A DNA stretch of 64,000 bases, taken from NCBI RefSeq assembly GCF_050920415.1, contig NZ_CP169309.1. One strand, 5' to 3'. How positions within the stretch are numbered: the first letter of the stretch is position 1; every line of letters starts with the position of its first letter. Below are positions 1-64,000 of this stretch, one piece after another. Position numbers and translations under genes: made by a program. The notes below the pieces were generated by a model. It made no database searches. It had not been told where the DNA came from and was given only the letters and a program-made list of their open reading frames with translations. The DNA is from Escherichia coli. Lineage in GTDB: Bacteria; Pseudomonadota; Gammaproteobacteria; Enterobacterales; Enterobacteriaceae.

Positions 1-71
1 GTCCTGACTCTACTGGCTATGTGCCGGGTAGCATGAAATAATTAGCGCCAACAATTTAGCAGGAGTTAACA

Positions 72-251
72 ATGTTTGCAGGTTTACCTTCACTCACCCA
101 TGAACAGCAGCAAAAAGCCGTCGAGCGGATCCAGGAACTGATGGCACAAGGGATGAGCAGCGGCCAGGCAATCGCGTTGGTGGCAGAAGAGCTGCGTGCC
201 AACCATTCCGGCGAGCGAATCGTGGCGCGTTTTGAGGATGAAGACGAGTAA
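72..251 (+). CDS. yoaH: Small protein YoaH (UPF0181 family), 59 aa
   Basis: ATG at 72, TAA at 249-251; translation [59 protein letters not shown]; below the ORF-track length cutoff; position next to yoaC matches K-12 order. Confidence 0.8.
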
Positions 252-370
252 CACACTAATCCGTATCGCTTTCGTTATAGAAGCCGATGGTTATTTGATT
301 GTGAGAAAAAGGACGCTTTTCATATGTGATTAAAAGCGTCCTGACCCATTTATGCTGATGTAAATTTAAC

Positions 371-670
371 TTAGACCAGTGCTTTTAGTTCTTCCTGCAT
401 ATATGTTGAAAAGTATTCAGGATTTTTAATCACAATGCGTTCACCAGACTCCATTTTTTTTGCCCATCCAACCATTTTTTCCGTGAACCCCGGGTTCCAG
501 CCTTCCTGGTCAGCTCGCGCCGTAATATCAGCGGCACTCGCGGGTACTCCCAGTTCTTTCAAATATTTAAAGATTCCCTTCGCCGTGCTTTCATTCATCG
601 AACTTGGTGTTGGCGCTGATACATCCATGGCACCAATGAAATCCAGGGCTTTATCTATTACAGCAGGCAT
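371..670 (-). CDS. yoaC: DUF1889-family protein YoaC (about 99 aa; ORF extends to 730 with an upstream Met)
   Basis: ORF track 371..730 (-); internal Met MPAVIDKALDF gives the length I recall for YoaC; start uncertain. Confidence 0.7.
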   Translation of the reverse strand: MPAVIDKALDFIGAMDVSAPTPSSMNESTAKGIFKYLKELGVPASAADITARADQEGWNPGFTEKMVGWAKKMESGERIVIKNPEYFSTYMQEELKALV

Positions 671-1091
671 ATTCTTATCCTTAAAATTAACCATGTTATC
701 GATAAGGCTATATATGACCTTAATTTGCATCTAATATCAAAGGGATTATAACGATATGGCACGAGTTAACCTGTTGACATTCAGGTGTTTTAAAGGTAGC
801 AGCTCATGGTGTGTTATCCAGTAAGAGGGAGAAAATTAACGGTCAGTTCTCACGCTATAACCAGATTGTTCAGCTAAGAAAGAAAACCAGAGATGCTAAT
901 CGAAGGGCGAACACAACGGCATTGTTATGTTTATTTATATAGTTAGTTTTATAGCTAAAATTGAAATTATAAAAATAAATAATGAATTAGCAGGAGCATC
1001 AACAGTAATATCTTAATCTCTGGTCGATTTATGTAAAACCGACCAGTATTATCGATAAATTATCGTCTGACTTATTTTGCTTCGATAAAGC

Positions 1092-1436
1092 TTACACCGC
1101 AGCCACAATCTTAATTTCAACTTTATACTTCGGGTTCATCAAACCCGCTTGTACCGTGCAGCGCACCGGCGCATGACCCGCGACAACCCAGGCATCCCAC
1201 GCTTTATTCATCGCCGCGAAGTCGTTTTTATCAGCCAGGAAAATGGTGGCATCCAGAATGCTCGATTTATTGCTGCCCTGTTTTTCCAGCACGGCGTCAA
1301 TCTGCGCCAGCGTGTTGGCGGTTTGCTCAAAGGCATTGGCGTCAAGGTTTTCCGGCACACCCGTATAGTAGAGAGTGTTGTTGTGGATCACGACATCAGA
1401 CCAGCGGGCTTCGGCGTCGATACGAACGATAGTCAT
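1092..1436 (-). CDS. yoaB: RidA/YjgF-family protein YoaB (114 aa)
   Basis: ORF track 1092..1484 (-); start trimmed to MTIVRIDAEARW; RidA-like sequence. Confidence 0.8.
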   Translation of the reverse strand: MTIVRIDAEARWSDVVIHNNTLYYTGVPENLDANAFEQTANTLAQIDAVLEKQGSNKSSILDATIFLADKNDFAAMNKAWDAWVVAGHAPVRCTVQAGLMNPKYKVEIKIVAAV

Positions 1437-1543
1437 CATTTTGTCCTCATTATACTTCCATTTTCGTGCTGCAAAGACTGCCACAATGTGAGGTCGCCGT
1501 CACCACTTCAACTGGCGAAAGCGCCCTCATCCTGACATAATCC

Positions 1544-1559
1544 CTGTTCAAATCAACAG
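1544..1559. promoter_or_regulatory. LexA-box-like palindrome CTGTTCAAATCAACAG (CTGT-N8-ACAG) immediately upstream of yoaA GTG start
   Basis: Exact CTGT-N8-ACAG core in the yoaB-yoaA divergent region, 9 nt upstream of yoaA start. Confidence 0.5.
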
Positions 1560-1567
1560 GGGGTAGT

Positions 1568-3478
1568 GTGACGGACGATTTTGCACCAGATGGTCAGCTG
1601 GCGAAAGCAATACCAGGCTTTAAGCCGCGAGAACCACAGCGACAGATGGCGGTAGCCGTCACCCAGGCGATAGAAAAAAGCCAGCCGCTGGTGGTGGAAG
1701 CCGGAACCGGTACGGGCAAAACCTACGCTTACCTGGCCCCTGCGCTGCGGGCGAAAAAGAAAGTCATTATCTCGACCGGCTCAAAAGCGTTGCAGGATCA
1801 GCTCTACAGCCGCGATTTGCCAACGGTCTCAAAGGCGTTGAAATACACGGGCAACGTGGCGTTGCTGAAAGGGCGCTCAAACTATCTCTGCCTCGAACGA
1901 CTGGAACAGCAGGCGCTGGCGGGCGGCGATTTGCCGGTACAAATCTTAAGCGATGTGATCCTGCTGCGCTCCTGGTCCAATCAGACGGTAGATGGCGATA
2001 TCAGCACCTGCGTCAGCGTGGCGGAAGATTCGCAGGCGTGGCCGTTGGTCACCAGCACCAACGACAACTGTCTTGGCAGCGATTGCCCGATGTATAAAGA
2101 TTGCTTTGTGGTTAAAGCACGCAAAAAAGCGATGGACGCCGATGTGGTGGTGGTAAACCATCATCTGTTTCTGGCGGATATGGTGGTGAAAGAGAGTGGA
2201 TTTGGCGAACTGATCCCGGAAGCTGACGTGATGATCTTCGACGAAGCCCACCAACTGCCTGACATTGCCAGCCAGTATTTTGGTCAGTCATTCTCCAGTC
2301 GACAACTGCTCGACCTGGCAAAAGACATCACCATCGCCTACCGCACCGAATTAAAAGACACCCAGCAGTTACAAAAGTGCGCCGACCGCCTTGCCCAGAG
2401 CGCGCAGGATTTTCGCCTTCAATTAGGTGAGCCAGGTTATCGTGGCAACCTGCGCGAACTGTTAGCTAATCCGCAAATTCAGCGAGCATTTTTACTGCTC
2501 GATGACACCCTGGAACTTTGTTATGACGTGGCGAAACTGTCGCTGGGGCGTTCCGCCTTGCTGGATGCGGCATTTGAGCGCGCCACGTTGTATCGTACGC
2601 GGCTGAAACGGCTAAAAGAGATCAATCAGCCGGGCTACAGCTACTGGTACGAATGCACTTCGCGCCATTTTACTCTGGCACTCACGCCGCTCAGCGTGGC
2701 GGATAAATTCAAAGAATTAATGGCGCTAAAACCAGGTAGCTGGATCTTTACCTCAGCAACGCTGTCGGTGAATGACGATCTGCATCATTTTACCTCGCGG
2801 CTTGGCATTGAACAGGCAGAGTCGTTGCTGTTACCCAGCCCGTTTGATTACAGCCGCCAGGCGTTACTCTGTGTGCCGCGCAACCTGCCGCAAACCAATC
2901 AACCGGGCTCCGCACGGCAACTGGCGGCAATGTTGCGACCGATCATCGAAGCTAACAACGGTCGTTGTTTTATGCTTTGTACCTCGCACGCCATGATGCG
3001 CGATCTGGCCGAGCAGTTCCGCGCTACCATGACGCTTCCCGTTTTGTTGCAGGGGGAAACCAGCAAAGGGCAACTGTTGCAGCAATTTGTCAGCGCCGGT
3101 AACGCGCTGCTTGTGGCAACCAGCAGCTTCTGGGAAGGGGTGGATGTGCGTGGCGATACATTGTCATTGGTGATTATCGACAAGTTGCCGTTTACCTCAC
3201 CGGATGATCCACTATTAAAAGCGCGCATGGAAGATTGCCGTTTGCGCGGAGGCGACCCGTTCGATGAAGTACAGCTGCCGGATGCGGTCATTACTCTCAA
3301 GCAGGGGGTAGGGCGACTGATTCGCGACGCCGACGATCGAGGGGTTTTGGTGATTTGCGACAATCGGCTGGTGATGCGCCCTTACGGCGCGACGTTTCTC
3401 GCCAGTCTGCCGCCAGCGCCGCGCACCCGTGACATTGCCCGTGCGGTTCGTTTCCTTGCGATACCATCCTCCAGGTAA
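1568..3478 (+). CDS. yoaA: DinG-family ATP-dependent DNA helicase YoaA (636 aa), GTG start
   Basis: ORF track; Walker A AGTGTGKT, DEAH box FDEAHQL, Cys cluster typical of Fe-S helicases. Confidence 0.9.
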   Translation: MTDDFAPDGQLAKAIPGFKPREPQRQMAVAVTQAIEKSQPLVVEAGTGTGKTYAYLAPALRAKKKVIISTGSKALQDQLYSRDLPTVSKALKYTGNVALLKGRSNYLCLERLEQQALAGGDLPVQILSDVILLRSWSNQTVDGDISTCVSVAEDSQAWPLVTSTNDNCLGSDCPMYKDCFVVKARKKAMDADVVVVNHHLFLADMVVKESGFGELIPEADVMIFDEAHQLPDIASQYFGQSFSSRQLLDLAKDITIAYRTELKDTQQLQKCADRLAQSAQDFRLQLGEPGYRGNLRELLANPQIQRAFLLLDDTLELCYDVAKLSLGRSALLDAAFERATLYRTRLKRLKEINQPGYSYWYECTSRHFTLALTPLSVADKFKELMALKPGSWIFTSATLSVNDDLHHFTSRLGIEQAESLLLPSPFDYSRQALLCVPRNLPQTNQPGSARQLAAMLRPIIEANNGRCFMLCTSHAMMRDLAEQFRATMTLPVLLQGETSKGQLLQQFVSAGNALLVATSSFWEGVDVRGDTLSLVIIDKLPFTSPDDPLLKARMEDCRLRGGDPFDEVQLPDAVITLKQGVGRLIRDADDRGVLVICDNRLVMRPYGATFLASLPPAPRTRDIARAVRFLAIPSSR

Positions 3479-3535
3479 TTTGTGATGGAGTATGGTATGA
3501 TGCGCGCCTTTTTATTGATCTAAGCACGAAGACCC

Positions 3536-4231
3536 ATGCGAATTCTGGCTATCGATACCGCGACAGAGGCCTGCTCTGTCGCCCTGTGGAACGACGGTAC
3601 TGTCAACGCTCATTTTGAGCTTTGCCCTCGTGAACATACTCAACGAATCTTACCGATGGTGCAGGATATCCTGACCACCAGCGGAACTTCCCTGACGGAC
3701 ATAAATGCTCTGGCTTACGGGCGCGGCCCCGGTAGCTTTACCGGCGTGCGCATTGGTATTGGCATTGCGCAAGGGCTGGCGCTTGGCGCGGAATTACCGA
3801 TGATTGGCGTCTCCACGCTAATGACGATGGCGCAAGGGGCGTGGCGCAAAAACGGCGCAACCCGCGTGCTGGCAGCCATTGACGCGCGAATGGGCGAAGT
3901 TTACTGGGCCGAATATCAGCGTGATGAAAATGGTATCTGGCACGGTGAAGAAACCGAAGCCGTACTCAAACCTGAACTCGTTCATGAACGGATGCAACAG
4001 CTTTCCGGCGAATGGGTGACGGTAGGGACGGGCTGGCAAGCCTGGCCGGATCTCGGTAAAGAGAACGGTTTGGCCCTGCGCGATGGCGAAGTGTTACTGC
4101 CCGCTGCAGAAGATATGCTGCCGATTGCTTGTCAGATGTTTGCCGAGGGTAAAACGGTGGCGGTGGAACATGCCGAACCGGTTTATTTACGTAACAACGT
4201 CGCATGGAAGAAACTTCCGGGCAAAGAATGA
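3536..4231 (+). CDS. tsaB: tRNA threonylcarbamoyladenosine biosynthesis protein TsaB (YeaZ)
   Basis: ORF track 231 aa; Kae1/YgjD-partner family; synteny. Confidence 0.9.
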
Positions 4232-4269
4232 ATCTTAAGAGTATGCCCTGAGAAAAAAGGAGTCGCATC

Positions 4270-4851
4270 ATGGCGGTTCAAAAGAATGTTATCAAAGGCA
4301 TACTGGCAGGTACGTTTGCGCTAATGCTGAGCGGTTGTGTTACTGTGCCGGATGCCATTAAAGGCAGCAGTCCCACGCCGCAACAAGATTTAGTTCGGGT
4401 GATGAGTGCGCCGCAGCTGTACGTTGGTCAGGAGGCACGCTTTGGCGGCAAAGTGGTTGCGGTACAAAACCAGCAAGGGAAAACCCGCCTGGAAATTGCT
4501 ACCGTACCGCTCGACAGCGGAGCCAGACCAACTTTGGGAGAACCTTCTCGCGGTCGCATTTATGCCGATGTGAACGGTTTTCTGGATCCGGTAGATTTTC
4601 GTGGACAATTGGTCACGGTAGTTGGACCAATCACCGGTGCGGTTGACGGCAAAATCGGCAACACGCCCTATAAATTTATGGTGATGCAGGTAACGGGTTA
4701 CAAACGTTGGCATTTAACCCAGCAGGTGATTATGCCGCCTCAGCCGATTGATCCATGGTTTTATGGCGGTCGTGGCTGGCCCTATGGCTACGGTGGATGG
4801 GGCTGGTATAATCCCGGCCCCGCGAGAGTACAAACTGTTGTAACTGAATAA
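4270..4851 (+). CDS. yeaY: Slp-family outer-membrane lipoprotein YeaY
   Basis: ORF track 193 aa; signal peptide with lipobox LSGC; synteny. Confidence 0.85.
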
Positions 4852-4873
4852 TTGCTTGTTTTTAAAGAAAAAG

Positions 4874-4900
4874 AAACAGCGGCTGGTCCGCTGTTTCTGC
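4874..4900 (+). terminator. Hairpin terminator downstream of yeaY
   Basis: AAACAGCGG-CTGGT-CCGCTGTTT stem-loop followed by T-rich tract. Confidence 0.55.
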
Positions 4901-4966
4901 ATTCTTACGGTAAAGATAAAAATAAATAGTGACGCGCTTCGCAACCTTTTCGTTGGGTAATCATCA

Positions 4967-4983
4967 AGCTGGTATGATGAGTT
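4967..4983. promoter_or_regulatory. FadR operator-like site AGCTGGTATGATGAGTT in fadD promoter
   Basis: Matches FadR consensus ANCTGGTCNGACNTGTT at most positions; about 70 nt upstream of fadD start. Confidence 0.6.
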
Positions 4984-5055
4984 AATATTATGTTAACGGC
5001 ATGTATATCATTTGGGGTTGCGATGACGACGAACACGCATTTTAGAGGTGAAGAA

Positions 5056-6741
5056 TTGAAGAAGGTTTGGCTTAACCGTTATCCCGCGGACGTTCCGACG
5101 GAGATCAACCCTGACCGTTATCAATCTCTGGTAGATATGTTTGAGCAGTCGGTCGCGCGCTACGCCGATCAACCCGCGTTTGTGAATATGGGGGAGGTGA
5201 TGACCTTCCGCAAACTGGAAGAACGCAGTCGCGCGTTTGCCGCTTATTTGCAACAAGGGTTGGGACTGAAGAAAGGCGATCGCGTTGCGTTGATGATGCC
5301 TAATTTATTGCAATATCCGGTGGCGCTGTTTGGCATTTTGCGTGCCGGGATGATTGTCGTAAACGTTAACCCGTTGTATACCCCGCGTGAACTTGAGCAT
5401 CAGCTTAACGATAGCGGCGCATCGGCGATTGTTATCGTGTCTAACTTTGCCCACACTCTGGAAAAAGTGGTTGATAAAACCGCCGTTCAGCACGTAATTC
5501 TGACCCGTATGGGCGATCAGCTATCTACGGCAAAAGGCACGGTAGTCAATTTCGTTGTTAAATACATCAAGCGTCTGGTGCCGAAATACCATCTGCCAGA
5601 TGCCATCTCATTTCGTAGCGCCCTGCACAACGGCTACCGGATGCAGTACGTCAAACCCGAACTGGTGCCGGAAGATTTAGCTTTCCTGCAATACACCGGC
5701 GGTACCACTGGTGTGGCGAAAGGCGCGATGCTGACTCACCGCAATATGCTGGCGAACCTGGAACAGGTTAACGCGACTTATGGGCCGCTGTTGCATCCGG
5801 GCAAAGAGCTGGTGGTGACGGCGCTGCCGCTGTATCACATTTTTGCACTGACCATTAACTGCCTGCTGTTTATTGAACTGGGTGGGCAGAACTTGCTTAT
5901 CACTAACCCGCGCGATATTCCGGGGTTGGTAAAAGAGTTAGCGAAATATCCGTTTACCGCGATAACCGGCGTTAACACCTTGTTCAATGCGTTGCTGAAC
6001 AATAAAGAGTTCCAGCAGCTGGATTTCTCCAGTCTGCATCTTTCTGCAGGCGGTGGTATGCCTGTTCAACAAGTGGTGGCTGAACGTTGGGTGAAACTGA
6101 CCGGACAGTATCTGCTGGAAGGTTATGGCCTGACCGAGTGTGCGCCGCTGGTCAGCGTTAACCCGTATGATATTGATTATCATAGTGGTAGCATCGGTTT
6201 GCCGGTGCCGTCGACGGAAGCCAAACTGGTGGATGATGATGATAACGAAGTACCACCGGGTCAACCGGGTGAGCTTTGTGTCAAAGGACCGCAGGTGATG
6301 CTGGGCTACTGGCAGCGTCCGGATGCCACTGATGAAATCATCAAAAACGGTTGGCTACACACTGGCGACATTGCCGTAATGGACGAAGAAGGTTTCTTAC
6401 GCATCGTTGATCGCAAAAAAGACATGATTCTGGTTTCCGGTTTTAACGTCTATCCCAACGAGATTGAAGATGTCGTCATGCAGCATCCTGGCGTACAGGA
6501 AGTCGCGGCTGTTGGCGTACCTTCCGGCTCAAGTGGTGAAGCGGTGAAAATCTTCGTTGTGAAAAAAGATCCATCGCTTACCGAAGAGTCACTGGTGACT
6601 TTTTGCCGCCGTCAGCTCACGGGCTACAAAGTACCGAAGCTGGTGGAGTTTCGTGATGAGTTACCGAAATCTAACGTCGGAAAAATTTTGCGACGAGAAT
6701 TACGTGACGAAGCGCGCGGCAAAGTGGACAATAAAGCCTGA
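5056..6741 (+). CDS. fadD: Long-chain-fatty-acid--CoA ligase FadD (561 aa), probable TTG start
   Basis: ORF track 4990..6741; mature N-terminus [10 protein letters not shown] corresponds to TTG at 5056; AMP-binding motif [12 protein letters not shown]. Confidence 0.9.
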
Positions 6742-6760
6742 GCGTTAAGTCAGTCGTCAG

Positions 6761-6787
6761 ACGCCGGTTAATCCGGCGTTTTTTTTG
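6761..6787 (+). terminator. Rho-independent terminator of fadD
   Basis: CGCCGG-TTAAT-CCGGCG stem-loop followed by TTTTTTTT. Confidence 0.75.
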
Positions 6788-6810
6788 ACGCCCACTAAAG
6801 AGAATACAAT

Positions 6811-7938
6811 TTGAATTACCAAATGATTACCACGGACGATGCGCTGGCTTCTTTGTGTGAAGCTGTCCGTGCCTTTCCGGCGATAGCCCTGGATACTGAA
6901 TTTGTTCGTACGCGCACCTATTACCCGCAGCTGGGTCTAATTCAACTTTTCGATGGCGAGCATCTGGCGCTAATTGATCCTCTCGTGATCACCGACTGGT
7001 CACCGCTGAAAGCGATCCTGCGCGATCCGTCCATCACAAAATTTCTCCATGCAGGCAGTGAAGATCTGGAAGTGTTCCTCAATGTCTTTGGCGAATTACC
7101 ACAACCCCTGATTGACACGCAAATCCTTGCTGCCTTCTGCGGACGCCCGATGTCATGGGGTTTTGCTTCCATGGTGGAAGAGTATTCCGGCGTTACGCTG
7201 GACAAGAGTGAATCGCGCACCGACTGGCTGGCCAGACCGCTGACTGAACGTCAGTGTGAATACGCAGCGGCGGATGTCTGGTATCTGTTACCGATCACCG
7301 CAAAGCTTATGGTAGAAACGGAGGCCTCCGGCTGGCTACCTGCGGCGCTGGATGAATGCCGCCTGATGCAAATGCGTCGTCAGGAAGTCGTTGCGCCGGA
7401 AGATGCCTGGCGTGATATCACCAATGCCTGGCAGTTACGCACACGCCAACTGGCCTGTCTGCAACTGTTAGCCGATTGGCGACTGCGTAAGGCGCGGGAG
7501 CGCGATCTGGCGGTGAACTTTGTCGTGCGTGAAGAGCATTTGTGGTCGGTAGCGCGTTATATGCCGGGAAGTTTAGGCGAACTGGACAGCCTGGGCTTAT
7601 CCGGTAGCGAAATCCGCTTTCACGGTAAAACGCTGCTGGCGCTGGTGGAAAAAGCGCAGACATTGCCGGAAGAGGCCTTACCGCAGCCGATGCTTAACCT
7701 GATGGACATGCCGGGTTATCGTAAAGCGTTTAAAGCGATTAAGTCGCTGATTACTGACGTGAGCGAAACACACAAGATCAGCGTCGAATTGCTGGCATCG
7801 CGTCGGCAAATCAACCAGCTGCTGAACTGGCACTGGAAACTGAAACCGCAGAACAATTTGCCGGAGCTGATTTCCGGCTGGCGTGGTGAGCTGATGGCGG
7901 AAGCATTACACAATTTATTGCAGGAATATCCACAGTAA
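6811..7938 (+). CDS. rnd: Ribonuclease D (375 aa), TTG start
   Basis: ORF track; DEDDy 3'-5' exonuclease plus HRDC-like C-terminus; begins at TTG codon. Confidence 0.9.
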   Translation: MNYQMITTDDALASLCEAVRAFPAIALDTEFVRTRTYYPQLGLIQLFDGEHLALIDPLVITDWSPLKAILRDPSITKFLHAGSEDLEVFLNVFGELPQPLIDTQILAAFCGRPMSWGFASMVEEYSGVTLDKSESRTDWLARPLTERQCEYAAADVWYLLPITAKLMVETEASGWLPAALDECRLMQMRRQEVVAPEDAWRDITNAWQLRTRQLACLQLLADWRLRKARERDLAVNFVVREEHLWSVARYMPGSLGELDSLGLSGSEIRFHGKTLLALVEKAQTLPEEALPQPMLNLMDMPGYRKAFKAIKSLITDVSETHKISVELLASRRQINQLLNWHWKLKPQNNLPELISGWRGELMAEALHNLLQEYPQ

Positions 7939-7991
7939 AATCTTCCGAAGCCGGACTGGGCGCGCTCAGCGCCACATCCGGCTTCGGCAAA

Positions 7992-8957
7992 CTACAAATC
8001 CAACACCAGGCGTTTACCCTTCGCGCGTGAACAACAGATCAACATACTTTGCTGGCTGGCACGCTCTTCATCGCTAAAATACTGATCCCGATGGTCAGCT
8101 TCACCTTCCAGTATTGCCGTTTCGCAGGTTCCGCATACCCCTTCACGACATAAACATTCCACTTTCGCTGCTTTATTATTTTCAATAACCTGCAAAATAG
8201 TCATCTCTTCCGGCACCACAAACTCTTTACCGGAACGGGCAAGCACCAGCGTAAATGCATCGCCGGTTTTGTCTTCGATAGCAAATTGCTCAAAGTGCAG
8301 CGTATCGGTGACGATGTCCAGACGCCCAGCTTCACTTCTTACCGCCTCATTTAGCGCCTCGGGGCCACAGGTATAAACATGTGTGCCAGGTTCGATATCC
8401 GCCAATAATCGCGCTAATTCCAGTCGTGTTCCGGTTGATGAATGATGCAAATGGACTTTCTCGGCCTGCGGATGCTGGACTAGCTCATCACGAAATGCGC
8501 AACTTTCTGGATTTCGCGAGCAGTAATGTAACTGCCAGTCGACGTCGCTGTATTGCAACTCTGCCATGTGCGACAGGAAAGGGGTGATACCAATACCGCC
8601 CGCGATAAACAGATGCTTTCTGGCCGAGGGAATTAGCGCAAACAGGTTATTCGGCGTTGAAATCGTTAACCGATCGCCAGCCTTCACTTTCTGATGTAAA
8701 AAACGCGAACCACCGCGCGAATTTTCTTCCAGTCGAACGGCAATCTGATAACGAGACGTATCGAGTGGCGAACTCAGCAGTGAGTACGCATTGCTGTACT
8801 GGTTATCACCATCGGCCATCTGCACAATGATGTGACTTCCGCCGTTGAACGCAGGCAGCGGTTTGCCCTCAGTTGCCACCAGCGTGAAGCGTTTCACCTG
8901 TTCGGTAAGCGGTTCAACCTGGCTCACCTGTACTTCAAACATTTGGTAGTTTGACAT
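7992..8957 (-). CDS. yeaX: Carnitine monooxygenase reductase subunit (FNR-type flavin reductase with plant-type 2Fe-2S domain)
   Basis: ORF track 321 aa; C-terminal CREGVCGTCE ferredoxin motif; synteny with yeaW. Confidence 0.85.
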   Translation of the reverse strand: MSNYQMFEVQVSQVEPLTEQVKRFTLVATEGKPLPAFNGGSHIIVQMADGDNQYSNAYSLLSSPLDTSRYQIAVRLEENSRGGSRFLHQKVKAGDRLTISTPNNLFALIPSARKHLFIAGGIGITPFLSHMAELQYSDVDWQLHYCSRNPESCAFRDELVQHPQAEKVHLHHSSTGTRLELARLLADIEPGTHVYTCGPEALNEAVRSEAGRLDIVTDTLHFEQFAIEDKTGDAFTLVLARSGKEFVVPEEMTILQVIENNKAAKVECLCREGVCGTCETAILEGEADHRDQYFSDEERASQQSMLICCSRAKGKRLVLDL

Positions 8958-9012
8958 TGCTGTACTCCATCAAAAATCAGCCCGGCGGCGGAAAATACCG
9001 CCGCCGATGTCA

Positions 9013-10137
9013 TTAGTCCTTAAACACCTGCGCCAGCAGATTATGGAAATGGGCGATACCGTGTTCGGAAATTCCGCTACCGCTACTGTCGGCCATGATG
9101 CGCCCCTGACCACGATAGCCACGCGATTTCAGCCCTTTCTGTACGCTTTCAACCAGACGTAAATCTTCCGGACGGAACACGTCGCGATACCACTCAATCA
9201 GTGATTTTTGCTCGTCGGTTAACTCTTCATTGGTGAAGTAAATATCGTAGTTTTGCAGGGTAGTTTCAGAATCCACCGGGAATTCATAAATGACCGTCAT
9301 CATCCCTTTGATAGGCGTAACGTTCAGCATTGTGCACGGCCACAGCCAGAAACCGTGGAATGCCGCATCCGTACCCTCTTCAAATTTGAAAGACTGTTCG
9401 GACGGTTTGGCGAAACCGTATTGCAGCGTCCAGTTACCGTGCATGGTGTGCCAGTAACGATCAACCTGAACGGAGTCGGAGAAACCTGGATGCACCGGAC
9501 CACAGTGATAGCACTCGAGATAGTTATCGACAATGTTCTTCCAGTTGGCAGGCGTGCGGGTGGTAAAACGGGCCGCCAGTTTCAGGTCATGGACTTCCGG
9601 GCAGGCTTCCAGCACTTTCTCTCCCAGACCGGGTAACTGATCTTCTACGCTGGTGGCGTTGGGGTCCATGTTGATGAAGACGAATCCGGCATATTCTTCC
9701 AGACGCACCGGAACCAGTTGCGCTTTGTCACTATCGAAATTGGCGACGTTTTCGCAGTTACGCGCATGGGCCAGGTTGCCATCGAGTTTGAATGCCCAGG
9801 CGTGATACGGACAGGTAATTACATTTTTCGCTTTCCCTTCGCCGCTCAATAACTGATGACCACGGTGTGGACAAACGTTATAGAACGCGCGCAAAACCTT
9901 ATCACGACCGCGTACCAGCACGATGCTTTCACCAATGATCTCACGGGTCACGTAATCATTGGCATTCGCCAGTTCGCTGCTGTGAGCGACACAAATCCAG
10001 CTTTTGGCGAAGACGTTCTCTTTTTCGTGTTCAAAGGCATTCTGATCAGTATAAAAACGGGCAGGAATGGTCCACGCCTCTTGCGGGTTAGCGCAAAAAT
10101 TTTCGGGTAGTACAAAGTCAGGGCTCAGATTGCTCAT
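9013..10137 (-). CDS. yeaW: Carnitine monooxygenase oxygenase subunit (Rieske non-heme iron oxygenase), about 374 aa
   Basis: ORF track 9013..10257; start trimmed to MSNLSPDFVL; Rieske motif CPHRGH...CPYHAW. Confidence 0.85.
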   Translation of the reverse strand: MSNLSPDFVLPENFCANPQEAWTIPARFYTDQNAFEHEKENVFAKSWICVAHSSELANANDYVTREIIGESIVLVRGRDKVLRAFYNVCPHRGHQLLSGEGKAKNVITCPYHAWAFKLDGNLAHARNCENVANFDSDKAQLVPVRLEEYAGFVFINMDPNATSVEDQLPGLGEKVLEACPEVHDLKLAARFTTRTPANWKNIVDNYLECYHCGPVHPGFSDSVQVDRYWHTMHGNWTLQYGFAKPSEQSFKFEEGTDAAFHGFWLWPCTMLNVTPIKGMMTVIYEFPVDSETTLQNYDIYFTNEELTDEQKSLIEWYRDVFRPEDLRLVESVQKGLKSRGYRGQGRIMADSSGSGISEHGIAHFHNLLAQVFKD

Positions 10138-10168
10138 AGGGATACCTTTATCGTTAGGATGATGGCGT

Positions 10169-11779
10169 TCAGTTGTCGCCTTTGAATACGGTTCCAGCAG
10201 GAAGCACTGGCGCTTTTCCCGGGGCTTCAACCGGTGTCTGCGGGAGATAATGTTCAACTTGATGAGCTGGAATGTCGGCGTAATCCTGTTTCAGCCAGCG
10301 AATAAATCCGCCGACTTTCACCAGTAAAATGGCGAGGAAGGGAAGGGCAGTGAGGACGACGGTAGTTTTCATTGTTTCCAGCGAAGCACCGGTAAACAAG
10401 ATGGAAAGCGGGATCAGAGTGATCACTACGCACCAGAACAGACGCAGCCCACGGTCAGGATCGTCACCTTCCTGGAGATTACGCGTGCTGGTCGCCGCCA
10501 TGGTGTAAGCCACCGCATCCATATGCGAGGCGAGGAAGATAATCATCACGCCCAGGTATGCGGCGAGGAACAATTTACCGGCTGGCAACGACATCAGAAC
10601 TTGCTGCACAGCTGTTTCGCCGCCCAGTGTTTCCAGCACCTGTGGGACGTTGATTACGCCATTGATAAACTGATGAATGGCATAGCTTTCCATTACACCG
10701 AAGAAGAACCAGCAACCGACAGTGCTGCCGAGGATCAGTCCCCAGATAACTTCTTTAATCTTTCGACCGCGCGAAACGCGGGTGACAAACATTGCTACGC
10801 CAGGGGTGTATGAGATCCACCACAGCCAGTAGAAAACGGTCCAGTTGCGGGTAAATGAACCATCGCCAAGCGGATCGGTGAATAAGCTCATTTGCAGGAA
10901 GTTTTGCGTGGTCAGGCCGATGGCATTGATGATGCTGTTGGTAATAAATTCGGTTGGACCGACAATCAGCACCAGTAATGGCAGCAGGAATGCGCCCCAG
11001 CCAACCATTTTGCTTAGACGTTGCAAACCGTTGTTGATACCAATCCACGAGCTTAGGCAAAAAATGCCGCCGGAAAGCAGGATCACAAATGCCTGTACGG
11101 TAAAGTTATCGGGTAAACCGGTCAGCGCGGAAAGCCCACGGGTAAAGGTTGCTGCGGTGACAACAAGGGAAATGGTCAGTGCGCCGACAGTGGCGATCAG
11201 GAACATCAAATCGACCAGTTTCCCCCACGGGCCTTGCGGGCGAACGCCGGTAATAGCAGCAATAATGCCGGAAAGGCTCAGCCCTTTATTTTTCCGCACA
11301 TGAAAGTGATAAGCCATGATTAATGAGGCCAGCGTATAAGTTGCCCAGGCGCTGATGCCCCAGTGGAAGAAGGAGTAGGGAACGCTAAATTCGAGTGCCT
11401 GTTGTGAACGCGGTGCGATATTTAATCCAGGCGTTTGATAATAATAGGCCCATTCAGCAACCCCCCAATAAAGCGTAGAAGAACCTAAACCTGCACAAAT
11501 AAACATAAACAGCCAGGAGAGCGTGCTGTATTCCGGTTTTCCTTCGCCAAGACGAATATTGCCGTATTTACTGGTGGCTAAATAAATCACCAGTCCCATT
11601 GCCAGCAAAACCAATACCTGTACGGCGGAACCTAACGTACGCGTGACAAAAGTGTATATAGCGTTTGCCGCGTCGGCCGATTGTTGTGGGAAAAGGCTTA
11701 ATGCAGCTGCGATGAAAAGAATGGCCACCAGGCTGATGCTTATCAACGGCACATCTTTTTTCTTAACATTGCTCATCAT
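10169..11779 (-). CDS. yeaV: BCCT-family transporter YeaV (probable carnitine/betaine-type transporter)
   Basis: ORF track 536 aa; multi-TM BCCT-like sequence; start uncertain (reference annotation may be shorter). Confidence 0.8.
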
Positions 11780-11982
11780 GAGTCATCTCCTGGGCATAAA
11801 AGCCCGCCTCTGGCTTTTGCCAGTTGTAATTATTTGCAGGGTATGAGTTGTATGTTGTGTTTAACAAATTGATTATTTACATGTTACATAAATTAAACAA
11901 TTAAGAATACGGAAAGCCATAAAACACGAAACGGAAACAATAAAAGGTGAAATGACGCAGGTTATTTACTGCAAAGAACGAA

Positions 11983-12008
11983 TAAAAAAACCGCGTCAGT
12001 GACGCGGT
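11983..12008 (-). terminator. Rho-independent terminator downstream of dmlA
   Basis: Stem CCGCGTC/GACGCGG with U-run on the minus-strand transcript (A7 on plus strand). Confidence 0.65.
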
Positions 12009-12028
12009 TCAAATAAACTGGTTTGACC

Positions 12029-13114
12029 TTAACGCAAAATAATTTTGCAAATCGCGTCGGCAACCTGTGGCGTGGTGGCATTGCCTTTCATATCAGGTGT
12101 TTTCGGCCCGTGAGCAATCACTTCTTCAATCGCGGCCAGAATACCGTTATGCGCTTGCTGGAAACGCTCATCGCCATTGCCGAGAAAATCGAGCATCATT
12201 GCACCGGCCCAAATCGTGGCGATAGGGTTAGCAATATTTTTCCCGTAGATATCCGGCGCGGAACCGTGGACTGGCTCGAAGAGCGACGGGAAAGTGCGTT
12301 CCGGATTCAGGTTGGCGGATGGGGCAATGCCAATGGTGCCGGTGCAGGCCGGGCCAAGATCGGAAAGGATATCGCCAAACAAATTGGACGCCACTACCAC
12401 ATCGAAGCGTTCCGGCTGCATCACAAAACGTGCGCAGAGAATGTCAATATGCTGCTTGTCCCAGCGGATCTCCGGGTAATTCTCAGCCATTGCTTCCACT
12501 CGCTCATCCCAATACGGCATGCTGATGGCTAAACCGTTCGATTTAGTGGCAGAAGTTAGCGTCTTACGTGGGCGGCTTTGCGCAAGTTCAAAGGCATAGC
12601 GCAAAATACGATCGACACCACGACGAGTAAATACCGATTCCTGAATGACGACTTCATGCTCTGTACCTTCATTCACTCTACCGCCGAGCGAGGAATATTC
12701 GCCTTCGGTGTTTTCCCTGACCACGTAAAAATCGATGTCGCCAGGCTGTTTTCCCGCCAGCGGGCAGGGAACGCCAGGAAAGAGACGAACCGGGCGCAGG
12801 TTGACGTACTGGTCGAACTCACGACGAAATTTCAGCAGCGAACCCCACAACGAAATATGGTCCGGAACGGTATCCGGCCAGCCGGCGGCACCAAAATAGA
12901 TGGCGTCGAAACGGCTAAGTTGCTCATGCCAGTCGTCCGGCATCATTTTACCGTGATGGCTGTAATACTCGCAGCTCGCCCACTCCATTTGCTCAAAACT
13001 CAAGGCGAAGCCCCAGCGCTCAGCGGCAGCCTGTAACACGCGAATCCCTTCAGGAAGGACTTCTTTGCCAATCCCGTCTCCCGGGATCGCAGCAATACGC
13101 ATCGTTTTCATCAT
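12029..13114 (-). CDS. dmlA: D-malate dehydrogenase (decarboxylating), isocitrate/isopropylmalate dehydrogenase family
   Basis: ORF track 361 aa; IDH/IPMDH family sequence; divergent from LysR gene. Confidence 0.9.
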   Translation of the reverse strand: MMKTMRIAAIPGDGIGKEVLPEGIRVLQAAAERWGFALSFEQMEWASCEYYSHHGKMMPDDWHEQLSRFDAIYFGAAGWPDTVPDHISLWGSLLKFRREFDQYVNLRPVRLFPGVPCPLAGKQPGDIDFYVVRENTEGEYSSLGGRVNEGTEHEVVIQESVFTRRGVDRILRYAFELAQSRPRKTLTSATKSNGLAISMPYWDERVEAMAENYPEIRWDKQHIDILCARFVMQPERFDVVVASNLFGDILSDLGPACTGTIGIAPSANLNPERTFPSLFEPVHGSAPDIYGKNIANPIATIWAGAMMLDFLGNGDERFQQAHNGILAAIEEVIAHGPKTPDMKGNATTPQVADAICKIILR

Positions 13115-13216
13115 TGGGTTCTCACTTCCTGACCATCAAAATTGACAACCTCACCATCCTATAATTGACTGAAAAGGAATTAATCCCCGCAACTGGTGAA
13201 ACATAAAACACGAATC

Positions 13217-14140
13217 ATGAATAATTTACCGCTGCTGAACGATTTGCGCGTCTTTATGCTGGTGGCTCGCCGGGCTGGTTTTGCCGCTGTGGCGGAAGAA
13301 TTGGGTGTTTCACCGGCTTTTGTCAGCAAACGCATTGCCTTGCTGGAACAAACGCTAAATGTGGTGTTGTTACACCGTACCACCCGCCGCGTCACCATTA
13401 CCGAAGAAGGAGAGCGGATTTATGAATGGGCGCAGCGGATTTTGCAGGATGTCGGCCAGATGATGGACGAACTTTCTGACGTGCGTCAGGTGCCGCAGGG
13501 GATGCTGCGTATTATCAGCAGCTTTGGTTTTGGACGACAGGTAGTGGCTCCGGCGTTATCAGCGCTGGCGAAAGCGTATCCGCAACTGGAATTACGTTTT
13601 GATGTGGAAGACCGGTTGGTCGATTTGGTCAATGAAGGTGTCGATCTCGACATTCGCATTGGCGATGACATCGCCCCTAATTTAATCGCCCGCAAACTGG
13701 CGACCAATTACCGTATTCTCTGCGCATCGCCGGAATTTATTGCGCAATATGGCACGCCGAAACATTTAACCGACCTTTCTGCATTGCCGTGCCTGGTCAT
13801 TAAAGAGCGCGATCATCCTTTTGGTATCTGGCAATTACGCAATAAAGAAGGCCACCATGCGATTAAAGTCACCGGCCCGCTGTCGTCTAATCATGGAGAA
13901 ATTGTTCATCAGTGGTGTCTTGATGGTCAGGGGATTGCGCTACGCTCCTGGTGGGATGTCAGCGAAAATATTGCCAGTGGTCATTTAGTGCAAGTGCTAC
14001 CGGAGTATTACCAGCCAGCAAATGTCTGGGCCGTTTATGTTTCAAGGCTGGCGACGTCAGCGAAAGTGCGGATAACGGTAGAATTTTTACGCCAGTATTT
14101 TGCCGAGCACTACCCGAATTTTTCACTGGAGCATGCCTGA
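13217..14140 (+). CDS. dmlR: LysR-type transcriptional regulator DmlR (about 307 aa)
   Basis: ORF track 13196..14140; start trimmed to MNNLPLLNDL; N-terminal HTH. Confidence 0.85.
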   Translation: MNNLPLLNDLRVFMLVARRAGFAAVAEELGVSPAFVSKRIALLEQTLNVVLLHRTTRRVTITEEGERIYEWAQRILQDVGQMMDELSDVRQVPQGMLRIISSFGFGRQVVAPALSALAKAYPQLELRFDVEDRLVDLVNEGVDLDIRIGDDIAPNLIARKLATNYRILCASPEFIAQYGTPKHLTDLSALPCLVIKERDHPFGIWQLRNKEGHHAIKVTGPLSSNHGEIVHQWCLDGQGIALRSWWDVSENIASGHLVQVLPEYYQPANVWAVYVSRLATSAKVRITVEFLRQYFAEHYPNFSLEHA

Positions 14141-14197
14141 TTAATGATTCAATTATCGGGTTGATATCGGGTTAAAACCTGATTTTCTCCTTTCTAA

Positions 14198-14905
<708 letters not shown>

Positions 14906-14988
14906 TGCTTTCAGCCCGCGTTATCGCGGGCTTCCTGCCTGTAATCTTTCCTTATTCATCGCTGATACGGTGCTAAAAAGTAACCAAT

Positions 14989-15011
14989 AAATGGTATTTA
15001 AAATGCAAATT
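14989..15011. promoter_or_regulatory. NsrR-type operator (AAATGGTATTT-A-AAATGCAAATT) upstream of yeaR-yoaG
   Basis: Two 11-bp half-sites resembling AAGATGCATTT / AAATGCATCTT around a 1-nt spacer, about 70 nt upstream of yeaR ATG. Confidence 0.5.
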
Positions 15012-15077
15012 ATCAGGCGTACCCTGAAACGGCTGAAATAAACTGTTTTCAGCACATTCATCGAAGGAGGGAAAAGG

Positions 15078-15437
15078 ATGCTGCAAATCCCACAGAATTA
15101 TATTCATACGCGCTCAACGCCTTTCTGGAATAAACAAACTGCGCCTGCCGGAATATTCGAACGTCATCTTGATAAAGGAACGCGCCCGGGGGTATACCCA
15201 CGCCTTTCCGTTATGCATGGGGCGGTCAAATATCTCGGCTACGCTGATGAACACAGTGCAGAACCTGATCAGGTGATCCTTATCGAAGCGGGGCAGTTTG
15301 CGGTGTTTCCGCCAGAAAAGTGGCACAACATTGAAACCATGACTGACGATACTTATTTCAACATTGACTTCTTCGTTGCTCCTGAAGTCCTGATGGAAGG
15401 CGCGCAACAACGGAAAGTCATTCATAACGGGAAATGA
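15078..15437 (+). CDS. yeaR: DUF1971 protein YeaR
   Basis: ORF track 119 aa; synteny; NsrR-like operator upstream. Confidence 0.8.
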   Translation: MLQIPQNYIHTRSTPFWNKQTAPAGIFERHLDKGTRPGVYPRLSVMHGAVKYLGYADEHSAEPDQVILIEAGQFAVFPPEKWHNIETMTDDTYFNIDFFVAPEVLMEGAQQRKVIHNGK

Positions 15438-15440
15438 ATC

Positions 15441-15623
15441 ATGGGCAAAGCAACGTATACCGTGACCGTTACCAATAACAGCAATGGTGTTTCTGTCGAT
15501 TATGAAACAGAGACGCCGATGACTTTGCTGGTGCCAGAAGTGGCGGCTGAAGTGATAAAAGATCTGGTGAATACCGTGCGTTCTTATGACACGGAAAACG
15601 AACATGATGTTTGTGGTTGGTAA
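15441..15623 (+). CDS. yoaG: Small protein YoaG (60 aa)
   Basis: ORF track; 3 nt downstream of yeaR, likely co-transcribed. Confidence 0.75.
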   Translation: MGKATYTVTVTNNSNGVSVDYETETPMTLLVPEVAAEVIKDLVNTVRSYDTENEHDVCGW

Positions 15624-15770
15624 TTATCACTGATCGTAGATGGCGCAATTTCTGCGCCATCGCAAAAAAATCCTCCGTGATGCTTGTCACAAATCTTGCC
15701 CTCCTGATGTTGTGCTATGCTTTTTATCAGCGACTAACCCGCTAATGCAAAACAGATAAGTGAGGAAACA

Positions 15771-16019
15771 ATGGGCATTCTGTCATGGATTATTTTTGGG
15801 CTTATTGCCGGTATTCTGGCGAAGTGGATCATGCCAGGTAAAGATGGTGGTGGATTCTTTATGACTATCCTGCTGGGAATAGTCGGTGCCGTAGTCGGCG
15901 GATGGATCAGCACGCTGTTTGGCTTTGGTAAAGTCGATGGCTTCAATTTTGGCAGCTTCGTGGTTGCCGTTATTGGTGCGATTGTCGTGCTGTTTATCTA
16001 CAGAAAGATCAAAAGTTAA
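15771..16019 (+). CDS. yeaQ: GlsB/YeaQ/YmgE-family small membrane protein
   Basis: ORF track 82 aa; Gly-rich double TM sequence. Confidence 0.8.
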   Translation: MGILSWIIFGLIAGILAKWIMPGKDGGGFFMTILLGIVGAVVGGWISTLFGFGKVDGFNFGSFVVAVIGAIVVLFIYRKIKS

Positions 16020-16077
16020 CGCGTAAATTGCACAAAGGCTGCACACAGGCAGCCTTTGCTATTTTTTAGATGTGACG

Positions 16078-16152
16078 TTACCACCATCCCAACTCAGTGC
16101 CGAGAACGACAATAATCGCTACGCCCATCATAATAATCGTTGTTTTTTTCAT
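16078..16152 (-). CDS. yoaJ: Small membrane protein YoaJ (24 aa)
   Basis: Reverse-strand ORF MKKTTIIMMGVAIIVVLGTELGWW, preceded by GGAGCA SD-like sequence; not in ORF track (too short). Confidence 0.6.
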   Translation of the reverse strand: MKKTTIIMMGVAIIVVLGTELGWW

Positions 16153-16154
16153 CT

Positions 16155-16253
16155 TTATGCTCCCGGGGCAGCATAGCCGCCAATAAAAAACCATGCTAAA
16201 AATACGACCGCTGTAATAAAGATTACAACCGGAAAAATAATACCGATTCGCAT
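16155..16253 (-). CDS. yoaK: Small membrane protein YoaK (32 aa)
   Basis: Reverse-strand ORF MRIGIIFPVVIFITAVVFLAWFFIGGYAAPGA; stop 3 nt before yoaJ ATG. Confidence 0.6.
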   Translation of the reverse strand: MRIGIIFPVVIFITAVVFLAWFFIGGYAAPGA

Positions 16254-16285
16254 GTTATCACCAATCAAAAGGATGTGAATACGCC

Positions 16286-17311
16286 TCAGGAATGTAGCAC
16301 TGAATGCGCGACAAAAGGTGTTTTCTGTTTGTGTTTTTTCTCCTGATACATCGCGATATCGGCAGCATGCAGGGCGCTGTCTGCATCGGTCGTTTCAGGA
16401 TCGACTTCTACTATGCCAAGACTGGCACCAGGATAATACAAATCAACATCACCTAAGTGATATTCTCCGCGTATTTGCTGTTGAATACGTTCTCGCAGCG
16501 ATGGAATATCCGCATTCTCATTGTTCAGTGAAACAACCAAAAACTCATCACCGCCGAGACGACCAATAACTTCGCCATTTTGCTGGAGCGTATTAAGGCG
16601 CTCGCCAACCTGAATAAGAAACAGATCGCCACTATTATGACCAAAACGATCATTGATTAATTTGAAGTTATCCAGATCGATAAATGCGATCATTATCTTA
16701 TGGTTAAGATGCCGGGCGAGGGAAAACAGCGTCGTCAGATTTTCAAAAATCGCCCGCCGATTTGGTAACCCGGTTAACGAGTCGGTATACGATTGCGCAA
16801 TCAGCGCGGCATTGGCTTCGCGCAGCTGTTCTACCAGCGCCTCTTTTTGAATATATTGTGCAATCAGTCCGGCGAATAACTGCAAAACCTGTTCCGCGCG
16901 TTCACTCCACTGGCGCTTCTCACTGCTGGCGGCGCAAAGCGTGCCATAGAATGATCCATCCGGTAAGTGAATTGGCGTGCTCAGAAATGTGGTGATGCCA
17001 AGATTGCGTGCCGCAATACAGTCGCCCCAACGGTCGGGGACTTCATCGCTGAAAAAGCAGTTTTCATCAATGGCGCGTTTGCATAACGAGTAATCCCACG
17101 AGACGGTAAAATTCTCCGGGATGTGCATTTTCTGGCTGTTACGGGCAAACATTATATGCTGCAGGCGCGCTTCGACATCCACTTTGGTCAGGTAGGTTGA
17201 TTCCATATCAGTGACCATTTCCAGCATCTCCAGAAGCTGTCGGACCAGACTTTCCAGTGACTGTTCTTTGGCAAGGGATTGCGAGACGCGGGCGATAATC
17301 TGATCTGACAC
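16286..17311 (-). CDS. yeaP: Diguanylate cyclase with GAF domain (about 341 aa), probable GTG start
   Basis: ORF track 16286..17440; intact GGDEF motif (RLGGDEF); start trimmed by expected length. Confidence 0.8.
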   Translation of the reverse strand: MSDQIIARVSQSLAKEQSLESLVRQLLEMLEMVTDMESTYLTKVDVEARLQHIMFARNSQKMHIPENFTVSWDYSLCKRAIDENCFFSDEVPDRWGDCIAARNLGITTFLSTPIHLPDGSFYGTLCAASSEKRQWSERAEQVLQLFAGLIAQYIQKEALVEQLREANAALIAQSYTDSLTGLPNRRAIFENLTTLFSLARHLNHKIMIAFIDLDNFKLINDRFGHNSGDLFLIQVGERLNTLQQNGEVIGRLGGDEFLVVSLNNENADIPSLRERIQQQIRGEYHLGDVDLYYPGASLGIVEVDPETTDADSALHAADIAMYQEKKHKQKTPFVAHSVLHS

Positions 17312-17493
17312 GAAACAACTCCAGGATACGGCGGGTAAATGCTGATTATTTAATCTTTGCAGGCATGATAAAACATCATCAACAAAGATGAAACAAGGCG
17401 TAATATGATTTGAGTGAATGTAATAAAAATAGTGCTGCAAAACAAAACGATACCGCGATACTCTAAGCCTGGATAAATATGTGAGATCAATAA

Positions 17494-17748
17494 ATGAAAA
17501 TTATCAGTTTTGTTCTGCCTTGCTTGCTGGTCCTGGCTGGTTGTTCAACCCCTTCTCAGCCAGAAGCACCTAAACCGCCGCAGATTGGTATGGCAAATCC
17601 GGCGTCGGTCTATTGCCAGCAGAAGGGCGGGACGCTCATTCCTGTGCAGACAGCGCAAGGGGTCAGCAACAATTGCAAATTACCGGGCGGTGAAACGATT
17701 GATGAATGGGCATTGTGGCGACGGGACCATCCGGCTGGTGAAAAATAA
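17494..17748 (+). CDS. yoaF: DUF333 lipoprotein YoaF
   Basis: ORF track 84 aa; lipobox LAGC. Confidence 0.8.
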   Translation: MKIISFVLPCLLVLAGCSTPSQPEAPKPPQIGMANPASVYCQQKGGTLIPVQTAQGVSNNCKLPGGETIDEWALWRRDHPAGEK

Positions 17749-17769
17749 CCGCCGGATGCTGCACTAAAA

Positions 17770-18117
17770 TCACAAGCTACGTAGCCAGTCGGCCAGCACC
17801 AGCGCATGGTTCTGCGTGGTGTTTTTTGCTGAGTAGAGCAGGGTCAGCGGCTGTTTTTTGGCGATGTCTGCCAGCCGCTTTCCTTCTTGCTCGTGTTGCG
17901 TCAGTTCTGCAAGATATTGCTCGCGAAAGGTTGCAAAATCGACGACTTCGCCGTGAAAGGCTTTGCGCAGTTCCGTTGACGGCGTGATTTCTTTATCCCA
18001 CTCATCAAGGGCTAAATCGGTTTTTTTGATACCGCGTGGCCAGAGGCGGTCGACCAGTACGCGATAACCATCGCTCTGTTCAGCCGGATCATAAACGCGT
18101 TTGCACTGAATATTCAT
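17770..18117 (-). CDS. yeaO: DUF488 protein YeaO (about 115 aa)
   Basis: ORF track 17770..18138; start trimmed to MNIQCKRVYDP. Confidence 0.8.
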   Translation of the reverse strand: MNIQCKRVYDPAEQSDGYRVLVDRLWPRGIKKTDLALDEWDKEITPSTELRKAFHGEVVDFATFREQYLAELTQHEQEGKRLADIAKKQPLTLLYSAKNTTQNHALVLADWLRSL

Positions 18118-18171
18118 CGTATTTGTTCTCCCTTTCACGCATGATTTGTCACGTCACTATAGCACCGGATA

Positions 18172-19353
18172 TTAGCGAATTTCTTTGTCTCTCCCGGCGC
18201 AAAGTCCGAAAATCGCCATCAGTAGTGAAAGTATTGCAACACCCATCAGTGGTACGGACCAGTCACCGTTAGCATCGTGTATTTTACCCATCAGTGGCGG
18301 CCCACAGGCTGCCAGCAAATACCCGACGGATTGTGCCATCCCCGAGAGTGCCGCCGCCTGATGCGCAGAACTTGCCCGCAGACCAATGAACGTCAACCCC
18401 AGTATCATTGTTGCGCCGGAACCAAAACCGAAAAGCAGAGTCCAGGTGATCGCGTGTGCTGGCATAAAGCAGAGCCCAACCGCGCCCACTGCGCACATCA
18501 AGGCAACGAACGCTGCAATACCACGCTGATCTTTCACATGATGTAAGAAAAGTGGGATCAGCAAGCCGGGAGCTGCTGTGGCTAGTTGCAGCAAACCATG
18601 CAGTGAACCCGCCTGTGCTTCGCTATAGCCGTGACTGATGAGGATCGCCGGAAGCCAGCCAATAATCACGTAATAGACCAGTGAGTTGATCCCAAGAAAC
18701 AATGTCACCTGCCAGGCAAGCGGCGAACGCCAGATACCCCGAGTATGTAAGGCGCGTGAGGTACTCAAATTTGCATGTTGTTGACTTCGCCACTGTGGCA
18801 GCCATAAAAAAAGAGCCAGCAGAGGAAAACACATCAGCATGAGCAACGCGCCTTGCCAGCCAAAACCGTTCAAAGCCAGCGGCACTACCATAGCCGATCC
18901 CAGTGCCGCCGCAGCTCCCATTGTCAGGGAATATGCGCCGGTAAGTCTGGCGACGGAATGAGGGAAATCGCGTTTAATTAATCCTGGCAGTAAGACATTG
19001 CCTAATGCAATCCCACCGCCAATGACCGCTGTACCGCCAAATAATAAGTAAGGCGAAGGGAGAGAGCGAATTGCAATACCAGCACAGATCAAAAGTAACG
19101 CGGCAAACAGGCTACGTTCCATACCAAAACGTCGCGCCACCGGGGCGGCCAGCGGTGAGATTAGCGCAAAGGCTAATAATGGCAGGGTGGTCAATAAGCC
19201 GGTTTGCGCCGTCGTTAGCGAGTAAGCGGAACGAATCGTATCCAGTAACGGTGCTGCGCCGGTAAAGGTGACGCGTAATGTTGTGGCAATCATCAGAATG
19301 CCAGCGATAAGGACAATCCTGTTTTTACCGCTTAATGAAGTTGAACAGGTCAT
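18172..19353 (-). CDS. yeaN: MFS transporter YeaN (NimT, reported 2-nitroimidazole exporter)
   Basis: ORF track 393 aa; 12-TM MFS sequence; divergent AraC regulator. Confidence 0.85.
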   Translation of the reverse strand: MTCSTSLSGKNRIVLIAGILMIATTLRVTFTGAAPLLDTIRSAYSLTTAQTGLLTTLPLLAFALISPLAAPVARRFGMERSLFAALLLICAGIAIRSLPSPYLLFGGTAVIGGGIALGNVLLPGLIKRDFPHSVARLTGAYSLTMGAAAALGSAMVVPLALNGFGWQGALLMLMCFPLLALFLWLPQWRSQQHANLSTSRALHTRGIWRSPLAWQVTLFLGINSLVYYVIIGWLPAILISHGYSEAQAGSLHGLLQLATAAPGLLIPLFLHHVKDQRGIAAFVALMCAVGAVGLCFMPAHAITWTLLFGFGSGATMILGLTFIGLRASSAHQAAALSGMAQSVGYLLAACGPPLMGKIHDANGDWSVPLMGVAILSLLMAIFGLCAGRDKEIR

Positions 19354-19449
19354 ATGCTTCTCATTGTCACAAACGAGGCTGTACCTTACCGTTTTTATTG
19401 TTATGTTGAATCAAGCTAAAATGACAAAATATCGCTAAATTCTGACAAA

Positions 19450-20271
19450 ATGATGCACAGGTTGAATCTCAATGGCTATGAACCCGACCGACACCATGAA
19501 GCCGCGGTCGCATTTTGTATTCACGCCGGAACGGATGAGTTAACCAGTCCTGTACATCAGCACCGCAAAGGGCAGCTGATACTGGCGCTACATGGTGCAA
19601 TTACCTGTACGGTGGAAAATGCGTTGTGGATGGTGCCGCCGCAATATGCGGTTTGGATACCGGGAGGGGTGGAACATAGCAATCAAGTGACAGCTAACGC
19701 TGAACTCTGTTTTTTGTTTATAGAGCCCAGCGCAGTGACAATGCCGACAACATGTTGCACATTGAAAATATCGCCCTTATGCCGGGAATTAATTTTAACC
19801 CTGGCAAACAGGACGACGACTCAGCGTGCTGAGCCGATGACCCGCAGATTAATTCAGGTCCTGTTTGATGAACTCCCTCAGCAGCCACAACAACAGCTGC
19901 ACCTGCCCGTTTCTTCTCATCCTAAAATCCGCACGATGGTGGAGATGATGGCGAAAGAGCCCGTTGAGTGGGGCTCATTGGGGCAATGGGCTGGCTTTTT
20001 TGCGATGAGTGAACGCAATCTTGCCCGGCTGATAGTGAAAGAGACGGGGTTGAGTTTTCGCCAGTGGCGTCAGCAGTTACAGCTGATTATGGCGCTTCAG
20101 GGATTAGTGAAAGGCGATACTGTACAGAAAGTTGCTCATACGCTGGGGTATGATTCAACAACGGCCTTTATTACTATGTTTAAGAAAGGCCTGGGGCAAA
20201 CGCCAGGCCGATATATTGCGGGATTAACTACTGTTTCCCCACAATCAGCGAAACCAGACCCGCGGCAATAA
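19450..20271 (+). CDS. yeaM: AraC-family transcriptional regulator YeaM (NimR)
   Basis: ORF track 273 aa; cupin N-terminus plus AraC HTH C-terminus. Confidence 0.85.
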
Positions 20272-20674
20272 GCGGGCCAACCGGTACGCCGCGAAACAGC
20301 GCCACGCCCAAAACAGTGCCCACCAGCAGCCCGGCGACCAGTTGCGGCTGGCTGCCCATTAACGTCACGCCGCGCCCACCTAGCCAGGAGACAATAACGC
20401 CTACTGCAATTGCCACCAGCGATTTCCAGTTCAGAAACGAGTGAATCAGGGTTGAGGGCGGTAGCGTCCCGCTGGCGATGGGGGCCATAACGCCAATCGT
20501 CAGAATGATTATCCCGATACTTAGCCCCTGTTTTTCAATCCACGGGAAAAAGGTGCTTAACGGTGTGACGCGGACAATGATTAACACCAGAATTGAAACG
20601 GCCACAGTGGTGTTATGACTGATAAAGCCCAGCGCAGCTAACCCGAGCAGGATCAGCAAAGTGACATCAAACAT
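20228..20674 (-). CDS. yeaL: DUF441 inner-membrane protein YeaL
   Basis: ORF track 148 aa; all-TM sequence; 3' end overlaps yeaM 3' end. Confidence 0.8.
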
Positions 20675-20842
20675 CGTGGTTTCCTTGCCAAAAAATAATA
20701 AGCCTGCTTACTTTACGCTTGCTGCAGGAAGGAAGTAGAAAATCTTTACGTTTTTTGCATAAAAAATCAGGCGAACTGTCATCAAACTGCCATTTGTACA
20801 CGCTATCAATAACGTGAAAACAGTTATCTCCCGGGGCATACC

Positions 20843-20947
20843 ATGAACGATCAAATGTTCGTTGAGACACTGATTATCACGTCATCGTTTTTTGTTATTG
20901 CTGTTGTGCTGGTTTTGTCCGTTCTGCTTATTGAACGGACAGGCTAG
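20843..20947 (+). CDS. yoaI: Small membrane protein YoaI (34 aa)
   Basis: [37 protein letters not shown] read from sequence; not in ORF track. Confidence 0.6.
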
Positions 20948-21451
20948 TTACGCAGTGCGGCGGAAATTGACCAGTTCTGGTTGCGCAATGCGCAAATAAT
21001 CCGCAGTTTTCAAAATAACGGATTTATTCAGCATGCCTGCATTAAAGGCGATTTCATCGAATCGCTCGAAGAGCAATGGGTCGGCGACCAGTTTGAGTTT
21101 TGGATGGAAGCTGAAAGGGGGGATCGCGCCGAAGACACAGCCTGTGAGTTCATCGACTTCCGCCGGGCTGGCCAACGAAGCGCGTAATCCGCCTATATGG
21201 CTGGCGAGTTGGCTCAGATCGGCCTGTTGATCGGCCGCGAGGATCGCCAGAACATGTTGATTTACACCATTGCCTTTGACTTTACATACCAGTGCCTTAG
21301 CCCCCTGGCCTAAAGCGGTGCCACGAATTTCTGACACCGCTTCACATTTACCTACCGCTTCATGGGTAACGACGCGGAAGTCAGCACCTTCTTGTGATAA
21401 TAAAGCGATTAACCGCTGATGCGTCACGCTTCCTTTAGCCATTTCAGTCAT
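20948..21451 (-). CDS. yeaK: YbaK/ProX-like aminoacyl-tRNA deacylase YeaK
   Basis: ORF track 167 aa. Confidence 0.85.
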   Translation of the reverse strand: MTEMAKGSVTHQRLIALLSQEGADFRVVTHEAVGKCEAVSEIRGTALGQGAKALVCKVKGNGVNQHVLAILAADQQADLSQLASHIGGLRASLASPAEVDELTGCVFGAIPPFSFHPKLKLVADPLLFERFDEIAFNAGMLNKSVILKTADYLRIAQPELVNFRRTA

Positions 21452-21493
21452 TTCATGCTCCTGAGATTACAAGCAAACAACCACAGAAGGTTA

Positions 21494-22984
21494 TCATGAA
21501 CGGCTGTTTTTGTTCTGCTTATTGACATATAAACGCTCATCGGAAGCTTTATATGCATCATGTAACGTATCGTTTTCTTTCATCGCGTAAATACCGGAAG
21601 AGAAGCCGATCTCTTTCTGAGGCGCGATATGTTGCAGACGTTTTTCGATACGTTCAGGCAGTTGTGCTGCAATTTGCGGCGTCGAATCGACAAGAATGAT
21701 GCAGAATTCATCGCCACCGAGTCGGATGGCATAATCACTTTTACGAATCGACTGTTTAATCGCCTGAGCTAATAACGTAATCGCTAAATCCCCCTCCTGA
21801 TGACCGAGGGTGTCATTTATTTGCTTTAACTTGTCCATGTCAATTGCAATAAACATCACCGAAGAACCGGATTGCACCAGTTTCTGCAACCGCTGCTCCA
21901 GTTCAGGGGTTAAAATTTTGCGATTATACAGTCCAGTCATCGCATCACTAATATTTTCTCGCGACACGTTTTGGTATAAACGGAAGTGCATCCGGACCAT
22001 ATTCAGCAAAATTAACGCCGTCAAAATCCAGAACAGAACGCTTTTCCACGAAGACGTGATAAAGTAAAGAATATCAATGGATAACGAGACACGAATACCG
22101 CCCGGTAAGTCATGGACGTAACTGACATACTGGAACAGATTATCTTCGCTCTGGTTGATGATAATGTCGCGCCCTGAATCTGTATCAGTTAGCGTGACAT
22201 TGAGAAAACGCCAGAGGAGAGGGCGGTCATGAGTGTAAAAGATATTCCGCAGATTGTTTTTGTTAATATCCAGCAGCACAATCCCTTTTAGCTGCCCTGC
22301 GACATATACCGGCGTCAGCAAACTCATCACGTTCTGTTTAGTACGCTGATCCTGGTAAATGCTCGATAATACGGTACGCCCGGTAAATACCTTTTCAATA
22401 TCTTTGCGATCGATGCCAATACTTCCTGACTGCAGGAAGGACCAGTTATTCATCGCAAAGTACTCAACATTAACCGGCTCATAAAAATAGACATAGCGGT
22501 CATTGAGATCGAGATAATAGTGAAATTTCTCTTCGGCCATTCCAAGACCTGAACCGTAATCATCCTGGTGGCGGTTGCCTTCCACTGCCTGATCAAAAGC
22601 GGGTAATAGTGCTGCAGCTTCCACAATTGTGTCGCAGTCAGTGGATGCGGTTTGTAGTGTGCCGCGTAAGCCCGGGTATTTATGGGCAGTCAGGTTTAAG
22701 CCATGGGTATTATTGGCAGACTCAAAAGCCTCGCAGATGGCGCGCCGCTGTTCTGGCGACACTTCCGACTGCTCAGCAGCGAGAGCGCGCATCACATGCG
22801 CGGCAATACTCTGATTCTGATACTTATCATAAAGAAAGGAGGAATCTGCTCTCTGCACGATATAGCGCAGATAGGCACTCATTGCTCTGTCGCTGGCGAC
22901 AAGTTCAAAAATAAGGAAGGAAGATGTCAGCACAATGACACTTGCGGCGATAAAATGCCGGAGCATTCTATGGTGCAATTTCAT
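21494..22984 (-). CDS. yeaJ: Membrane-anchored diguanylate cyclase (about 496 aa)
   Basis: ORF track 21494..23164; intact GGDEF (RLGGDEF); start trimmed to MKLHHRMLRHF. Confidence 0.85.
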   Translation of the reverse strand: MKLHHRMLRHFIAASVIVLTSSFLIFELVASDRAMSAYLRYIVQRADSSFLYDKYQNQSIAAHVMRALAAEQSEVSPEQRRAICEAFESANNTHGLNLTAHKYPGLRGTLQTASTDCDTIVEAAALLPAFDQAVEGNRHQDDYGSGLGMAEEKFHYYLDLNDRYVYFYEPVNVEYFAMNNWSFLQSGSIGIDRKDIEKVFTGRTVLSSIYQDQRTKQNVMSLLTPVYVAGQLKGIVLLDINKNNLRNIFYTHDRPLLWRFLNVTLTDTDSGRDIIINQSEDNLFQYVSYVHDLPGGIRVSLSIDILYFITSSWKSVLFWILTALILLNMVRMHFRLYQNVSRENISDAMTGLYNRKILTPELEQRLQKLVQSGSSVMFIAIDMDKLKQINDTLGHQEGDLAITLLAQAIKQSIRKSDYAIRLGGDEFCIILVDSTPQIAAQLPERIEKRLQHIAPQKEIGFSSGIYAMKENDTLHDAYKASDERLYVNKQNKNSRS

Positions 22985-23164
22985 GATAAATGGCACTCCT
23001 TCGGTTAGTGAAACGAGAAAACCAGATAAAGTTCGATTGCGGCCTGGCACAGGGGCGCTAATTATACTCATCTCTGCGCCGCTGGGGAGGGGAAATTTAG
23101 GGGTAATAGTAATAAATTGTATGCAAAAGCCACGCAAAAAGCATGGCTCTGAATATTTTTGCAC

Positions 23165-24640
23165 TTAAATATGATGAATAATCACTTTGTTGCCCCCCTC
23201 GCTTTTCGCTTCGCGTAAGGCTTTATCTGCTTCCGTCATGACAAGCGAGATATTACGCGTGTCACCCGTTGAAAAAACCGTGCCAATACTGATGGTCATT
23301 TGTTCAGGAACATCATATCTGTTACTAAAACCGGTCAGGAGTTCGACATTTTTACGCATACGTTCCGCAATGATTTTTGCCTGGGCACTATTGAGTTCGG
23401 TAAATAGCAAGCCAAACACCTCACCCTCCAGTCGCGCTAAAATATCATCGGGGCGGATGCTTTGCTGGATAATATCGACAATTGAAACCAGCACTTTATC
23501 ACCCACACGATGTCCCCATTGGGCATTGATGCGCTTGAACTGATTAATATCAACCAGCATGACACAAAAGTCCTTAACAACAGGTCGCGACAATAATGAC
23601 TCTACGCTGTTGAAAAAGTAGCGCCGATTATAAATATTGGTCAGTACATCATGAACTGCCAGTTTGCTGGAGAGTTGCAGTTCCTGAAAAATGTTATAAA
23701 TCAGAAAAGACACAACAAACAGTTTACTGGAAACTTCAATCCCGCGACTGATATACCAGATGGTGTAATTATACTCATCCAGAGTCAGTAGAAGTAAGTT
23801 GCAGCATAGCGATGCCAGACATAATAATGCTATTAACGGCCATAGTTCGCTGGCTAATCGTGTACGCATGATAATAAAGAACAGTAAAAATGCCCACAGA
23901 CAAACCAATATTTTTGTATAGTTGATTCCCCAGGTCGCAGTATGGTTGTCCGGACAGTAATCGACGACATACAAAGAATAGTCAGCGTTATAACTGCTCA
24001 GATTGTGTGCCAGAAGGGGAAAAAATAAAAAAGGAATCAGCGCCAGCAACAGAATGCCAGTTTTTTTCTTATTGTTGTCAAGGATGTTGTCTTTCCCATA
24101 ACAAAAGAGCGCCAGCGAGGTTAAACAAATGAAACTGAGTTGGCGGAAAATATAGAAAATAGAAACATCATTCGACTTTGTCTGGATCAGTGTACTGCCG
24201 TTGATTGGTTTATGGATAATTACAATGGTTTCAACTAAATAGATAAGGCCACTTAAAAATGCAAGGCTTAAAATGAGTGTTGGTAAAATTTGTTTGTTAG
24301 TGAAATACTTCATTAACATGAAAAGAAAAATGACGGCGTTAAGGAAAAACAAAGCCACAACAACCATCAGGTAATTCATCTGTGGGATGAGTTTTACATT
24401 CGTGTTTTCGTTATATAAGGTAGTAATGCAAAATAAAATTAACGTCAGCAATAAGCTGAAAATAAAAAAGCCTTGAGCTTTTAATTTTTGTGTACCCATA
24501 GAAGCCATAAAAAGGAGAGCAATGTGAGTGCTGGATTTTATTGATGGCAGAGATATATGGTTTTGACCAGGATCAATTTTCGTTGACGATAAAAAATAAT
24601 TAAAGAATAACCCCAGGGAAATACGTGTTGACCGAATCAT
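23165..24640 (-). CDS. yeaI: Multi-TM degenerate GGDEF-domain protein (motif EGEVF), likely catalytically inactive c-di-GMP effector
   Basis: ORF track 491 aa; GGDEF position reads RLEGEVFGLLF. Confidence 0.85.
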   Translation of the reverse strand: MIRSTRISLGLFFNYFLSSTKIDPGQNHISLPSIKSSTHIALLFMASMGTQKLKAQGFFIFSLLLTLILFCITTLYNENTNVKLIPQMNYLMVVVALFFLNAVIFLFMLMKYFTNKQILPTLILSLAFLSGLIYLVETIVIIHKPINGSTLIQTKSNDVSIFYIFRQLSFICLTSLALFCYGKDNILDNNKKKTGILLLALIPFLFFPLLAHNLSSYNADYSLYVVDYCPDNHTATWGINYTKILVCLWAFLLFFIIMRTRLASELWPLIALLCLASLCCNLLLLTLDEYNYTIWYISRGIEVSSKLFVVSFLIYNIFQELQLSSKLAVHDVLTNIYNRRYFFNSVESLLSRPVVKDFCVMLVDINQFKRINAQWGHRVGDKVLVSIVDIIQQSIRPDDILARLEGEVFGLLFTELNSAQAKIIAERMRKNVELLTGFSNRYDVPEQMTISIGTVFSTGDTRNISLVMTEADKALREAKSEGGNKVIIHHI

Positions 24641-24748
24641 TTTTCCGAATGATTGTTTTCTGAAACTAAATTGTGTAAAGGTTATGCTGTCATATTTAAA
24701 GCGATTGTAAGCTAATGTATGTAATAAATGAGATAATTTACAGTGAGC

Positions 24749-24781
24749 TAAAAATCAGCCAGGCGATAATGACCCGGCTGA
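24749..24781 (-). terminator. Rho-independent terminator downstream of yeaH
   Basis: GC-rich hairpin CAGCCGGGTCATTATCGCCTGGCTG followed by U-run on minus strand, immediately after yeaH stop. Confidence 0.65.
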
Positions 24782-24786
24782 CAGTT

Positions 24787-26082
<1,296 letters not shown>

Positions 26083-26182
26083 CTACATTTGCCAACTGTT
26101 TGCTACGCCTGTGTTGCCGCTTCTCTGGCCCACGGTTCGCTGTCGTTGTAGGCCCGGTAGCATGCGTACCGGGCCATGGTTG

Positions 26183-28117
26183 TTAAGACGATTTACGTAC
26201 GCGCAAATACCATTCGCACAGTAAACGCACCTGTTTACGGGTGTAGCCTTTTTCCATCATACGGTCGACAAAATCGTCGTGTTTCTTCTGCTCGTCGGTT
26301 GACGTTTTGGCGTTAAACGAAATAACTGGCAACAGCTCCTCGGTATTAGAGAACATTTTCTTCTCAATAACCGTGCGCAGTTTTTCATAGCTGGTCCAGT
26401 TCGGATTGCGTCCGCTGTTATTCGCTCTGGCGCGCAGTACGAAGTTGACAATCTCGTTGCGGAAATCTTTTGGATTACTGATCCCCGCCGGTTTCTCAAT
26501 TTTCTCCAGCTCAGCGTTGAGAGATTCGCGGTCAAATAGCTGCCCGGTATCCGGGTCGCGATACTCCTGATCCTGAATCCAGAAATCTGCATACGTGACA
26601 TAACGGTCAAAAATGTTTTGTCCATATTCAGAATAGGATTCAAGATACGCAGTCTGAATCTCTTTACCGATAAACTCAGCATATTTCGGAATCAAGTAAC
26701 CTTTCAGGAACTCGAGATAACGCTCAGCCTGCTCCTGAGGGAACTGCTCGCGCTCGATCTGCTGTTCCAGGACGTAGAACAGATGGACCGGGTTTGCCGC
26801 CACTTCTACATGATCGAAGTTGAACACGCGAGAGAGGATCTTAAACGCAAAACGCGTGGACAGACCGTTCATCCCTTCATCAACGCCTGCGTAGTCACGA
26901 TATTCCTGATACGACTTGGCTTTCGGATCGGTGTCTTTCAGACTTTCGCCATCATAAACCCGCATCTTCGAATAAATGCTGGAGTTTTCCGGCTCTTTCA
27001 GACGCGAAAGAATGGAAAAACGAGACAGCGTTTCCAGCGTGCCAGGTGCGCAGGGGGCGTGAGTCAGTTCACTGTGATTAAGCAATTTCTCGTAGATTTT
27101 GATCTCTTCGGAAATACGCAAGCAATATGGCACCTTCACGATATAAACACGATCGAGGAAGGCTTCGTTGTTCTTGTTATTACGGAAAGTGACCCATTCG
27201 GATTCGTTCGAATGGGCGAGAATAATCCCGTTAAACGGCAAGGCGGAGATACCTTCCGTCCCGTTGTAGTTACCTTCCTGAGTGGCGGTTAACAGGGGAT
27301 GCAGCACTTTAATCGGTGCTTTAAACATCTCGACAAACTCCATGATCCCCTGGTTGGCGCGGCATAGTGCACCGGAATATCCGTAGGCGTCTGGATCGTT
27401 CTGCGCGTAGTGTTCGAGTTTACGGATATCGACTTTCCCTACCAGCGCTGAGATGTCCTGGTTGTTCTCATCGCCAGGTTCCGTTTTGGCGATAGCAATT
27501 TGTTGCAGAATTGACGGCCAGACCTTTACCACCCGGAACTTAGTAATATCGCCACCAAATTCATGCAGGCGTTTTGCTGCCCACGGCGACATGATGGTGC
27601 CAAGATAGCGTCGAGGAATGCCATACTCTTTTTCCAGAATCTGCGCATCTTCTTGCGGATTGAAAAGACAGAACGGATGATCGTTGACCGGGCTCCGCTC
27701 ACCGTTAGCGCTTAATACATAGATCGGCACGAGCTGCATTAATGATTTCAGTCGCTCAGCAAGCGATGATTTACCCCCACCCACAGGCCCCAGCAGATAC
27801 AGGATTTGTTTCTTCTCCTCCAGCCCCTGAGCCGCGTGTTTCAGATAAGAGACAATCTGTTCAATCGCGTCTTCCATGCCGTAAAACTCTTCAAAGGCCG
27901 GGTAACGTGCAATGACCCGGTTAGAAAAGAGTCGAGAAAGTCTGGGTTCCTGGGCTGTATCGACCATGACAGGCTCACCGATAGCCATCAATAGCCGCTC
28001 AGCCGCGTTGGCATAAGCACTGCGATCTTGCCGACAAGTGGTAAGAAACTCCTGCAGTGTGAACTCTTCGTCCTTGGCAGCTTCATATCGCTGGCGATAG
28101 TGATCGAATATATTCAT
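26183..28117 (-). CDS. yeaG: PrkA-family serine protein kinase YeaG
   Basis: ORF track 644 aa; Walker A GPVGGGKSS; sigma54-type promoter upstream. Confidence 0.9.
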   Translation of the reverse strand: MNIFDHYRQRYEAAKDEEFTLQEFLTTCRQDRSAYANAAERLLMAIGEPVMVDTAQEPRLSRLFSNRVIARYPAFEEFYGMEDAIEQIVSYLKHAAQGLEEKKQILYLLGPVGGGKSSLAERLKSLMQLVPIYVLSANGERSPVNDHPFCLFNPQEDAQILEKEYGIPRRYLGTIMSPWAAKRLHEFGGDITKFRVVKVWPSILQQIAIAKTEPGDENNQDISALVGKVDIRKLEHYAQNDPDAYGYSGALCRANQGIMEFVEMFKAPIKVLHPLLTATQEGNYNGTEGISALPFNGIILAHSNESEWVTFRNNKNNEAFLDRVYIVKVPYCLRISEEIKIYEKLLNHSELTHAPCAPGTLETLSRFSILSRLKEPENSSIYSKMRVYDGESLKDTDPKAKSYQEYRDYAGVDEGMNGLSTRFAFKILSRVFNFDHVEVAANPVHLFYVLEQQIEREQFPQEQAERYLEFLKGYLIPKYAEFIGKEIQTAYLESYSEYGQNIFDRYVTYADFWIQDQEYRDPDTGQLFDRESLNAELEKIEKPAGISNPKDFRNEIVNFVLRARANNSGRNPNWTSYEKLRTVIEKKMFSNTEELLPVISFNAKTSTDEQKKHDDFVDRMMEKGYTRKQVRLLCEWYLRVRKSS

Positions 28118-28220
28118 GGTATGCCGTCCTTTCGTTTTTTAGCACAGGTTAAGAGCCGTTCATATGAATAGTAGAGGCTCCCGGAAGAGGTAAACTGAAC
28201 GACGTCTCTTGCTAAAACAC

Positions 28221-28236
28221 AGCAACTCTCATGCCA
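28221..28236 (-). promoter_or_regulatory. sigma54 (-24/-12) promoter TGGCATG-N4-TTGCT reading toward yeaG
   Basis: Reverse strand reads TGGCATGAGAGTTGCT, matching TGGCACG-N4-TTGCW; about 100 nt upstream of yeaG start. Confidence 0.55.
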
Positions 28237-28552
28237 TTTTATCGACGATGAGAACAACGTGCCCGGTGATACACCTTCAAAATTAAGCGTAGATGGCAAA
28301 TGGAAAACTTGCCTGCACGGCTTTCTTAATTTCAATGGCATATCAACAACTCATCCATAAAATTTGCATAATTAATGTAAAGACCAGGGTCGCCAGTAAC
28401 GCGTAATTCATTTGGCTGTAAGCGTGGTGTCATCTGCGTCAGGAAAATTAAACAGTTACTTTAAAAAATGAAAACGTAAAAAGGTTGGGTTTCGATGTAT
28501 TGACGGGTAAACTTTGTCGCCCGCTAAACATTTGTTTAAGGAATGATTAATT

Positions 28553-29299
28553 GTGACCAAACTCAAACTTCTGGCACTTGGAGTGCTTATCGCAACGTCT
28601 GCAGGCGTAGCGCACGCTGAAGGTAAATTTTCCCTGGGCGCAGGCGTAGGTGTCGTTGAACACCCATATAAAGATTACGATACCGATGTTTACCCAGTAC
28701 CGGTAATCAACTATGAAGGCGATAACTTCTGGTTCCGTGGCTTAGGTGGTGGTTACTACCTGTGGAATGACGCAACGGATAAACTTTCAATTACCGCTTA
28801 CTGGTCGCCGCTTTACTTCAAAGCTAAAGACAGTGGCGATCACCAAATGCGTCACCTGGATGACCGTAAGAGCACCATGATGGCTGGTCTGTCTTATGCT
28901 CACTTTACCCAGTACGGTTACCTGCGTACCACCCTGGCTGGCGATACCCTGGATAACAGCAACGGCATCGTCTGGGATATGGCCTGGTTGTATCGTTACA
29001 CCAACGGTGGCCTGACCGTGACTCCGGGTATTGGTGTGCAGTGGAACAGCGAAAACCAGAACGAATACTATTATGGCGTATCGCGCAAAGAGTCTGCGCG
29101 CAGCGGTCTGCGTGGCTATAACCCGAACGACAGCTGGAGCCCTTACCTGGAGCTAAGTGCCAGCTACAACTTCCTCGGTGACTGGAGTGTTTACGGTACC
29201 GCGCGCTACACCCGTCTGTCTGATGAAGTTACTGACAGCCCAATGGTGGATAAATCCTGGACTGGCCTGATTTCTACCGGGATCACCTACAAATTCTGA
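28553..29299 (+). CDS. mipA: MltA-interacting outer-membrane protein MipA, GTG start
   Basis: ORF track 248 aa; signal peptide, beta-barrel-like sequence ending in aromatic residue. Confidence 0.9.
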   Translation: MTKLKLLALGVLIATSAGVAHAEGKFSLGAGVGVVEHPYKDYDTDVYPVPVINYEGDNFWFRGLGGGYYLWNDATDKLSITAYWSPLYFKAKDSGDHQMRHLDDRKSTMMAGLSYAHFTQYGYLRTTLAGDTLDNSNGIVWDMAWLYRYTNGGLTVTPGIGVQWNSENQNEYYYGVSRKESARSGLRGYNPNDSWSPYLELSASYNFLGDWSVYGTARYTRLSDEVTDSPMVDKSWTGLISTGITYKF

Positions 29300-29330
29300 T
29301 AATGCATCTTTCCAGGGCATTTTGTGCATA

Positions 29331-29358
29331 AAAACAGGGCGTAACGCCCTGTTTTGCA
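29331..29358 (+). terminator. Rho-independent terminator of mipA
   Basis: ACAGGGCG-TAA-CGCCCTGT stem-loop followed by TTTTG. Confidence 0.75.
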
Positions 29359-29388
29359 TTACGGTGGTGCAATACCTGGGAGGAAACA

Positions 29389-30243
29389 ATGCAACAAAAA
29401 ATGATTCAATTTAGTGGCGATGTCGCACTGCCAGCCATAGGGCAGGGAACATGGTATATGGGCGAAGATGCCAGTCAGCGTAAAACAGAAGTTGCTGCAC
29501 TACGCGCGGGCATTGAACTCGGTTTAACCCTCATTGATACCGCCGAAATGTATGCCGATGGCGGTGCCGAAAAAGTGGTTGGGGAAGCATTAATCGGTCT
29601 GCGTGAGAACGTCTTTCTCGTCTCTAAAGTCTATCCGTGGAATGCTGGCGGGCAAAAAGCGATAAATGCATGCGAAGCCAGTTTACGCCGTCTCAATACT
29701 GATTATCTCGATCTCTACTTATTACACTGGTCTGGCAGTTTCGCTCTCGAAGAGACTGTCGCAGCGATGGAAAAATTGATCGCCCAGGGAAAAATCCGCC
29801 GCTGGGGCGTTTCTAACCTTGATTATGTCGATATGCAGGAACTCTGGCAGCTGCCGGGGGGAAATCAGTGTGCCACTAATCAGGTGCTTTACCATCTCGG
29901 TTCACGAGGGATTGAGTACGATTTACTTCCCTGGTGCCAGAAACAGCAGATGCCGGTGATGGCTTACAGTCCATTAGCCCAGGCCGGGCGGTTGCGCAAT
30001 GGACTGTTAAAAAATGCGGTAGTCAACGAAATTGCACATGCTCACAATATCAGTGCGGCACAAGTATTGTTGGCGTGGGTAATCAGCCATCAGGGTGTGA
30101 TGGCGATTCCAAAAGCGGCAACTGTCGCACATGTCCAACAAAATGCGGCTGTGCTTGAGGTTGAACTTTCGTCAGCGGAATTAGTTATGCTGGATAAAGC
30201 GTATCCGGCACCAAAAGGAAAAACTGCGCTGGATATGGTGTGA
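29389..30243 (+). CDS. yeaE: Aldo-keto reductase YeaE
   Basis: ORF track 284 aa; AKR family. Confidence 0.9.
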   Translation: MQQKMIQFSGDVALPAIGQGTWYMGEDASQRKTEVAALRAGIELGLTLIDTAEMYADGGAEKVVGEALIGLRENVFLVSKVYPWNAGGQKAINACEASLRRLNTDYLDLYLLHWSGSFALEETVAAMEKLIAQGKIRRWGVSNLDYVDMQELWQLPGGNQCATNQVLYHLGSRGIEYDLLPWCQKQQMPVMAYSPLAQAGRLRNGLLKNAVVNEIAHAHNISAAQVLLAWVISHQGVMAIPKAATVAHVQQNAAVLEVELSSAELVMLDKAYPAPKGKTALDMV

Positions 30244-30293
30244 TGTTGATACGTGCCGGATGCATCGCACCCGGCACACAATATTAACGCAAA

Positions 30294-31178
30294 TTAACGT
30301 TTCGCAACGCGAATGGATTGCGCCAGATGTGCAGGTTTCTCTTTGGTGACTTTTTGCGTTTCTGAAGCGTATGCCGTTTCTACACAAACAAAGGTCTTGT
30401 AGCCATCATCCGGCATATCGCCCATGCTAACTGAAAGCGCCGGTCCTGGGTTCCAGCCTACAACGTTCAGATGATGCTGGTGGCCTACGGCGATAATACG
30501 ATTCAGCGCTTCGTCATTAATTACGCTGCAATCTTGCGGATTCAGATACACGCGATCGGTACGGTCAGGGAAGGTCTGAATACCGTCGGTCAGTACATCT
30601 TCTTTCGCGTCATTTACTTTATCAATGAAGCGATCGCCTAGTCCACTGACGCTTACCTTAGCGATATCACCCACGTTAAAGTAGGTATGCAGAGCAGAGG
30701 TAGTTTCAAATTCGCCGTGTGCTTCAAGATCGATTTCACAGGTTTTACCCACGTGGAAATGCGCTAACAGCGTAAAGTCGTGCGGCCAGAATTTTTTCGT
30801 CTCTTCGCTTTGTGTCAATTCAAAAGTCAGCGCTACACCATCAGCATCTTCACGATGTGATTTCAGCGTCCACGGCAGGTTGCGGGCAAAACCGTGCGCA
30901 GGCAGACCTTGTTGTGCAGCCGGACCAAACCACGGCCAGCAAACCGGTATGCCACCGCGAATGGCGACGCCATTTTTGAACGGTGTGTTGTTACTCAACC
31001 ACAGAACTTCTTCTTCACCCGCAGGTTTCCACGAGAGAAGGTGTGCGCCCTGTAATGCAAAAGAGGCTTTTACCTGGGGATGATCGACCACAATGAGGTC
31101 CAGTTCATCCAGTTTACGACGGGAGAGGACAGGGGAGATTTGTTCGATGACCGGAAGGGCAAAAATTTTCTTAATCAT
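30294..31178 (-). CDS. yeaD: Glucose-6-phosphate 1-epimerase YeaD (about 294 aa)
   Basis: ORF track 30294..31199; aldose-1-epimerase-like; start trimmed to MIKKIFALP. Confidence 0.85.
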   Translation of the reverse strand: MIKKIFALPVIEQISPVLSRRKLDELDLIVVDHPQVKASFALQGAHLLSWKPAGEEEVLWLSNNTPFKNGVAIRGGIPVCWPWFGPAAQQGLPAHGFARNLPWTLKSHREDADGVALTFELTQSEETKKFWPHDFTLLAHFHVGKTCEIDLEAHGEFETTSALHTYFNVGDIAKVSVSGLGDRFIDKVNDAKEDVLTDGIQTFPDRTDRVYLNPQDCSVINDEALNRIIAVGHQHHLNVVGWNPGPALSVSMGDMPDDGYKTFVCVETAYASETQKVTKEKPAHLAQSIRVAKR

Positions 31179-31209
31179 GACGCAGTCCTTTAACTTCATT
31201 TTATCAGGT

Positions 31210-31240
31210 AAAAAAAAGAGCGACCGAAGTCGCTCTTTTT
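31210..31240 (-). terminator. Rho-independent (bidirectional) terminator downstream of gapA
   Basis: A-run, GAGCGAC-CGAA-GTCGCTC stem-loop, T-run. Confidence 0.8.
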
Positions 31241-31261
31241 AGATCACAGAGTCATCTCAAC

Positions 31262-32269
<1,008 letters not shown>

Positions 32270-32598
32270 CTATTTGTTAGTGAATAAAAGGTTGCCTGTA
32301 AAATTACAAAAACCTTACGCAGCGTCAAGCGGAATCGTGTCAATCATTGCGACAAATCAATCCTGTGCCTAAGCATTACGCGACTGACTCGCCTCACTCT
32401 TCCTTTGGGCTTGAGACCACATGGGGTCGGCGCCCCGAATTTTAAAGGGCAATTACGATAAAAATGTGATTTTCATCACGATTTAGGTGCAGCCATTTCG
32501 TCGAGATCAAGTTTAGGACAAAATTTTGCCAGTTGGTGTTAATGTTTTGTTAGAATCAGTCGCGTAATGTGAGCACGATTAAAGTGAGATGTGAGCAA

Positions 32599-33012
32599 AT
32601 GGCTAATAAACCTTCGGCAGAAGAACTGAAAAAAAATTTGTCCGAGATGCAGTTCTACGTGACGCAGAATCATGGGACAGAGCCGCCATTTACGGGTCGT
32701 TTACTGCATAACAAGCGTGACGGCGTATATCACTGTTTGATCTGCGATGCCCCGCTGTTTCATTCCCAAACCAAGTATGATTCCGGCTGTGGCTGGCCCA
32801 GTTTCTACGAACCGGTGAGTGAAGAATCCATTCGTTATATCAAAGACTTGTCACATGGAATGCAGCGCATAGAAATTCGTTGCGGTAACTGTGATGCCCA
32901 TCTGGGGCATGTCTTCCCCGACGGGCCGCAGCCAACGGGTGAACGTTATTGTGTTAACTCAGCCTCTTTACGCTTTACCGATGGCGAAAACGGCGAAGAA
33001 ATCAACGGTTGA
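32599..33012 (+). CDS. msrB: Peptide methionine sulfoxide reductase MsrB (137 aa)
   Basis: ORF track 32569..33012; start trimmed to [10 protein letters not shown]; zinc CxxC pairs and catalytic Cys. Confidence 0.9.
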
Positions 33013-33053
33013 AAAAACGATTCAGCAACTTATTCCACAGGAGCGGAAAAATT

Positions 33054-33326
33054 ATGAATCTTGATGACATTATCAACAGCATGACGCCTGAGGTATACCA
33101 GCGTTTGTCGACTGCTGTTGAACTGGGAAAATGGCCCGATGGCGTTGCGCTGACCGAGGAACAAAAAGAGAACTGCCTACAGCTGGTGATGCTGTGGCAA
33201 GCCCGCCATAATACCGAAGCTCAGCATATGACAATTGACACACATGGTCAGATGGTCATGAAGAGCAAACAGCAGTTAAAAGAAGATTTTGGTATCTCAG
33301 CAAAGCCTATTGCCATGTTTAAGTAA
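33054..33326 (+). CDS. yeaC: DUF1315 protein YeaC (about 90 aa)
   Basis: ORF track 33009..33326; start trimmed to MNLDDIINSM. Confidence 0.8.
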   Translation: MNLDDIINSMTPEVYQRLSTAVELGKWPDGVALTEEQKENCLQLVMLWQARHNTEAQHMTIDTHGQMVMKSKQQLKEDFGISAKPIAMFK

Positions 33327-33626
33327 GTGGTTTGTCCCCTTTTTGCCGCGGTTATAAAGGGGATAGCCAACAATAACCCCACGACTCATCTCAATTATCT
33401 CGCCCCGACCTGGCTAAGTCCCAGCCCGGTCTCTTGCAGTCGCGTTCACGCCTGAATGACTTCTCCTGAACTTAAGTCTCAGACCTATTTGGCCGGTAAT
33501 CCCTCTCAAATTTGCTCATTTTGCGTTCCACCTTCCATCACCCTGTAACAGACCCAGCCATTTTCTGCGTAATTGTGATCTGAGTTGTAAAACGCAGATC
33601 ATTATCTGTGTTTTAAAGATTTAATG

Positions 33627-33658
33627 TTGACCTCAAAAATCATGTGGGTAAGTATGAT
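33627..33658 (+). promoter_or_regulatory. Candidate sigma70 promoter for ydjL operon (TTGACC, about 17-nt spacer, AAGTAT/TATGAT)
   Basis: -35-like TTGACC at 33627-33632 and -10-like hexamers at 33650-33658; 40 nt upstream of ydjL ATG with GAGGA SD. Confidence 0.4.
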
Positions 33659-33695
33659 GGCCATCTAAGCAAAACAAAACACAGAGGATGACGCA

Positions 33696-34772
33696 ATGAA
33701 AGCACTGGCTCGGTTTGGCAAAGCCTTTGGCGGCTACAAGATGATCGATGTCCCACAACCCATTTGTGGCCCGGAAGATGTGGTGATTGAAATTAAAGCT
33801 GCGGCAATCTGCGGCGCAGACATGAAGCACTACAATGTCGATAGCGGTTCTGATGAGTTTAACTCTATCCGCGGCCATGAGTTCGCAGGTTGTATTGCGC
33901 AGGTTGGTGAAAAAGTCAAAGACTGGAAAGTGGGGCAACGCGTCGTGTCGGATAACAGCGGTCACGTTTGCGGCGTTTGTCCGGCCTGTGAACAAGGTGA
34001 TTTTCTGTGTTGTACAGAAAAAGTAAACCTTGGTCTGGATAACAATACGTGGGGCGGTGGTTTTTCCAAATATTGTCTGGTTCCTGGTGAAATTCTCAAA
34101 ATTCATCGTCATGCGTTGTGGGAAATCCCTGATGGTGTTGATTATGAGGACGCAGCCGTACTTGACCCTATCTGCAATGCCTACAAATCCATCGCGCAGC
34201 AATCGAAATTCCTCCCTGGTCAGGATGTAGTCGTCATCGGCACTGGCCCACTCGGGCTGTTCTCCGTACAAATGGCGCGGATTATGGGGGCGGTAAATAT
34301 CGTCGTCGTTGGTCTACAAGAAGATGTGGCGGTCCGCTTCCCGGTTGCAAAAGAACTGGGTGCGACGGCTGTAGTAAATGGTTCTACCGAAGATGTGGTG
34401 GCGCGCTGCCAGCAAATTTGTGGTAAAGACAATCTGGGACTGGTGATTGAATGCTCCGGTGCCAATATCGCACTTAAACAAGCCATCGAAATGCTCCGTC
34501 CGAACGGGGAAGTGGTACGCGTTGGAATGGGCTTCAAGCCTCTTGATTTCTCGATTAATGACATTACCGCCTGGAACAAAAGAATCATTGGGCATATGGC
34601 CTATGACTCCACCTCATGGCGTAACGCTCTCCGGCTATTAGCCAGCGGCGCTATCAAAGTCAAACCGATGATCACGCATCGTATCGGCCTGTCGCAATGG
34701 CGCGAAGGGTTTGATGCGATGGTCGATAAAACCGCAATCAAAGTGATCATGACTTACGACTTTGATGAATAA
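33696..34772 (+). CDS. ydjL: Zn-dependent medium-chain dehydrogenase YdjL
   Basis: ORF track 358 aa; GHEFAGCI zinc motif, GxGxxG. Confidence 0.85.
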   Translation: MKALARFGKAFGGYKMIDVPQPICGPEDVVIEIKAAAICGADMKHYNVDSGSDEFNSIRGHEFAGCIAQVGEKVKDWKVGQRVVSDNSGHVCGVCPACEQGDFLCCTEKVNLGLDNNTWGGGFSKYCLVPGEILKIHRHALWEIPDGVDYEDAAVLDPICNAYKSIAQQSKFLPGQDVVVIGTGPLGLFSVQMARIMGAVNIVVVGLQEDVAVRFPVAKELGATAVVNGSTEDVVARCQQICGKDNLGLVIECSGANIALKQAIEMLRPNGEVVRVGMGFKPLDFSINDITAWNKRIIGHMAYDSTSWRNALRLLASGAIKVKPMITHRIGLSQWREGFDAMVDKTAIKVIMTYDFDE

Positions 34773-34798
34773 CTACTCTCCTGAAGGAACGTTATCGC

Positions 34799-36178
34799 AT
34801 GGAACAGATAACAAAACCGCATTGTGGTGCACGGCTGGATCGCTTACCGGATTGCCGCTGGCATTCGTCAATGTTTGCTATCGTCGCGTTTGGCTTGCTT
34901 GTCTGCTGGAGTAATGCCGTTGGTGGCTTGATCCTCGCGCAGCTGAAAGAGTTGGGCTGGACAGATAATTCCACCACTGCCACATTCTCAGCAATCACGA
35001 CCGCCGGGATGTTTCTCGGTGCGCTGGTTGGCGGCATCATCGGTGACAAAACCGGTCGCAGAAATGCGTTCATCCTCTATGAGGCCATTCATATTGCCTC
35101 GATGGTTGTCGGTGCTTTTTCACCGAATATGGATTTCCTTATTGCCTGCCGTTTTGTGATGGGCGTTGGGCTGGGAGCTTTACTGGTGACGCTGTTTGCT
35201 GGTTTCACCGAATATATGCCCGGTAGAAATCGCGGAACATGGTCCAGTCGGGTTTCCTTTATTGGCAACTGGTCATATCCGCTCTGTTCATTGATTGCGA
35301 TGGGACTCACGCCGCTGATTAGTGCAGAGTGGAACTGGCGAGTACAACTGCTTATCCCTGCAATATTGTCGCTTATCGCTACGGCGCTGGCCTGGCGCTA
35401 CTTTCCTGAATCCCCGCGCTGGCTGGAATCGCGCGGACGGTATCAGGAAGCCGAGAAAGTCATGCGGAGTATAGAAGAAGACGTCATACGCCAGACGGGT
35501 AAACCTTTGCCGCCCGTGGTTATTGCTGATGACGGTAAAGCGCCACAAGCGGTGCCGTATTCAGCCTTACTGACAGGAGTATTACTGAACCGCGTGATAT
35601 TAGGTTCTTGTGTGCTGATTGCCATGAACGTTGTGCAGTACACACTAATTAACTGGTTGCCAACGATATTCATGACCCAGGGGATTAATTTAAAAGACTC
35701 GATTGTTTTAAATACCATGAGTATGTTTGGCGCGCCATTTGGTATTTTTATTGCCATGCTGGTGATGGATAAAATTCCGCGTAAAACAATGGGTGTGGGG
35801 CTATTAATCCTGATTGCGGTGCTCGGATATATCTATTCACTGCAAACCAGTATGTTGCTCATAACGCTGATTGGTTTCTTCCTGATTACTTTCGTCTATA
35901 TGTACGTTTGCTATGCCTCGGCAGTGTATGTCCCTGAGATCTGGCCGACAGAGGCCAAATTACGTGGCTCCGGTCTGGCGAATGCAGTAGGGCGAATCAG
36001 TGGTATTGCCGCACCTTATGCCGTTGCAGTGCTGCTCAGTAGTTATGGCGTAACGGGAGTCTTTATTCTTCTGGGGGCGGTTTCAATTATTGTCGCAATT
36101 GCTATCGCCACCATTGGAATTGAAACCAAAGGTGTCTCCGTTGAAAGTTTAAGTATTGATGCAGTAGTCAATAAATAA
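34799..36178 (+). CDS. ydjK: MFS sugar/metabolite transporter YdjK
   Basis: ORF track 459 aa; 12-TM MFS. Confidence 0.85.
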   Translation: MEQITKPHCGARLDRLPDCRWHSSMFAIVAFGLLVCWSNAVGGLILAQLKELGWTDNSTTATFSAITTAGMFLGALVGGIIGDKTGRRNAFILYEAIHIASMVVGAFSPNMDFLIACRFVMGVGLGALLVTLFAGFTEYMPGRNRGTWSSRVSFIGNWSYPLCSLIAMGLTPLISAEWNWRVQLLIPAILSLIATALAWRYFPESPRWLESRGRYQEAEKVMRSIEEDVIRQTGKPLPPVVIADDGKAPQAVPYSALLTGVLLNRVILGSCVLIAMNVVQYTLINWLPTIFMTQGINLKDSIVLNTMSMFGAPFGIFIAMLVMDKIPRKTMGVGLLILIAVLGYIYSLQTSMLLITLIGFFLITFVYMYVCYASAVYVPEIWPTEAKLRGSGLANAVGRISGIAAPYAVAVLLSSYGVTGVFILLGAVSIIVAIAIATIGIETKGVSVESLSIDAVVNK

Positions 36179-36194
36179 TACTGGTGGATTCAAA

Positions 36195-37238
36195 ATGAAA
36201 AATTCAAAAGCAATATTGCAGGTGCCGGGCACAATGAAAATTATTTCAGCAGAAATACCTGTGCCTAAAGAAGATGAAGTTTTGATTAAAGTAGAATATG
36301 TCGGTATTTGTGGTTCAGATGTACATGGTTTTGAATCAGGCCCGTTTATTCCGCCTAAAGACCCAAATCAAGAAATTGGCCTGGGTCATGAATGCGCCGG
36401 GACGGTTGTGGCTGTGGGAAGCCGTGTGCGCAAATTTAAAGCGGGGGATCGGGTAAATATCGAACCTGGCGTTCCTTGCGGTCACTGTCGTTACTGTCTG
36501 GAAGGCAAATATAACATCTGTCCGGACGTTGATTTTATGGCGACACAACCCAACTACCGCGGCGCATTAACGCACTATCTGTGTCATCCGGAGAGCTTTA
36601 CTTACAAACTGCCCGACAATATGGACACGATGGAAGGGGCGCTGGTGGAGCCTGCTGCAGTCGGTATGCATGCCGCGATGCTGGCAGATGTTAAACCGGG
36701 TAAGAAGATAATTATTCTGGGAGCGGGTTGTATTGGTTTGATGACGTTGCAAGCATGCAAATGCCTGGGAGCTACGGATATTGCCGTCGTTGATGTACTG
36801 GAAAAACGTCTGACAATGGCGGAACAGCTCGGCGCGACAGTGGTTATTAACGGCGCAAAAGAAGACACTATTGCACGTTGTCAGCAATTTACCGAAGAAA
36901 TGGGCGCAGATATTGTTTTCGAAACAGCGGGTTCTGCGGTCACCGTTAAACAGGCACCTTATCTGGTAATGCGCGGCGGTAAAATTATGATTGTTGGTAC
37001 TGTACCGGGCGATTCGGCAATCAATTTCCTCAAAATCAATCGCGAAGTCACTATCCAGACAGTATTCCGCTATGCCAATCGTTATCCGGTCACGATTGAA
37101 GCTATTTCCTCAGGGCGATTCGATGTGAAATCGATGGTGACACATATTTACGATTATCAGGATGTACAACAGGCATTTGAAGAGTCGGTTAACAACAAAC
37201 GCGACATTATTAAAGGCGTTATTAAAATTAGCGATTAA
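36195..37238 (+). CDS. ydjJ: Zn-dependent medium-chain dehydrogenase YdjJ
   Basis: ORF track 347 aa; GHECAGTV zinc motif. Confidence 0.85.
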   Translation: MKNSKAILQVPGTMKIISAEIPVPKEDEVLIKVEYVGICGSDVHGFESGPFIPPKDPNQEIGLGHECAGTVVAVGSRVRKFKAGDRVNIEPGVPCGHCRYCLEGKYNICPDVDFMATQPNYRGALTHYLCHPESFTYKLPDNMDTMEGALVEPAAVGMHAAMLADVKPGKKIIILGAGCIGLMTLQACKCLGATDIAVVDVLEKRLTMAEQLGATVVINGAKEDTIARCQQFTEEMGADIVFETAGSAVTVKQAPYLVMRGGKIMIVGTVPGDSAINFLKINREVTIQTVFRYANRYPVTIEAISSGRFDVKSMVTHIYDYQDVQQAFEESVNNKRDIIKGVIKISD

Positions 37239-37258
37239 TTAATACGGGAGAACAGAAT

Positions 37259-38095
37259 ATGCTCGCAGATATCAGATATTGGGAAAACGATGCCACAAAT
37301 AAACATTATGCAATTGCCCATTTTAATGTATGGAATGCAGAAATGTTGATGGGCGTTATCGACGCAGCCGAAGAAGCGAAATCACCGGTTATTATTTCTT
37401 TTGGTACAGGTTTTGTCGGGAACACCTCATTTGAAGATTTCTCTCACATGATGGTATCAATGGCAAAAAAAGCAACGGTGCCGGTAATAACTCATTGGGA
37501 TCATGGTCGGAGTATGGAAATTATTCATAACGCCTGGACTCATGGTATGAATTCATTAATGCGTGATGCTTCCGCATTTGATTTCGAAGAAAATATTCGT
37601 TTAACCAAAGAGGCTGTTGATTTCTTCCATCCGCTGGGTATTCCGGTAGAGGCAGAATTAGGGCATGTCGGTAATGAAACCGTTTATGAAGAAGCGCTGG
37701 CGGGCTATCACTATACCGATCCTGACCAGGCGGCTGAATTTGTTGAACGTACGGGCTGTGACTCATTGGCTGTCGCCATCGGCAACCAGCATGGGGTTTA
37801 TACGTCAGAGCCACAATTGAACTTTGAGGTCGTCAAACGCGTACGCGATGCCGTTTCTGTTCCGCTGGTTTTGCACGGCGCATCGGGGATCAGTGATGCC
37901 GACATTAAAACTGCAATTTCGTTGGGTATCGCGAAAATCAACATTCATACGGAGCTCTGTCAGGCCGCAATGGTAGCAGTGAAAGAAAACCAGGATCAGC
38001 CTTTCCTGCATTTAGAACGTGAAGTACGTAAAGCTGTAAAAGAACGGGCATTGGAAAAAATTAAACTGTTCGGTTCTGATGGCAAAGCGGAATAA
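37259..38095 (+). CDS. ydjI: Class II (metal-dependent) aldolase YdjI
   Basis: ORF track 278 aa; FBA/tagatose-bisphosphate aldolase class II-like. Confidence 0.85.
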   Translation: MLADIRYWENDATNKHYAIAHFNVWNAEMLMGVIDAAEEAKSPVIISFGTGFVGNTSFEDFSHMMVSMAKKATVPVITHWDHGRSMEIIHNAWTHGMNSLMRDASAFDFEENIRLTKEAVDFFHPLGIPVEAELGHVGNETVYEEALAGYHYTDPDQAAEFVERTGCDSLAVAIGNQHGVYTSEPQLNFEVVKRVRDAVSVPLVLHGASGISDADIKTAISLGIAKINIHTELCQAAMVAVKENQDQPFLHLEREVRKAVKERALEKIKLFGSDGKAE

Positions 38096-38099
38096 TGAT

Positions 38100-39047
38100 A
38101 TGGATAATCTCGACGTTATTTGTATAGGTGCCGCTATTGTTGATATTCCATTGCAACCGGTCAGTAAAAATATCTTTGATGTGGATTCTTATCCTCTTGA
38201 AAGAATCGCAATGACCACCGGGGGTGATGCAATAAATGAAGCAACAATTATTTCTCGCCTGGGCCATCGCACAGCATTAATGAGTCGTATTGGTAAAGAT
38301 GCCGCCGGGCAATTTATTCTCGACCATTGTCGCAAAGAGAATATTGATATTCAAAGCCTGAAGCAGGACGTCAGCATAGATACCTCTATTAACGTTGGAC
38401 TGGTGACGGAGGATGGCGAGCGGACGTTTGTCACAAACCGTAACGGCAGTCTGTGGAAATTGAATATTGACGATGTTGATTTTTCGCGGTTTTCTCAGGC
38501 GAAATTATTATCTCTGGCCAGTATTTTCAACAGTCCTCTATTGGATGGTAAAGCGCTAACAGAAATTTTTACGCAAGCTAAAGCCCGGCAGATGATTATC
38601 TGTGCCGATATGATCAAACCGCGGTTGAATGAAACGCTGGATGATATTTGCGAAGCATTGAGTTATGTCGATTATCTGTTTCCTAATTTTGCCGAGGCAA
38701 AATTACTCACTGGGAAAGAGACACTGGATGAAATTGCTGACTGCTTTCTTGCGTGCGGCGTAAAAACGGTGGTGATTAAAACGGGTAAAGACGGCTGCTT
38801 TATCAAGCGTGGTGACATGACGATGAAGGTGCCGGCGGTCGCAGGAATAACCGCCATCGACACTATTGGCGCAGGCGATAACTTTGCTTCTGGCTTTATA
38901 GCGGCTCTGTTAGAAGACAAAAATCTGCGTGAATGCGCACGCTTTGCCAATGCAACGGCGGCTATCTCGGTTCTAAGCGTCGGTGCCACCACCGGTGTAA
39001 AAAACAGAAAGCTGGTCGAACAATTGCTGGAAGAATACGAAGGATAA
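38100..39047 (+). CDS. ydjH: PfkB-family sugar kinase YdjH (about 315 aa)
   Basis: ORF track 38079..39047; GAGD motif (DTIGAGDNFASG); start trimmed to MDNLDVICIG. Confidence 0.85.
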   Translation: MDNLDVICIGAAIVDIPLQPVSKNIFDVDSYPLERIAMTTGGDAINEATIISRLGHRTALMSRIGKDAAGQFILDHCRKENIDIQSLKQDVSIDTSINVGLVTEDGERTFVTNRNGSLWKLNIDDVDFSRFSQAKLLSLASIFNSPLLDGKALTEIFTQAKARQMIICADMIKPRLNETLDDICEALSYVDYLFPNFAEAKLLTGKETLDEIADCFLACGVKTVVIKTGKDGCFIKRGDMTMKVPAVAGITAIDTIGAGDNFASGFIAALLEDKNLRECARFANATAAISVLSVGATTGVKNRKLVEQLLEEYEG

Positions 39048-39056
39048 TGAAGGCAA

Positions 39057-40037
39057 ATGAAAAAGATACCTTTAGGCACAACGGATATAACGCTTTCGCG
39101 AATGGGGTTGGGGACATGGGCCATTGGCGGCGGTCCTGCATGGAATGGCGATCTCGATCGGCAAATATGTATTGATACGATTCTTGAAGCCCATCGTTGC
39201 GGCATTAACCTGATTGATACTGCGCCAGGATATAACTTTGGCAATAGTGAGGTTATCGTCGGTCAGGCGTTAAAAAAACTGCCCCGTGAACAGGTTGTAG
39301 TAGAAACCAAATGCGGCATTGTCTGGGAACGAAAAGGGAGTTTATTCAACAAAGTTGGCGATCGGCAGTTGTATAAAAACCTTTCCCCGGAATCTATCCG
39401 CGAAGAGGTAGAAGCCAGCTTGCAACGTCTGGGTATTGATTACATCGATATCTACATGACGCACTGGCAGTCGGTGCCGCCATTTTTTACGCCGATAGCT
39501 GAAACTGTCGCAGTGCTCAATGAGTTAAAGGCCGAAGGGAAAATTCGCGCTATAGGCGCTGCTAACGTCGATGCTGACCATATCCGCGAGTATCTGCAAT
39601 ATGGTGAACTGGATATTATTCAGGCGAAATACAGTATCCTCGACCGGGCAATGGAAAGCGAACTGCTGCCGCTATGTCGTGATAATGGCATTGTGTTACA
39701 GGTTTATTCCCCGCTAGAGCAGGGATTGTTGACCGGTACCATCACTCGTGATTATGTTCCGGGCGGCGCTCGGGCAAATAAAGTCTGGTTCCAGCGTGAA
39801 AACATGCTGAAAGTGATTGATATGCTTGAACAGTGGCAGCCACTCTGTGCTCGTTATCAGTGCACAATTCCCACTCTGGCACTGGCGTGGATATTAAAAC
39901 AGAGTGATTTAATCTCCATTCTTAGTGGGGCTACTGCGCCGGAACAGGTACGTGAAAATGTCGCGGCACTGAATATCAACTTATCGGATGCAGACGCAAC
40001 ATTGATGAGGGAAATGGCAGAGGCTCTGGAGCGTTAA
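39057..40037 (+). CDS. ydjG: Aldo-keto reductase YdjG
   Basis: ORF track 326 aa. Confidence 0.85.
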   Translation: MKKIPLGTTDITLSRMGLGTWAIGGGPAWNGDLDRQICIDTILEAHRCGINLIDTAPGYNFGNSEVIVGQALKKLPREQVVVETKCGIVWERKGSLFNKVGDRQLYKNLSPESIREEVEASLQRLGIDYIDIYMTHWQSVPPFFTPIAETVAVLNELKAEGKIRAIGAANVDADHIREYLQYGELDIIQAKYSILDRAMESELLPLCRDNGIVLQVYSPLEQGLLTGTITRDYVPGGARANKVWFQRENMLKVIDMLEQWQPLCARYQCTIPTLALAWILKQSDLISILSGATAPEQVRENVAALNINLSDADATLMREMAEALER

Positions 40038-40173
40038 ATACTCAACACGATTCACCTCTGTTTCTGTGAAAACTGTGATGAAAATCTGTGATTCAAACAG
40101 GTTATTTTGAAAGTAAACATCGGTTATGCGATAATCGCGCTAATGTGATGTAAAAAGATACAGGGGTGTAATC

Positions 40174-40932
40174 GTGGCGGCAAAAGACAGGATTCAGGCA
40201 ATTAAGCAAATGGTTGCCAACGATAAAAAGGTGACAGTCTCAAATTTGAGTGGGATTTTTCAGGTAACCGAAGAAACCATTCGCCGCGATCTTGAGAAGC
40301 TGGAAGATGAAGGCTTTTTGACCAGAACCTATGGTGGTGCTGTTTTAAATACAGCGATGTTGACGGAGAATATCCATTTTTATAAGCGCGCTTCATCGTT
40401 TTATGAAGAGAAGCAGCTTATTGCACGCAAGGCACTACCCTTTATCGACAATAAAACCACTATGGCAGCCGATTCCAGTAGTACCGTTATGGAATTGCTC
40501 AAATTGTTGCAGGACCGTAGTGACCTGACGTTGCTAACTAACTCGGCGGAAGCGATTCATGTTCTGGCTCAATCAGAAATTAAAGTCGTTTCAACGGGGG
40601 GGGAACTAAACAAAAATACACTTTCCCTGCAAGGAAGAATTACTAAAGAGATCATCAGCCGCTACCATGTCGATATCATGGTAATGAGTTGTAAAGGTCT
40701 TGATATTAACAGCGGCGCGCTGGACTCTAACGAAGCGGAAGCTGAAATCAAAAAGACAATGATCCGTCAGGCGACAGAAGTTGCGTTATTGGTTGATCAC
40801 TCTAAGTTTGATCGCAAAGCTTTTGTCCAGTTAGCTGACTTTAGTCATATTAATTACATAATAACTGATAAATCACCGGGTGCAGAGTGGATAGCATTTT
40901 GCAAAGACAATAATATCCAGCTGGTGTGGTAA
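40174..40932 (+). CDS. ydjF: DeoR-family transcriptional regulator YdjF, GTG start
   Basis: ORF track 252 aa; N-terminal HTH, DeoR C-terminal sugar-phosphate-binding domain. Confidence 0.85.
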   Translation: MAAKDRIQAIKQMVANDKKVTVSNLSGIFQVTEETIRRDLEKLEDEGFLTRTYGGAVLNTAMLTENIHFYKRASSFYEEKQLIARKALPFIDNKTTMAADSSSTVMELLKLLQDRSDLTLLTNSAEAIHVLAQSEIKVVSTGGELNKNTLSLQGRITKEIISRYHVDIMVMSCKGLDINSGALDSNEAEAEIKKTMIRQATEVALLVDHSKFDRKAFVQLADFSHINYIITDKSPGAEWIAFCKDNNIQLVW

Positions 40933-41049
40933 TTTAAGCACACGTTGTCAATATTATTTGTTCCTGCGCCTGGAAAATAAAATGATGATAAAGATGCGGC
41001 AAGTGAATTTGCCGCAATTGCTACCTTTTTAGCAAATCCGAGGCACCTA

Positions 41050-42408
41050 ATGGAACAATATGATCAAATTGGCGCAAGACTGGACCGCTTGCCTTTGGCC
41101 CGGTTTCATTATCGTATATTTGGTATTATAAGCTTTAGTCTGTTATTAACGGGTTTTTTGAGTTATTCAGGCAATGTTGTTTTAGCAAAGCTGGTAAGCA
41201 ATGGATGGTCAAATAATTTCCTCAATGCCGCCTTTACCTCGGCATTAATGTTTGGTTATTTCATCGGCTCTCTTACCGGTGGGTTCATCGGTGATTATTT
41301 TGGGCGGCGCAGGGCTTTTCGCATAAATCTTCTCATCGTCGGTATTGCGGCAACAGGGGCCGCTTTTGTCCCTGATATGTACTGGCTCATTTTCTTTCGC
41401 TTCCTGATGGGCACAGGAATGGGGGCGCTGATTATGGTTGGCTATGCTTCGTTTACGGAGTTTATCCCCGCGACGGTGCGTGGAAAATGGTCCGCGCGGC
41501 TGTCATTTGTCGGTAACTGGTCGCCCATGCTGTCTGCGGCGATAGGCGTGGTGGTTATCGCTTTTTTTAGTTGGCGGATAATGTTTCTGCTGGGTGGTAT
41601 TGGCATACTGTTAGCCTGGTTTCTCTCAGGTAAATACTTTATTGAGTCGCCTCGATGGTTGGCGGGGAAAGGACAAATCGCAGGTGCAGAAAGCCAACTT
41701 CGTGAAGTAGAGCAGCAAATTGAAAGAGAGAAGAGTGTTCGTTTACCCCCGCTTACTTTGAATCAGAGCAACAGCAAGGCTAACGTAATCAATGGTACTT
41801 TCTGGCTGCTGTTTAAAGGGGAAATGTTACGACGTACATTAGTTGCGATTACTGTTTTAATTGCAATGAACATTTCACTTTATACCATCACCGTATGGAT
41901 ACCGACCATATTTGTTAACTCCGGTATTGATGTTGATAAATCAATATTAATGACTGCTGTTATTATGATTGGCGCTCCGGTAGGTATATTTATTGCGGCA
42001 TTAATTATTGATCATTTTCCTCGTCGATTATTTGGCTCCGCCTTGCTTATTATTATTGCCATGTTAGGCTATATCTATTCAATTCAGACTACAGAGTGGG
42101 CGATTTTAATCTATGGCCTGGTGATGATCTTCTTTTTATACATGTATGTTTGCTTCGCGTCGGCGGTTTATATCCCGGAGCTTTGGCCAACGCATTTACG
42201 CCTGCGCGGTTCGGGTTTCGTTAATGCCGTCGGACGGATCGTCGCGGTCTTCACGCCTTATGGCGTTGCGGCACTATTAACGCATTATGGGTCAATCACG
42301 GTGTTTATGGTGCTTGGCGTGATGTTAGTGCTCTGTGCGCTGGTTCTCTCCATTTTTGGCATCGAAACGCGGAAGGTGTCGCTGGAAGAGATTTCTGAGG
42401 TGAATTAA
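41050..42408 (+). CDS. ydjE: MFS transporter YdjE
   Basis: ORF track 452 aa; paralogous to ydjK. Confidence 0.85.
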   Translation: MEQYDQIGARLDRLPLARFHYRIFGIISFSLLLTGFLSYSGNVVLAKLVSNGWSNNFLNAAFTSALMFGYFIGSLTGGFIGDYFGRRRAFRINLLIVGIAATGAAFVPDMYWLIFFRFLMGTGMGALIMVGYASFTEFIPATVRGKWSARLSFVGNWSPMLSAAIGVVVIAFFSWRIMFLLGGIGILLAWFLSGKYFIESPRWLAGKGQIAGAESQLREVEQQIEREKSVRLPPLTLNQSNSKANVINGTFWLLFKGEMLRRTLVAITVLIAMNISLYTITVWIPTIFVNSGIDVDKSILMTAVIMIGAPVGIFIAALIIDHFPRRLFGSALLIIIAMLGYIYSIQTTEWAILIYGLVMIFFLYMYVCFASAVYIPELWPTHLRLRGSGFVNAVGRIVAVFTPYGVAALLTHYGSITVFMVLGVMLVLCALVLSIFGIETRKVSLEEISEVN

Positions 42409-42430
42409 ATCTTTCGTTGATGGCGTCAAT

Positions 42431-42496
42431 TGCCAGATGTACCACTGACGTGTTTTATCTGGCCTACAATGGCAGTACAGAATTGTAGGCCAGCAT
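42431..42496. repeat. REP-type palindromic element(s) between ydjE and pncA
   Basis: TGCCAGATG...TTATCTGGCCTAC followed by inverted ATTGTAGGCCAGCAT; resembles E. coli REP consensus ending CTTATCNGGCCTAC. Confidence 0.55.
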
Positions 42497-42500
42497 AAAA

Positions 42501-43142
42501 TTACTCCTGCGTCTCTTCCCAGTCTGCCAGCGTATATAGCGTTGCCCCAGCTGCTGACATCTCCATAAACGCGTGCGCACTGTCCTGTGGCTGGATATTC
42601 ACGCCACGACAACCATCGGTAATCACATTAACCTTATAACCTAACTGTAACGCGTCCAGCACGGTAAACTTCACGCAATAGTCAGTAGCCAGGCCCATAA
42701 TGATCAATTCATCGATTTCATGATCGCGTAACCAGTCATCGAGCGTGGTTTTCTGCCGACGGCCGTTATCAAAAAAGGCACTGTAACTGTCAACTAAAGG
42801 ATTTTCGCCTTTATGGAACACCGCTGCGATCGCTTTTTGGTTCAGTAACGGATGTAATTGTGCGCCTTCACTGTTCTGCACACAGTGATCTGGCCAGAAG
42901 GTTTGTGGCAAACCGTCGAGTTGGCCTGGCGTATAAGGCTCTACACCGTGCTGACTGGCAAAACTGCCGTGATTCGCCGGGTGCCAGTCTTGACTGGCGA
43001 TAACCGCTTCACCGCGCGACTGGCACCAGTCAATCAGGCGGTTAGCGACATCCACCGTACTGTCACCTTCCGGCACGGCGAGCGCGCCACCAGCACAGAA
43101 ATCATTTTGTAAATCGACCAGTAACAGGGCGCGAGGGGGCAT
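42501..43142 (-). CDS. pncA: Nicotinamidase/pyrazinamidase PncA (about 213 aa)
   Basis: ORF track 42501..43160; isochorismatase-fold; start trimmed to MPPRALLLVD. Confidence 0.9.
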   Translation of the reverse strand: MPPRALLLVDLQNDFCAGGALAVPEGDSTVDVANRLIDWCQSRGEAVIASQDWHPANHGSFASQHGVEPYTPGQLDGLPQTFWPDHCVQNSEGAQLHPLLNQKAIAAVFHKGENPLVDSYSAFFDNGRRQKTTLDDWLRDHEIDELIIMGLATDYCVKFTVLDALQLGYKVNVITDGCRGVNIQPQDSAHAFMEMSAAGATLYTLADWEETQE

Positions 43143-43152
43143 TGCAGTCTCC

Positions 43153-44169
43153 TTAATCATCCGGCGTCAGTTCGCCGCGCAGGTTTTGGCTCATGGCCTT
43201 GCGAATGGTTTCAGTATCCAGTTCCTGGCTAAGCAGGTAATGCAGTTTTGTTAGCGTAGCTTCTACTGTCATATCAGCTCCACCAATGACGCCGGCATGG
43301 GCGAGGGCGTTACCGGTGGCATAACCCCCCATGTTCACTTTACCGGACATACATTGTGTCAGGTTGACTACCACAATTCCGCGATCGCTGGCTTCTTGTA
43401 ATTCTTGCAGGAAGGCTTTGTTTTGTGGCGCATTACCCACGCCATATGAGCGCAGAATCAATGCTTTCACCGGTTGGCGCAGAAAATTGCGCACGACGTC
43501 AGCAGAAATCCCCGGATAAATCGTCACTACGCCAATTGGTTGTGGGGTGATTGGATGAACGATCAATTCCCCTTCACCGTGCGGGGCGGGGGGCGTATTC
43601 AAACGACGAATATGGATACCTGCTTCCAGTAACGGAGGAAGGTTTGGAGAGGCAAACGCATCAAAACCATCGGCATGGGCTTTGGTGGTACGGTTGCCAC
43701 GATAAAGTCGATTATTAAAAAAGAGAGTTACTTCGTTGATAGGATAATTCGCCGCAACGTACAACGCATTCAGCAGATTAATTTGTCCGTCAGAGCGTAA
43801 CTCAGCCAGCGGGATTTGTGACCCTGTCACAATGACCGGTTTACCGAGATTCTCGAGCATGAACGACAGCGCAGAGGCGGTATACGCCATCGTGTCGGTG
43901 CCGTGCAGAATGACAAAACCATCATAGTCGTCATAATGCGCTTTAATATCTTCAGCAATATGCTGCCAGTCTTCTGGCGTCATATCTGAAGAGTCCATCA
44001 GCGGCGTATATTCATGAATGGTGAAATCTGGCATCTCCGGGCGATGGAATTCCGGCATCAGCGCCAGTTGGCGTTGTAGATGACCTGACACCGGAATATA
44101 ACCCTGCTCGGAACGCTGCATCCCGATGGTCCCGCCCGTGTAGGCGACGTAAATTGATTTCTTTTGCAT
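43153..44169 (-). CDS. ansA: Cytoplasmic L-asparaginase I
   Basis: ORF track 338 aa; asparaginase family. Confidence 0.9.
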   Translation of the reverse strand: MQKKSIYVAYTGGTIGMQRSEQGYIPVSGHLQRQLALMPEFHRPEMPDFTIHEYTPLMDSSDMTPEDWQHIAEDIKAHYDDYDGFVILHGTDTMAYTASALSFMLENLGKPVIVTGSQIPLAELRSDGQINLLNALYVAANYPINEVTLFFNNRLYRGNRTTKAHADGFDAFASPNLPPLLEAGIHIRRLNTPPAPHGEGELIVHPITPQPIGVVTIYPGISADVVRNFLRQPVKALILRSYGVGNAPQNKAFLQELQEASDRGIVVVNLTQCMSGKVNMGGYATGNALAHAGVIGGADMTVEATLTKLHYLLSQELDTETIRKAMSQNLRGELTPDD

Positions 44170-44300
44170 GATATTGATATGAATGATATCGAAAGAGCAA
44201 AAGTATATACGTGAGGGGCAGCGAGCGCACCTGGATACTCTGTGGATATGAGAAAAGTCCGGCAGAACGGAGGGATTAGTGTCCCGCCGGAGAAAAGTGG

Positions 44301-45023
44301 TTAATCCTGCAACGCATAGGTTACGGTGGTGACTACGCGTACCGTTTTATTAATCGCCGTAGGATCATCTTCATCACTGCCACTGGCGAAGATCTGGAAC
44401 ACGCCTTGTGAGGCATCGCTAATTGACCCCACCTGGCTACCTGAGTCCGTTGCAAATTGTAATGCTGCGTTGCGTGCATCTTTGGTGGCGGCGGCAATCA
44501 TCTCAGCGCGCAGTGCGCCAATACCATTAAAGCGATAGGCGACTTTGCTCTCAGCGATAGCGCCCTCCGTAGCGACTTGCAGTTCGTTTAATTTCGCGAC
44601 GACTTTTTCGACAGCAGCAACATTATGGGTTTTTATCGTCACTGACCCGTCTGCGTTATAGCGTGGCATTGTGGGATCATCTTTCAGATAAAAGGAATCA
44701 GTTCGCTTGCTTGTCCATTGGCCCAGGGTTATCTCTTTCTCGTTAATCCCCTGAGCATTGAGTTCGGCAACAATTTTTTTCTGCGCGTCTTCCAGTTTCG
44801 GGAACAGTTCGCCGGGTATATTACCCTTAAAGTTAATCGCAATTGTTAATTCTGCCGTATCTGCGCGAACTTCTTTTTCAGAAAGCCCACGCACATTTAC
44901 ATAACGGTTATTGGTTTTTAAATGTTTAACACCATCGCCAACAAAATAACCACAGGCGCTAATCCCCAGTCCGAGGACGATAGCGGCAATTAAAGAGGGG
45001 GCCTTATTCACTGATGACTCCAT
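44301..45023 (-). CDS. Hypothetical exported or membrane-anchored protein, SIMPL/DUF541-like (about 239 aa; ORF extends to 45113)
   Basis: ORF track 44301..45113 (-); N-terminal hydrophobic segment APSLIAAIVLGLGISACGYFV; resemblance to SIMPL proteins (BP26/YggE type) is by eye only; a gene here is not expected from K-12 order. Confidence 0.55.
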   Translation of the reverse strand: MESSVNKAPSLIAAIVLGLGISACGYFVGDGVKHLKTNNRYVNVRGLSEKEVRADTAELTIAINFKGNIPGELFPKLEDAQKKIVAELNAQGINEKEITLGQWTSKRTDSFYLKDDPTMPRYNADGSVTIKTHNVAAVEKVVAKLNELQVATEGAIAESKVAYRFNGIGALRAEMIAAATKDARNAALQFATDSGSQVGSISDASQGVFQIFASGSDEDDPTAINKTVRVVTTVTYALQD

Positions 45024-45126
45024 ATCAGATGCTAAATGAGCAAGGGAATGTAGTGGAGAGAGGGAGTGAAAGACAGTCCGATTCAGGAGTGTGGCCGACA
45101 GCATATCGGCCACATTTTTGCAGGAT

Positions 45127-46983
45127 TTAACGCACGTTGGCGCAGGTCAGGCAAAACGCATAACGGTTTTGTGGGTCGTTAAACGCTGCCAGCTTGTCGC
45201 TTTCACTTTTAACGGTAGAGGCTACCGAGGCCAGCGGTGCAGGTAACATGGCCTGGAACGCATCTGGCAACATTGCCCGGACAGAACCAGACATATTGTC
45301 CATCACTTTGTCGAAGAAGGTCGGTTCATCAACGTAGTATTCCAGATGCCACTGTTTCACTTTTGCCAGCTCTGCTGCTTTGGCAACCGCATCATCGAAA
45401 TCCCCGAGACTATCGACCAGCCCGTTAGCTTTTGCATCCTGACCGGTCCAGACGTGGCCCTGGGCGATTTTATCAATCTGCTCCGGCGTCGAATGACGCG
45501 CATCAGCAACCAGCGTGATAAAGCGTTTATAGCCATTCTCAATGCTTAACTGCATCATCTGCTGCGCTTCCGGCGGCAGTGCCTTGGTGATAGAAACATC
45601 CGCCAGCGGTGAAGTTGAGACGCCATCGGTATGAACACCAATCGAATCCAAACTATTTTCTACGGTAGTGACCACGCCGAAGATACCGATAGAACCGGTC
45701 AGGGTGCTGGGGTTAGCCACAATGTAATTAGCTGGCGTGGAAATCCAGTAACCACCAGATGCCGCCATGCCGCCCATCGATACAACCACAGGCTTACCCG
45801 CTGCCCTGGCAGCTGCCAGTTCAGCGCGAATCACTTCAGAGGCGGTAACGCTGCCGCCAGGGCTATTAACACGCAGAACAATCGCTTTCACTTTCGGGTC
45901 AAGGCGAGCGTCGCGGATTTGTGCCGCAGTGGTATCACCGCCAACATTCCCCTGAGTTTCCTCGCCATCCATAATTGCGCCATTCGCGAAGACGACACCG
46001 ATGCTGTCACCGGTATCTGCCGGCGTTTTCAATGCGTAATCGTAATAACTGATGGCGCGATAATTTTTATCAGTCTTACTCCAGCCGAACTCTTTGGTCA
46101 GAGCTTTTTCGATTTCGGCACTTGATGCCAGTGCATCGACCAGCTTGTTTTCCAGCGCATATTTCGCGGTATCGCCACCGGTTTTGGTTAAACCCTCAAG
46201 CAACCCTTGCGCACCAGGGAATACCTGCTGAGCAGGGATCTGCCGGTTAGCGGCAACAGTATTCAGATAGTTTTGCCACAGCTCACCGATCCAGCGGCTG
46301 TCAGCTTCGCGGGCTGCCGGTGACATATCATCACGAATAAACGGTTCAACGGCAGATTTATACGTACCCACGCGGAACACATGGGTGGAAACTTTCAGCT
46401 TATCCAGTAACGATTTGTAGTACAGACCGTTGGTAGCAAAACCGTGCAGATCCACCACGCCTTGTGGAGATAGCCAAATTTTGTTGGCGAAACTGGCGAG
46501 ATAATATTGCCCCTGGCTGTAGTTCTCGCCTATGGCATAAACTGGTTTCCCGCTGTCACGAAACTCTTTCAGGGCTTTGCCGATGTACTGCATAGACGGC
46601 TGGTCGCCGCCTGCGAAGTTTTTCAGATCCATCACGATACCGGTGATATTGCGGTCATCCTTCGCCTGGCGAATGGTGTTGACGATATCAAACAGTGAGT
46701 TTTCCTGCAGACGATCGGAACTGGCACCAAGGAGCTGGCGGCTTAGCTTACTAAACCGCTGAGAACTGTCGGGTTTATCGACGATTACACCAGATATGTC
46801 CAGCAGCAGCGCGCCACGACTGGCCGTTTCTTTCGAATCACCACCACTGACCTGCATCCAGATCCCCACACCAACCAGTACGAGAAAAATAAAGAACAGG
46901 TTAAGTACCATTTCACGGACGAAATTCAGCAGACGCCACGTCCATTTAAAAAATCCGGCAATAAATCGCCAAAGGGTTCGCAT
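45127..46983 (-). CDS. sppA: Signal peptide peptidase SppA (protease IV), 618 aa
   Basis: ORF track 45127..47127; start trimmed to [12 protein letters not shown]; tandem S49 peptidase domains. Confidence 0.9.
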
Positions 46984-47143
46984 GTATTCTCCCAAATTAA
47001 GGTCACACCTGTCACAGGCGCAATAGATGTGGTTATCGTAATGACCCAACCGGCACTTGTCAGCAGGAATTGCGGACTGTGCTGTAACAAAATCCACTCT
47101 CGTGTTAATTTTGTGAATAAATATCATGACAGGAGTTAATCAA

Positions 47144-47695
47144 ATGGATGCACTCGAACTATTGATCAATCGCCGTAGCGCCTCCCGCCTGGCTGAACCT
47201 GCGCCAACGGGTGAACAACTGCAAAACATCCTGCGTGCGGGTATGCGTGCCCCGGACCATAAGTCCATGCAACCGTGGCATTTTTTTGTGATTGAAGGGG
47301 AAGGACGCGAGCGTTTCAGCGCATTATTGGAACAGGGGGCGATTGCTGCCGGTAGTGATGACAAAGCTATCGACAAAGCGCGTAATGCGCCGTTCCGCGC
47401 ACCGCTCATCATAACGGTGGTGGCAAAATGCGAAGAAAATCATAAAGTCCCGCGCTGGGAACAGGAAATGTCTGCGGGATGTGCGGTCATGGCGATGCAA
47501 ATGGCAGCAGTTGCCCAGGGGTTTGGCGGCATCTGGCGCAGTGGCGCATTAACTGAAAGTCCGGTAGTGCGTGAAGCATTCGGTTGCCGTGAGCAGGATA
47601 AAATTGTCGGTTTTCTCTACCTTGGTACGCCGCAGTTGAAAGCATCTACATCGATAAACGTTCCGGACCCGACGCCGTTTGTGACTTATTTCTGA
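47144..47695 (+). CDS. ydjA: Nitroreductase-family protein YdjA (183 aa)
   Basis: ORF track 47126..47695; start trimmed to [12 protein letters not shown]. Confidence 0.85.
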
Positions 47696-47811
47696 TAATT
47701 GTCGCGAAACTGTCTGGATTGTGAGCAAAGGCGCAGGAATTCAGACACTCTCACTTATCACTTCATGGAATGAGGGTTACCATACCCGGATTGCATTGAC
47801 AGGAGATGTCC

Positions 47812-48855
47812 ATGAGCGAGAACTCGATTCGTTTGACCCAATACAGCCACGGTGCAGGTTGCGGCTGTAAAATTTCCCCAAAAGTGTTGGAAACCATCCT
47901 GCACAGTGAGCAGGCGAAGTTTGTTGATCCGAATTTGCTTGTGGGTAATGAAACCCGCGACGATGCGGCGGTGTACGATCTGGGCAATGGCACCAGCGTT
48001 ATCAGTACCACCGACTTCTTTATGCCGATCGTTGATAATCCTTTCGATTTTGGCCGCATTGCGGCGACTAACGCCATCAGCGATATCTTCGCGATGGGTG
48101 GCAAACCGATTATGGCGATTGCGATCCTCGGCTGGCCTATTAACAAACTTTCCCCTGAAATTGCCCGCGAAGTAACCGAAGGTGGACGCTATGCATGCCG
48201 TCAGGCGGGTATTGCGCTGGCTGGCGGTCACTCCATCGATGCGCCGGAGCCGATTTTTGGTCTGGCGGTAACGGGGATCGTACCGACCGAGCGGGTGAAG
48301 AAAAACAGTACTGCACAAGCCGGATGCAAACTGTTCCTGACGAAACCGCTGGGAATTGGCGTTCTTACTACGGCTGAGAAAAAATCACTGCTGAAACCAG
48401 AACATCAGGGACTAGCGACGGAAGTGATGTGCCGGATGAACATCGCAGGCGCGTCCTTTGCCAACATCGAAGGCGTAAAAGCGATGACTGACGTGACTGG
48501 TTTTGGTCTGCTGGGGCATTTGAGCGAAATGTGTCAGGGTGCTGGTGTGCAGGCGCGAGTCGACTATGAAGCGATCCCGAAACTGCCAGGGGTTGAAGAG
48601 TACATTAAGTTGGGCGCAGTGCCTGGCGGCACCGAACGTAACTTTGCCAGCTATGGGCATCTGATGGGTGAAATGCCGCGTGAAGTGCGCGATCTGCTGT
48701 GCGATCCGCAAACTTCTGGCGGTCTGCTGCTGGCGGTCATGCCGGAAGCAGAAAATGAGGTCAAAGCTACAGCCGCCGAGTTTGGCATTGAACTGACGGC
48801 GATTGGCGAACTGGTGCCAGCGCGCGGCGGTCGTGCCATGGTTGAGATTCGTTAA
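47812..48855 (+). CDS. selD: Selenide, water dikinase (selenophosphate synthetase) SelD
   Basis: ORF track 47806..48855; N-terminal HGAGCGCK with catalytic Cys. Confidence 0.9.
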
Positions 48856-48859
48856 GTCG

Positions 48860-50815
48860 ATGCGGTTGTTTATTGCCGAAAAACCGAGTCTGGCGCGCGC
48901 CATTGCTGATGTCCTGCCCAAACCGCACCGGAAAGGCGATGGCTTTATCGAGTGCGGTAATGGCCAGGTGGTGACCTGGTGTATCGGTCACCTGCTTGAG
49001 CAGGCGCAGCCAGACGCCTACGACAGTCGCTATGCGCGCTGGAACCTGGCCGATCTCCCCATTGTCCCGGAAAAGTGGCAATTACAGCCCCGACCCTCCG
49101 TGACTAAACAACTTAATGTCATCAAACGCTTTCTGCATGAAGCCAGCGAAATCGTTCACGCCGGTGACCCGGACCGTGAAGGGCAATTACTGGTAGATGA
49201 AGTGCTGGACTACCTGCAACTGGCACCGGAAAAGCGCCAGCAGGTGCAGCGTTGCTTGATCAACGACCTGAACCCGCAGGCGGTTGAACGGGCGATCGAT
49301 CGTCTTCGTTCCAATAGCGAGTTTGTACCGCTGTGCGTTTCCGCGCTGGCGCGAGCGCGTGCCGACTGGCTGTACGGCATCAATATGACCCGCGCGTACA
49401 CCATTCTCGGTCGTAATGCGGGTTATCAGGGCGTGCTTTCCGTGGGACGCGTGCAGACGCCCGTGCTCGGGCTGGTGGTGCGCCGCGATGAAGAGATTGA
49501 AAACTTCGTGGCGAAAGACTTCTTTGAAGTCAAAGCGCATATCGTGACACCTGCCGATGAGCGGTTTACCGCTATCTGGCAACCGAGCGAAGCGTGTGAA
49601 CCGTACCAGGATGAAGAAGGGCGCTTGTTACATCGTCCGCTGGCGGAGCATGTAGTTAACCGCATCAGCGGCCAACCGGCTATTGTCACCAGCTATAACG
49701 ATAAACGGGAATCAGAATCCGCACCGCTGCCGTTTTCGCTTTCGGCGTTGCAGATTGAAGCGGCTAAACGCTTTGGTCTGAGTGCGCAGAACGTGCTTGA
49801 TATCTGCCAGAAGTTGTACGAAACGCACAAGCTAATCACTTATCCGCGTTCCGATTGTCGCTATCTGCCAGAAGAGCATTTTGCCGGACGCCACGCAGTG
49901 ATGAATGCCATCAGCGTTCATGCACCGGGCTTGTTACCGCAGCCAGTGGTCGATCCAGATATACGCAACCGCTGCTGGGATGACAAAAAGGTCGATGCAC
50001 ACCACGCCATCATCCCGACCGCGAGGAGTTCTGCCATCAACCTGACGGAAAACGAGGCGAAGGTCTATAACCTGATTGCTCGTCAGTATTTGATGCAGTT
50101 CTGTCCGGACGCGGTGTTCCGCAAGTGTGTTATCGAACTGGACATTGCCAAAGGCAAATTTGTCGCTAAAGCCCGTTTTCTTGCTGAAGCAGGCTGGCGC
50201 ACACTGTTAGGCAGCAAAGAGCGCGATGAAGAAAACGACGGCACGCCGCTGCCTGTGGTGGCGAAAGGCGATGAGTTGCTGTGTGAAAAAGGTGAAGTGG
50301 TAGAGCGGCAAACCCAGCCGCCGCGCCATTTTACCGATGCAACACTGCTTTCGGCGATGACCGGGATCGCGCGCTTTGTTCAGGACAAAGATCTGAAAAA
50401 GATCCTTCGTGCCACCGATGGTCTGGGGACAGAAGCAACCCGTGCCGGGATTATTGAACTGTTGTTCAAGCGTGGCTTTCTGACCAAAAAAGGGCGCTAT
50501 ATCCACTCCACCGACGCCGGAAAAGCGTTATTCCATTCGCTGCCAGAAATGGCTACGCGACCGGACATGACCGCGCACTGGGAATCGGTGCTGACGCAAA
50601 TCAGCGAAAAGCAGTGTCGCTATCAGGACTTTATGCAACCGTTGGTGGGGACGCTGTATAAGTTGATTGATCAGGCCAAACGTACGCCGGTGCGGCAGTT
50701 TCGCGGCATAGTGGCTCCAGATGGAGGAGAAGGAAATAAAAAGACTTCACCCCGTAAGCGAGCAGCGAAAAAAAGCCCGCCAGCAGCAGAGGCGGGCAGT
50801 GGAGTGATAATGTAA
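48860..50815 (+). CDS. topB: DNA topoisomerase III
   Basis: ORF track 48803..50815; start trimmed to [12 protein letters not shown] (Toprim N-terminus). Confidence 0.9.
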
Positions 50816-50837
50816 TGCTCTGATGCAGTCAGTTTTC

Positions 50838-50872
50838 GTAGGCCAGATAAGGCGTTCACGCCGCATCTGGCA
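50838..50872. repeat. REP element in topB-gdhA convergent spacer
   Basis: GTAGGCCAGATAAGGCGTTCACGCCGCATCTGGCA, close to canonical REP sequence. Confidence 0.7.
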
Positions 50873-50898
50873 TAAACGCCTGAAACGGCGCTAATGAC

Positions 50899-52242
50899 TT
50901 AAATCACACCCTGCGCCAGCATCGCATCGGCAACCTTCACAAAACCGGCAATGTTCGCGCCCTGCACGTAGTTGGTTTGCTCACCTTCACCACCATGCTC
51001 AACACAGGCATGGTGGATATCCAGCATGATGTGATGCAAACGTGCGTCAACTTTCTCGGCTTTCCAGCCCAGGCGCGCAGCGTTTTGCGCCATTTCCAGG
51101 CCGGATGTAGCTACGCCACCAGCATTAGCCGCTTTACCCGGTGCAAACAGTACGCCTGCCTGCTGGAACAGTTCAGTCGCTTCGATGGTGGTCGGCATAT
51201 TTGCCCCTTCGGCGACGGCTTTAACGCCATTGGCGATAAGCTGATGCGCGGCGTCTACATCCAGTTCGTTCTGGGTGGCGCAAGGCAGGGCGATATCAAC
51301 CGGTACAGACCACGGCTGTTGGCCTTCGAGATAGACCAGGCCAAATTTTTTGGCGTAATCTGCCACTCGACCATCGCGGCTGGCTTTGATTTCGATAAGA
51401 CGTGCCAGTTTCTCTTTAGTGAATCCGCTTTCATCAACGACAGTGCCACTGGAGTCTGACGCAGTAATCACACGGGCACCAAATTCCATCGCTTTTTCGA
51501 TAGCGTACTGAGCGACGTTGCCGGAGCCAGAAACGGAAACGCGCATCCCTTCAAAACCCATACCGTGGCGTTTTAGCATTGCCTCGGTGAAATAAACCAG
51601 ACCGTAGCCGGTTGCTTCCGGGCGAATAAGACTGCCGCCAAAAGAAAGCCCCTTACCGGTGAAGACGCAGGCGGTATTGTTGGAGAGCTTTTTCATCATC
51701 CCCGCCATAAAGCCGACTTCACGACCACCAACGCCGATATCACCTGCCGGAACGTCGGTATCTGCGCCCAGGTGGCGATACAGTTCAGTCATTAGCGCCT
51801 GGCAGAACCGCATCACTTCGCCTTCGCTTTTCCCTTTCGGGTCGAAATCGCTGCCGCCTTTACCACCGCCCATCGGCAGAGTTGTCAGGGCATTTTTGAA
51901 GGTTTGTTCAAAGCCGAGGAATTTGAGAATGGAGAGATTTACCGATGGATGGAAGCGCATACCACCTTTGTACGGGCCGATGGCGGAGCTGAACTGCACG
52001 CGCCATGCACGGTTGACCTGTACCTGGTTGCGATCGTCAACCCATACCACGCGAAACTGGATCACGCGCTCCGGTTCAACCAGACGCTCCAGTAATGACA
52101 TCTGACGATATTTTGGATTTTGTTCAAGAAAAGGCCAGAGTGTGGTCATTACTTCACGAACGGCTTGCGCGAACTCGGTTTGATTCGGGTCGCGCTTTTG
52201 GACATGGTTGAGGAATGACTCCAGAGAATATGTCTGATCCAT
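50899..52242 (-). CDS. gdhA: NADP-specific glutamate dehydrogenase
   Basis: ORF track 447 aa; GGGKGG motif. Confidence 0.95.
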   Translation of the reverse strand: MDQTYSLESFLNHVQKRDPNQTEFAQAVREVMTTLWPFLEQNPKYRQMSLLERLVEPERVIQFRVVWVDDRNQVQVNRAWRVQFSSAIGPYKGGMRFHPSVNLSILKFLGFEQTFKNALTTLPMGGGKGGSDFDPKGKSEGEVMRFCQALMTELYRHLGADTDVPAGDIGVGGREVGFMAGMMKKLSNNTACVFTGKGLSFGGSLIRPEATGYGLVYFTEAMLKRHGMGFEGMRVSVSGSGNVAQYAIEKAMEFGARVITASDSSGTVVDESGFTKEKLARLIEIKASRDGRVADYAKKFGLVYLEGQQPWSVPVDIALPCATQNELDVDAAHQLIANGVKAVAEGANMPTTIEATELFQQAGVLFAPGKAANAGGVATSGLEMAQNAARLGWKAEKVDARLHHIMLDIHHACVEHGGEGEQTNYVQGANIAGFVKVADAMLAQGVI

Positions 52243-52477
52243 AGATATAAAACCCTTATATATTAATACGATTATGCTTATGTTGTTTATGTCATGTGCT
52301 TTTGCAGTTTTCGACTATACCATCAAGAATGTGACGGTAAGCAAGAAAAAAATGACTCACGAAAGCAAATTAATAACGGGAGAAATCTCATAACCAAAAG
52401 CGATAACTCAGACGCTAAAGTTTTGCCGCCAGGCTACCGTTATCAGTAGCAGAGACAAAAACGTTAAGGAGTTCCCT

Positions 52478-52750
52478 GTGAGTCGAGCATTGTTCGCCCT
52501 AGCATTGGCATTTCCATTCATTGCACTGGCTAACCCGCATTATCGTCCGGACGTGGAGGTAAACGTACCGCCTGAAGTATTCAGTTCAGGCGGGCAGTCA
52601 GCGCAGCCCTGTACTCAGTGCTGCGTCTATCAGGATCAAAACTATTCTGAAGGGGCGGTAATTAAAGCCGAAGGAATACTGCTGCAATGCCAGCGGGATG
52701 ACAAAACTCTTAGCACTAATCCGCTGGTCTGGCGGCGCGTAAAGCCATAA
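52478..52750 (+). CDS. ynjH: Secreted small protein YnjH (DUF1496), GTG start
   Basis: ORF track 90 aa; signal peptide; 3' end overlaps nudG 3' end. Confidence 0.7.
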   Translation: MSRALFALALAFPFIALANPHYRPDVEVNVPPEVFSSGGQSAQPCTQCCVYQDQNYSEGAVIKAEGILLQCQRDDKTLSTNPLVWRRVKP

Positions 52751-53123
52751 ACGCCTCTAATAGTGGAATGTCAGCAGGGGCCAGCGGATATTGCAGCGCC
52801 TCTTCAGGTGAGCACCAGACCAGCGCCTGATGTTCATGTGCCTGTAACGTCCCGTGGAAGTCGGGTACGTGCCAGGCATGAAGATGGATAATCCGCCCCG
52901 ACACTTCTCGCTGATGGCTGGCAACATACTCACCCACAGTTGCTTCGATGCCCAATTCTTCGCGTAACTCACGCACCAGCGCCTGCCGCTGGCTTTCATC
53001 CGGCTCGACTTTACCACCGGCAAACTCCCATAATCCCGCCTGATCGCTATGGGCGGGGCGTTGAGCGAGTAAAATTTTGCCATCACGTTCGATGATGGCG
53101 GCAACAACTTCAATCATATTCAT
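52716..53123 (-). CDS. nudG: Nudix hydrolase NudG (CTP/5-methyl-dCTP pyrophosphohydrolase)
   Basis: ORF track 135 aa; Nudix box GGKVEPDESQRQALVRELREELGI. Confidence 0.85.
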   Translation of the reverse strand: MNMIEVVAAIIERDGKILLAQRPAHSDQAGLWEFAGGKVEPDESQRQALVRELREELGIEATVGEYVASHQREVSGRIIHLHAWHVPDFHGTLQAHEHQALVWCSPEEALQYPLAPADIPLLEAFMALRAARPAD

Positions 53124-53209
53124 AAATTACACACGGGCAGATAAGCGAAAAATGCCATAATATCCGCACTGTTGCTCAATCAGAAAGGCTTTATATTTAA
53201 GGAGTGCCT

Positions 53210-53830
53210 GTGTTAGACCGCCATCTTCATCCCCGAATTAAACCTTTGTTGCATCAGTGTGTGAAGGTTCTGGATAAACCTGGTATCACGCCAGATGGTT
53301 TAACGTTAGTGGGGTTTGCTATCGGCGTGTTGGCATTGCCGTTTCTGGCACTGAGCTGGTATCTGGCGGCGCTGATTGCCATTTTACTAAACAGATTGCT
53401 TGATGGTCTGGACGGCGCGCTGGCACGGCGTCGAGGCCTCACCGACGCAGGCGGCTTTCTCGATATCTCGTTGGATTTCCTTTTTTACGCGCTGGTGCCT
53501 TTTGGGTTTATCCTCGCCGCACCGGAGCAAAACGCGCTGGCAGGCGGCTGGCTGCTGTTTGCGTTTATCGGCACGGGCAGCAGTTTTCTCGCTTTTGCTG
53601 CGCTGGCGGCGAAACATCAGATTGATAATCCCGGTTATGCGCATAAATCGTTTTATTATCTGGGCGGGTTAACCGAAGGCAGCGAGACGATTTTGCTGTT
53701 TGTTCTGAGTTGTCTCTTGCCGGCTTATTTTCCGTGGTTTGCGTGGATATTTGGCGCGCTGTGCTGGATGACGACCTTTACGCGGGTGTGGAGTGGATAT
53801 CTGACGCTGAAGTCGCTCCAGCGTCAGTAG
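53210..53830 (+). CDS. ynjF: CDP-alcohol phosphatidyltransferase-family membrane protein YnjF, GTG start
   Basis: ORF track 53204..53830; AGGAG SD 5 nt before GTG at 53210; DGxxAR motif. Confidence 0.8.
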   Translation: MLDRHLHPRIKPLLHQCVKVLDKPGITPDGLTLVGFAIGVLALPFLALSWYLAALIAILLNRLLDGLDGALARRRGLTDAGGFLDISLDFLFYALVPFGFILAAPEQNALAGGWLLFAFIGTGSSFLAFAALAAKHQIDNPGYAHKSFYYLGGLTEGSETILLFVLSCLLPAYFPWFAWIFGALCWMTTFTRVWSGYLTLKSLQRQ

Positions 53831-53838
53831 TTGCAATG

Positions 53839-55146
53839 TTATTTGCTGCTGTCCGGGCCGCGCTCACCGGTTGCTACGGGATTTTTCGGATCGCTGCTCC
53901 ATTCGTACCAGCCGCCGTCGTAAACGGAGACGTTATTCCAGCCCATTGCTCGTGCGTACATAAAGGTTTCGGACGCGCGCCAGCCGGTGCCGCAGTAGAA
54001 TGAAACTTGCTGATCTGGTTTGATATTCCATGCTTTCCACATAGCGGCAATATCATCGGCGCTACGCATGGTGCCATCCGGGTTATGGAAATCCTCCATA
54101 TGCGTCGAGTCGCTACCAGCGTGTCCCCAACGGGCTCCGGCTATTTCACCTTTTGGCTTAATATAGCTGTAACCACTGGTCGTACCGATAAATTCTGGCC
54201 ACGAACGAATGCTCACCAGCGATGCATCCTGGCGATGCAGCAGCCCACGGGCCTGTTCCATATCAAGCATCAACTGCGGTTGCGCCGGGATCTTCACGCC
54301 GAAATCCGGTTCAGCTTTCACTTTCGGTGGCGTTCCGCGCTCAACAGGCAGTCCCGCGTCGGACCAGGTTTGCCAGCCGCCGTCCAGCAGGCGCACATCT
54401 TTCACCCCTGCATAGAGCATAATCTGTGCTACACGCGCTGCTGCGTATACATCACGACCATATAGAATCACCGTGGTGTCATGACGAATGCCATGTTTTG
54501 CCAGCATCGCTTTCAGTTGTTCATCAGAGACTTTATTCCACAGCGGTTCGCTTTCCACTTCATTGGTATCGATGTAATCCGCGCCGGGAATATGGCTGAT
54601 AAGGTAAAGCTTAGGAGCGCCCCAGGCCGCTTCAATGACTTTCCAGTCACCGGCAGGTTTCGCTGTAACGTCTTTTCCTTGTTGCAGGTCATGCAGCCAT
54701 TGCGGATAAACCAGCTGCTCAAAGTGCGGCAGTTTTTGCAGACGGGAAGGTTCGCTTAGCGCGTCACTCAAAATGGAGATATGCGTAAAACCTGCTTTTT
54801 GCAGTCGCGTTTTGACGGCGTCGACATCTTTGTCATTACCGTACAGCGCCACCGGAGCGTCGGTTTTCAGGTTATGTTGCTTGATCCACGCGTTGAGCTG
54901 TTCGGTGCTCATTTTGTCGAGCCAGCTAGCAGAGAGGTTTAAGGCGGCAGGTTCATGACCAGAAGGGCCATTTAAGGTTTGTGGCCAGCCGTTATAAAAC
55001 GCGCTGGGGCGAGTATCTATCGCTTTGCCATTTTGTTGTTGAAGCTGGTCAAGTGTAAGAGGCTTCGCCAGTTCAGCGGCCCACGAAGAAGCGCAAGCCA
55101 GCCCTAAAGCCATTGCCAGCGCGGTCATTTGAGAAACACGTTTCAT
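53839..55146 (-). CDS. ynjE: Periplasmic multi-domain rhodanese (thiosulfate sulfurtransferase) YnjE
   Basis: ORF track 53839..55161; signal peptide; rhodanese active-site Cys (YCGTGWRAS). Confidence 0.85.
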   Translation of the reverse strand: MKRVSQMTALAMALGLACASSWAAELAKPLTLDQLQQQNGKAIDTRPSAFYNGWPQTLNGPSGHEPAALNLSASWLDKMSTEQLNAWIKQHNLKTDAPVALYGNDKDVDAVKTRLQKAGFTHISILSDALSEPSRLQKLPHFEQLVYPQWLHDLQQGKDVTAKPAGDWKVIEAAWGAPKLYLISHIPGADYIDTNEVESEPLWNKVSDEQLKAMLAKHGIRHDTTVILYGRDVYAAARVAQIMLYAGVKDVRLLDGGWQTWSDAGLPVERGTPPKVKAEPDFGVKIPAQPQLMLDMEQARGLLHRQDASLVSIRSWPEFIGTTSGYSYIKPKGEIAGARWGHAGSDSTHMEDFHNPDGTMRSADDIAAMWKAWNIKPDQQVSFYCGTGWRASETFMYARAMGWNNVSVYDGGWYEWSSDPKNPVATGERGPDSSK

Positions 55147-55212
55147 CGAAAATCCCGACATTGTAGTTTTGAGTGCGCCATTCTGAACTGACGCATTGGG
55201 AAAAACTTTGCG

Positions 55213-55866
55213 TTATCGCAGTTTGTTGTAATTTTCTGACCACTGCGCCATATCCAGAACAGAACTATCAGCAGGAACATCCTGGATATCGTGCGTTACC
55301 TGAACGACGGGGATCGCCATGGCGCGAATTTCGCTGAACACCCACTGGCGAAAATTATCGCGCAGAGCCACATCAAGACGGCTGAACGGCTCATCCAGGA
55401 GTAACGCTCTTGGCTGGGCGAGAAGGGCGCGTAGCAGAGCAACGCGCGCTCGCTGACCGCCAGACAAAGTGGCAGGATCCTGATGGAAAGCTCCGTCAAG
55501 GCCTGAACGCTCAAGTGCATCATTCACGGCATTACGTCGGGCATTCCCCTTAAGTGTCTCCGGTAGCGCCAGCAGTAAATTTTGCCCGACGCTGAACTGG
55601 TCAAATAACAGTGCATCCTGGAAAAGAATGCCAATCTGACGCTGTGCGGTGGGTTGCATGTCAATCCGTTGCTCATTGAGCCATAGCTCACCTGCACAAG
55701 AAAACTGTCCGGCCAGCGCACCAATCATCCATGAAAACAGTGTAGATTTTCCACAGCCAGACGGCCCCATTAACGTGACAATGTCACCTTTATCCACCGT
55801 AAAGTTAACGTTTGTCAGCAAGCGGCTTTCTGGTAAACGTAGCGAAACATTTTTCACGCAGAGCAT
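55213..55866 (-). CDS. ynjD: ABC transporter ATP-binding protein YnjD
   Basis: ORF track 55213..55953; Walker A GPSGCGKST, signature LSGGQRARV; start overlaps ynjC stop. Confidence 0.85.
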   Translation of the reverse strand: MLCVKNVSLRLPESRLLTNVNFTVDKGDIVTLMGPSGCGKSTLFSWMIGALAGQFSCAGELWLNEQRIDMQPTAQRQIGILFQDALLFDQFSVGQNLLLALPETLKGNARRNAVNDALERSGLDGAFHQDPATLSGGQRARVALLRALLAQPRALLLDEPFSRLDVALRDNFRQWVFSEIRAMAIPVVQVTHDIQDVPADSSVLDMAQWSENYNKLR

Positions 55867-57401
55867 TAGCGGAGTCCTTGTCTGACATAACCTACCCATT
55901 TTGCGACTAACGCGGTCAGGGCAAAAATAATAAGCGGCAACAGTAGTTGCCATAAAGCCTGGGCGGCGAGAATGCCGTTGCTGCCGCCGCTGCTTAATGC
56001 CACCGCTTCAGTGGTGAGCGTCGGAAAACGCCCCGCGCCCAGCCACAGAGTCGGCATATACTGCGCAATACTGACTGAAAATCCTACCGCGAAGGCAATC
56101 AGCGCAGGGCGCAACATGAGTGGGCATTTCACGTAAAAGAAGATTTTGGCCCGCGACCAGCCCAGTGTTTGCGCAATCAAAATTAACCGTGAATCAATGC
56201 GCTGCCAGGCGGGTTGCAGGATAAACAGCATCCACGGCATTACCCACAGCAGATGCCCCCAGACCACCGCTGTCCAGCTCCCATCTATGTTCAGCCATAG
56301 CGCCAGCATGTACTGGCCCGCCACCAGCGGCAGAGCGGGTAATAAAATGGGCAACCAGAGCCACAACTGGCGACGCTTTGCCCCCCATTCCAGCCACAGC
56401 AGTAACAGGACCAAAGCGATAAACGTCGCCACCAGCCCCATTGTCAGGCTGTTGATGAGCGCTTCACTATTGATCGTCGACTGATCCGCGAGGATCGCCA
56501 GCAGAACCACACACAGCACACCGGTTAAGGGTAAAAAACTCGCCAGTGTATTGCCGGGTAATAAAGGCGTGGCGGGCTTACGAACGCCATCTACGCGGGG
56601 AATGGTGCACTGCCAGGCGCGCCAAAGTAAATAGCCCAGCAAAACGTAGACGGCGAGTAACAGCATCAGCAGCAGGCTGGCGAGTGCGCCTTTCATCTGT
56701 TGATCGGCGTCGCCTTGGGTTAACCACTGCCAGCTAATTACCGCCAGCGTCGGTGGATTACCCGGCCCGAGAATAATTGCCACATCCACGACCGACAACG
56801 ACCATGCCACAATAGCCAGCATCGCCATTGCCAGTGCAGGCGCGACGGAGGGCAACAACAACCAGTTCAGACATTGCCAGCGGCTGTAGCCCAGCGAATC
56901 CAGTACAATAACCTGCTGCAACAGCCGTTTCTCGCTCAATACTGCCGCTAAGATCCACAGCAGAAATGCGCTTTCTTTCACCGCCAGGGTAAGGCCCAGC
57001 CCAATACCCAATTTATCCATCGGCGGAGTGAGAAAAGGAAAAACCTGATAAACCAGGCCACCTTCAGCAAACAGCAACAGGGCGCTGGTGGCAAAAGCCA
57101 CATGGGGAATGGCGAGCAGCCACGGCAGACGGGCGCACATACGCTGCCATTTCGGCCCAGGCCACAGCGCCATAATTACCAGCAGGGCAATCGTCAATGC
57201 GCCGAGCGCCGCGATGGTTGTTGACACCAGTGTTGCCAGTAAGGCCTGCGGTAGCTGCGGATCGGCAAATAACGCCTGCCAGTGTGCCAACGACAAAGCA
57301 GGCGATATCAGCGTGAGAGCTGCCGGGATCAGCGGTGCATAAATCACCGCCACCATCGCCCACAGCAACAAGATTAATGCGTACCGTAACGGTGTAGCCA
57401 T
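55866..57401 (-). CDS. ynjC: ABC transporter permease YnjC (fused double permease)
   Basis: ORF track 55866..57425; multi-TM. Confidence 0.85.
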   Translation of the reverse strand: MATPLRYALILLLWAMVAVIYAPLIPAALTLISPALSLAHWQALFADPQLPQALLATLVSTTIAALGALTIALLVIMALWPGPKWQRMCARLPWLLAIPHVAFATSALLLFAEGGLVYQVFPFLTPPMDKLGIGLGLTLAVKESAFLLWILAAVLSEKRLLQQVIVLDSLGYSRWQCLNWLLLPSVAPALAMAMLAIVAWSLSVVDVAIILGPGNPPTLAVISWQWLTQGDADQQMKGALASLLLMLLLAVYVLLGYLLWRAWQCTIPRVDGVRKPATPLLPGNTLASFLPLTGVLCVVLLAILADQSTINSEALINSLTMGLVATFIALVLLLLWLEWGAKRRQLWLWLPILLPALPLVAGQYMLALWLNIDGSWTAVVWGHLLWVMPWMLFILQPAWQRIDSRLILIAQTLGWSRAKIFFYVKCPLMLRPALIAFAVGFSVSIAQYMPTLWLGAGRFPTLTTEAVALSSGGSNGILAAQALWQLLLPLIIFALTALVAKWVGYVRQGLR

Positions 57402-58540
57402 TCTTGTTCCAGCGCATTTACCCAACCTGCGTGCGGTTCAGCCAGTACCGGCGGCAGATCCTGCGGCATTCTTGATTGCAATATTTCATGCTGCCCGTCA
57501 GGCAGTTTTTGCGGATCGAGAACCGATGGATCGCCCCAGACAGCAGGGTCTGCTTTACGTAGCTGTGCATCAGGTGAGAGCAGGAAATTGGCAACCACCT
57601 TCGCCGCAGCACTGGCATTCGCGTTAGCAGGAATGGTGACAAAATGCACGTTGCCAATCATCCCCTCGTTAAAACCAAAACTGTAACTGCTTGCCGGCAA
57701 ATCGCCACTGGCGATTTTTTGCTGGGCATGTGCAGGATTAAAGGTCAGCGACAGGCGCAATGTGCCAGCTTTCAGCAGAGCATCCATCCGCGCGGGCGAA
57801 GGTGGGAAATCCTTTCCTTCGCGCCATAAATACGGATGCAGCGCATCAAGATATTGCCACAAGGGCGCAGTGATACGGGCGAAAGTCGCATCGTTCGGCG
57901 CTTCTTTTAATGCTGCGGGATCTGGCGTCAGCATAATCAGTAACTGTTCAAGAAATGCGGTGCCAGTAAAGTCTGGCGGGCGCGGATAGGTAACCGTGCC
58001 AGGATTGGCTGTAGCAAATTCCAGTAAGGCTTGCGGTGTTTGTGGTGGCTGTGGCGTAACATCGCGGCGGGCGATAAACGTCAGTTGAGCGCCGCCCCAC
58101 GGCGATTCTGCGCCTTCGACAGGTACAGAAAAATCTTCCCGTACCGGCAGTTGTGTATCGACATAACGCCAGTTTGGCAGAGTCTCAGCCCAGCCGGTTT
58201 GCAGTAAATTGGCCTCTTTTAAAGTGCGGAAGTTTTCGCCGTTCACCCAGAGCAGATCCACCGAACCGCCTGTCTCGCGCCCGGCTGCGGCTTCGGTCTG
58301 AATGCGCTTCACCGCGTCTGCGGCATCCGCCAGGCGGACAATCTTCAGGTTTATATCATAATGGGTTTTCATCTCGCCGCTAACCCAGTCGAGATAGCGG
58401 TTAATTGCGGTATCGCCGCCCCAGGCGTTAAACCAGACGGTTTGCCCTTTGGCCTCATTTTTAACTTCCTGCCAGTCACTGGCATGTGTTGCCAGAGAAA
58501 ACAGCGATAACAATCCCAGCAACCACCCACAATGGCGCAT
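57374..58540 (-). CDS. ynjB: ABC transporter periplasmic substrate-binding protein YnjB
   Basis: ORF track 57374..58543; signal peptide. Confidence 0.85.
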   Translation of the reverse strand: MRHCGWLLGLLSLFSLATHASDWQEVKNEAKGQTVWFNAWGGDTAINRYLDWVSGEMKTHYDINLKIVRLADAADAVKRIQTEAAAGRETGGSVDLLWVNGENFRTLKEANLLQTGWAETLPNWRYVDTQLPVREDFSVPVEGAESPWGGAQLTFIARRDVTPQPPQTPQALLEFATANPGTVTYPRPPDFTGTAFLEQLLIMLTPDPAALKEAPNDATFARITAPLWQYLDALHPYLWREGKDFPPSPARMDALLKAGTLRLSLTFNPAHAQQKIASGDLPASSYSFGFNEGMIGNVHFVTIPANANASAAAKVVANFLLSPDAQLRKADPAVWGDPSVLDPQKLPDGQHEILQSRMPQDLPPVLAEPHAGWVNALEQEWLHRYGTH

Positions 58541-58549
58541 CATCTCTCC

Positions 58550-59098
58550 TTAAGAACGTTTTTCAGGAATACGGCACAGCCCCTGAGCGGGAATGTCCAT
58601 GGCAGAATTAAAACGGGCTGACAGATTTTGCAGGCCGATCAATGCCGTCAGTTCGGTGAGCGCCTGGGCGTCAAAATGCGCAGCCAGTCGGGTACGCAGG
58701 GCATCATCGACCGTTGGCGGCGTTACGCTGGCGGCTTCGGCGTACTCCAGCGCCAGCCGTTCTTCATCGCTAAAGAGCGGGCTTTGCCGCCAGTCAGCCA
58801 CTGCCAGCAACTTATCGGTGCTGCCGGTACGCTCGGCGACTTTCATACTGGTGATATCCACGCAAAACTCACACAGGCACATTTGCGCAATGCGCGCGCT
58901 GACAAGCGATCGCACTACCGGATCGAGCGGTGAGCGTTTACGCTCCAGCCAACCGACAAACATCGACACCAGATAAAAGATAAACGGGATCCGTCCCCAC
59001 CAGCGAATTGGACTTAGCACCTCGCCGTAATGGCGACGATGCAGCCACGCCTGCGGACGTAAACTTAAAGGAATTTTGCTAAGCGGTGGTAAACCCAT
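58550..59098 (-). CDS. ynjA: Carboxymuconolactone decarboxylase (AhpD-like) family protein YnjA
   Basis: ORF track 182 aa; CxxC-containing AhpD-like sequence. Confidence 0.8.
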   Translation of the reverse strand: MGLPPLSKIPLSLRPQAWLHRRHYGEVLSPIRWWGRIPFIFYLVSMFVGWLERKRSPLDPVVRSLVSARIAQMCLCEFCVDITSMKVAERTGSTDKLLAVADWRQSPLFSDEERLALEYAEAASVTPPTVDDALRTRLAAHFDAQALTELTALIGLQNLSARFNSAMDIPAQGLCRIPEKRS

Positions 59099-59802
59099 CA
59101 GGCATTCCTCTTCTGGCGTTCAAGCCATATTTTTTTCGCCATAAAAATCACCACGGTCAGGGCAAACAGAATAAACAGTCCGGTGACAAACCAGAAGGTA
59201 CCGCCCGTTAACATACTGCCCGCCCAGGAATAAACAATAGTCGCCGGTAACTGACCAAGCCCGGTGGCGATAAAAAACGAGCGAAAACGTATTGACGTCA
59301 AACCGGCAGCATAGCTGATTGGATCGAAAGGGACAAAAGGCAATAACCGGCATACCAGGATAGTGTGTTTGCCGTAGCGAGTGAAAAAGCCGTCCATACT
59401 GTCAAGCATGGTTTTACCGGTTAATTTTTCCACCACTTCGCGGCCCATTACTCTGGCGATAAAAAAGCATAGCGCCGCGCCCGCCATAGAACTGGTCCAC
59501 GACAGCAAGCCGCCCCAGAACGCGCCAAACAGCGACGCATTGGCAAAGGTGATCAAAAATGCAGGCAGCGGTGCAGCAATGGCCTGTAAGATCATTAAAA
59601 AGAATGAGACCAGTGCAGCCTGCGTGCCGTAAGACGCAATAAAGCGTTCAATGCCTTGTTGATCCACGGCGGCAAAGGCTACAAGGCTGCTGTTAATAAA
59701 CTCATAAACGCCGGGAATCAGCGCCCATGCGAGCAGCGCAACAATTAACAAGATGATAATGACGCCACGCCAGAGCCACATTTTACGGTTTTTATCTCTC
59801 AT
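59098..59802 (-). CDS. ydjZ: DedA/TVP38-family inner-membrane protein (YdjZ-like)
   Basis: ORF track 234 aa; stop overlaps ynjA start by 1 nt. Confidence 0.8.
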   Translation of the reverse strand: MRDKNRKMWLWRGVIIILLIVALLAWALIPGVYEFINSSLVAFAAVDQQGIERFIASYGTQAALVSFFLMILQAIAAPLPAFLITFANASLFGAFWGGLLSWTSSMAGAALCFFIARVMGREVVEKLTGKTMLDSMDGFFTRYGKHTILVCRLLPFVPFDPISYAAGLTSIRFRSFFIATGLGQLPATIVYSWAGSMLTGGTFWFVTGLFILFALTVVIFMAKKIWLERQKRNA

Positions 59803-59805
59803 CTT

Positions 59806-60510
59806 TCATCTTTGTTGTTCGGTTAAAGAGGTTTTATCAGAAGTGGTCAGTGCCACTTGTTTGTAACGGGCGTAGCATTTAGCAAGCTGAATAAGAATAA
59901 ACAGTATTAGCCCTGCCAGACAAAGTTTGAAAATAAATGATAATGTTATGCCTTCAGTAACAAGGTCGCTGGCCATAAAAGTATAAATAAAGATCCCCGG
60001 CAGAGTCGTGAATGCCGAAATAAAGGTATATGGCCAAAAGGCAATGGCGGTTAATCCGTAGGCGTAATTTTGAATATTGTAAGGAAATAGCGGAATTAAG
60101 CGGGTAAGAATAAGAAAATCGATACCGTTACGTGCAATCCCTTTCTCAATAGACTGAAAGACGGTGGTATCCCCAACATATTTCAGCACCAGTTCTCGCC
60201 CCATCCAGCGAGCAATCAAAAAGGAAACCGACGAAGCGAGCGTTGCTGCAACTAACGAAAGCAGAGTCCCCAAGAATGGACCAAAAATAATGCCACTGCC
60301 AATGACCAGGACACTACCGGGCAGCAGCAGAAGAGTGGCAATAACAAATAACAGAATATAAAGGCTGTAACCGAAAATACCACTCTGGCGAATAAGTGCC
60401 TGCAAGTGAGGAAGATCGCTAATGAAATTGAATATGCCTGAAGCATAAACAAGATAAATTGCCAGAGCAAAAGTCAGACTACCAACAACGAACTTACACT
60501 CAGCTTTCAT
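59806..60510 (-). CDS. ydjX: DedA/TVP38-family inner-membrane protein (YdjX-like)
   Basis: ORF track 234 aa; paralog of adjacent gene; stop 3 nt before ydjZ start. Confidence 0.75.
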   Translation of the reverse strand: MKAECKFVVGSLTFALAIYLVYASGIFNFISDLPHLQALIRQSGIFGYSLYILLFVIATLLLLPGSVLVIGSGIIFGPFLGTLLSLVAATLASSVSFLIARWMGRELVLKYVGDTTVFQSIEKGIARNGIDFLILTRLIPLFPYNIQNYAYGLTAIAFWPYTFISAFTTLPGIFIYTFMASDLVTEGITLSFIFKLCLAGLILFILIQLAKCYARYKQVALTTSDKTSLTEQQR

Positions 60511-60666
60511 CGTGGAGATTTCCTATATCAAGCCTTGATAATAGAGAAGTGAAAAACGCGATGACGGTATAACAAACCTAAGCTGGTCACAAATCCTTAC
60601 TGCCAGTTTCTTGATTATCCTCAAGAATCGGCCTCCTGACCTGGAGGATGTCAGGAGGCTGCGTCA

Positions 60667-61473
60667 TTAGCGGCGGAAGGTCGCCCACACAGGCGCGTGA
60701 TCGGACGGTTTTTCCATGCTGCGGATTTCATAGTCGATGCCGGTTTCTACGCAACAGTCTGCCAGCGGTTGGCTGGCGAGCAGCAGGTCGATACGCAGAC
60801 CACGGTTATCGTCAAAACCTTTTGAGCGGTAATCAAACCATGAGAAACGATCTGCTGTTTCCGGATTCGCATGGCGGAAGGTATCCACCAGCCCCCAACT
60901 TATCAGCCTGTCCATCCATTCACGTTCTTCAGGCAGGAAAGAACATTTACCAGTACGCAGCCAGCGTTTGCGGTTCTCTTCGCCAATGCCGATATCCAGG
61001 TCGGTGGGGCTGATATTCATATCGCCCATAATCAGCACCGGATTTTCACGCTTGAGTTCGGTTTCCAAATAATTTTGCAGATTCTGATAAAACTGCGCCT
61101 TCGCCGGGAATTTTATCGGATGGTCGCGGCTTTCACCCTGCGGGAAGTAACCGTTGATCACGGTGACATTGCCCAGCGGCGAGGGGATTTCCGCCATAAT
61201 AATTCGCCGCTGCGCCTCTTCGCCGTCGTCAGGGAAGCCGCGACGCACGGCAATCGGCGTCTCTTTGGTCAGCAGCGCCACGCCATAATGGCCTTTCTGC
61301 CCGTGATAAAACACGTTGTAGCCGAGCTTCGCCACCTCTTCGAGCGGAAACATATCGTCATGAACTTTTGTCTCCTGCAGGCCAATCACATCCGGTTGGT
61401 GCTTTTCGACGATGGCTTCAAGCTGGTGAGGTCTGGCGCGCAGGCCGTTGATATTAAAAGAGACAAATTTCAT
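60667..61473 (-). CDS. xthA: Exodeoxyribonuclease III (268 aa)
   Basis: ORF track 60667..61485; start trimmed to [14 protein letters not shown]. Confidence 0.95.
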
Positions 61474-61830
61474 AGTCGCTGCCATTTATTCAGATAAAGA
61501 GTGCGTGGATGGTAGCAGAATTTCGCTTTGCTTACCGCCTGTTGTTAAGTGATTTGATCGATGGTTGTTAATGATGTCAACGATGGCGCAAAAAATGCCC
61601 GCTTTTGGTGCGCGCTGCGTCAGAATGGCGCAGTAATTTCCAGTAAATTTCGTCAATGATCACAATTCCAGAATTATATTTTACTTCTGCATAACATTGC
61701 GTTTTTTATTCTTTTTATTCACCTGCATCGCAAACGTATTCACTTTATATGCACTTTAAATGCATATGGTTTGGTTATAACTCCTTGATTTCCAGTTAGC
61801 CACCGCGGTTTATGCACTTTTATCACTGGC

Positions 61831-61846
61831 TGGCACGAACCCTGCA
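61831..61846 (+). promoter_or_regulatory. sigma54 promoter TGGCACG-N4-CTGCA upstream of astC
   Basis: TGGCACGAACCCTGCA about 70 nt upstream of astC ATG. Confidence 0.6.
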
Positions 61847-61882
61847 ATCTACATTTACAGCGCAAACATTACTTATTATTAA

Positions 61883-64000
<2,118 letters not shown>

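What the first reader, a model, noticed from the sequence alone, without database searches (positions are those of the whole stretch)
53839..60510. ydjX-ydjZ-ynjA-ynjB-ynjC-ynjD operon plus periplasmic rhodanese ynjE: candidate sulfur-compound uptake/trafficking module
Six co-directional genes with overlapping or near-overlapping stop/start codons: two DedA membrane proteins, an AhpD/CMD-like CxxC protein, and an ABC importer (binding protein, fused permease, ATPase). The ATPase is followed by a periplasmic multi-domain rhodanese (ynjE), and the selenophosphate synthetase gene selD lies about 5 kb away. The gene content suggests handling of a sulfur (or selenium) species such as thiosulfate or persulfide, but the substrate is, to my knowledge, not established.
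Basis: inference. Interest (0 to 1): 0.4.

Follow-up and report, generated by a model that had tools for sequence, protein, structure and literature searches.

The report
Importer–phospholipid–sulfur/selenium envelope gene module
The gene cluster is real and is the E. coli copy of a module found in distant bacteria that joins one ABC importer to a phospholipid head-group enzyme, lipid scramblases and sulfur/selenium redox proteins, which suggests an undescribed envelope pathway rather than simple thiosulfate uptake.

Summary
ydjX, ydjZ, ynjA, ynjB, ynjC and ynjD are intact, tightly coupled and under purifying selection. They lie on the minus strand, followed by ynjE. This strain lacks ydjY, which 5353 of 5426 E. 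coli genomes carry.

Published data show FNR activates both ydjX–ynjD and ynjE. They also share an anaerobic expression module with yedEF, proposed to serve Mo/Se usage. No substrate has been reported.

YnjB is not like sulfate or thiosulfate binders. Its relatives bind polyamines, opines, phosphonates, iron, thiamin or sugars.

It sits directly downstream in 37 of 48 non-enteric loci and is fused to YnjB in a Desulfovibrionaceae contig. DedA scramblases and an interchangeable Cys or Fe-S redox protein also recur. YnjE-type rhodaneses and SelD or its usual fusion partner appear in several lineages.

Best reading (about 0.4): the importer supplies a hydroxyl-bearing, probably S/Se-containing compound. 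YnjF attaches it to phospholipid and DedA proteins flip it. Redox and rhodanese partners then service it.

Rival: a selenium acquisition route to SelD.

The parts
60611..60624 (-). FNR-type box TTGAGGATAATCAA upstream of ydjX, centred about 107 nt before the ATG
   Evidence: One mismatch to TTGATnnnnATCAA. The half-sites are conserved in K-12 (TTGAGAAAAATCAA) although the surrounding block is only about 75% identical. Published FNR ChIP places a site at -60.5 of ydjXYZ-ynjABCD (PMC3688515). A TATACC -10-like hexamer at about 60566-60571 fits that spacing (inference).
59806..60510 (-). ydjX, a DedA/VTT (COG0398-type) membrane protein, present here as a rare divergent allele
   Evidence: Pfam VTT_dom 9.7e-25. 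Only 73% identical to K-12 YdjX, with dS 1.36 and dN/dS 0.12. The window-type allele occurs in about 70 of 5426 genomes.
59098..59802 (-). ydjZ, the second DedA/VTT membrane protein
   Evidence: Pfam VTT_dom 2.5e-24. It is 52-59% identical to VTT proteins in remote low-GC and Desulfovibrionaceae copies of the module.
58550..59098 (-). ynjA, an AhpD/CMD-fold protein with a CEFC motif and no TM segment or signal peptide
   Evidence: Pfam CMD 5e-09. The best NCBIfam hit is a YciW-related (seleno)protein, 5.8e-29 but below the cut-off. PDB relatives are CMD/AhpD-family proteins. C76-E-F-C79 is present and the same CEFC is kept in the Photobacterium homologue. dN/dS is 0.04.
57374..58540 (-). ynjB, the periplasmic substrate-binding protein (COG4134 family)
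   Evidence: SBP_bac_8 and NCBIfam PRK11622 at 3.7e-167. Signal peptide ...LATHA/SDWQ. The AlphaFold model has pLDDT 94.9. Fold neighbours are PhnS, PotD, FbpA, AfuA, TbpA, MalE and UgpB.
55866..57401 (-). ynjC, a fused double permease with 12 predicted TM segments
   Evidence: BPD_transp_1 matches the C-terminal half. The best NCBIfam hit is the PhnU2 fused permease. Hydropathy gives 12 segments.
55213..55866 (-). ynjD, a short ABC ATPase of 217 aa with no C-terminal regulatory domain
   Evidence: ABC_tran 2.4e-29. The nearest models are PhnT2, sulfate ATPase and ThiQ, all below their cut-offs. Walker A and signature motifs are present.
55160..55187 (-). sigma-70-like hexamers TTCAGA-16-TACAAT in the ynjD-ynjE gap, a candidate ynjE promoter
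   Evidence: Consensus scan only, 9 of 12 matches, and the number of such sites in the region is no higher than in shuffles. The literature reports an FNR-dependent ynjE promoter. No FNR box with two or fewer mismatches is seen here.
53839..55146 (-). ynjE, a periplasmic three-domain rhodanese
   Evidence: Three rhodanese stretches. Signal peptide and active-site loop C385-GTGWR. 98.6% amino-acid identity to K-12 and dN/dS 0.03. A 41%-identical lipoprotein rhodanese with the same CGTGWR loop sits in the remote module L083.
53210..53830 (+). ynjF, a CDP-alcohol phosphatidyltransferase-family membrane protein, convergent with ynjE (8 nt between the stops).
   Evidence: Pfam CDP-OH_P_transf 1.2e-10. 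The motif DGLDGALAR-x7-G-x3-D-x3-D can be read in the sequence. A homologue lies directly downstream of ynjD on the same strand in 37 of 48 non-enteric loci. It is adjacent in 6 remote loci and fused in frame to a YnjB-like SBP in P0199.
47812..48855 (+). selD (selenophosphate synthetase), context only and part of a different operon (ydjA-selD-topB)
   Evidence: RefSeq annotation of the identical strain. SelD or its usual N-terminal fusion partner lies within 10 kb of ynjB homologues in 10 of 61 non-enteric loci.

Best explanation
The window carries the E. coli version of a widely conserved, anaerobically induced envelope module. Its fixed core is the YnjBCD binding-protein-dependent ABC importer, the CDP-alcohol phosphatidyltransferase YnjF, and COG0398 DedA proteins (YdjX, YdjZ).

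Proposed mechanism:
1. Periplasmic YnjB captures a small hydroxyl-bearing compound, and YnjCD import it.
2. YnjF condenses it with CDP-diacylglycerol at the cytoplasmic face, making a minor phospholipid.
3. YdjX and YdjZ move that lipid between leaflets.
4. A redox-active cysteine or Fe-S protein and a periplasmic rhodanese act on a sulfur- or selenium-containing group of that head group or its cargo. Here these are YnjA and YnjE, with YdjY as well in most E. coli. Elsewhere the redox role is taken by a DedA-fused MerA/Lpd-like disulfide reductase, a CCG/HdrB-like protein, a ferredoxin or a C_GCAxxG_C_C protein.
5. In several lineages the module connects to selenophosphate synthesis.

Shown:
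- Gene content and tight coupling.
- FNR control and co-expression with ynjE and yedEF (published).
- The conserved neighbourhoods and the fusions.
- The fold class of YnjB.

Inferred:
- That the imported molecule is YnjF's acceptor.
- That a lipid product exists.
- That DedA proteins flip it.
- That S or Se is the redox-relevant atom.
For: (1) ynjF is the most constant partner of ynjBCD.
- It is directly downstream of ynjD on the same strand in 37 of 48 non-enteric loci across Burkholderiales, Neisseriales, Vibrionales, Aeromonadales, Rhizobiales and Desulfobacterota. It is present in nearly every enteric locus that extends far enough.
- CDP-OH_P_transf lies next to YnjB homologues of only 31-37% identity in L083, L087, L088, L093, L094 and L098.
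- There is an in-frame YnjF::signal-anchor::YnjB fusion, P0199, in a contig whose RpoA is 84-86% identical to Mailhella/Desulfovibrionaceae.

(2) Other YnjB-like SBPs are fused to lipid head-group or lipid-carrier enzymes: PEMT/ICMT and GT2. FA_hydroxylase and APH-family alcohol kinases are also neighbours.

(3) VTT/DedA genes accompany the importer in 22 of 61 non-enteric loci and in all six remote modules. COG0398 DedAs are argued to be phospholipid scramblases (bioRxiv 10.1101/2023.01.04.522824).

(4) The redox slot is always filled, but by non-homologous proteins:
- YnjA with CEFC.
- YdjY, 41% identical in L093, with a conserved C-x2-C-x3-C motif.
- DedA::PNDR fusions in 18 of 61 loci.
- CCG, Fer4 and C_GCAxxG_C_C proteins.

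(5) Chalcogen links:
- A rhodanese with YnjE's CGTGWR loop in L083.
- TIGR03169 Nterm_to_SelD and/or SelD in 10 of 61 loci, with Nterm_to_SelD lying directly beside the ynjB operon on the same strand in several (L024, L049, L053, L068). NADH-dehydrogenase-like::SelD is the commonest SelD fusion (PMC4561486).
- The E. coli iModulon shared with yedEF.

(6) The YnjF catalytic motif is intact and every gene is under purifying selection.
Against: - No lipid product is known, and nothing here identifies the ligand.
- The YnjB fold neighbours span sugars, phosph(on)ates, polyamines, iron and thiamin at 9-17% identity, so the fold does not say 'alcohol'.
- In E. coli, ynjF is on the opposite strand, convergent with ynjE. 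It is not among the 11 genes of the published iModulon, and the ynjE-ynjF pair is listed as an excludon. Co-expression of ynjF with the importer is therefore unproven and may even be antagonistic.
- Nine of 48 non-enteric loci lack ynjF nearby, and several remote YnjB homologues are orphans or sit in other contexts.
- DedA::reductase fusions could equally mean that DedA transports a reducible ion, by analogy with MerT/MerA.
- The related loci are the 80 best of at least 578, so the sample is biased toward relatives of the E. coli protein.
Confidence: 0.4

Rival explanations
1. Selenium (or sulfane-sulfur) acquisition route with no lipid product. Periplasmic YnjE and YdjY capture Se or S. YnjBCD and/or the DedA proteins bring a selenium species across the membrane. 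YnjA, or the DedA-fused or CCG reductases elsewhere, reduce it to selenide for SelD. YnjF has only an accessory or unrelated membrane role.
For: - SelD or Nterm_to_SelD lie within the neighbourhood in 10 of 61 non-enteric loci from three orders, some directly beside the ynjB operon on the same strand.
- selD is 5 kb away in E. coli, and this arrangement is conserved in enterics.
- The genes share an iModulon with yedEF, with Mo/Se usage proposed by the authors.
- FNR activation fits the anaerobic need for selenoprotein formate dehydrogenases (established knowledge).
- GR/TrxR-type reductases are known to reduce selenite adducts (established knowledge).
- YnjA's best model is a (seleno)protein family, and YnjE weakly matches ExtH and rhodanese (seleno)protein models.
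Against: - It does not explain why ynjF is the single most conserved partner and is even fused to YnjB.
- It does not explain the PEMT, GT2 and FA_hydroxylase associations.
- Most loci (51 of 61) have no SelD-related gene within 10 kb.
- The YnjB family shows no similarity to oxyanion binders.
- The NCBIfam selenium-flavoured hits are all below their cut-offs.
Confidence: 0.25
2. One reading: uptake of thiosulfate, persulfide or a similar inorganic sulfur species for sulfur assimilation, working with the cys regulon.
For: - A rhodanese next to an ABC importer.
- Weak permease and ATPase similarity to CysT and CysA (5e-05 and 2.9e-38, both far below their cut-offs).
- Genetic-interaction clustering with suf genes.
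Against: - YnjD lacks the C-terminal domain of CysA, being only 217 aa.
- YnjE has poor thiosulfate and 3-mercaptopyruvate sulfurtransferase activity and hardly raises cellular sulfane sulfur from thiosulfate (PMC10215317).
- Regulation is by FNR and an anaerobic iModulon. No CysB link was found in the papers read.
- E. coli already has CysPUWA and YeeE/YeeD for thiosulfate (established knowledge).
Confidence: 0.07
3. An ordinary nutrient importer, as in the KEGG-style label 'putative thiamine transport' or a polyamine, opine or phosphonate system. The neighbours are functionally unrelated.
For: - Fused permease and short ATPase as in ThiP and ThiQ.
- ThiQ, PhnT2 and PhnU2 are among the best NCBIfam hits.
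- PhnS, PotD, agropine SBP and TbpA are among the best structural and profile matches.
- One source names a homologue 'putative thiamine transport system substrate-binding protein'.
Against: - All those matches are below family cut-offs and at 9-17% identity.
- No TPP riboswitch or any Rfam element lies in 52500-61800.
- The same non-transport partners (YnjF, DedA, a redox protein) recur across phyla and in gene fusions. Chance synteny cannot explain this.
Confidence: 0.1
4. YnjE is a cytoplasmic molybdopterin-synthase sulfurtransferase (its current K-12 product name) and merely sits beside an unrelated transporter.
For: - K-12 annotation 'molybdopterin synthase sulfurtransferase'.
- Cited as such by the FNR and ICA papers.
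Against: - YnjE has a signal peptide and is treated as periplasmic. Activity assays used a construct with the signal sequence deleted.
- ΔynjE has normal Moco-dependent HAP and chlorate phenotypes (PMC3831636).
- A YnjE-type lipoprotein rhodanese recurs inside the remote module L083.
Confidence: 0.08

Closest known systems
ThiBPQ thiamin importer and PhnSTUV / PotABCD-type importers (polyamine-opine-phosphonate and thiamin ABC families)
   Same: - Binding-protein-dependent type I ABC importer.
- Fused 12-TM permease as in ThiP and PhnU2, and a short ATPase as in ThiQ.
- YnjB's best profile and fold matches are agropine SBP, SpuD/E, PotD, PhnS, FbpA and TbpA.
   Different: - All hits are far below family cut-offs, at 9-17% identity. 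YnjB is about 60-70 residues longer than those SBPs.
- There is no TPP riboswitch.
- None of those systems travels with a CDP-alcohol phosphatidyltransferase, DedA proteins, rhodaneses or thiol reductases.
Choline uptake plus phosphatidylcholine synthase (Pcs) pathway
   Same: The logic proposed here is the same. A head-group alcohol is taken from outside and condensed directly with CDP-diacylglycerol by a small CDP-alcohol phosphatidyltransferase-family enzyme (established knowledge for Pcs).
   Different: - YnjF is not a Pcs. The NCBIfam Pcs model scores 19 bits against a cut-off of 400. Its nearest models are archaetidylinositol-phosphate and PIP synthases, also below cut-off, and its PDB relatives are remote.
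- The Pcs pathway has no redox, rhodanese or DedA partners.
- The coupling of importer and transferase is inferred here, not shown.
CysPUWA/Sbp sulfate-thiosulfate importer; YeeE/YeeD and YedE/YedF
   Same: - Candidate sulfur/selenium entry routes of E. coli.
- yedEF is co-expressed with this locus.
- Sulfurtransferase partners are present: TusA-like proteins there, a rhodanese here.
   Different: - The binding-protein family is different.
- Permease architecture differs, and the regulon is FNR rather than CysB.
- YeeE and YedE are not ABC systems.
COG0398 DedA / TMEM41B-VMP1 scramblases and DedA::pyridine-nucleotide-disulfide-oxidoreductase fusions
   Same: - YdjX and YdjZ are COG0398 VTT proteins.
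- The DedA::reductase fusion noted as the commonest COG0398 fusion is exactly what sits beside ynjBCDF in 18 of 61 loci.
   Different: - That paper linked the subfamily to aerobic metabolism and did not report the YnjBCD, YnjF, rhodanese or SelD context.
- The E. coli genes are FNR-activated, that is anaerobic.
- No substrate is known for any bacterial COG0398 member.
sHdr/rhodanese/TusA-type sulfane-sulfur relay systems
   Same: Rhodaneses combined with CCG (HdrB-like) and ferredoxin proteins occur in the remote modules.
   Different: - No HdrA/C, DsrE, TusA or lipoate-binding protein was seen.
- The relay here is tied to an importer and to lipid enzymes.

Membership tests
Type I binding-protein-dependent ABC importer | Secreted substrate-binding protein of the SBP_bac_1/8 fold | tested here: met
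Type I binding-protein-dependent ABC importer | Permease with BPD_transp_1 domain(s), and an ATPase with Walker A and the LSGGQ signature | tested here: met
   BPD_transp_1 at 1.1e-06 on residues 346-502, with 12 TM segments. ABC_tran at 2.4e-29, with GPSGCGKS and LSGGQRA. The N-terminal permease half did not reach the Pfam threshold.
Sulfate/thiosulfate importer CysPUWA-Sbp | Binding protein homologous to Sbp/CysP | tested here: not met
Sulfate/thiosulfate importer CysPUWA-Sbp | Two separate permeases (CysT, CysW) and a CysA ATPase that reach the equivalog scores | tested here: not met
   There is a single fused permease. CysT models score 20-23 bits against cut-offs of 246-415. The sulfate ATPase model scores 132 bits against 343.
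Sulfate/thiosulfate importer CysPUWA-Sbp | Membership of the CysB sulfur-starvation regulon | not tested
   The only indication comes from the literature. The papers read place the genes in the FNR regulon and an anaerobic iModulon. No CysB data were examined.
Thiamin importer ThiBPQ | ThiQ, ThiP and TbpA equivalog-level similarity | tested here: not met
   ThiQ models score 131 bits against cut-offs of 245-298. TbpA reaches only E 0.006 with the family profile.
Thiamin importer ThiBPQ | TPP riboswitch control | tested here: not met
   Rfam scan of 52500-61800 at E<=1 gives only a chance tmRNA_permuted hit.
DedA superfamily, COG0398 / TVP38-TMEM64 branch | VTT domain in a multi-pass membrane protein | tested here: met
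   VTT_dom at 1e-24 and 2.5e-24. RefSeq name 'TVP38/TMEM64 family protein'. YdjZ is used as the COG0398 exemplar.
DedA superfamily, COG0398 / TVP38-TMEM64 branch | Lipid scramblase or flippase activity | not testable with these tools
   Inferred from eukaryotic homologues and from residues discussed.
AhpD/CMD-fold thiol oxidoreductases | CMD domain with a CxxC motif | tested here: met
   CMD at 5.1e-09. C76-E-F-C79 is present and CEFC is kept in the Photobacterium homologue. PDB relatives include AhpD and the debrominase Bmp8.
Rhodanese sulfurtransferases | Rhodanese domain with an active-site Cys loop | tested here: met
   Three Pfam Rhodanese stretches and the loop C385-GTGWR. Published assays show only weak thiosulfate and 3-mercaptopyruvate activity.
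CDP-alcohol phosphatidyltransferases (YnjF) | PF01066 domain with D-x2-D-G-x2-A-R...G-x3-D-x3-D | tested here: met
   Pfam hit at 1.2e-10. The sequence reads DGLDGALAR-x7-G-x3-D-x3-D, with a spacer one residue shorter than the PROSITE pattern. The fused homologue P0199 has the canonical x8 spacer.
CDP-alcohol phosphatidyltransferases (YnjF) | Assignment to a characterised subfamily (PgsA, PssA, Pcs, PIPS, AIPS) | tested here: not met
   The best score is 63 bits to archaetidylinositol-phosphate synthase, against a cut-off of 180. Pcs scores 19 against 400. The PDB best is AF2299 at E 0.003.
Selenium utilisation gene set | Physical linkage to SelD or the Nterm_to_SelD domain | tested here: inconclusive
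   TIGR03169 scores 312.9 bits against a cut-off of 310, and Nterm_to_SelD::SelD fusions were identified. Such genes are present in 10 of 61 non-enteric loci, and selD is 5-10 kb away in enterics. Most loci lack them. No genome-wide co-occurrence test was possible.

The most novel reading that the evidence does not exclude
The module builds and operates a lipid-anchored thiol or selenol carrier.
1. YnjBCD supply or recycle the head group.
2. YnjF attaches it to phosphatidate.
3. DedA scramblases shuttle it across the inner membrane.
4. Cytoplasmic reductases recharge it. These are YnjA here, and DedA-fused MerA/Lpd-like, CCG or Fe-S proteins elsewhere.
5. Periplasmic YnjE and YdjY load or unload sulfane sulfur, selenium or reducing equivalents.

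This would be a phospholipid-based chalcogen/redox relay between cytoplasm and periplasm that can feed SelD.
Probability: 0.15. Interest if true: 0.9.

Novelty: new variant of a known kind. Interest (0 to 1): 0.55.

Why it matters
These are nine long-standing E. coli genes of unknown function, in an organism where every test is easy to run. If the importer, YnjF and DedA are truly coupled, three things follow:
- Bacterial COG0398 DedA proteins, an open question, would get their first physiological substrate context.
- An unrecognised, anaerobically made phospholipid would be revealed in E. coli and in gut Desulfovibrionaceae.
- It could explain how periplasmic rhodaneses and selenium or sulfur trafficking connect to the membrane.

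Even the conservative reading has practical value. It corrects database labels ('putative thiamine transport', 'molybdopterin synthase sulfurtransferase'). It also redefines the unit to be studied as ydjX(-ydjY)-ydjZ-ynjABCD + ynjE + ynjF.

Tried and rejected
- A single-sequence AlphaFold model of YnjB was useless (pLDDT 36). It was replaced by an alignment-based model.
- The 46-sequence alignment was too diverse for the search for related loci. A 12-sequence subset worked.
- No regulator motif shared by the ydjX, ynjE, yedE and yjiM upstream regions was found beyond the ydjX FNR box.
- The published FNR site for ynjE could not be recognised by consensus in the window. There is no match with two or fewer mismatches between 55052 and 60611.
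- No riboswitch was found.
- Comparative-selenium papers and a selenoprotein ABC-transport preprint were checked for ynjB, DedA or CDP-alcohol terms, with nothing found. A search combining DedA, CDP-alcohol phosphatidyltransferase, rhodanese and ABC transporter returned nothing relevant, and ynjF is essentially absent from the literature.
- The small unknown ORFs of L083 and L093 (unk158, unk156, unk131) show no similarity to YnjA, YdjY, DUF3047 or META proteins.
- MetH, HrpB, PutA, the DUF692/DUF2063 pair and HslJ-like META neighbours were treated as lineage-specific synteny, not module members.

Full report
**1. The observation**

The window is an Escherichia chromosome. The finding's 6.7 kb is 100% identical to E. 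coli MFDS1022581. It is only 90-95% identical to 5415 of the 5423 complete E. coli genomes that carry the region.

All seven genes are intact ORFs on the minus strand. They coincide with the RefSeq annotation of the identical strain:

| gene | coordinates |
|---|---|
| ydjX | 59806-60510 |
| ydjZ | 59098-59802 |
| ynjA | 58550-59098 |
| ynjB | 57374-58540 |
| ynjC | 55866-57401 |
| ynjD | 55213-55866 |
| ynjE | 53839-55146 |

The junctions are a 3-nt gap, a 1-nt overlap, a 9-nt gap, a 28-nt overlap and a 1-nt overlap. A 66-nt gap then precedes ynjE.

The sequences show the following:
- a CEFC motif in YnjA;
- signal peptides on YnjB and YnjE;
- 12 TM segments in YnjC;
- Walker A and LSGGQ motifs in YnjD;
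- the active-site loop C385-GTGWR in YnjE.

dN/dS against K-12 is 0.03-0.35 for all genes. selD is 5.0 kb from the ynjE stop.

The skipped name ydjY is not an oversight. K-12 has ydjY between ydjX and ydjZ, as do 5353 of 5426 genomes. This strain has only three bases there.

**2. What the literature already says**

- FNR ChIP-seq and RNA-seq list ydjXYZ-ynjABCD (site at -60.5) and ynjE (own promoter, site at -41.5) as directly FNR-activated (PMC3688515).
- The ydjX box is present in the window as TTGAGGATAATCAA at 60611-60624. Its half-sites are conserved although the surrounding DNA is highly diverged. I could not recognise the ynjE site by consensus. A weak sigma-70-like pair lies at 55160-55187.
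- Independent component analysis groups ydjXYZ-ynjABCD, ynjE, yedEF and yjiLM in one anaerobic, FNR-dependent iModulon. The authors propose it relates to Mo and Se usage (PMC7888660).
- A genetic-interaction screen clusters ynjABCDEFI with suf genes (PMC3930520).
- BaeR over-expression mildly induces ynjABCD.
- YnjE is periplasmic and has poor thiosulfate and 3-mercaptopyruvate activity. Its physiological substrate is called unclear (PMC10215317).
- ΔynjE has normal Moco-dependent phenotypes (PMC3831636).
- No paper in the library reports a substrate for YnjBCD, and ynjF is essentially unstudied.

It links the operon to ynjE and to a putative selenium transporter, not to the cys regulon.

**3. 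The binding protein**

YnjB has no sequence relative in the PDB as a single sequence. Its family is moderate in size, with 303 representatives of 50%-identity clusters at E<=1e-30.

A profile of 46 homologues finds, in the PDB, the agropine SBP (1e-6), SpuD/E, PotD, Lmo0810, PhnS, FbpA and TbpA. It finds no Sbp, CysP or ModA even at E<=10.

An alignment-based AlphaFold model (pLDDT 94.9) gave these fold matches:

| program | best matches | call |
|---|---|---|
| Foldseek | PhnS (E 4e-15), then PotD, FbpA/FutA, AfuA, P5PA, TbpA | 51 |

Identities are 9-17%. The fold therefore argues against a sulfate- or thiosulfate-type binder but does not name the ligand. No riboswitch precedes the operon, which removes the only independent support for the 'putative thiamine transport' label.

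**4. Related loci: the main new result**

A scan of one genome per species with a YnjB alignment returned 80 loci, the best of at least 578. I compared them with the E. coli proteins by tblastn and clustered their ORFs.

*ynjF.* Outside Enterobacteriaceae, the gene directly downstream of ynjD on the same strand is a ynjF homologue in 37 of 48 loci with enough sequence. These cover Comamonadaceae and other Burkholderiales, Deefgea, Vibrio, Salinivibrio, Photobacterium, Aeromonas, Rhizobiales and Desulfosediminicola. Two more loci have ynjF elsewhere. In enterics, ynjF lies just beyond ynjE on the opposite strand.

*DedA.* A VTT/DedA gene is present in 22 of 61 non-enteric loci. In 18 loci it is fused or adjacent to a class-I pyridine-nucleotide-disulfide oxidoreductase with a CxxxxC motif, resembling MerA, Lpd and glutathione reductase. 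Among ORFs judged to be in the same operon, Pyr_redox_2, VTT and DUF3047 are the commonest families.

*SelD.* TIGR03169 'Nterm_to_SelD' scores 312.9 bits against a cut-off of 310. It and/or SelD, including two Nterm_to_SelD::SelD fusions, occur in 10 of 61 loci from Burkholderiales, Neisseriales and Rhizobiales. In several (L024, L049, L053, L068) Nterm_to_SelD lies directly beside the ynjB operon on the same strand. This NADH-dehydrogenase-like domain is the commonest fusion partner of SelD (PMC4561486).

*ynjE.* Homologues appear only in the 18 enteric loci of this set.

**5. Remote relatives**

I looked up the contigs of YnjB homologues at 31-37% identity. Six carry the same module:

| locus | gene order |
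|---|---|
| L083 (25% GC) | rhodanese, unknown, SBP, two permeases, ATPase, rhodanese, unknown, rhodanese, ferredoxin, CCG, VTT, VTT, CDP-OH_P_transf |
| L087 | VTT, rhodanese, CCG, CDP-OH_P_transf, SBP, permeases |
| L088 | CDP-OH_P_transf, FA_hydroxylase, disulfide oxidoreductase, VTT, SBP, permeases, ATPase |
| L093 | VTT, CCG, VTT, YdjY (PF27149), small membrane protein, CDP-OH_P_transf, SBP, permeases |
| L094 | VTT, CDP-OH_P_transf, SBP |
| L098 | VTT, VTT, C_GCAxxG_C_C redox protein, CDP-OH_P_transf::SBP fusion |

- The L098 fusion (P0199) is in frame, has an intact catalytic motif, and has a signal-anchor before the SBP. The contig's RpoA is 84-86% identical to Mailhella/Desulfovibrionaceae, so the module crosses phyla.
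- Other YnjB-like SBPs are fused to PEMT/ICMT and GT2 domains. APH-family kinases are occasional neighbours.
- The L093 YdjY is 41% identical to K-12 YdjY and keeps KTGCxxCLDSC.
- A 345-aa L083 rhodanese is a lipoprotein, 41% identical to YnjE, with the same CGTGWR loop.
- E. coli YdjZ is 52-59% identical to the VTT proteins of these remote modules, although YnjB is only 31-37% identical. The enteric module therefore looks assembled from two sources. That is itself evidence that the parts belong together.
- Four remote homologues sit in unrelated contexts (L086, L089/L090, L092, L095), and two contigs were too short to tell.

**6. Interpretation**

Three conclusions follow, in decreasing order of certainty.

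*(a) High confidence.* The functional unit is ydjX(-ydjY)-ydjZ-ynjABCD plus ynjE plus ynjF. It is an envelope module expressed anaerobically.

*(b) Moderate confidence.* Its invariant chemistry is import, phosphatidyl transfer and DedA-mediated lipid movement. ynjF is the most constant partner and can be fused to the SBP. The other fusion partners and neighbours are lipid head-group enzymes.

The simplest reading is that the imported molecule is the acceptor alcohol of YnjF, as in the choline/Pcs route. This step is inferred.

*(c) Moderate confidence.* A redox-active cysteine or Fe-S protein is an obligatory but interchangeable component. AhpD-like, YdjY, DedA-fused reductase, CCG, Fer4 and GCAxxG proteins all fill the role. 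Rhodaneses and SelD-related genes join in several lineages. The head group or its cargo therefore most likely contains sulfur or selenium.

Selenium is favoured by the SelD linkage and the yedEF co-expression. Sulfur is not excluded.

**7. Caveats**

- No product lipid is known.
- In E. coli, ynjF is convergent with ynjE, with 8 nt between the stops. It is not in the published iModulon, and the pair is listed as an excludon. Co-expression is therefore unproven.
- Nine of 48 loci lack ynjF.
- DedA::reductase fusions could mean ion transport plus reduction rather than lipid handling.
- The locus sample is biased toward relatives of the E. coli protein.

**8. Verdict**

The genes themselves are known, as annotated genes of unknown function.

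What is new is the module-level picture: importer, CDP-alcohol phosphatidyltransferase, DedA, an interchangeable thiol/Fe-S redox partner, and rhodanese or SelD. I found no description of it in the accessible literature.

I rate it a new variant of a known kind, with interest 0.55. The most novel reading not excluded is a phospholipid-anchored thiol or selenol relay across the inner membrane (probability about 0.15).

Noticed in passing
window 59600-60700: A sharply bounded divergent cassette. The xthA-ydjX intergenic region, ydjX and the first ~150 nt of ydjZ are only 67-77% identical to K-12, against 94-100% on both sides (ydjX dS 1.36). The ~690-bp ydjY gene is missing. About 70 of 5426 complete E. 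coli genomes carry a window-type ydjX (3 at >=99%, 67 at 90-95%). The allele is no closer to E. albertii, Citrobacter or Kluyvera (63-69%).
   Followed up: partly
window 50815-50897: K-12 has ynjI (DUF1266, 1041 bp) between gdhA and topB. The window has an 82-bp spacer instead, about 1.28 kb shorter than K-12.
   Followed up: partly
window 44301-45113 (- strand): An ORF of up to 270 aa between ansA and sppA lies in an ~840-bp segment with no counterpart in K-12. By eye it resembles SIMPL/YggE-like periplasmic proteins. This was not tested.
   Followed up: no
window 53830-53839: ynjE and ynjF converge with only 8 nt between their stop codons. The pair is listed among E. coli excludons with overlapping convergent transcripts (PMC12288877). 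This could make ynjE and ynjF expression mutually interfering.
   Followed up: partly
window 53210-60510 against K-12: Synonymous divergence varies more than 20-fold along the locus: ynjD 0.06, ynjA 0.12, ynjC 0.20, ynjE 0.20, ynjB 0.26, ydjZ 0.30, ynjF 0.62, ydjX 1.36. This points to a recombination mosaic rather than uniform lineage divergence.
   Followed up: partly
L083 12019-12870; L087 250-876; L093 26-637; L094 162-800; L098 3072-3761: E. coli YdjZ is 52-59% identical, and YnjE 41% identical, to proteins in remote low-GC/Desulfovibrionaceae-type modules whose YnjB is only 31-37% identical. This suggests that ydjX/Y/Z and ynjE reached enterics by transfer from anaerobes and joined a proteobacterial ynjBCDF.
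   Followed up: partly
proteins P0194, P0130 (locus L099 719-2470 for P0194): YnjB-like binding proteins are fused N-terminally to a PEMT/ICMT-type membrane methyltransferase (P0194) and to a GT2 glycosyltransferase domain (P0130). The contexts were too short to interpret.
   Followed up: partly
L044 16408-17205, and L026, L054, L055, L062, L071: A secreted DUF3047 protein repeatedly follows the DedA::disulfide-reductase gene and precedes Nterm_to_SelD or SelD in Burkholderiales loci. Its role is unknown.
   Followed up: no
L048 9342-9788, and L056, L060, L064, L065, L080, L086: In Vibrio-type loci an HslJ-like META-domain lipoprotein gene sits immediately upstream of ynjB. It may be lineage synteny or a further periplasmic partner.
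   Followed up: no
window 60628-60655: A perfect hairpin (GCCTCCTGAC...GTCAGGAGGC) lies right after the xthA stop and only 3 nt before the ydjX FNR box. It is presumably the xthA terminator and insulates the operon promoter.
   Followed up: no

Follow-up and report, generated by a model that had tools for sequence, protein, structure and literature searches.

Results

Genes and features of the locus

The window (the whole 64,000-nt stretch of Escherichia coli DNA that was analysed) contains two adjacent ORFs encoding proteins of 234 residues, both of which match the Pfam VTT_dom family (PF09335) at scores above the cut-off of 33.9 bits (Table 1), so that both can be taken as real genes and not chance ORFs. 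An earlier, sequence-only reading had described them as DedA-family ORFs 3 nt apart, the downstream one overlapping ynjA by 1 nt. The ORF coordinates and domain matches bear out the former, and the overlap is confirmed, with base 59098 common to ynjA and the ydjZ stop codon (TGATG on the coding strand). The family matches of the next two genes are CMD for ynjA and SBP_bac_8 for ynjB. The window sequence is 100% identical to a complete chromosome, NZ_CP169399.1 (E. coli MFDS1022581), the annotation of which gives both DedA genes as TVP38/TMEM64 family proteins; the locus is thus not an assembly artefact of the window. An Rfam scan of positions 57000-62000 gave no matches.

Table 1. Positions of genes and other features of the ydjX-ydjZ locus in the window
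Feature	Position	Strand	Remarks
ydjX-like DedA/TVP38 gene, E. fergusonii-type allele	59806..60510	-	234 aa ORF; VTT_dom 87.9 bits
ydjZ, DedA/TVP38 gene	59098..59802	-	234 aa ORF; VTT_dom 86.5 bits
ydjX-ydjZ junction	59791..59811	-	three 7-nt units, AGATGAA-AGATGAG-AGATAAA; ydjX stop 59806-59808, 3-nt spacer 59803-59805, ydjZ start 59800-59802
ynjA, AhpD/CMD-like	58550..59098	-	182 aa; start overlaps ydjZ stop by 1 nt
ynjB, ABC substrate-binding protein	57374..58540	-	matches NCBIfam NF008633 (556 bits)
ynjC, fused double ABC permease	55866..57401	-	511 aa; annotation of identical record
ynjD, ABC ATPase	55213..55866	-	annotation of identical record
ynjE, rhodanese-type sulfurtransferase	53839..55146	-	annotation of identical record
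ynjF, CDP-alcohol phosphatidyltransferase	53210..53830	+	convergent with operon; E. fergusonii-type allele
FNR-like site upstream of ydjX	60611..60624	-	TTGAGgataATCAA (coding strand)
Conserved palindrome just upstream of ydjX start	60526..60540	-	TATCAAGGCTTGATA; near-invariant in six alleles
Core of deeply diverged allele block	59560..60660		nucleotides 70-86% identical to those of K-12
Mosaic tract closest to E. fergusonii-type sequence	53400..64000		reaches window end

Comparison with the K-12 operon

The two genes are orthologous to ydjX and ydjZ of E. coli K-12, with 172/234 (73%) and 210/234 residues identical, respectively, and synteny is kept, with xthA upstream and ynjA-D downstream. 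The K-12 operon, ydjXYZ-ynjABCD (b1750-b1756), has the same position between xthA and ynjE/ynjF, shares both the 1-nt overlap of ydjZ with ynjA and, ydjY excepted, the order of the genes, and encodes ynjA-ynjD proteins that are 97-99% identical to those of the window. By contrast, the window operon is without ydjY, its YdjX and the first ~75 residues of its YdjZ are diverged, its leader carries an 11-nt deletion, and its ydjX-ydjZ junction has a 3-nt spacer. In K-12 MG1655, ydjX (236 aa), ydjY (225 aa) and ydjZ (235 aa) are separated by spacers of 4 nt and 14 nt; the statement in the sequence-only reading that K-12 has a 225-aa gene between ydjX and ydjZ, missing here, was therefore right, and K-12 does not have the 3-nt junction. 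No YdjY-domain gene (NF040466/PF27149) is present among the ORFs between xthA and ynjF in the window; K-12 YdjY matches NF040466 at 146 bits.

FNR binds and activates the K-12 ydjXYZ-ynjABCD operon, with a site at -60.5 (PMC3688515), and RiboReport describes ydjX through ynjE as one eight-gene operon, with poor expression in K-12. The operon is known to be induced under anaerobic conditions. The sequence-only reading took the combination of two adjacent DedA genes with an ABC transporter as unusual, a view that is not supported, both because this is the described FNR-activated Escherichia operon (PMC3688515) and because YdjX-like DedA genes adjoin YnjB-like ABC importers in unrelated bacteria. 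The sequence of the FNR-like half-sites, TTGAG-N4-ATCAA, is kept in all alleles aligned (K-12 form, TTGAGaaaaATCAA), so that the window operon, too, may be under FNR-type control; the leader palindrome is likewise conserved between the window and K-12.

The ydjX-ydjZ junction

The proposal that the gene spacing is consistent with translational coupling is supported: ydjX and ydjZ are 3 nt apart, ydjZ and ynjA overlap by 1 nt, and no convincing promoter or terminator separates the genes. These features would also fit co-transcription of the DedA genes with ynjABCD. Consensus scans of ydjX-ydjZ gave 3 promoter-like and 6 terminator-like matches, against 2.7 and 3.6, respectively, expected from shuffled sequences; as these numbers are at the shuffled-sequence level, they were not taken as evidence of an internal signal. 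The ydjZ Shine-Dalgarno sequence is weak, so that ydjZ is probably translated by termination-reinitiation, for which the TGA-AAG-ATG junction would be the site. The commoner ydjY-less alleles of E. coli (STW0522-31, ECONIH5) have two 7-nt units, which give an ATGA stop/start overlap, and the third unit in the window and in E. fergusonii-type contigs supplies a new in-frame ATG; the TGA-AAG-ATG form may thus have arisen from the overlap by gain of one repeat unit.

Divergence of ydjX and the 5' region of ydjZ

In a sliding comparison with K-12, only the region 59500-60750 drops to 70-86% nucleotide identity, and the blastn breakpoints lie at 59757/59840, inside ydjX and ydjZ. The diverged allele comprises the xthA-ydjX spacer, ydjX and the first ~75 ydjZ codons; the proteins encoded on either side are close to those of K-12 (xthA 261/268 and ynjA 180/182 residues identical). 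The dS of ydjX relative to K-12 is 1.36 (dN/dS 0.12), and 1.36-1.50 between allele classes. K-12 ydjX differs less from its counterparts in E. albertii (dS 0.52) and Escherichia sp. E1V33 (0.24), and the dS of flanking genes is 0.1-0.3, with 0.16-0.31 between K-12 and E. fergusonii-type contigs. Within the ydjY-less class the dN/dS is 0.19-0.42, a range based on few changes. The N-terminal 75 codons of ydjZ differ from K-12 with a dS of 0.74 and a dN of 0.22, the remainder being near-identical (dS 0.16, dN 0.003). In base composition, GC3 of ydjX is 38-40% in ydjY-less alleles (40% in the window), 53% in K-12, and 57-60% in flanking genes; K-12-type ydjX and ydjY, at 49-53%, are also below their flanks. 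The paralogues YdjX and YdjZ share only about 30% of their residues, and do so in both allele classes; there is no sign that gene conversion between ydjX and ydjZ was the source of the divergence.

Relationship to Escherichia fergusonii sequences

The best protein relatives of window YdjX (99%) differ from it by 1-3 residues and are those that NCBI names E. fergusonii, the assignment to this species being by NCBI protein names and one assembly accession. In that assembly, CP056961.1, and in contigs encoding E. fergusonii-named proteins, the same architecture is found (xthA-VTT234-3nt-VTT-CMD-SBP) with an identical junction, the sequence of which is the same in loci L004, L005 and L030-L032. 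From ~53.4 kb to its end at 64 kb the window matches E. fergusonii-type contigs (L004/L005/L030) at 96-100% identity, about 10.8 kb being shared at this level with the E. fergusonii-named locus, and in the source chromosome the tract continues about 3 kb past the window. Left of ~53250 the chromosome is, by contrast, E. coli in type: it is 96-98% identical to K-12 and 76-88% to the same contigs, the switch occurring at nudG/ynjH/gdhA, which are K-12-like and very different from their counterparts in the contigs. On the left the tract ends in ynjF or immediately next to it; this gene has a dS of 0.62 relative to K-12, as in the E. fergusonii-type contigs. In CP056961.1, ydjZ is called at 227 aa, and some copies may be decaying.

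Frequency and distribution of ydjY-less alleles

Among 5,426 complete E. coli genomes, ydjY is present in 5,353, and the 73 without a match agree with the number of ydjY-less alleles found (at least 90% identity), i.e. 70, or about 1.3%, of which 3 have the window-type 3-nt junction. The commoner ydjY-less E. coli allele (ECONIH5, STW0522-31, AW1.7) has the same class of ydjX (dS 0.08-0.10 and 17-19 residue differences from the window), but differs in its 4-nt ydjX/ydjZ overlap (ATGA), with one 7-nt unit fewer, and in its ordinary E. coli flanks; in ECONIH5 the diverged sequence extends about 100 nt into ydjZ.

The X-Y-Z order occurs in E. albertii and three other Escherichia representatives, among the matches listed in a contig search with a YdjZ alignment; the peptide patterns of this search were poor, and the matches listed were these four Escherichia loci and one irrelevant archaeal locus, with no E. 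fergusonii among them. Three contigs from other enterobacteria-like organisms (L027-L029; xthA 89-91% identical in amino acids) show the order xthA-ydjX-ydjZ, in which the ydjX stop codon overlaps the ydjZ start codon and ydjY is missing. Their ydjX copies are split or internally shortened, and the YdjX fragments of this third lineage are about equally distant from both allele classes (50-78% over the fragments).

Discussion

Origin of the allele

The window operon is, with good confidence, a natural and rare form of the known FNR-activated operon ydjX(Y)Z-ynjABCD that lacks ydjY and corresponds to the allele found in E. fergusonii; it would derive from an old xenologous replacement followed by import. 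The allele would have entered the E. coli lineage by homologous recombination in a mosaic tract of ~11 kb, extending from ynjF through the ast genes. Its AT-rich core appears far older than the Escherichia species splits, and the most likely scenario is xenologous replacement in the E. fergusonii lineage, with as donor an unsampled relative in which ydjX and ydjZ may already have abutted, as in other enterobacteria; the allele would then have leaked into E. coli at least twice. A donor was not found among 1.84 billion representatives, the nearest complete YdjX relatives outside the Escherichia cluster being at most 46% identical.

With respect to polarity, a gain of ydjY on the branch to E. 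coli and E. albertii would be an alternative to its loss. In Enterococcus hirae, however, a YdjY homologue (38% identity) is found with YdjX-like, YdjZ-like and YnjB-like genes, which argues that YdjY is an old partner of these proteins; such a partnership fits loss better than gain, and leaves the loss undated. A homologue search with the Enterococcus hirae YdjY-like protein returned only itself.

It may alternatively be that abutting ydjX and ydjZ are the ancestral enterobacterial state, with ydjY and a K-12-type ydjX inserted toward E. coli, E. albertii and the cryptic clades, so that the ydjY-less allele was retained or re-imported and is not foreign. This proposal accommodates the three enterobacteria-like contigs, which have their ydjY-less genes at the same chromosomal position, the rough equidistance of the third-lineage YdjX fragments from both allele classes, and the observation that GC3 of K-12-type ydjX and ydjY is also lower than that of their flanks. 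The E. fergusonii-type flanks are, however, nearer to those of K-12 (dS 0.16-0.31) than are those of E. albertii (0.5-0.8), yet E. albertii has the K-12-type allele, with dS values that fit the species distances; a single gain must therefore predate the E. fergusonii split, and loss must have followed anyway. Together with the outlying composition of the ydjY-less ydjX and the clustering of YdjY with its putative partners in Enterococcus hirae, these distances make an ancestral ydjY-less state unlikely.

The proposal that the ydjY-less operon is a decaying, non-functional remnant, in which the system was inactivated once ydjY was lost and both DedA genes now drift, is very improbable. The poor expression of the operon in K-12 would be in accord with it, as would the damaged ydjX copies on the third-lineage contigs and the 227-aa ydjZ call in one E. 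fergusonii-named chromosome. Against this, both ORFs retain their full length in the window, in loci L004, L005, L031 and L032, and in those E. coli carriers that were inspected; the ydjX dN/dS is 0.12 between the allele classes and, on few changes, 0.19-0.42 within the ydjY-less class; the VTT-domain scores are strong; and the start codon was restored in frame after gain of the 7-nt repeat.

The proposal that a K-12-type ydjXYZ lost ydjY by a recent, simple deletion in this strain or its close relatives, as implied in the sequence-only reading, can be set aside as wrong, being scarcely credible even though ydjY is gone exactly between two otherwise collinear genes with no remnant at the junction, since its absence comes with a diverged allele of ydjX and 5' ydjZ (a 27% amino-acid difference in YdjX in addition to its dS), since the same junction is present in chromosomes and contigs with E. 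fergusonii-named proteins, and since a related junction is found in about 67 other E. coli genomes with different flanking backgrounds.

Functional implications

Under the favoured reading of a replaced and then imported allele, both DedA genes, which are intact, would be under purifying selection and transcribed from a conserved FNR-type promoter, and, as judged from sequence, the operon probably works without the Cys-rich lipoprotein YdjY. This operon thus occurs repeatedly in nature without YdjY: E. fergusonii has such a form, as do about 1.3% of E. coli and other enterobacteria. The operon is already known but functionally uncharacterised (literature on ydjY, ynjF and ynjA-D yielded no functional study beyond regulon lists), and the allele is already present and annotated in public genomes.

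Both proteins carry a VTT/DedA domain and belong to the DedA superfamily, in which YdjX and YdjZ fall in the TMEM41/Tvp38-like branch, with eukaryotic TMEM41B and VMP1. Okawa et al. placed both proteins with the TMEM41 family and predicted for K-12 YdjX/YdjZ a fold with two re-entrant loops and conserved prolines (bioRxiv 10.1101/2020.12.18.423352). The favoured activity of the superfamily is lipid transport, and of eight E. coli paralogues tested in Bacillus subtilis DedA only conferred high-level MX2401 resistance (bioRxiv 10.1101/2022.02.03.479048). The window proteins are not equivalents of UptA, the DedA undecaprenyl-phosphate transporter: the NCBIfam UptA models, with cut-offs of 250-300 bits, score at most 36 bits (YdjZ 35.7 bits against a cut-off of 250; YdjX no match).

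With respect to neighbouring genes, ynjF homologues adjoin YdjX-like and YnjB-like genes in two loci (L019 and L020), and two of five distant YdjX-like loci (L023 and L026) have no ABC or phosphatidyltransferase neighbours; the link between YdjX-like, ABC and phosphatidyltransferase genes is therefore recurrent, not universal. The catalytic motif of YnjF is intact, its best NCBIfam matches being (archaetidyl)inositol-phosphate synthases, all below the family cut-offs. One speculative and rather doubtful possibility is that ydjX(Y)Z-ynjABCD and ynjF form a conserved lipid head-group module, in which YnjBCD would import a polar (phospho)alcohol, YnjF would attach it to lipid, YdjX/YdjZ would move the product across the membrane, and YdjY would be a dispensable extracytoplasmic lipoprotein accessory. 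A PDB sequence search with YdjY gave no meaningful match, and its AlphaFold2 model, from a 6-sequence alignment, has a mean pLDDT of 57, too poor for a fold search. Were the head-group proposal true, the coexisting E. coli alleles with and without ydjY would be a natural experiment on YdjY and the DedA pair. The presence, in unrelated bacteria, of DedA relatives beside YnjB-like importers and YnjF-like CDP-alcohol phosphatidyltransferases offers a lead, open to testing, to the substrate of DedA proteins of the TMEM41-like type in bacteria.

The allele in itself matters little, being mildly useful as a rare variant of an uncharacterised operon. The diverged block is a clear case of a short island in which divergence is close to saturation (dS about 1.4) amid otherwise ordinary sequence, and pangenome or recombination work that treats ydjX as a single orthologue should allow for it. 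For those working on DedA proteins, the strains concerned provide natural ydjY-null backgrounds, together with a naturally occurring recombinant YdjX.

Organization of the ydjX–ydjZ locus

The window carries a known operon in a ydjY-less allele of E. fergusonii type, rare in E. coli and lying inside a recombination tract. Its sequence matches the complete chromosome of E. coli MFDS1022581 with 100% identity, and the genes are annotated alike there. ORF and Pfam analyses confirm the two 234-aa DedA-family ORFs described in the sequence-only reading, which are 3 bases apart, the second overlapping ynjA by 1 nt such that base 59098 is common to the ydjZ stop codon and the ynjA start; both proteins are far above the Pfam VTT/DedA cut-off (33.9 bits), and the gene after ynjA encodes an ABC substrate-binding protein. 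The same reading placed a 225-aa ydjY between ydjX and ydjZ in K-12, correctly, since the locus in MG1655 comprises ydjX (236 aa), ydjY (225 aa) and ydjZ (235 aa) and lacks the 3-nt junction. Its interpretation holds in part: ydjY is absent here, but the abutting arrangement is not peculiar to the window and the operon was already known.

Features of the window and of the compared loci
Feature	Location	Strand	Description
ydjX-like ORF	window 59806-60510	minus	234 aa; Pfam VTT/DedA 87.9 bits
ydjZ ORF	window 59098-59802	minus	234 aa; Pfam VTT/DedA 86.5 bits
ynjA	window 58550-59098	minus	CMD/AhpD-like protein
ydjX–ydjZ junction	window 59811 down to 59791		read on the coding strand
Palindrome TATCAAGGCTTGATA	window 60526-60540	minus	~15 nt upstream of ydjX start
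Site of absent ynjI	window 50816-50896		K-12 b1762, 1,041 nt
Extra ORF	window 44301-45113	minus	up to 270 aa, between sppA and ansA
Segment without K-12 counterpart	window 11652-11874		223 nt; dmlA–yeaV intergenic region, at K-12 1883151
nudG, ynjH, gdhA of E. fergusonii-type contigs	L004/L005 17500-19900 (window counterpart 50900-53200)		hyper-divergent from K-12, dS 1.26 to saturated
ydjZ of CP056961.1	L030 9709-10413		called at 227 aa; ends 21 nt before ynjA, no overlap
Recombinant ydjX	L021 7001-7711		metagenome contig ERZ773478
Distant YdjX-like loci	L019 335-5540; L020 463-2988		VTT gene directly by YnjB-like binding protein, ABC genes and YnjF-like CDP-alcohol phosphatidyltransferase
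Enterococcus hirae locus	L024 3765-13857		homologues of YdjY (38%), YdjZ (45%), YdjX (40%) and YnjB

Divergence of the allele core

In blastn comparison with K-12 the alignment breaks within ydjX and within ydjZ, 82 window bases facing 784 K-12 bases, and nucleotide identity drops to 70-86% only at ~59500-60750, with 92-100% either side. YdjX shares 172/234 residues with its K-12 counterpart and YdjZ 210/234, the differences in the latter being nearly all in the first ~75 residues, compared with 261/268 for xthA and 180/182 for ynjA. By Nei–Gojobori estimates, ydjX of the window differs from that of K-12 with dS 1.36 and dN 0.16 (dN/dS 0.12), values to be set against those for K-12 and E. albertii ydjX (0.52 and 0.073), K-12 and Escherichia sp. 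E1V33 ydjX (0.24 and 0.026), and, for window and K-12, ynjA (0.12 and 0.005) and ydjZ beyond codon 75 (0.16 and 0.003). GC3 is 38-40% in ydjY-less ydjX, 53% in K-12 ydjX and 57-60% in the flanking genes. These comparisons indicate a very old, AT-rich ydjX allele, still under purifying selection; the allele core is far older than genus-level splits. Given the break points, the divergence and the odd composition, a simple deletion of ydjY is ruled out, its absence coming packaged with this allele.

Distribution and the E. fergusonii link

ydjY is present in 5,353 of 5,426 complete E. coli genomes, and the ydjY-less allele (≥90% identity to window 59560-60520) in 70, three with the window type and 67 with a commoner type at 92-93.5% identity, which has ordinary E. 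coli flanks. In a recombinant ydjX on one metagenome contig (L021), identity to the ydjY-less allele of the E. coli ECONIH5 type is 99-100% over the 5' two-thirds, and the remaining third is K-12-type, followed by ydjY; it could be chimeric, coming from a low-coverage assembly, and the same protein is also encoded on a second contig.

NCBI gives the name Escherichia fergusonii to the closest protein relatives of window YdjX (99% identity); identity to K-12-type YdjX proteins is only 72-75%. Exact look-up gives three ydjY-less YdjX variants: that of the window, on 280 contigs and 1-3 residues from E. fergusonii-named proteins, and two commoner E. coli variants, each on at least 1000 contigs and 17-19 residues from the window protein. 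Contigs encoding E. fergusonii-named YdjX, including the 4.69-Mb NCBI chromosome CP056961.1, have the order xthA, VTT gene (234 aa), 3-nt spacer, VTT, CMD and substrate-binding protein genes, with a junction sequence identical to that of the window. Identity to these contigs is 96-100% from ~53.4 kb to the window end (64 kb), and the similarity runs ~3 kb further in the source chromosome; left of the tract, in nudG, ynjH and gdhA, the window resembles K-12 and differs extremely from the E. fergusonii-type contigs. Mosaicism is also seen within the tract, where some 250-nt segments are nearer K-12, as expected if an interspecies import later recombined further with E. coli alleles.

A second deep-divergence island, formed by nudG-ynjH-gdhA and adjoining the ynj operon, is present in the E. 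fergusonii-type contigs, whose neighbouring ast, xthA and ynjA-E genes have dS 0.16-0.31 from K-12.

Polarity of the change

A scan of species-representative genomes found ydjX-ydjY-ydjZ in all four Escherichia representatives among the matches listed (E. albertii NBRC 107761, Escherichia sp. E1V33, and E69 and SCPM-O-B-8794, both titled E. coli). Among 1.84 billion cluster representatives, no complete YdjX relative between 46% identity and the Escherichia cluster was found, nor a donor of the ydjY-less segment. Fragments of a third YdjX lineage (50-78% identity over the fragments) are about equidistant from both allele classes. Short contigs (GC 52-55%) from other enterobacteria-like organisms, whose xthA is 89-91% identical to that of E. 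coli, carry three of these fragments; in every one ydjX runs straight into ydjZ, the stop codon of the former overlapping the start codon of the latter, and ydjY is missing. The abutment is therefore not peculiar to the window. That abutting ydjX–ydjZ is the ancestral state, with ydjY gained, nonetheless appears improbable. Flanking genes of the E. fergusonii-type contigs are at dS 0.16-0.31 from K-12, those of E. albertii at 0.5-0.8, and E. albertii has a K-12-type ydjX at a distance in line with the species tree. Together with the AT-rich composition, these data favour a scenario in which the E. fergusonii lineage would have received a foreign, already ydjY-less copy in place of its own segment, and the allele would then have spread from it into E. 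coli.

Expression and translation

In K-12, FNR binds and activates ydjXYZ-ynjABCD, with its site at -60.5 (PMC3688515); BaeR overproduction mildly induces ynjABCD (PMC2731931), and expression of the operon is weak under standard conditions (RiboReport). The FNR-like site upstream of ydjX, TTGAGgataATCAA (K-12: TTGAGaaaaATCAA), is conserved in all alleles aligned. The palindrome nearer ydjX is likewise near-invariant across all alleles within a diverged spacer, and is a possible regulatory site; 11 nt of the leader are missing from ydjY-less alleles.

The junction reads AGATGAA-AGATGAG-AGATAAA. With two units, as in the commoner ydjY-less alleles of E. coli, stop and start overlap as ATGA and YdjZ starts MKDKN; in the window and E. 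fergusonii-type sequences the third unit shifts the first ATG out of frame and provides another, in frame, three bases past the TGA, so that YdjZ starts MRDKN. Direct reading of the sequence finds no good Shine-Dalgarno ahead of the ydjZ ATG, making translation by reinitiation after ydjX termination likely. The shorter ydjZ call in CP056961.1 suggests a small indel near the 3' end.

Possible function

Within the DedA superfamily, YdjX and YdjZ fall in the TMEM41/Tvp38-like branch (bioRxiv 10.1101/2020.12.18.423352); neither passes the cut-offs of the NCBIfam UptA models. YdjY, which matches the NCBIfam YdjY domain, carries a lipobox and a conserved GCLxCxxSCPxG motif; a PDB sequence search returned no solved relative. 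The closest distant YdjX relatives adjoin ABC subunits and YnjB-like binding proteins (38% and 31% identity; E 7e-78 and 4e-56), and two such loci also adjoin a full-length homologue of YnjF, a CDP-alcohol phosphatidyltransferase whose gene is convergent to the E. coli operon. Two other distant YdjX-like loci have no ABC, YnjF-like or YdjY-like neighbours. In the E. hirae locus the YdjZ homologue (387 aa) has an N-terminal extension, and a 4Fe-4S ferredoxin-like protein, a CCG-domain protein, an APH-family kinase and a DUF2064 protein are also encoded. The best NCBIfam matches of YnjF are inositol-phosphate-type phospholipid synthases, all below family cut-offs. The YdjX-YnjB-YnjF neighbourhoods and these matches suggest, but do not show, a module in which a head group is imported and attached to lipid, and the product flipped. 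The locus is chiefly useful in offering a natural ydjY-null allele pair and an entry point to this conserved DedA-ABC-phosphatidyltransferase neighbourhood.

Other differences from K-12

Where ynjI is absent, the gdhA-topB gap is 81 nt, with a REP-like palindrome, gccagataaggcgttcacgccgcatctggc. Between sppA and ansA, where the window has an extra ORF, K-12 has only ~52 nt.

Follow-up and report, generated by a model that had tools for sequence, protein, structure and literature searches.

A pairing-conserved hairpin directly downstream of xthA in Escherichia coli, a candidate 3'-end element of the xthA mRNA

Does the palindrome that follows the stop codon of xthA in Escherichia coli act in RNA, at the end of the transcript in which it lies, or in DNA, as a site from which the next gene is regulated? 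The question is raised by a locus in the window, as the whole 64-kb stretch of DNA analysed here is called, where the gene of exodeoxyribonuclease III (xthA; 60667-61473, minus strand, placed by the list of open reading frames and the RefSeq annotation of MFDS1022581; stop codon TAA at 60669-60667) is followed after a spacer of 156 bp by a ydjX-like gene of the DedA/TVP38 family (59806-60510, minus strand), the first gene of an FNR-activated operon. The sequence of MFDS1022581 is 100% identical to that of the window over 60400-60800, and positions 3268-4074 of its locus (L001) correspond to 60667-61473. The order on the minus strand is xthA, ydjX-like, ydjZ, ynjA and ynjB, with astC divergent on the plus strand; ydjX, which the initial annotation had described as divergent or adjacent, is in tandem with xthA on the same strand. 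Read in transcript order, the spacer comprises the stop codon, 7 nt, the hairpin (60659-60631), 6 nt, the FNR box (60624-60611), a core promoter at about 60574-60566, an inferred start site near 60557 and, at 60510, the ATG of ydjX. It can be separated into three parts, an RNA hairpin, an FNR box and a core promoter.

The palindrome, CCTCCTGAC-CTGGAGGAT-GTCAGGAGG at 60632-60658, was recovered with the letters and the coordinates first reported, and the perfect 9-bp stem attributed to it is real; addition of G60631 and C60659 extends it to 10 Watson-Crick pairs, seven of which are G-C, around a loop of 9 nt (hairpin 60631-60659, minus strand, delimited by sequence, folds and covariation in a 14-sequence alignment). 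In the xthA-sense RNA the order is UAA-UGACGCA-GCCUCCUGAC-AUCCUCCAG-GUCAGGAGGC-CGAUUCUUGAGG, the 5' arm occupying 60659-60650, the loop 60649-60641 and the 3' arm 60640-60631, all on the minus strand, so that the hairpin starts at the eighth nucleotide past the UAA. It is the minimum-energy structure of its own context, with a stem energy of -18.3 to -19.3 kcal/mol; in a context of 42 nt the minimum free energy is -19.3 kcal/mol (z = -3.2 against dinucleotide shuffles), and folding of 91 nt against shuffles gives z = -3.95. A perfect Shine-Dalgarno sequence, AGGAGG, is contained in the 3' arm (60632-60637, minus strand), and CCUCCU in the 5' arm. The earlier remark that no run of U adjoins the stem was confirmed: the tail CGAUUCUU, also given as CGAUUCUUGA, has four scattered U in 8 nt, the sequence 5' of the hairpin, UAAUGACGCAG, offers no upstream A tract, and a terminator scan demanding at least 5 U in the 8 nt after the stem returned 0 sites at the hairpin. 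That scan accepts loops of 3-8 nt, a range exceeded by the 9-nt loop found here; the K-12 variant of the hairpin can be folded with a 3-nt loop. The reference annotation of K-12 has neither a feature nor a repeat at this site, and the best scores of the hairpin in Rfam were 13.8-14.7 bits, against gathering thresholds of 38-74 (E 0.6-9).

A palindrome of this size might have arisen by chance and be functionless, and about two perfect 9-bp hairpins are indeed expected per 64 kb. The window contains 16 perfect hairpins with stems of at least 9 bp, against 2.2 ± 1.5 in dinucleotide shuffles, which already speaks against chance; the class is strongly enriched, and a single member of it needs further support, which conservation gives. 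With up to three mismatches the hairpin pattern had one match in the window, against 0.00 expected, and its 141-nt context was found at one place per genome, by a search that would miss short copies. Membership of REP or another repeat family was rejected, the hairpin being single-copy in the window. The 15 other perfect hairpins of at least 9 bp, among them those at 29331-29355 and 31213-31240, belong to a class sevenfold above the shuffles; some have flanking runs of A and T (AAAACAGGGCG...CGCCCTGTTTT; AAAAAGAGCGAC...GTCGCTCTTTTT) and resemble bidirectional intrinsic terminators.

The support in question comes from an alignment of 14 Escherichia sequences spanning one junction, xthA-ydjX, and comprising the window, three other E. 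coli genomes of its haplotype, seven E. coli genomes of the common, K-12-type haplotype and representatives of three further lineages, E. albertii included. Around the hairpin the two E. coli haplotypes have diverged by about 25%. The stem cells of these 14 sequences are nevertheless paired in 96.2% of cases, a value that falls to 33-54% if the 3' partner is displaced by 1-3 columns. Compensatory double changes occur in four of the ten stem pairs (G-C/U-A, C-G/U-A, C-G/U-A and A-U/G-U/G-C), and the stem columns hold G·U and U·G intermediates, which pair solely on the xthA-sense strand. Almost every lineage has a loop sequence of its own (AUCCUCCAG, AUUCUCCCG, UCAAACUGG, ACAAACGGA, UCGCUCUGG, CCGCGCUGG and UCAUUGUAA), and the 8 nt past the hairpin contain 2-4 U in the other Escherichia variants. 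RNAalifold, unprompted, predicts the same 9-bp stem. Conservation of the palindrome, which the initial annotation had named as a check, is hence clear at the level of structure, being maintained by compensatory changes while the loop drifts. The K-12 hairpin folds with -18.7 kcal/mol on the sense strand and -10.5 kcal/mol on the antisense strand, and on account of this stronger sense fold and of the G·U pairs the hairpin is assigned to the xthA-sense RNA and not to a DNA palindrome. It is therefore an RNA structure of the xthA transcript, selected for pairing rather than for sequence. Compensatory evolution over two haplotypes and four Escherichia lineages leaves the chance reading with a probability close to negligible; covariation has effectively refuted it.

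The two haplotypes deserve a description of their own. From about 59600 to 60666 the window carries a divergent haplotype block that includes the spacer, ydjX and the 5' end of ydjZ and from which ydjY is absent. The block is 62-86% identical to K-12, and its flanks are mostly at least 90% identical (84-100% per 100-nt block); it occurs in about 70 of 5,421 complete E. coli genomes, and strains MFDS1022581, N96 and 2017-02-2CC are carriers. The YdjX that it encodes is a divergent allele, with about 73% amino-acid identity to YdjX of K-12 and no closer to that of any sampled species. One boundary of the block coincides with the xthA stop codon and the hairpin, and the hairpin is kept in both haplotypes, its stem persisting despite an identity of 62-86% from the xthA stop through ydjX. 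In another strain, E. coli FXCREC145 (L092, locus about 255-410), an abrupt divergence sets in some 25 nt beyond the FNR box, and the annotation gives ydjX as a partial pseudogene without its N-terminus; the strain has undergone a deletion or rearrangement with its junction in the ydjX promoter region.

A second possibility put forward for the palindrome was that of a regulatory site for ydjX. In its concrete form this would be a DNA operator, the 9-9-9 palindrome being bound by a dimeric transcription factor that regulates the ydjX promoter. The FNR box of that promoter does lie 6 bp downstream of the hairpin, and a weak PdhR genomic-SELEX peak has been located in the xthA/ydjX spacer of K-12 (old coordinate 1831272; PMC7660256). 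The arms, however, vary while remaining complementary, a pattern typical of base pairing and not of base-specific protein contacts; the G·U and U·G pairs of K-12 and of the D7-type variant would be mismatches in a DNA palindrome; and both spacing and loop length change among the variants. The PdhR peak is pyruvate-sensitive, of low signal and without a PdhR box (PMC7660256), and a PdhR operator was rejected on those grounds. Its old coordinate falls on the K-12 hairpin, with the low resolution of the method. The FNR motif maps to 60611-60624 and is absent from the hairpin arms. A true operator is thus present next door, invariant where the hairpin is not, and an operator function of the hairpin itself is most unlikely; the regulatory site that had been proposed is the adjacent invariant FNR palindrome at 60611-60624.

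This FNR box, TTGAGGATAATCAA, with half-sites TTGAG and ATCAA (60611-60624, minus strand), is assigned by its orthology to a ChIP-supported site of K-12, TTGAGAAAAATCAA, which is centred at -60.5 and accompanied by a ChIP peak of FNR (Myers et al. 2013, PMC3688515). The same study found the ydjXYZ-ynjABCD operon to be under FNR-dependent activation, with a sigma-70 occupancy at ydjX of 13.9 under aerobic and 1180 under anaerobic conditions (Myers et al. 2013, PMC3688515). The TTGA and TCAA columns of the box are invariant in the 14-sequence Escherichia alignment, and the ATCAA half-site is retained in Citrobacter, Kluyvera, Pseudocitrobacter and Pluralibacter; the number of FNR motifs in the window, 6 against 3.3 expected, is not significant alone. 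A longer palindrome, TTCTTGAGGATAATCAAGAA at 60608-60627 (TTCTTGA-GGATAA-TCAAGAA), encloses the box and is likewise 6 bp from the hairpin. It was considered as a second RNA hairpin (UUCUUGA-GGAUAA-UCAAGAA) and reassigned to DNA, its four paired columns being invariant and the palindrome being the FNR site. Pairing of the loop AUCCUCCAG with the downstream CUUGAGGAU (inverted repeat I3), as a pseudoknot or an alternative fold, was rejected as chance, because it is lost with the loops of the K-12-type sequences, of E. albertii and of loci L003 and L055, and because the partner CUUGAGGAU is the FNR box. A UUG within the FNR box, 7 nt after AGGAGG, opens a frame of 33 codons (60624-60523, minus strand), open likewise in K-12 (24 codons) and in Citrobacter R56 (37 codons); as a gene it was discarded, the differences between haplotypes being mostly non-synonymous and the frame spanning the ydjX promoter.

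The core promoter of ydjX is represented by a conserved block (60557-60574, minus strand) with TGTTATACC at 60574-60566; the block, TTTGTTATACCGTC, is conserved in all Escherichia and in Citrobacter, Kluyvera, Pseudocitrobacter and Pluralibacter, and no match to the sigma-70 consensus was found near the promoter on the minus strand. Counting 60.5 nt from the centre of the FNR box, 60617.5, would place the start site near 60557. In several of the same genera the beginning of ydjX itself is unusual. The ydjX of Citrobacter, Kluyvera, Pluralibacter and Pseudocitrobacter has no in-frame ATG, GTG or TTG at its conserved N-terminus (loci L006, L008 and L012-L015 at about 2476-2500; L034 at 2470; L017 at 2443; L010 at 2346; L081 at 2438), and a Shine-Dalgarno sequence and an ATG there open an out-of-frame mini-ORF (MKKKFA*, MQKKSVFHSL*, MPKKF* or MRKKC*). 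The 21 nt of the Citrobacter mini-ORF, ATG AAA AAG AAG TTC GCA TAA, are invariant in six species; relative to the mini-ORF, ydjX is read in frame +1 in some genera and -1 in others, and codons just past the stop of the mini-ORF show synonymous substitutions when read as ydjX (Arg CGA/AGA/CGG). Possible readings are programmed frameshifting on A-AAG-AAG, a shift at the stop like that of prfB, and an upstream ORF followed by non-canonical re-initiation.

The position occupied by the hairpin was also surveyed beyond Escherichia, at 80 species-representative Enterobacterales loci, the hairpins being counted over 81 sequences. What lies past the xthA stop is mostly non-homologous across the order, and the downstream gene varies. 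A hairpin of -12 kcal/mol or lower starting at most 28 nt past the stop is present in 52 of the 81 sequences, against 16-19 in shuffles, and one of -18 kcal/mol or lower in 23, against 1-4. Most of these hairpins are G+C-rich with 1-4 U in the next 8 nt, and a few, such as those of Pseudocitrobacter (GCUCCCUACGGGGAGC-GUUUCUUUU) and Photorhabdus, have proper U tracts. Folding energies favoured the sense strand at 37 loci and the antisense strand at 10, a comparison that is biased, the hairpins having been chosen on the sense strand, and that is not relied on. A hairpin at the 3' end of xthA thus recurs across the order and has been replaced many times over. Its recurrence directly past the stop codon is a further argument against chance, and the repeated replacement fits what is expected of a generic 3'-end element. 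At two loci REP-like elements stand directly past xthA, in a Pseudocitrobacter MAG (L010, about 2090-2230) and in Pseudescherichia vulneris (L033, about 2320-2350); their sequences are GCCTGATGCGCT..., GCCGGATAAGGCG... and GCCGGGTGGCGGCTACGCCTTACCCGGCCTAC.

How the xthA transcript ends can be approached through K-12, from which all the experimental termination data come; over the hairpin and the spacer its identity to the window is about 75%. In K-12, Adams et al. (2021, PMC7815308) mapped a region of Rho-dependent termination that has its peak 193 nt inside ydjX, at 1833593 (+). Upstream and downstream reads numbered 163 and 20 without bicyclomycin and 89 and 82 with it, which corresponds to a Rho score of 7.5 for ydjX (p = 5e-15) in aerobic LB culture (Adams et al. 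2021, PMC7815308); the score is computed over windows of 800 nt, and the point of termination is accordingly imprecise. The upstream reads are mostly xthA transcripts, because the ydjX promoter is essentially silent aerobically; transcripts initiated at that promoter could account for some of the bicyclomycin effect. By analogy, these data suggest that transcription of xthA in the window may also be ended by Rho, downstream of the hairpin. The C/G ratio of K-12 is 1.3-1.4 in the spacer and at least 2 in early ydjX, just upstream of the Rho peak. That of the window is 0.6-1.1 in the spacer and at most 1.5, the latter in a mildly C-over-G-rich stretch of the 5' part of ydjX (60389-60479, minus strand, C/G about 1.5), which would be a weak candidate for a Rho-loading region. 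The curated Term-seq list of Adams et al. (2021), which holds about 900-1,200 dominant ends per condition, some 23% of them gene-terminal, has no 3' end at the K-12 hairpin, over 1833100-1833699. The TERMITe supplements have no xthA entry, and a full-text literature search for xthA together with Term-seq or Rho-dependent termination returned nothing relevant.

A known arrangement offers a frame for these observations. According to Dar & Sorek (2018), Rho-dependent transcripts of E. coli end precisely at stable stem-loops, which have neither U-rich tails nor upstream A tracts, are followed by a mild enrichment of C over G, and protect against PNPase and RNase II. Applied to xthA, an RNA polymerase leaving the gene would transcribe the hairpin mostly without stopping there, as the U tract is missing, and would enter the 5' part of ydjX after crossing the spacer of 156 bp, to be released there by Rho. 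The 3'-to-5' exonucleases PNPase and RNase II would then shorten the untranslated tail until they reached the base of the G+C-rich stem of 10 bp, leaving a defined and protected 3' end about 37 nt past the stop, at about 60631-60626, by which the xthA message would be stabilised. With modest confidence the hairpin can hence be regarded as the protective stem-loop that defines the 3' end of a Rho-terminated xthA mRNA. The structure is present, is under RNA-level selection on the xthA-sense strand and lacks a U tract; that it constitutes the steady-state 3' end and a barrier to exonucleases would follow from the comparison with K-12 and with this class. The first suggestion made for the palindrome, a Rho-dependent or structural 3'-end element, stands to this extent, agreeing with the conservation of pairing, with the missing U tract and with the bicyclomycin-sensitive termination downstream in K-12, and the regulatory-site alternative coupled to it does not.

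The strongest competing reading is an intrinsic terminator of a weak or non-canonical type, at which some polymerases would stop at the tail CGAUUCUU, perhaps aided by NusA or NusG, with Rho mopping up the readthrough. The strong G+C-rich stem right behind xthA would suit it; the tail, with its 4 U in 8 nt and the 3-4 counted in its favour in other Escherichia variants, is not devoid of U, and hairpins at the same position in some genera (Pseudocitrobacter, Photorhabdus) do carry a proper U tract. Moreover, the read density of K-12 decreases 8-fold from xthA to ydjX without bicyclomycin, and part of this decrease could take place at the hairpin. On the other hand, bicyclomycin abolishes the drop in coverage of K-12 (89 against 82 reads), which an efficient terminator would forbid; the U-tract scan gave 0 sites, the loop of 9 nt is beyond the 3-8 nt range and an upstream A tract is missing; and the curated list of Adams et al. 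(2021) contains no dominant Term-seq end there. Such a terminator is possible and, on balance, rather unlikely. The missing U tract makes the hairpin a poor intrinsic terminator, and partial intrinsic termination is compatible with the protective 3'-end stem-loop preferred here.

Less probable again, and to be called improbable, is another role in RNA, exerted in the xthA 3' UTR or in a readthrough xthA-ydjX RNA, for instance in processing by RNase III or another enzyme, in binding of a 3'-UTR-binding protein such as ProQ or as a 5' stabiliser of a processed ydjX mRNA. Selection of structure rather than sequence on the sense strand would accord with it, and so would the readthrough RNA present in K-12 under Rho inhibition. 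Nothing specific points to such a role, however, Rfam giving no match (14-15 bits against 38-74), and the unconserved loop means that sequence-specific recognition of the loop is not expected; in other genera, unrelated hairpins stand at the same position whatever gene lies downstream.

Around the protective 3'-end stem-loop a wider arrangement can be imagined, in which it would make up half of a bipartite, condition-sensitive boundary separating xthA, expressed aerobically and in stationary phase, from the FNR-activated anaerobic ydjX operon; we hold this to be very improbable. The same low probability attaches to its corollary, that polymerases coming from xthA would routinely cross the FNR box and the ydjX promoter and be stopped by Rho inside ydjX. 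Were the boundary real, anaerobic induction and translation of ydjX would alter where, or whether, xthA transcripts end, and readthrough from xthA would alter FNR-dependent initiation. The stem is moreover a Shine-Dalgarno/anti-Shine-Dalgarno duplex (CCUCCU/AGGAGG), whose AGGAGG arm could be freed transiently by a ribosome terminating on xthA. The evidence neither supports nor contradicts this freeing or the bipartite boundary.

For xthA, a classic DNA-repair gene, the result is a defined element of the 3' UTR, with little significance beyond annotation. To the U-less stem-loops found at the ends of Rho-terminated mRNAs it would add one well-supported example, backed by covariation.

Compared with canonical intrinsic terminators, the hairpin shares the G+C-rich stem a few nucleotides past the stop, and some of its counterparts in other genera carry U tracts; it differs by its 4 scattered U in 8 nt, by the missing A tract, by its 9-nt loop and by the readthrough into ydjX that is seen in K-12 when Rho is inhibited. 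With REP elements it has in common that it is an extragenic palindrome at the 3' end of a gene and could block exonucleases, and genuine REP copies occupy the same spot past xthA in Pseudocitrobacter (L010) and Pseudescherichia (L033). Unlike these, the xthA hairpin is single-copy in the window, does not resemble the REP consensus and is unannotated as a repeat in K-12. The FNR box (TTGAT-N4-ATCAA) of ydjXYZ-ynjABCD (PMC3688515) is also a palindrome, situated in the same spacer and 6 bp away; it is nevertheless a separate element (60611-60624), invariant and non-covarying, and the hairpin has no match to the FNR motif. A lesson for the scanning of genomes can be taken from this pair of neighbouring palindromes, of which the covarying one belongs to RNA and the invariant one to a protein site. 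The stem-loops of Dar & Sorek (2018) are defined as a class by a precise, Rho-dependent steady-state 3' end at the base of the stem, trimmed by PNPase or RNase II and lengthened in exonuclease mutants, whereas the xthA hairpin is known from features of its sequence, and the C>G signal is weak in the window haplotype. With those stem-loops it shares a position directly past the gene, a stem of terminator-like size and energy with neither a U-rich tail nor an upstream A tract, and, through its K-12 orthologue, bicyclomycin-sensitive termination and a mild excess of C over G downstream.
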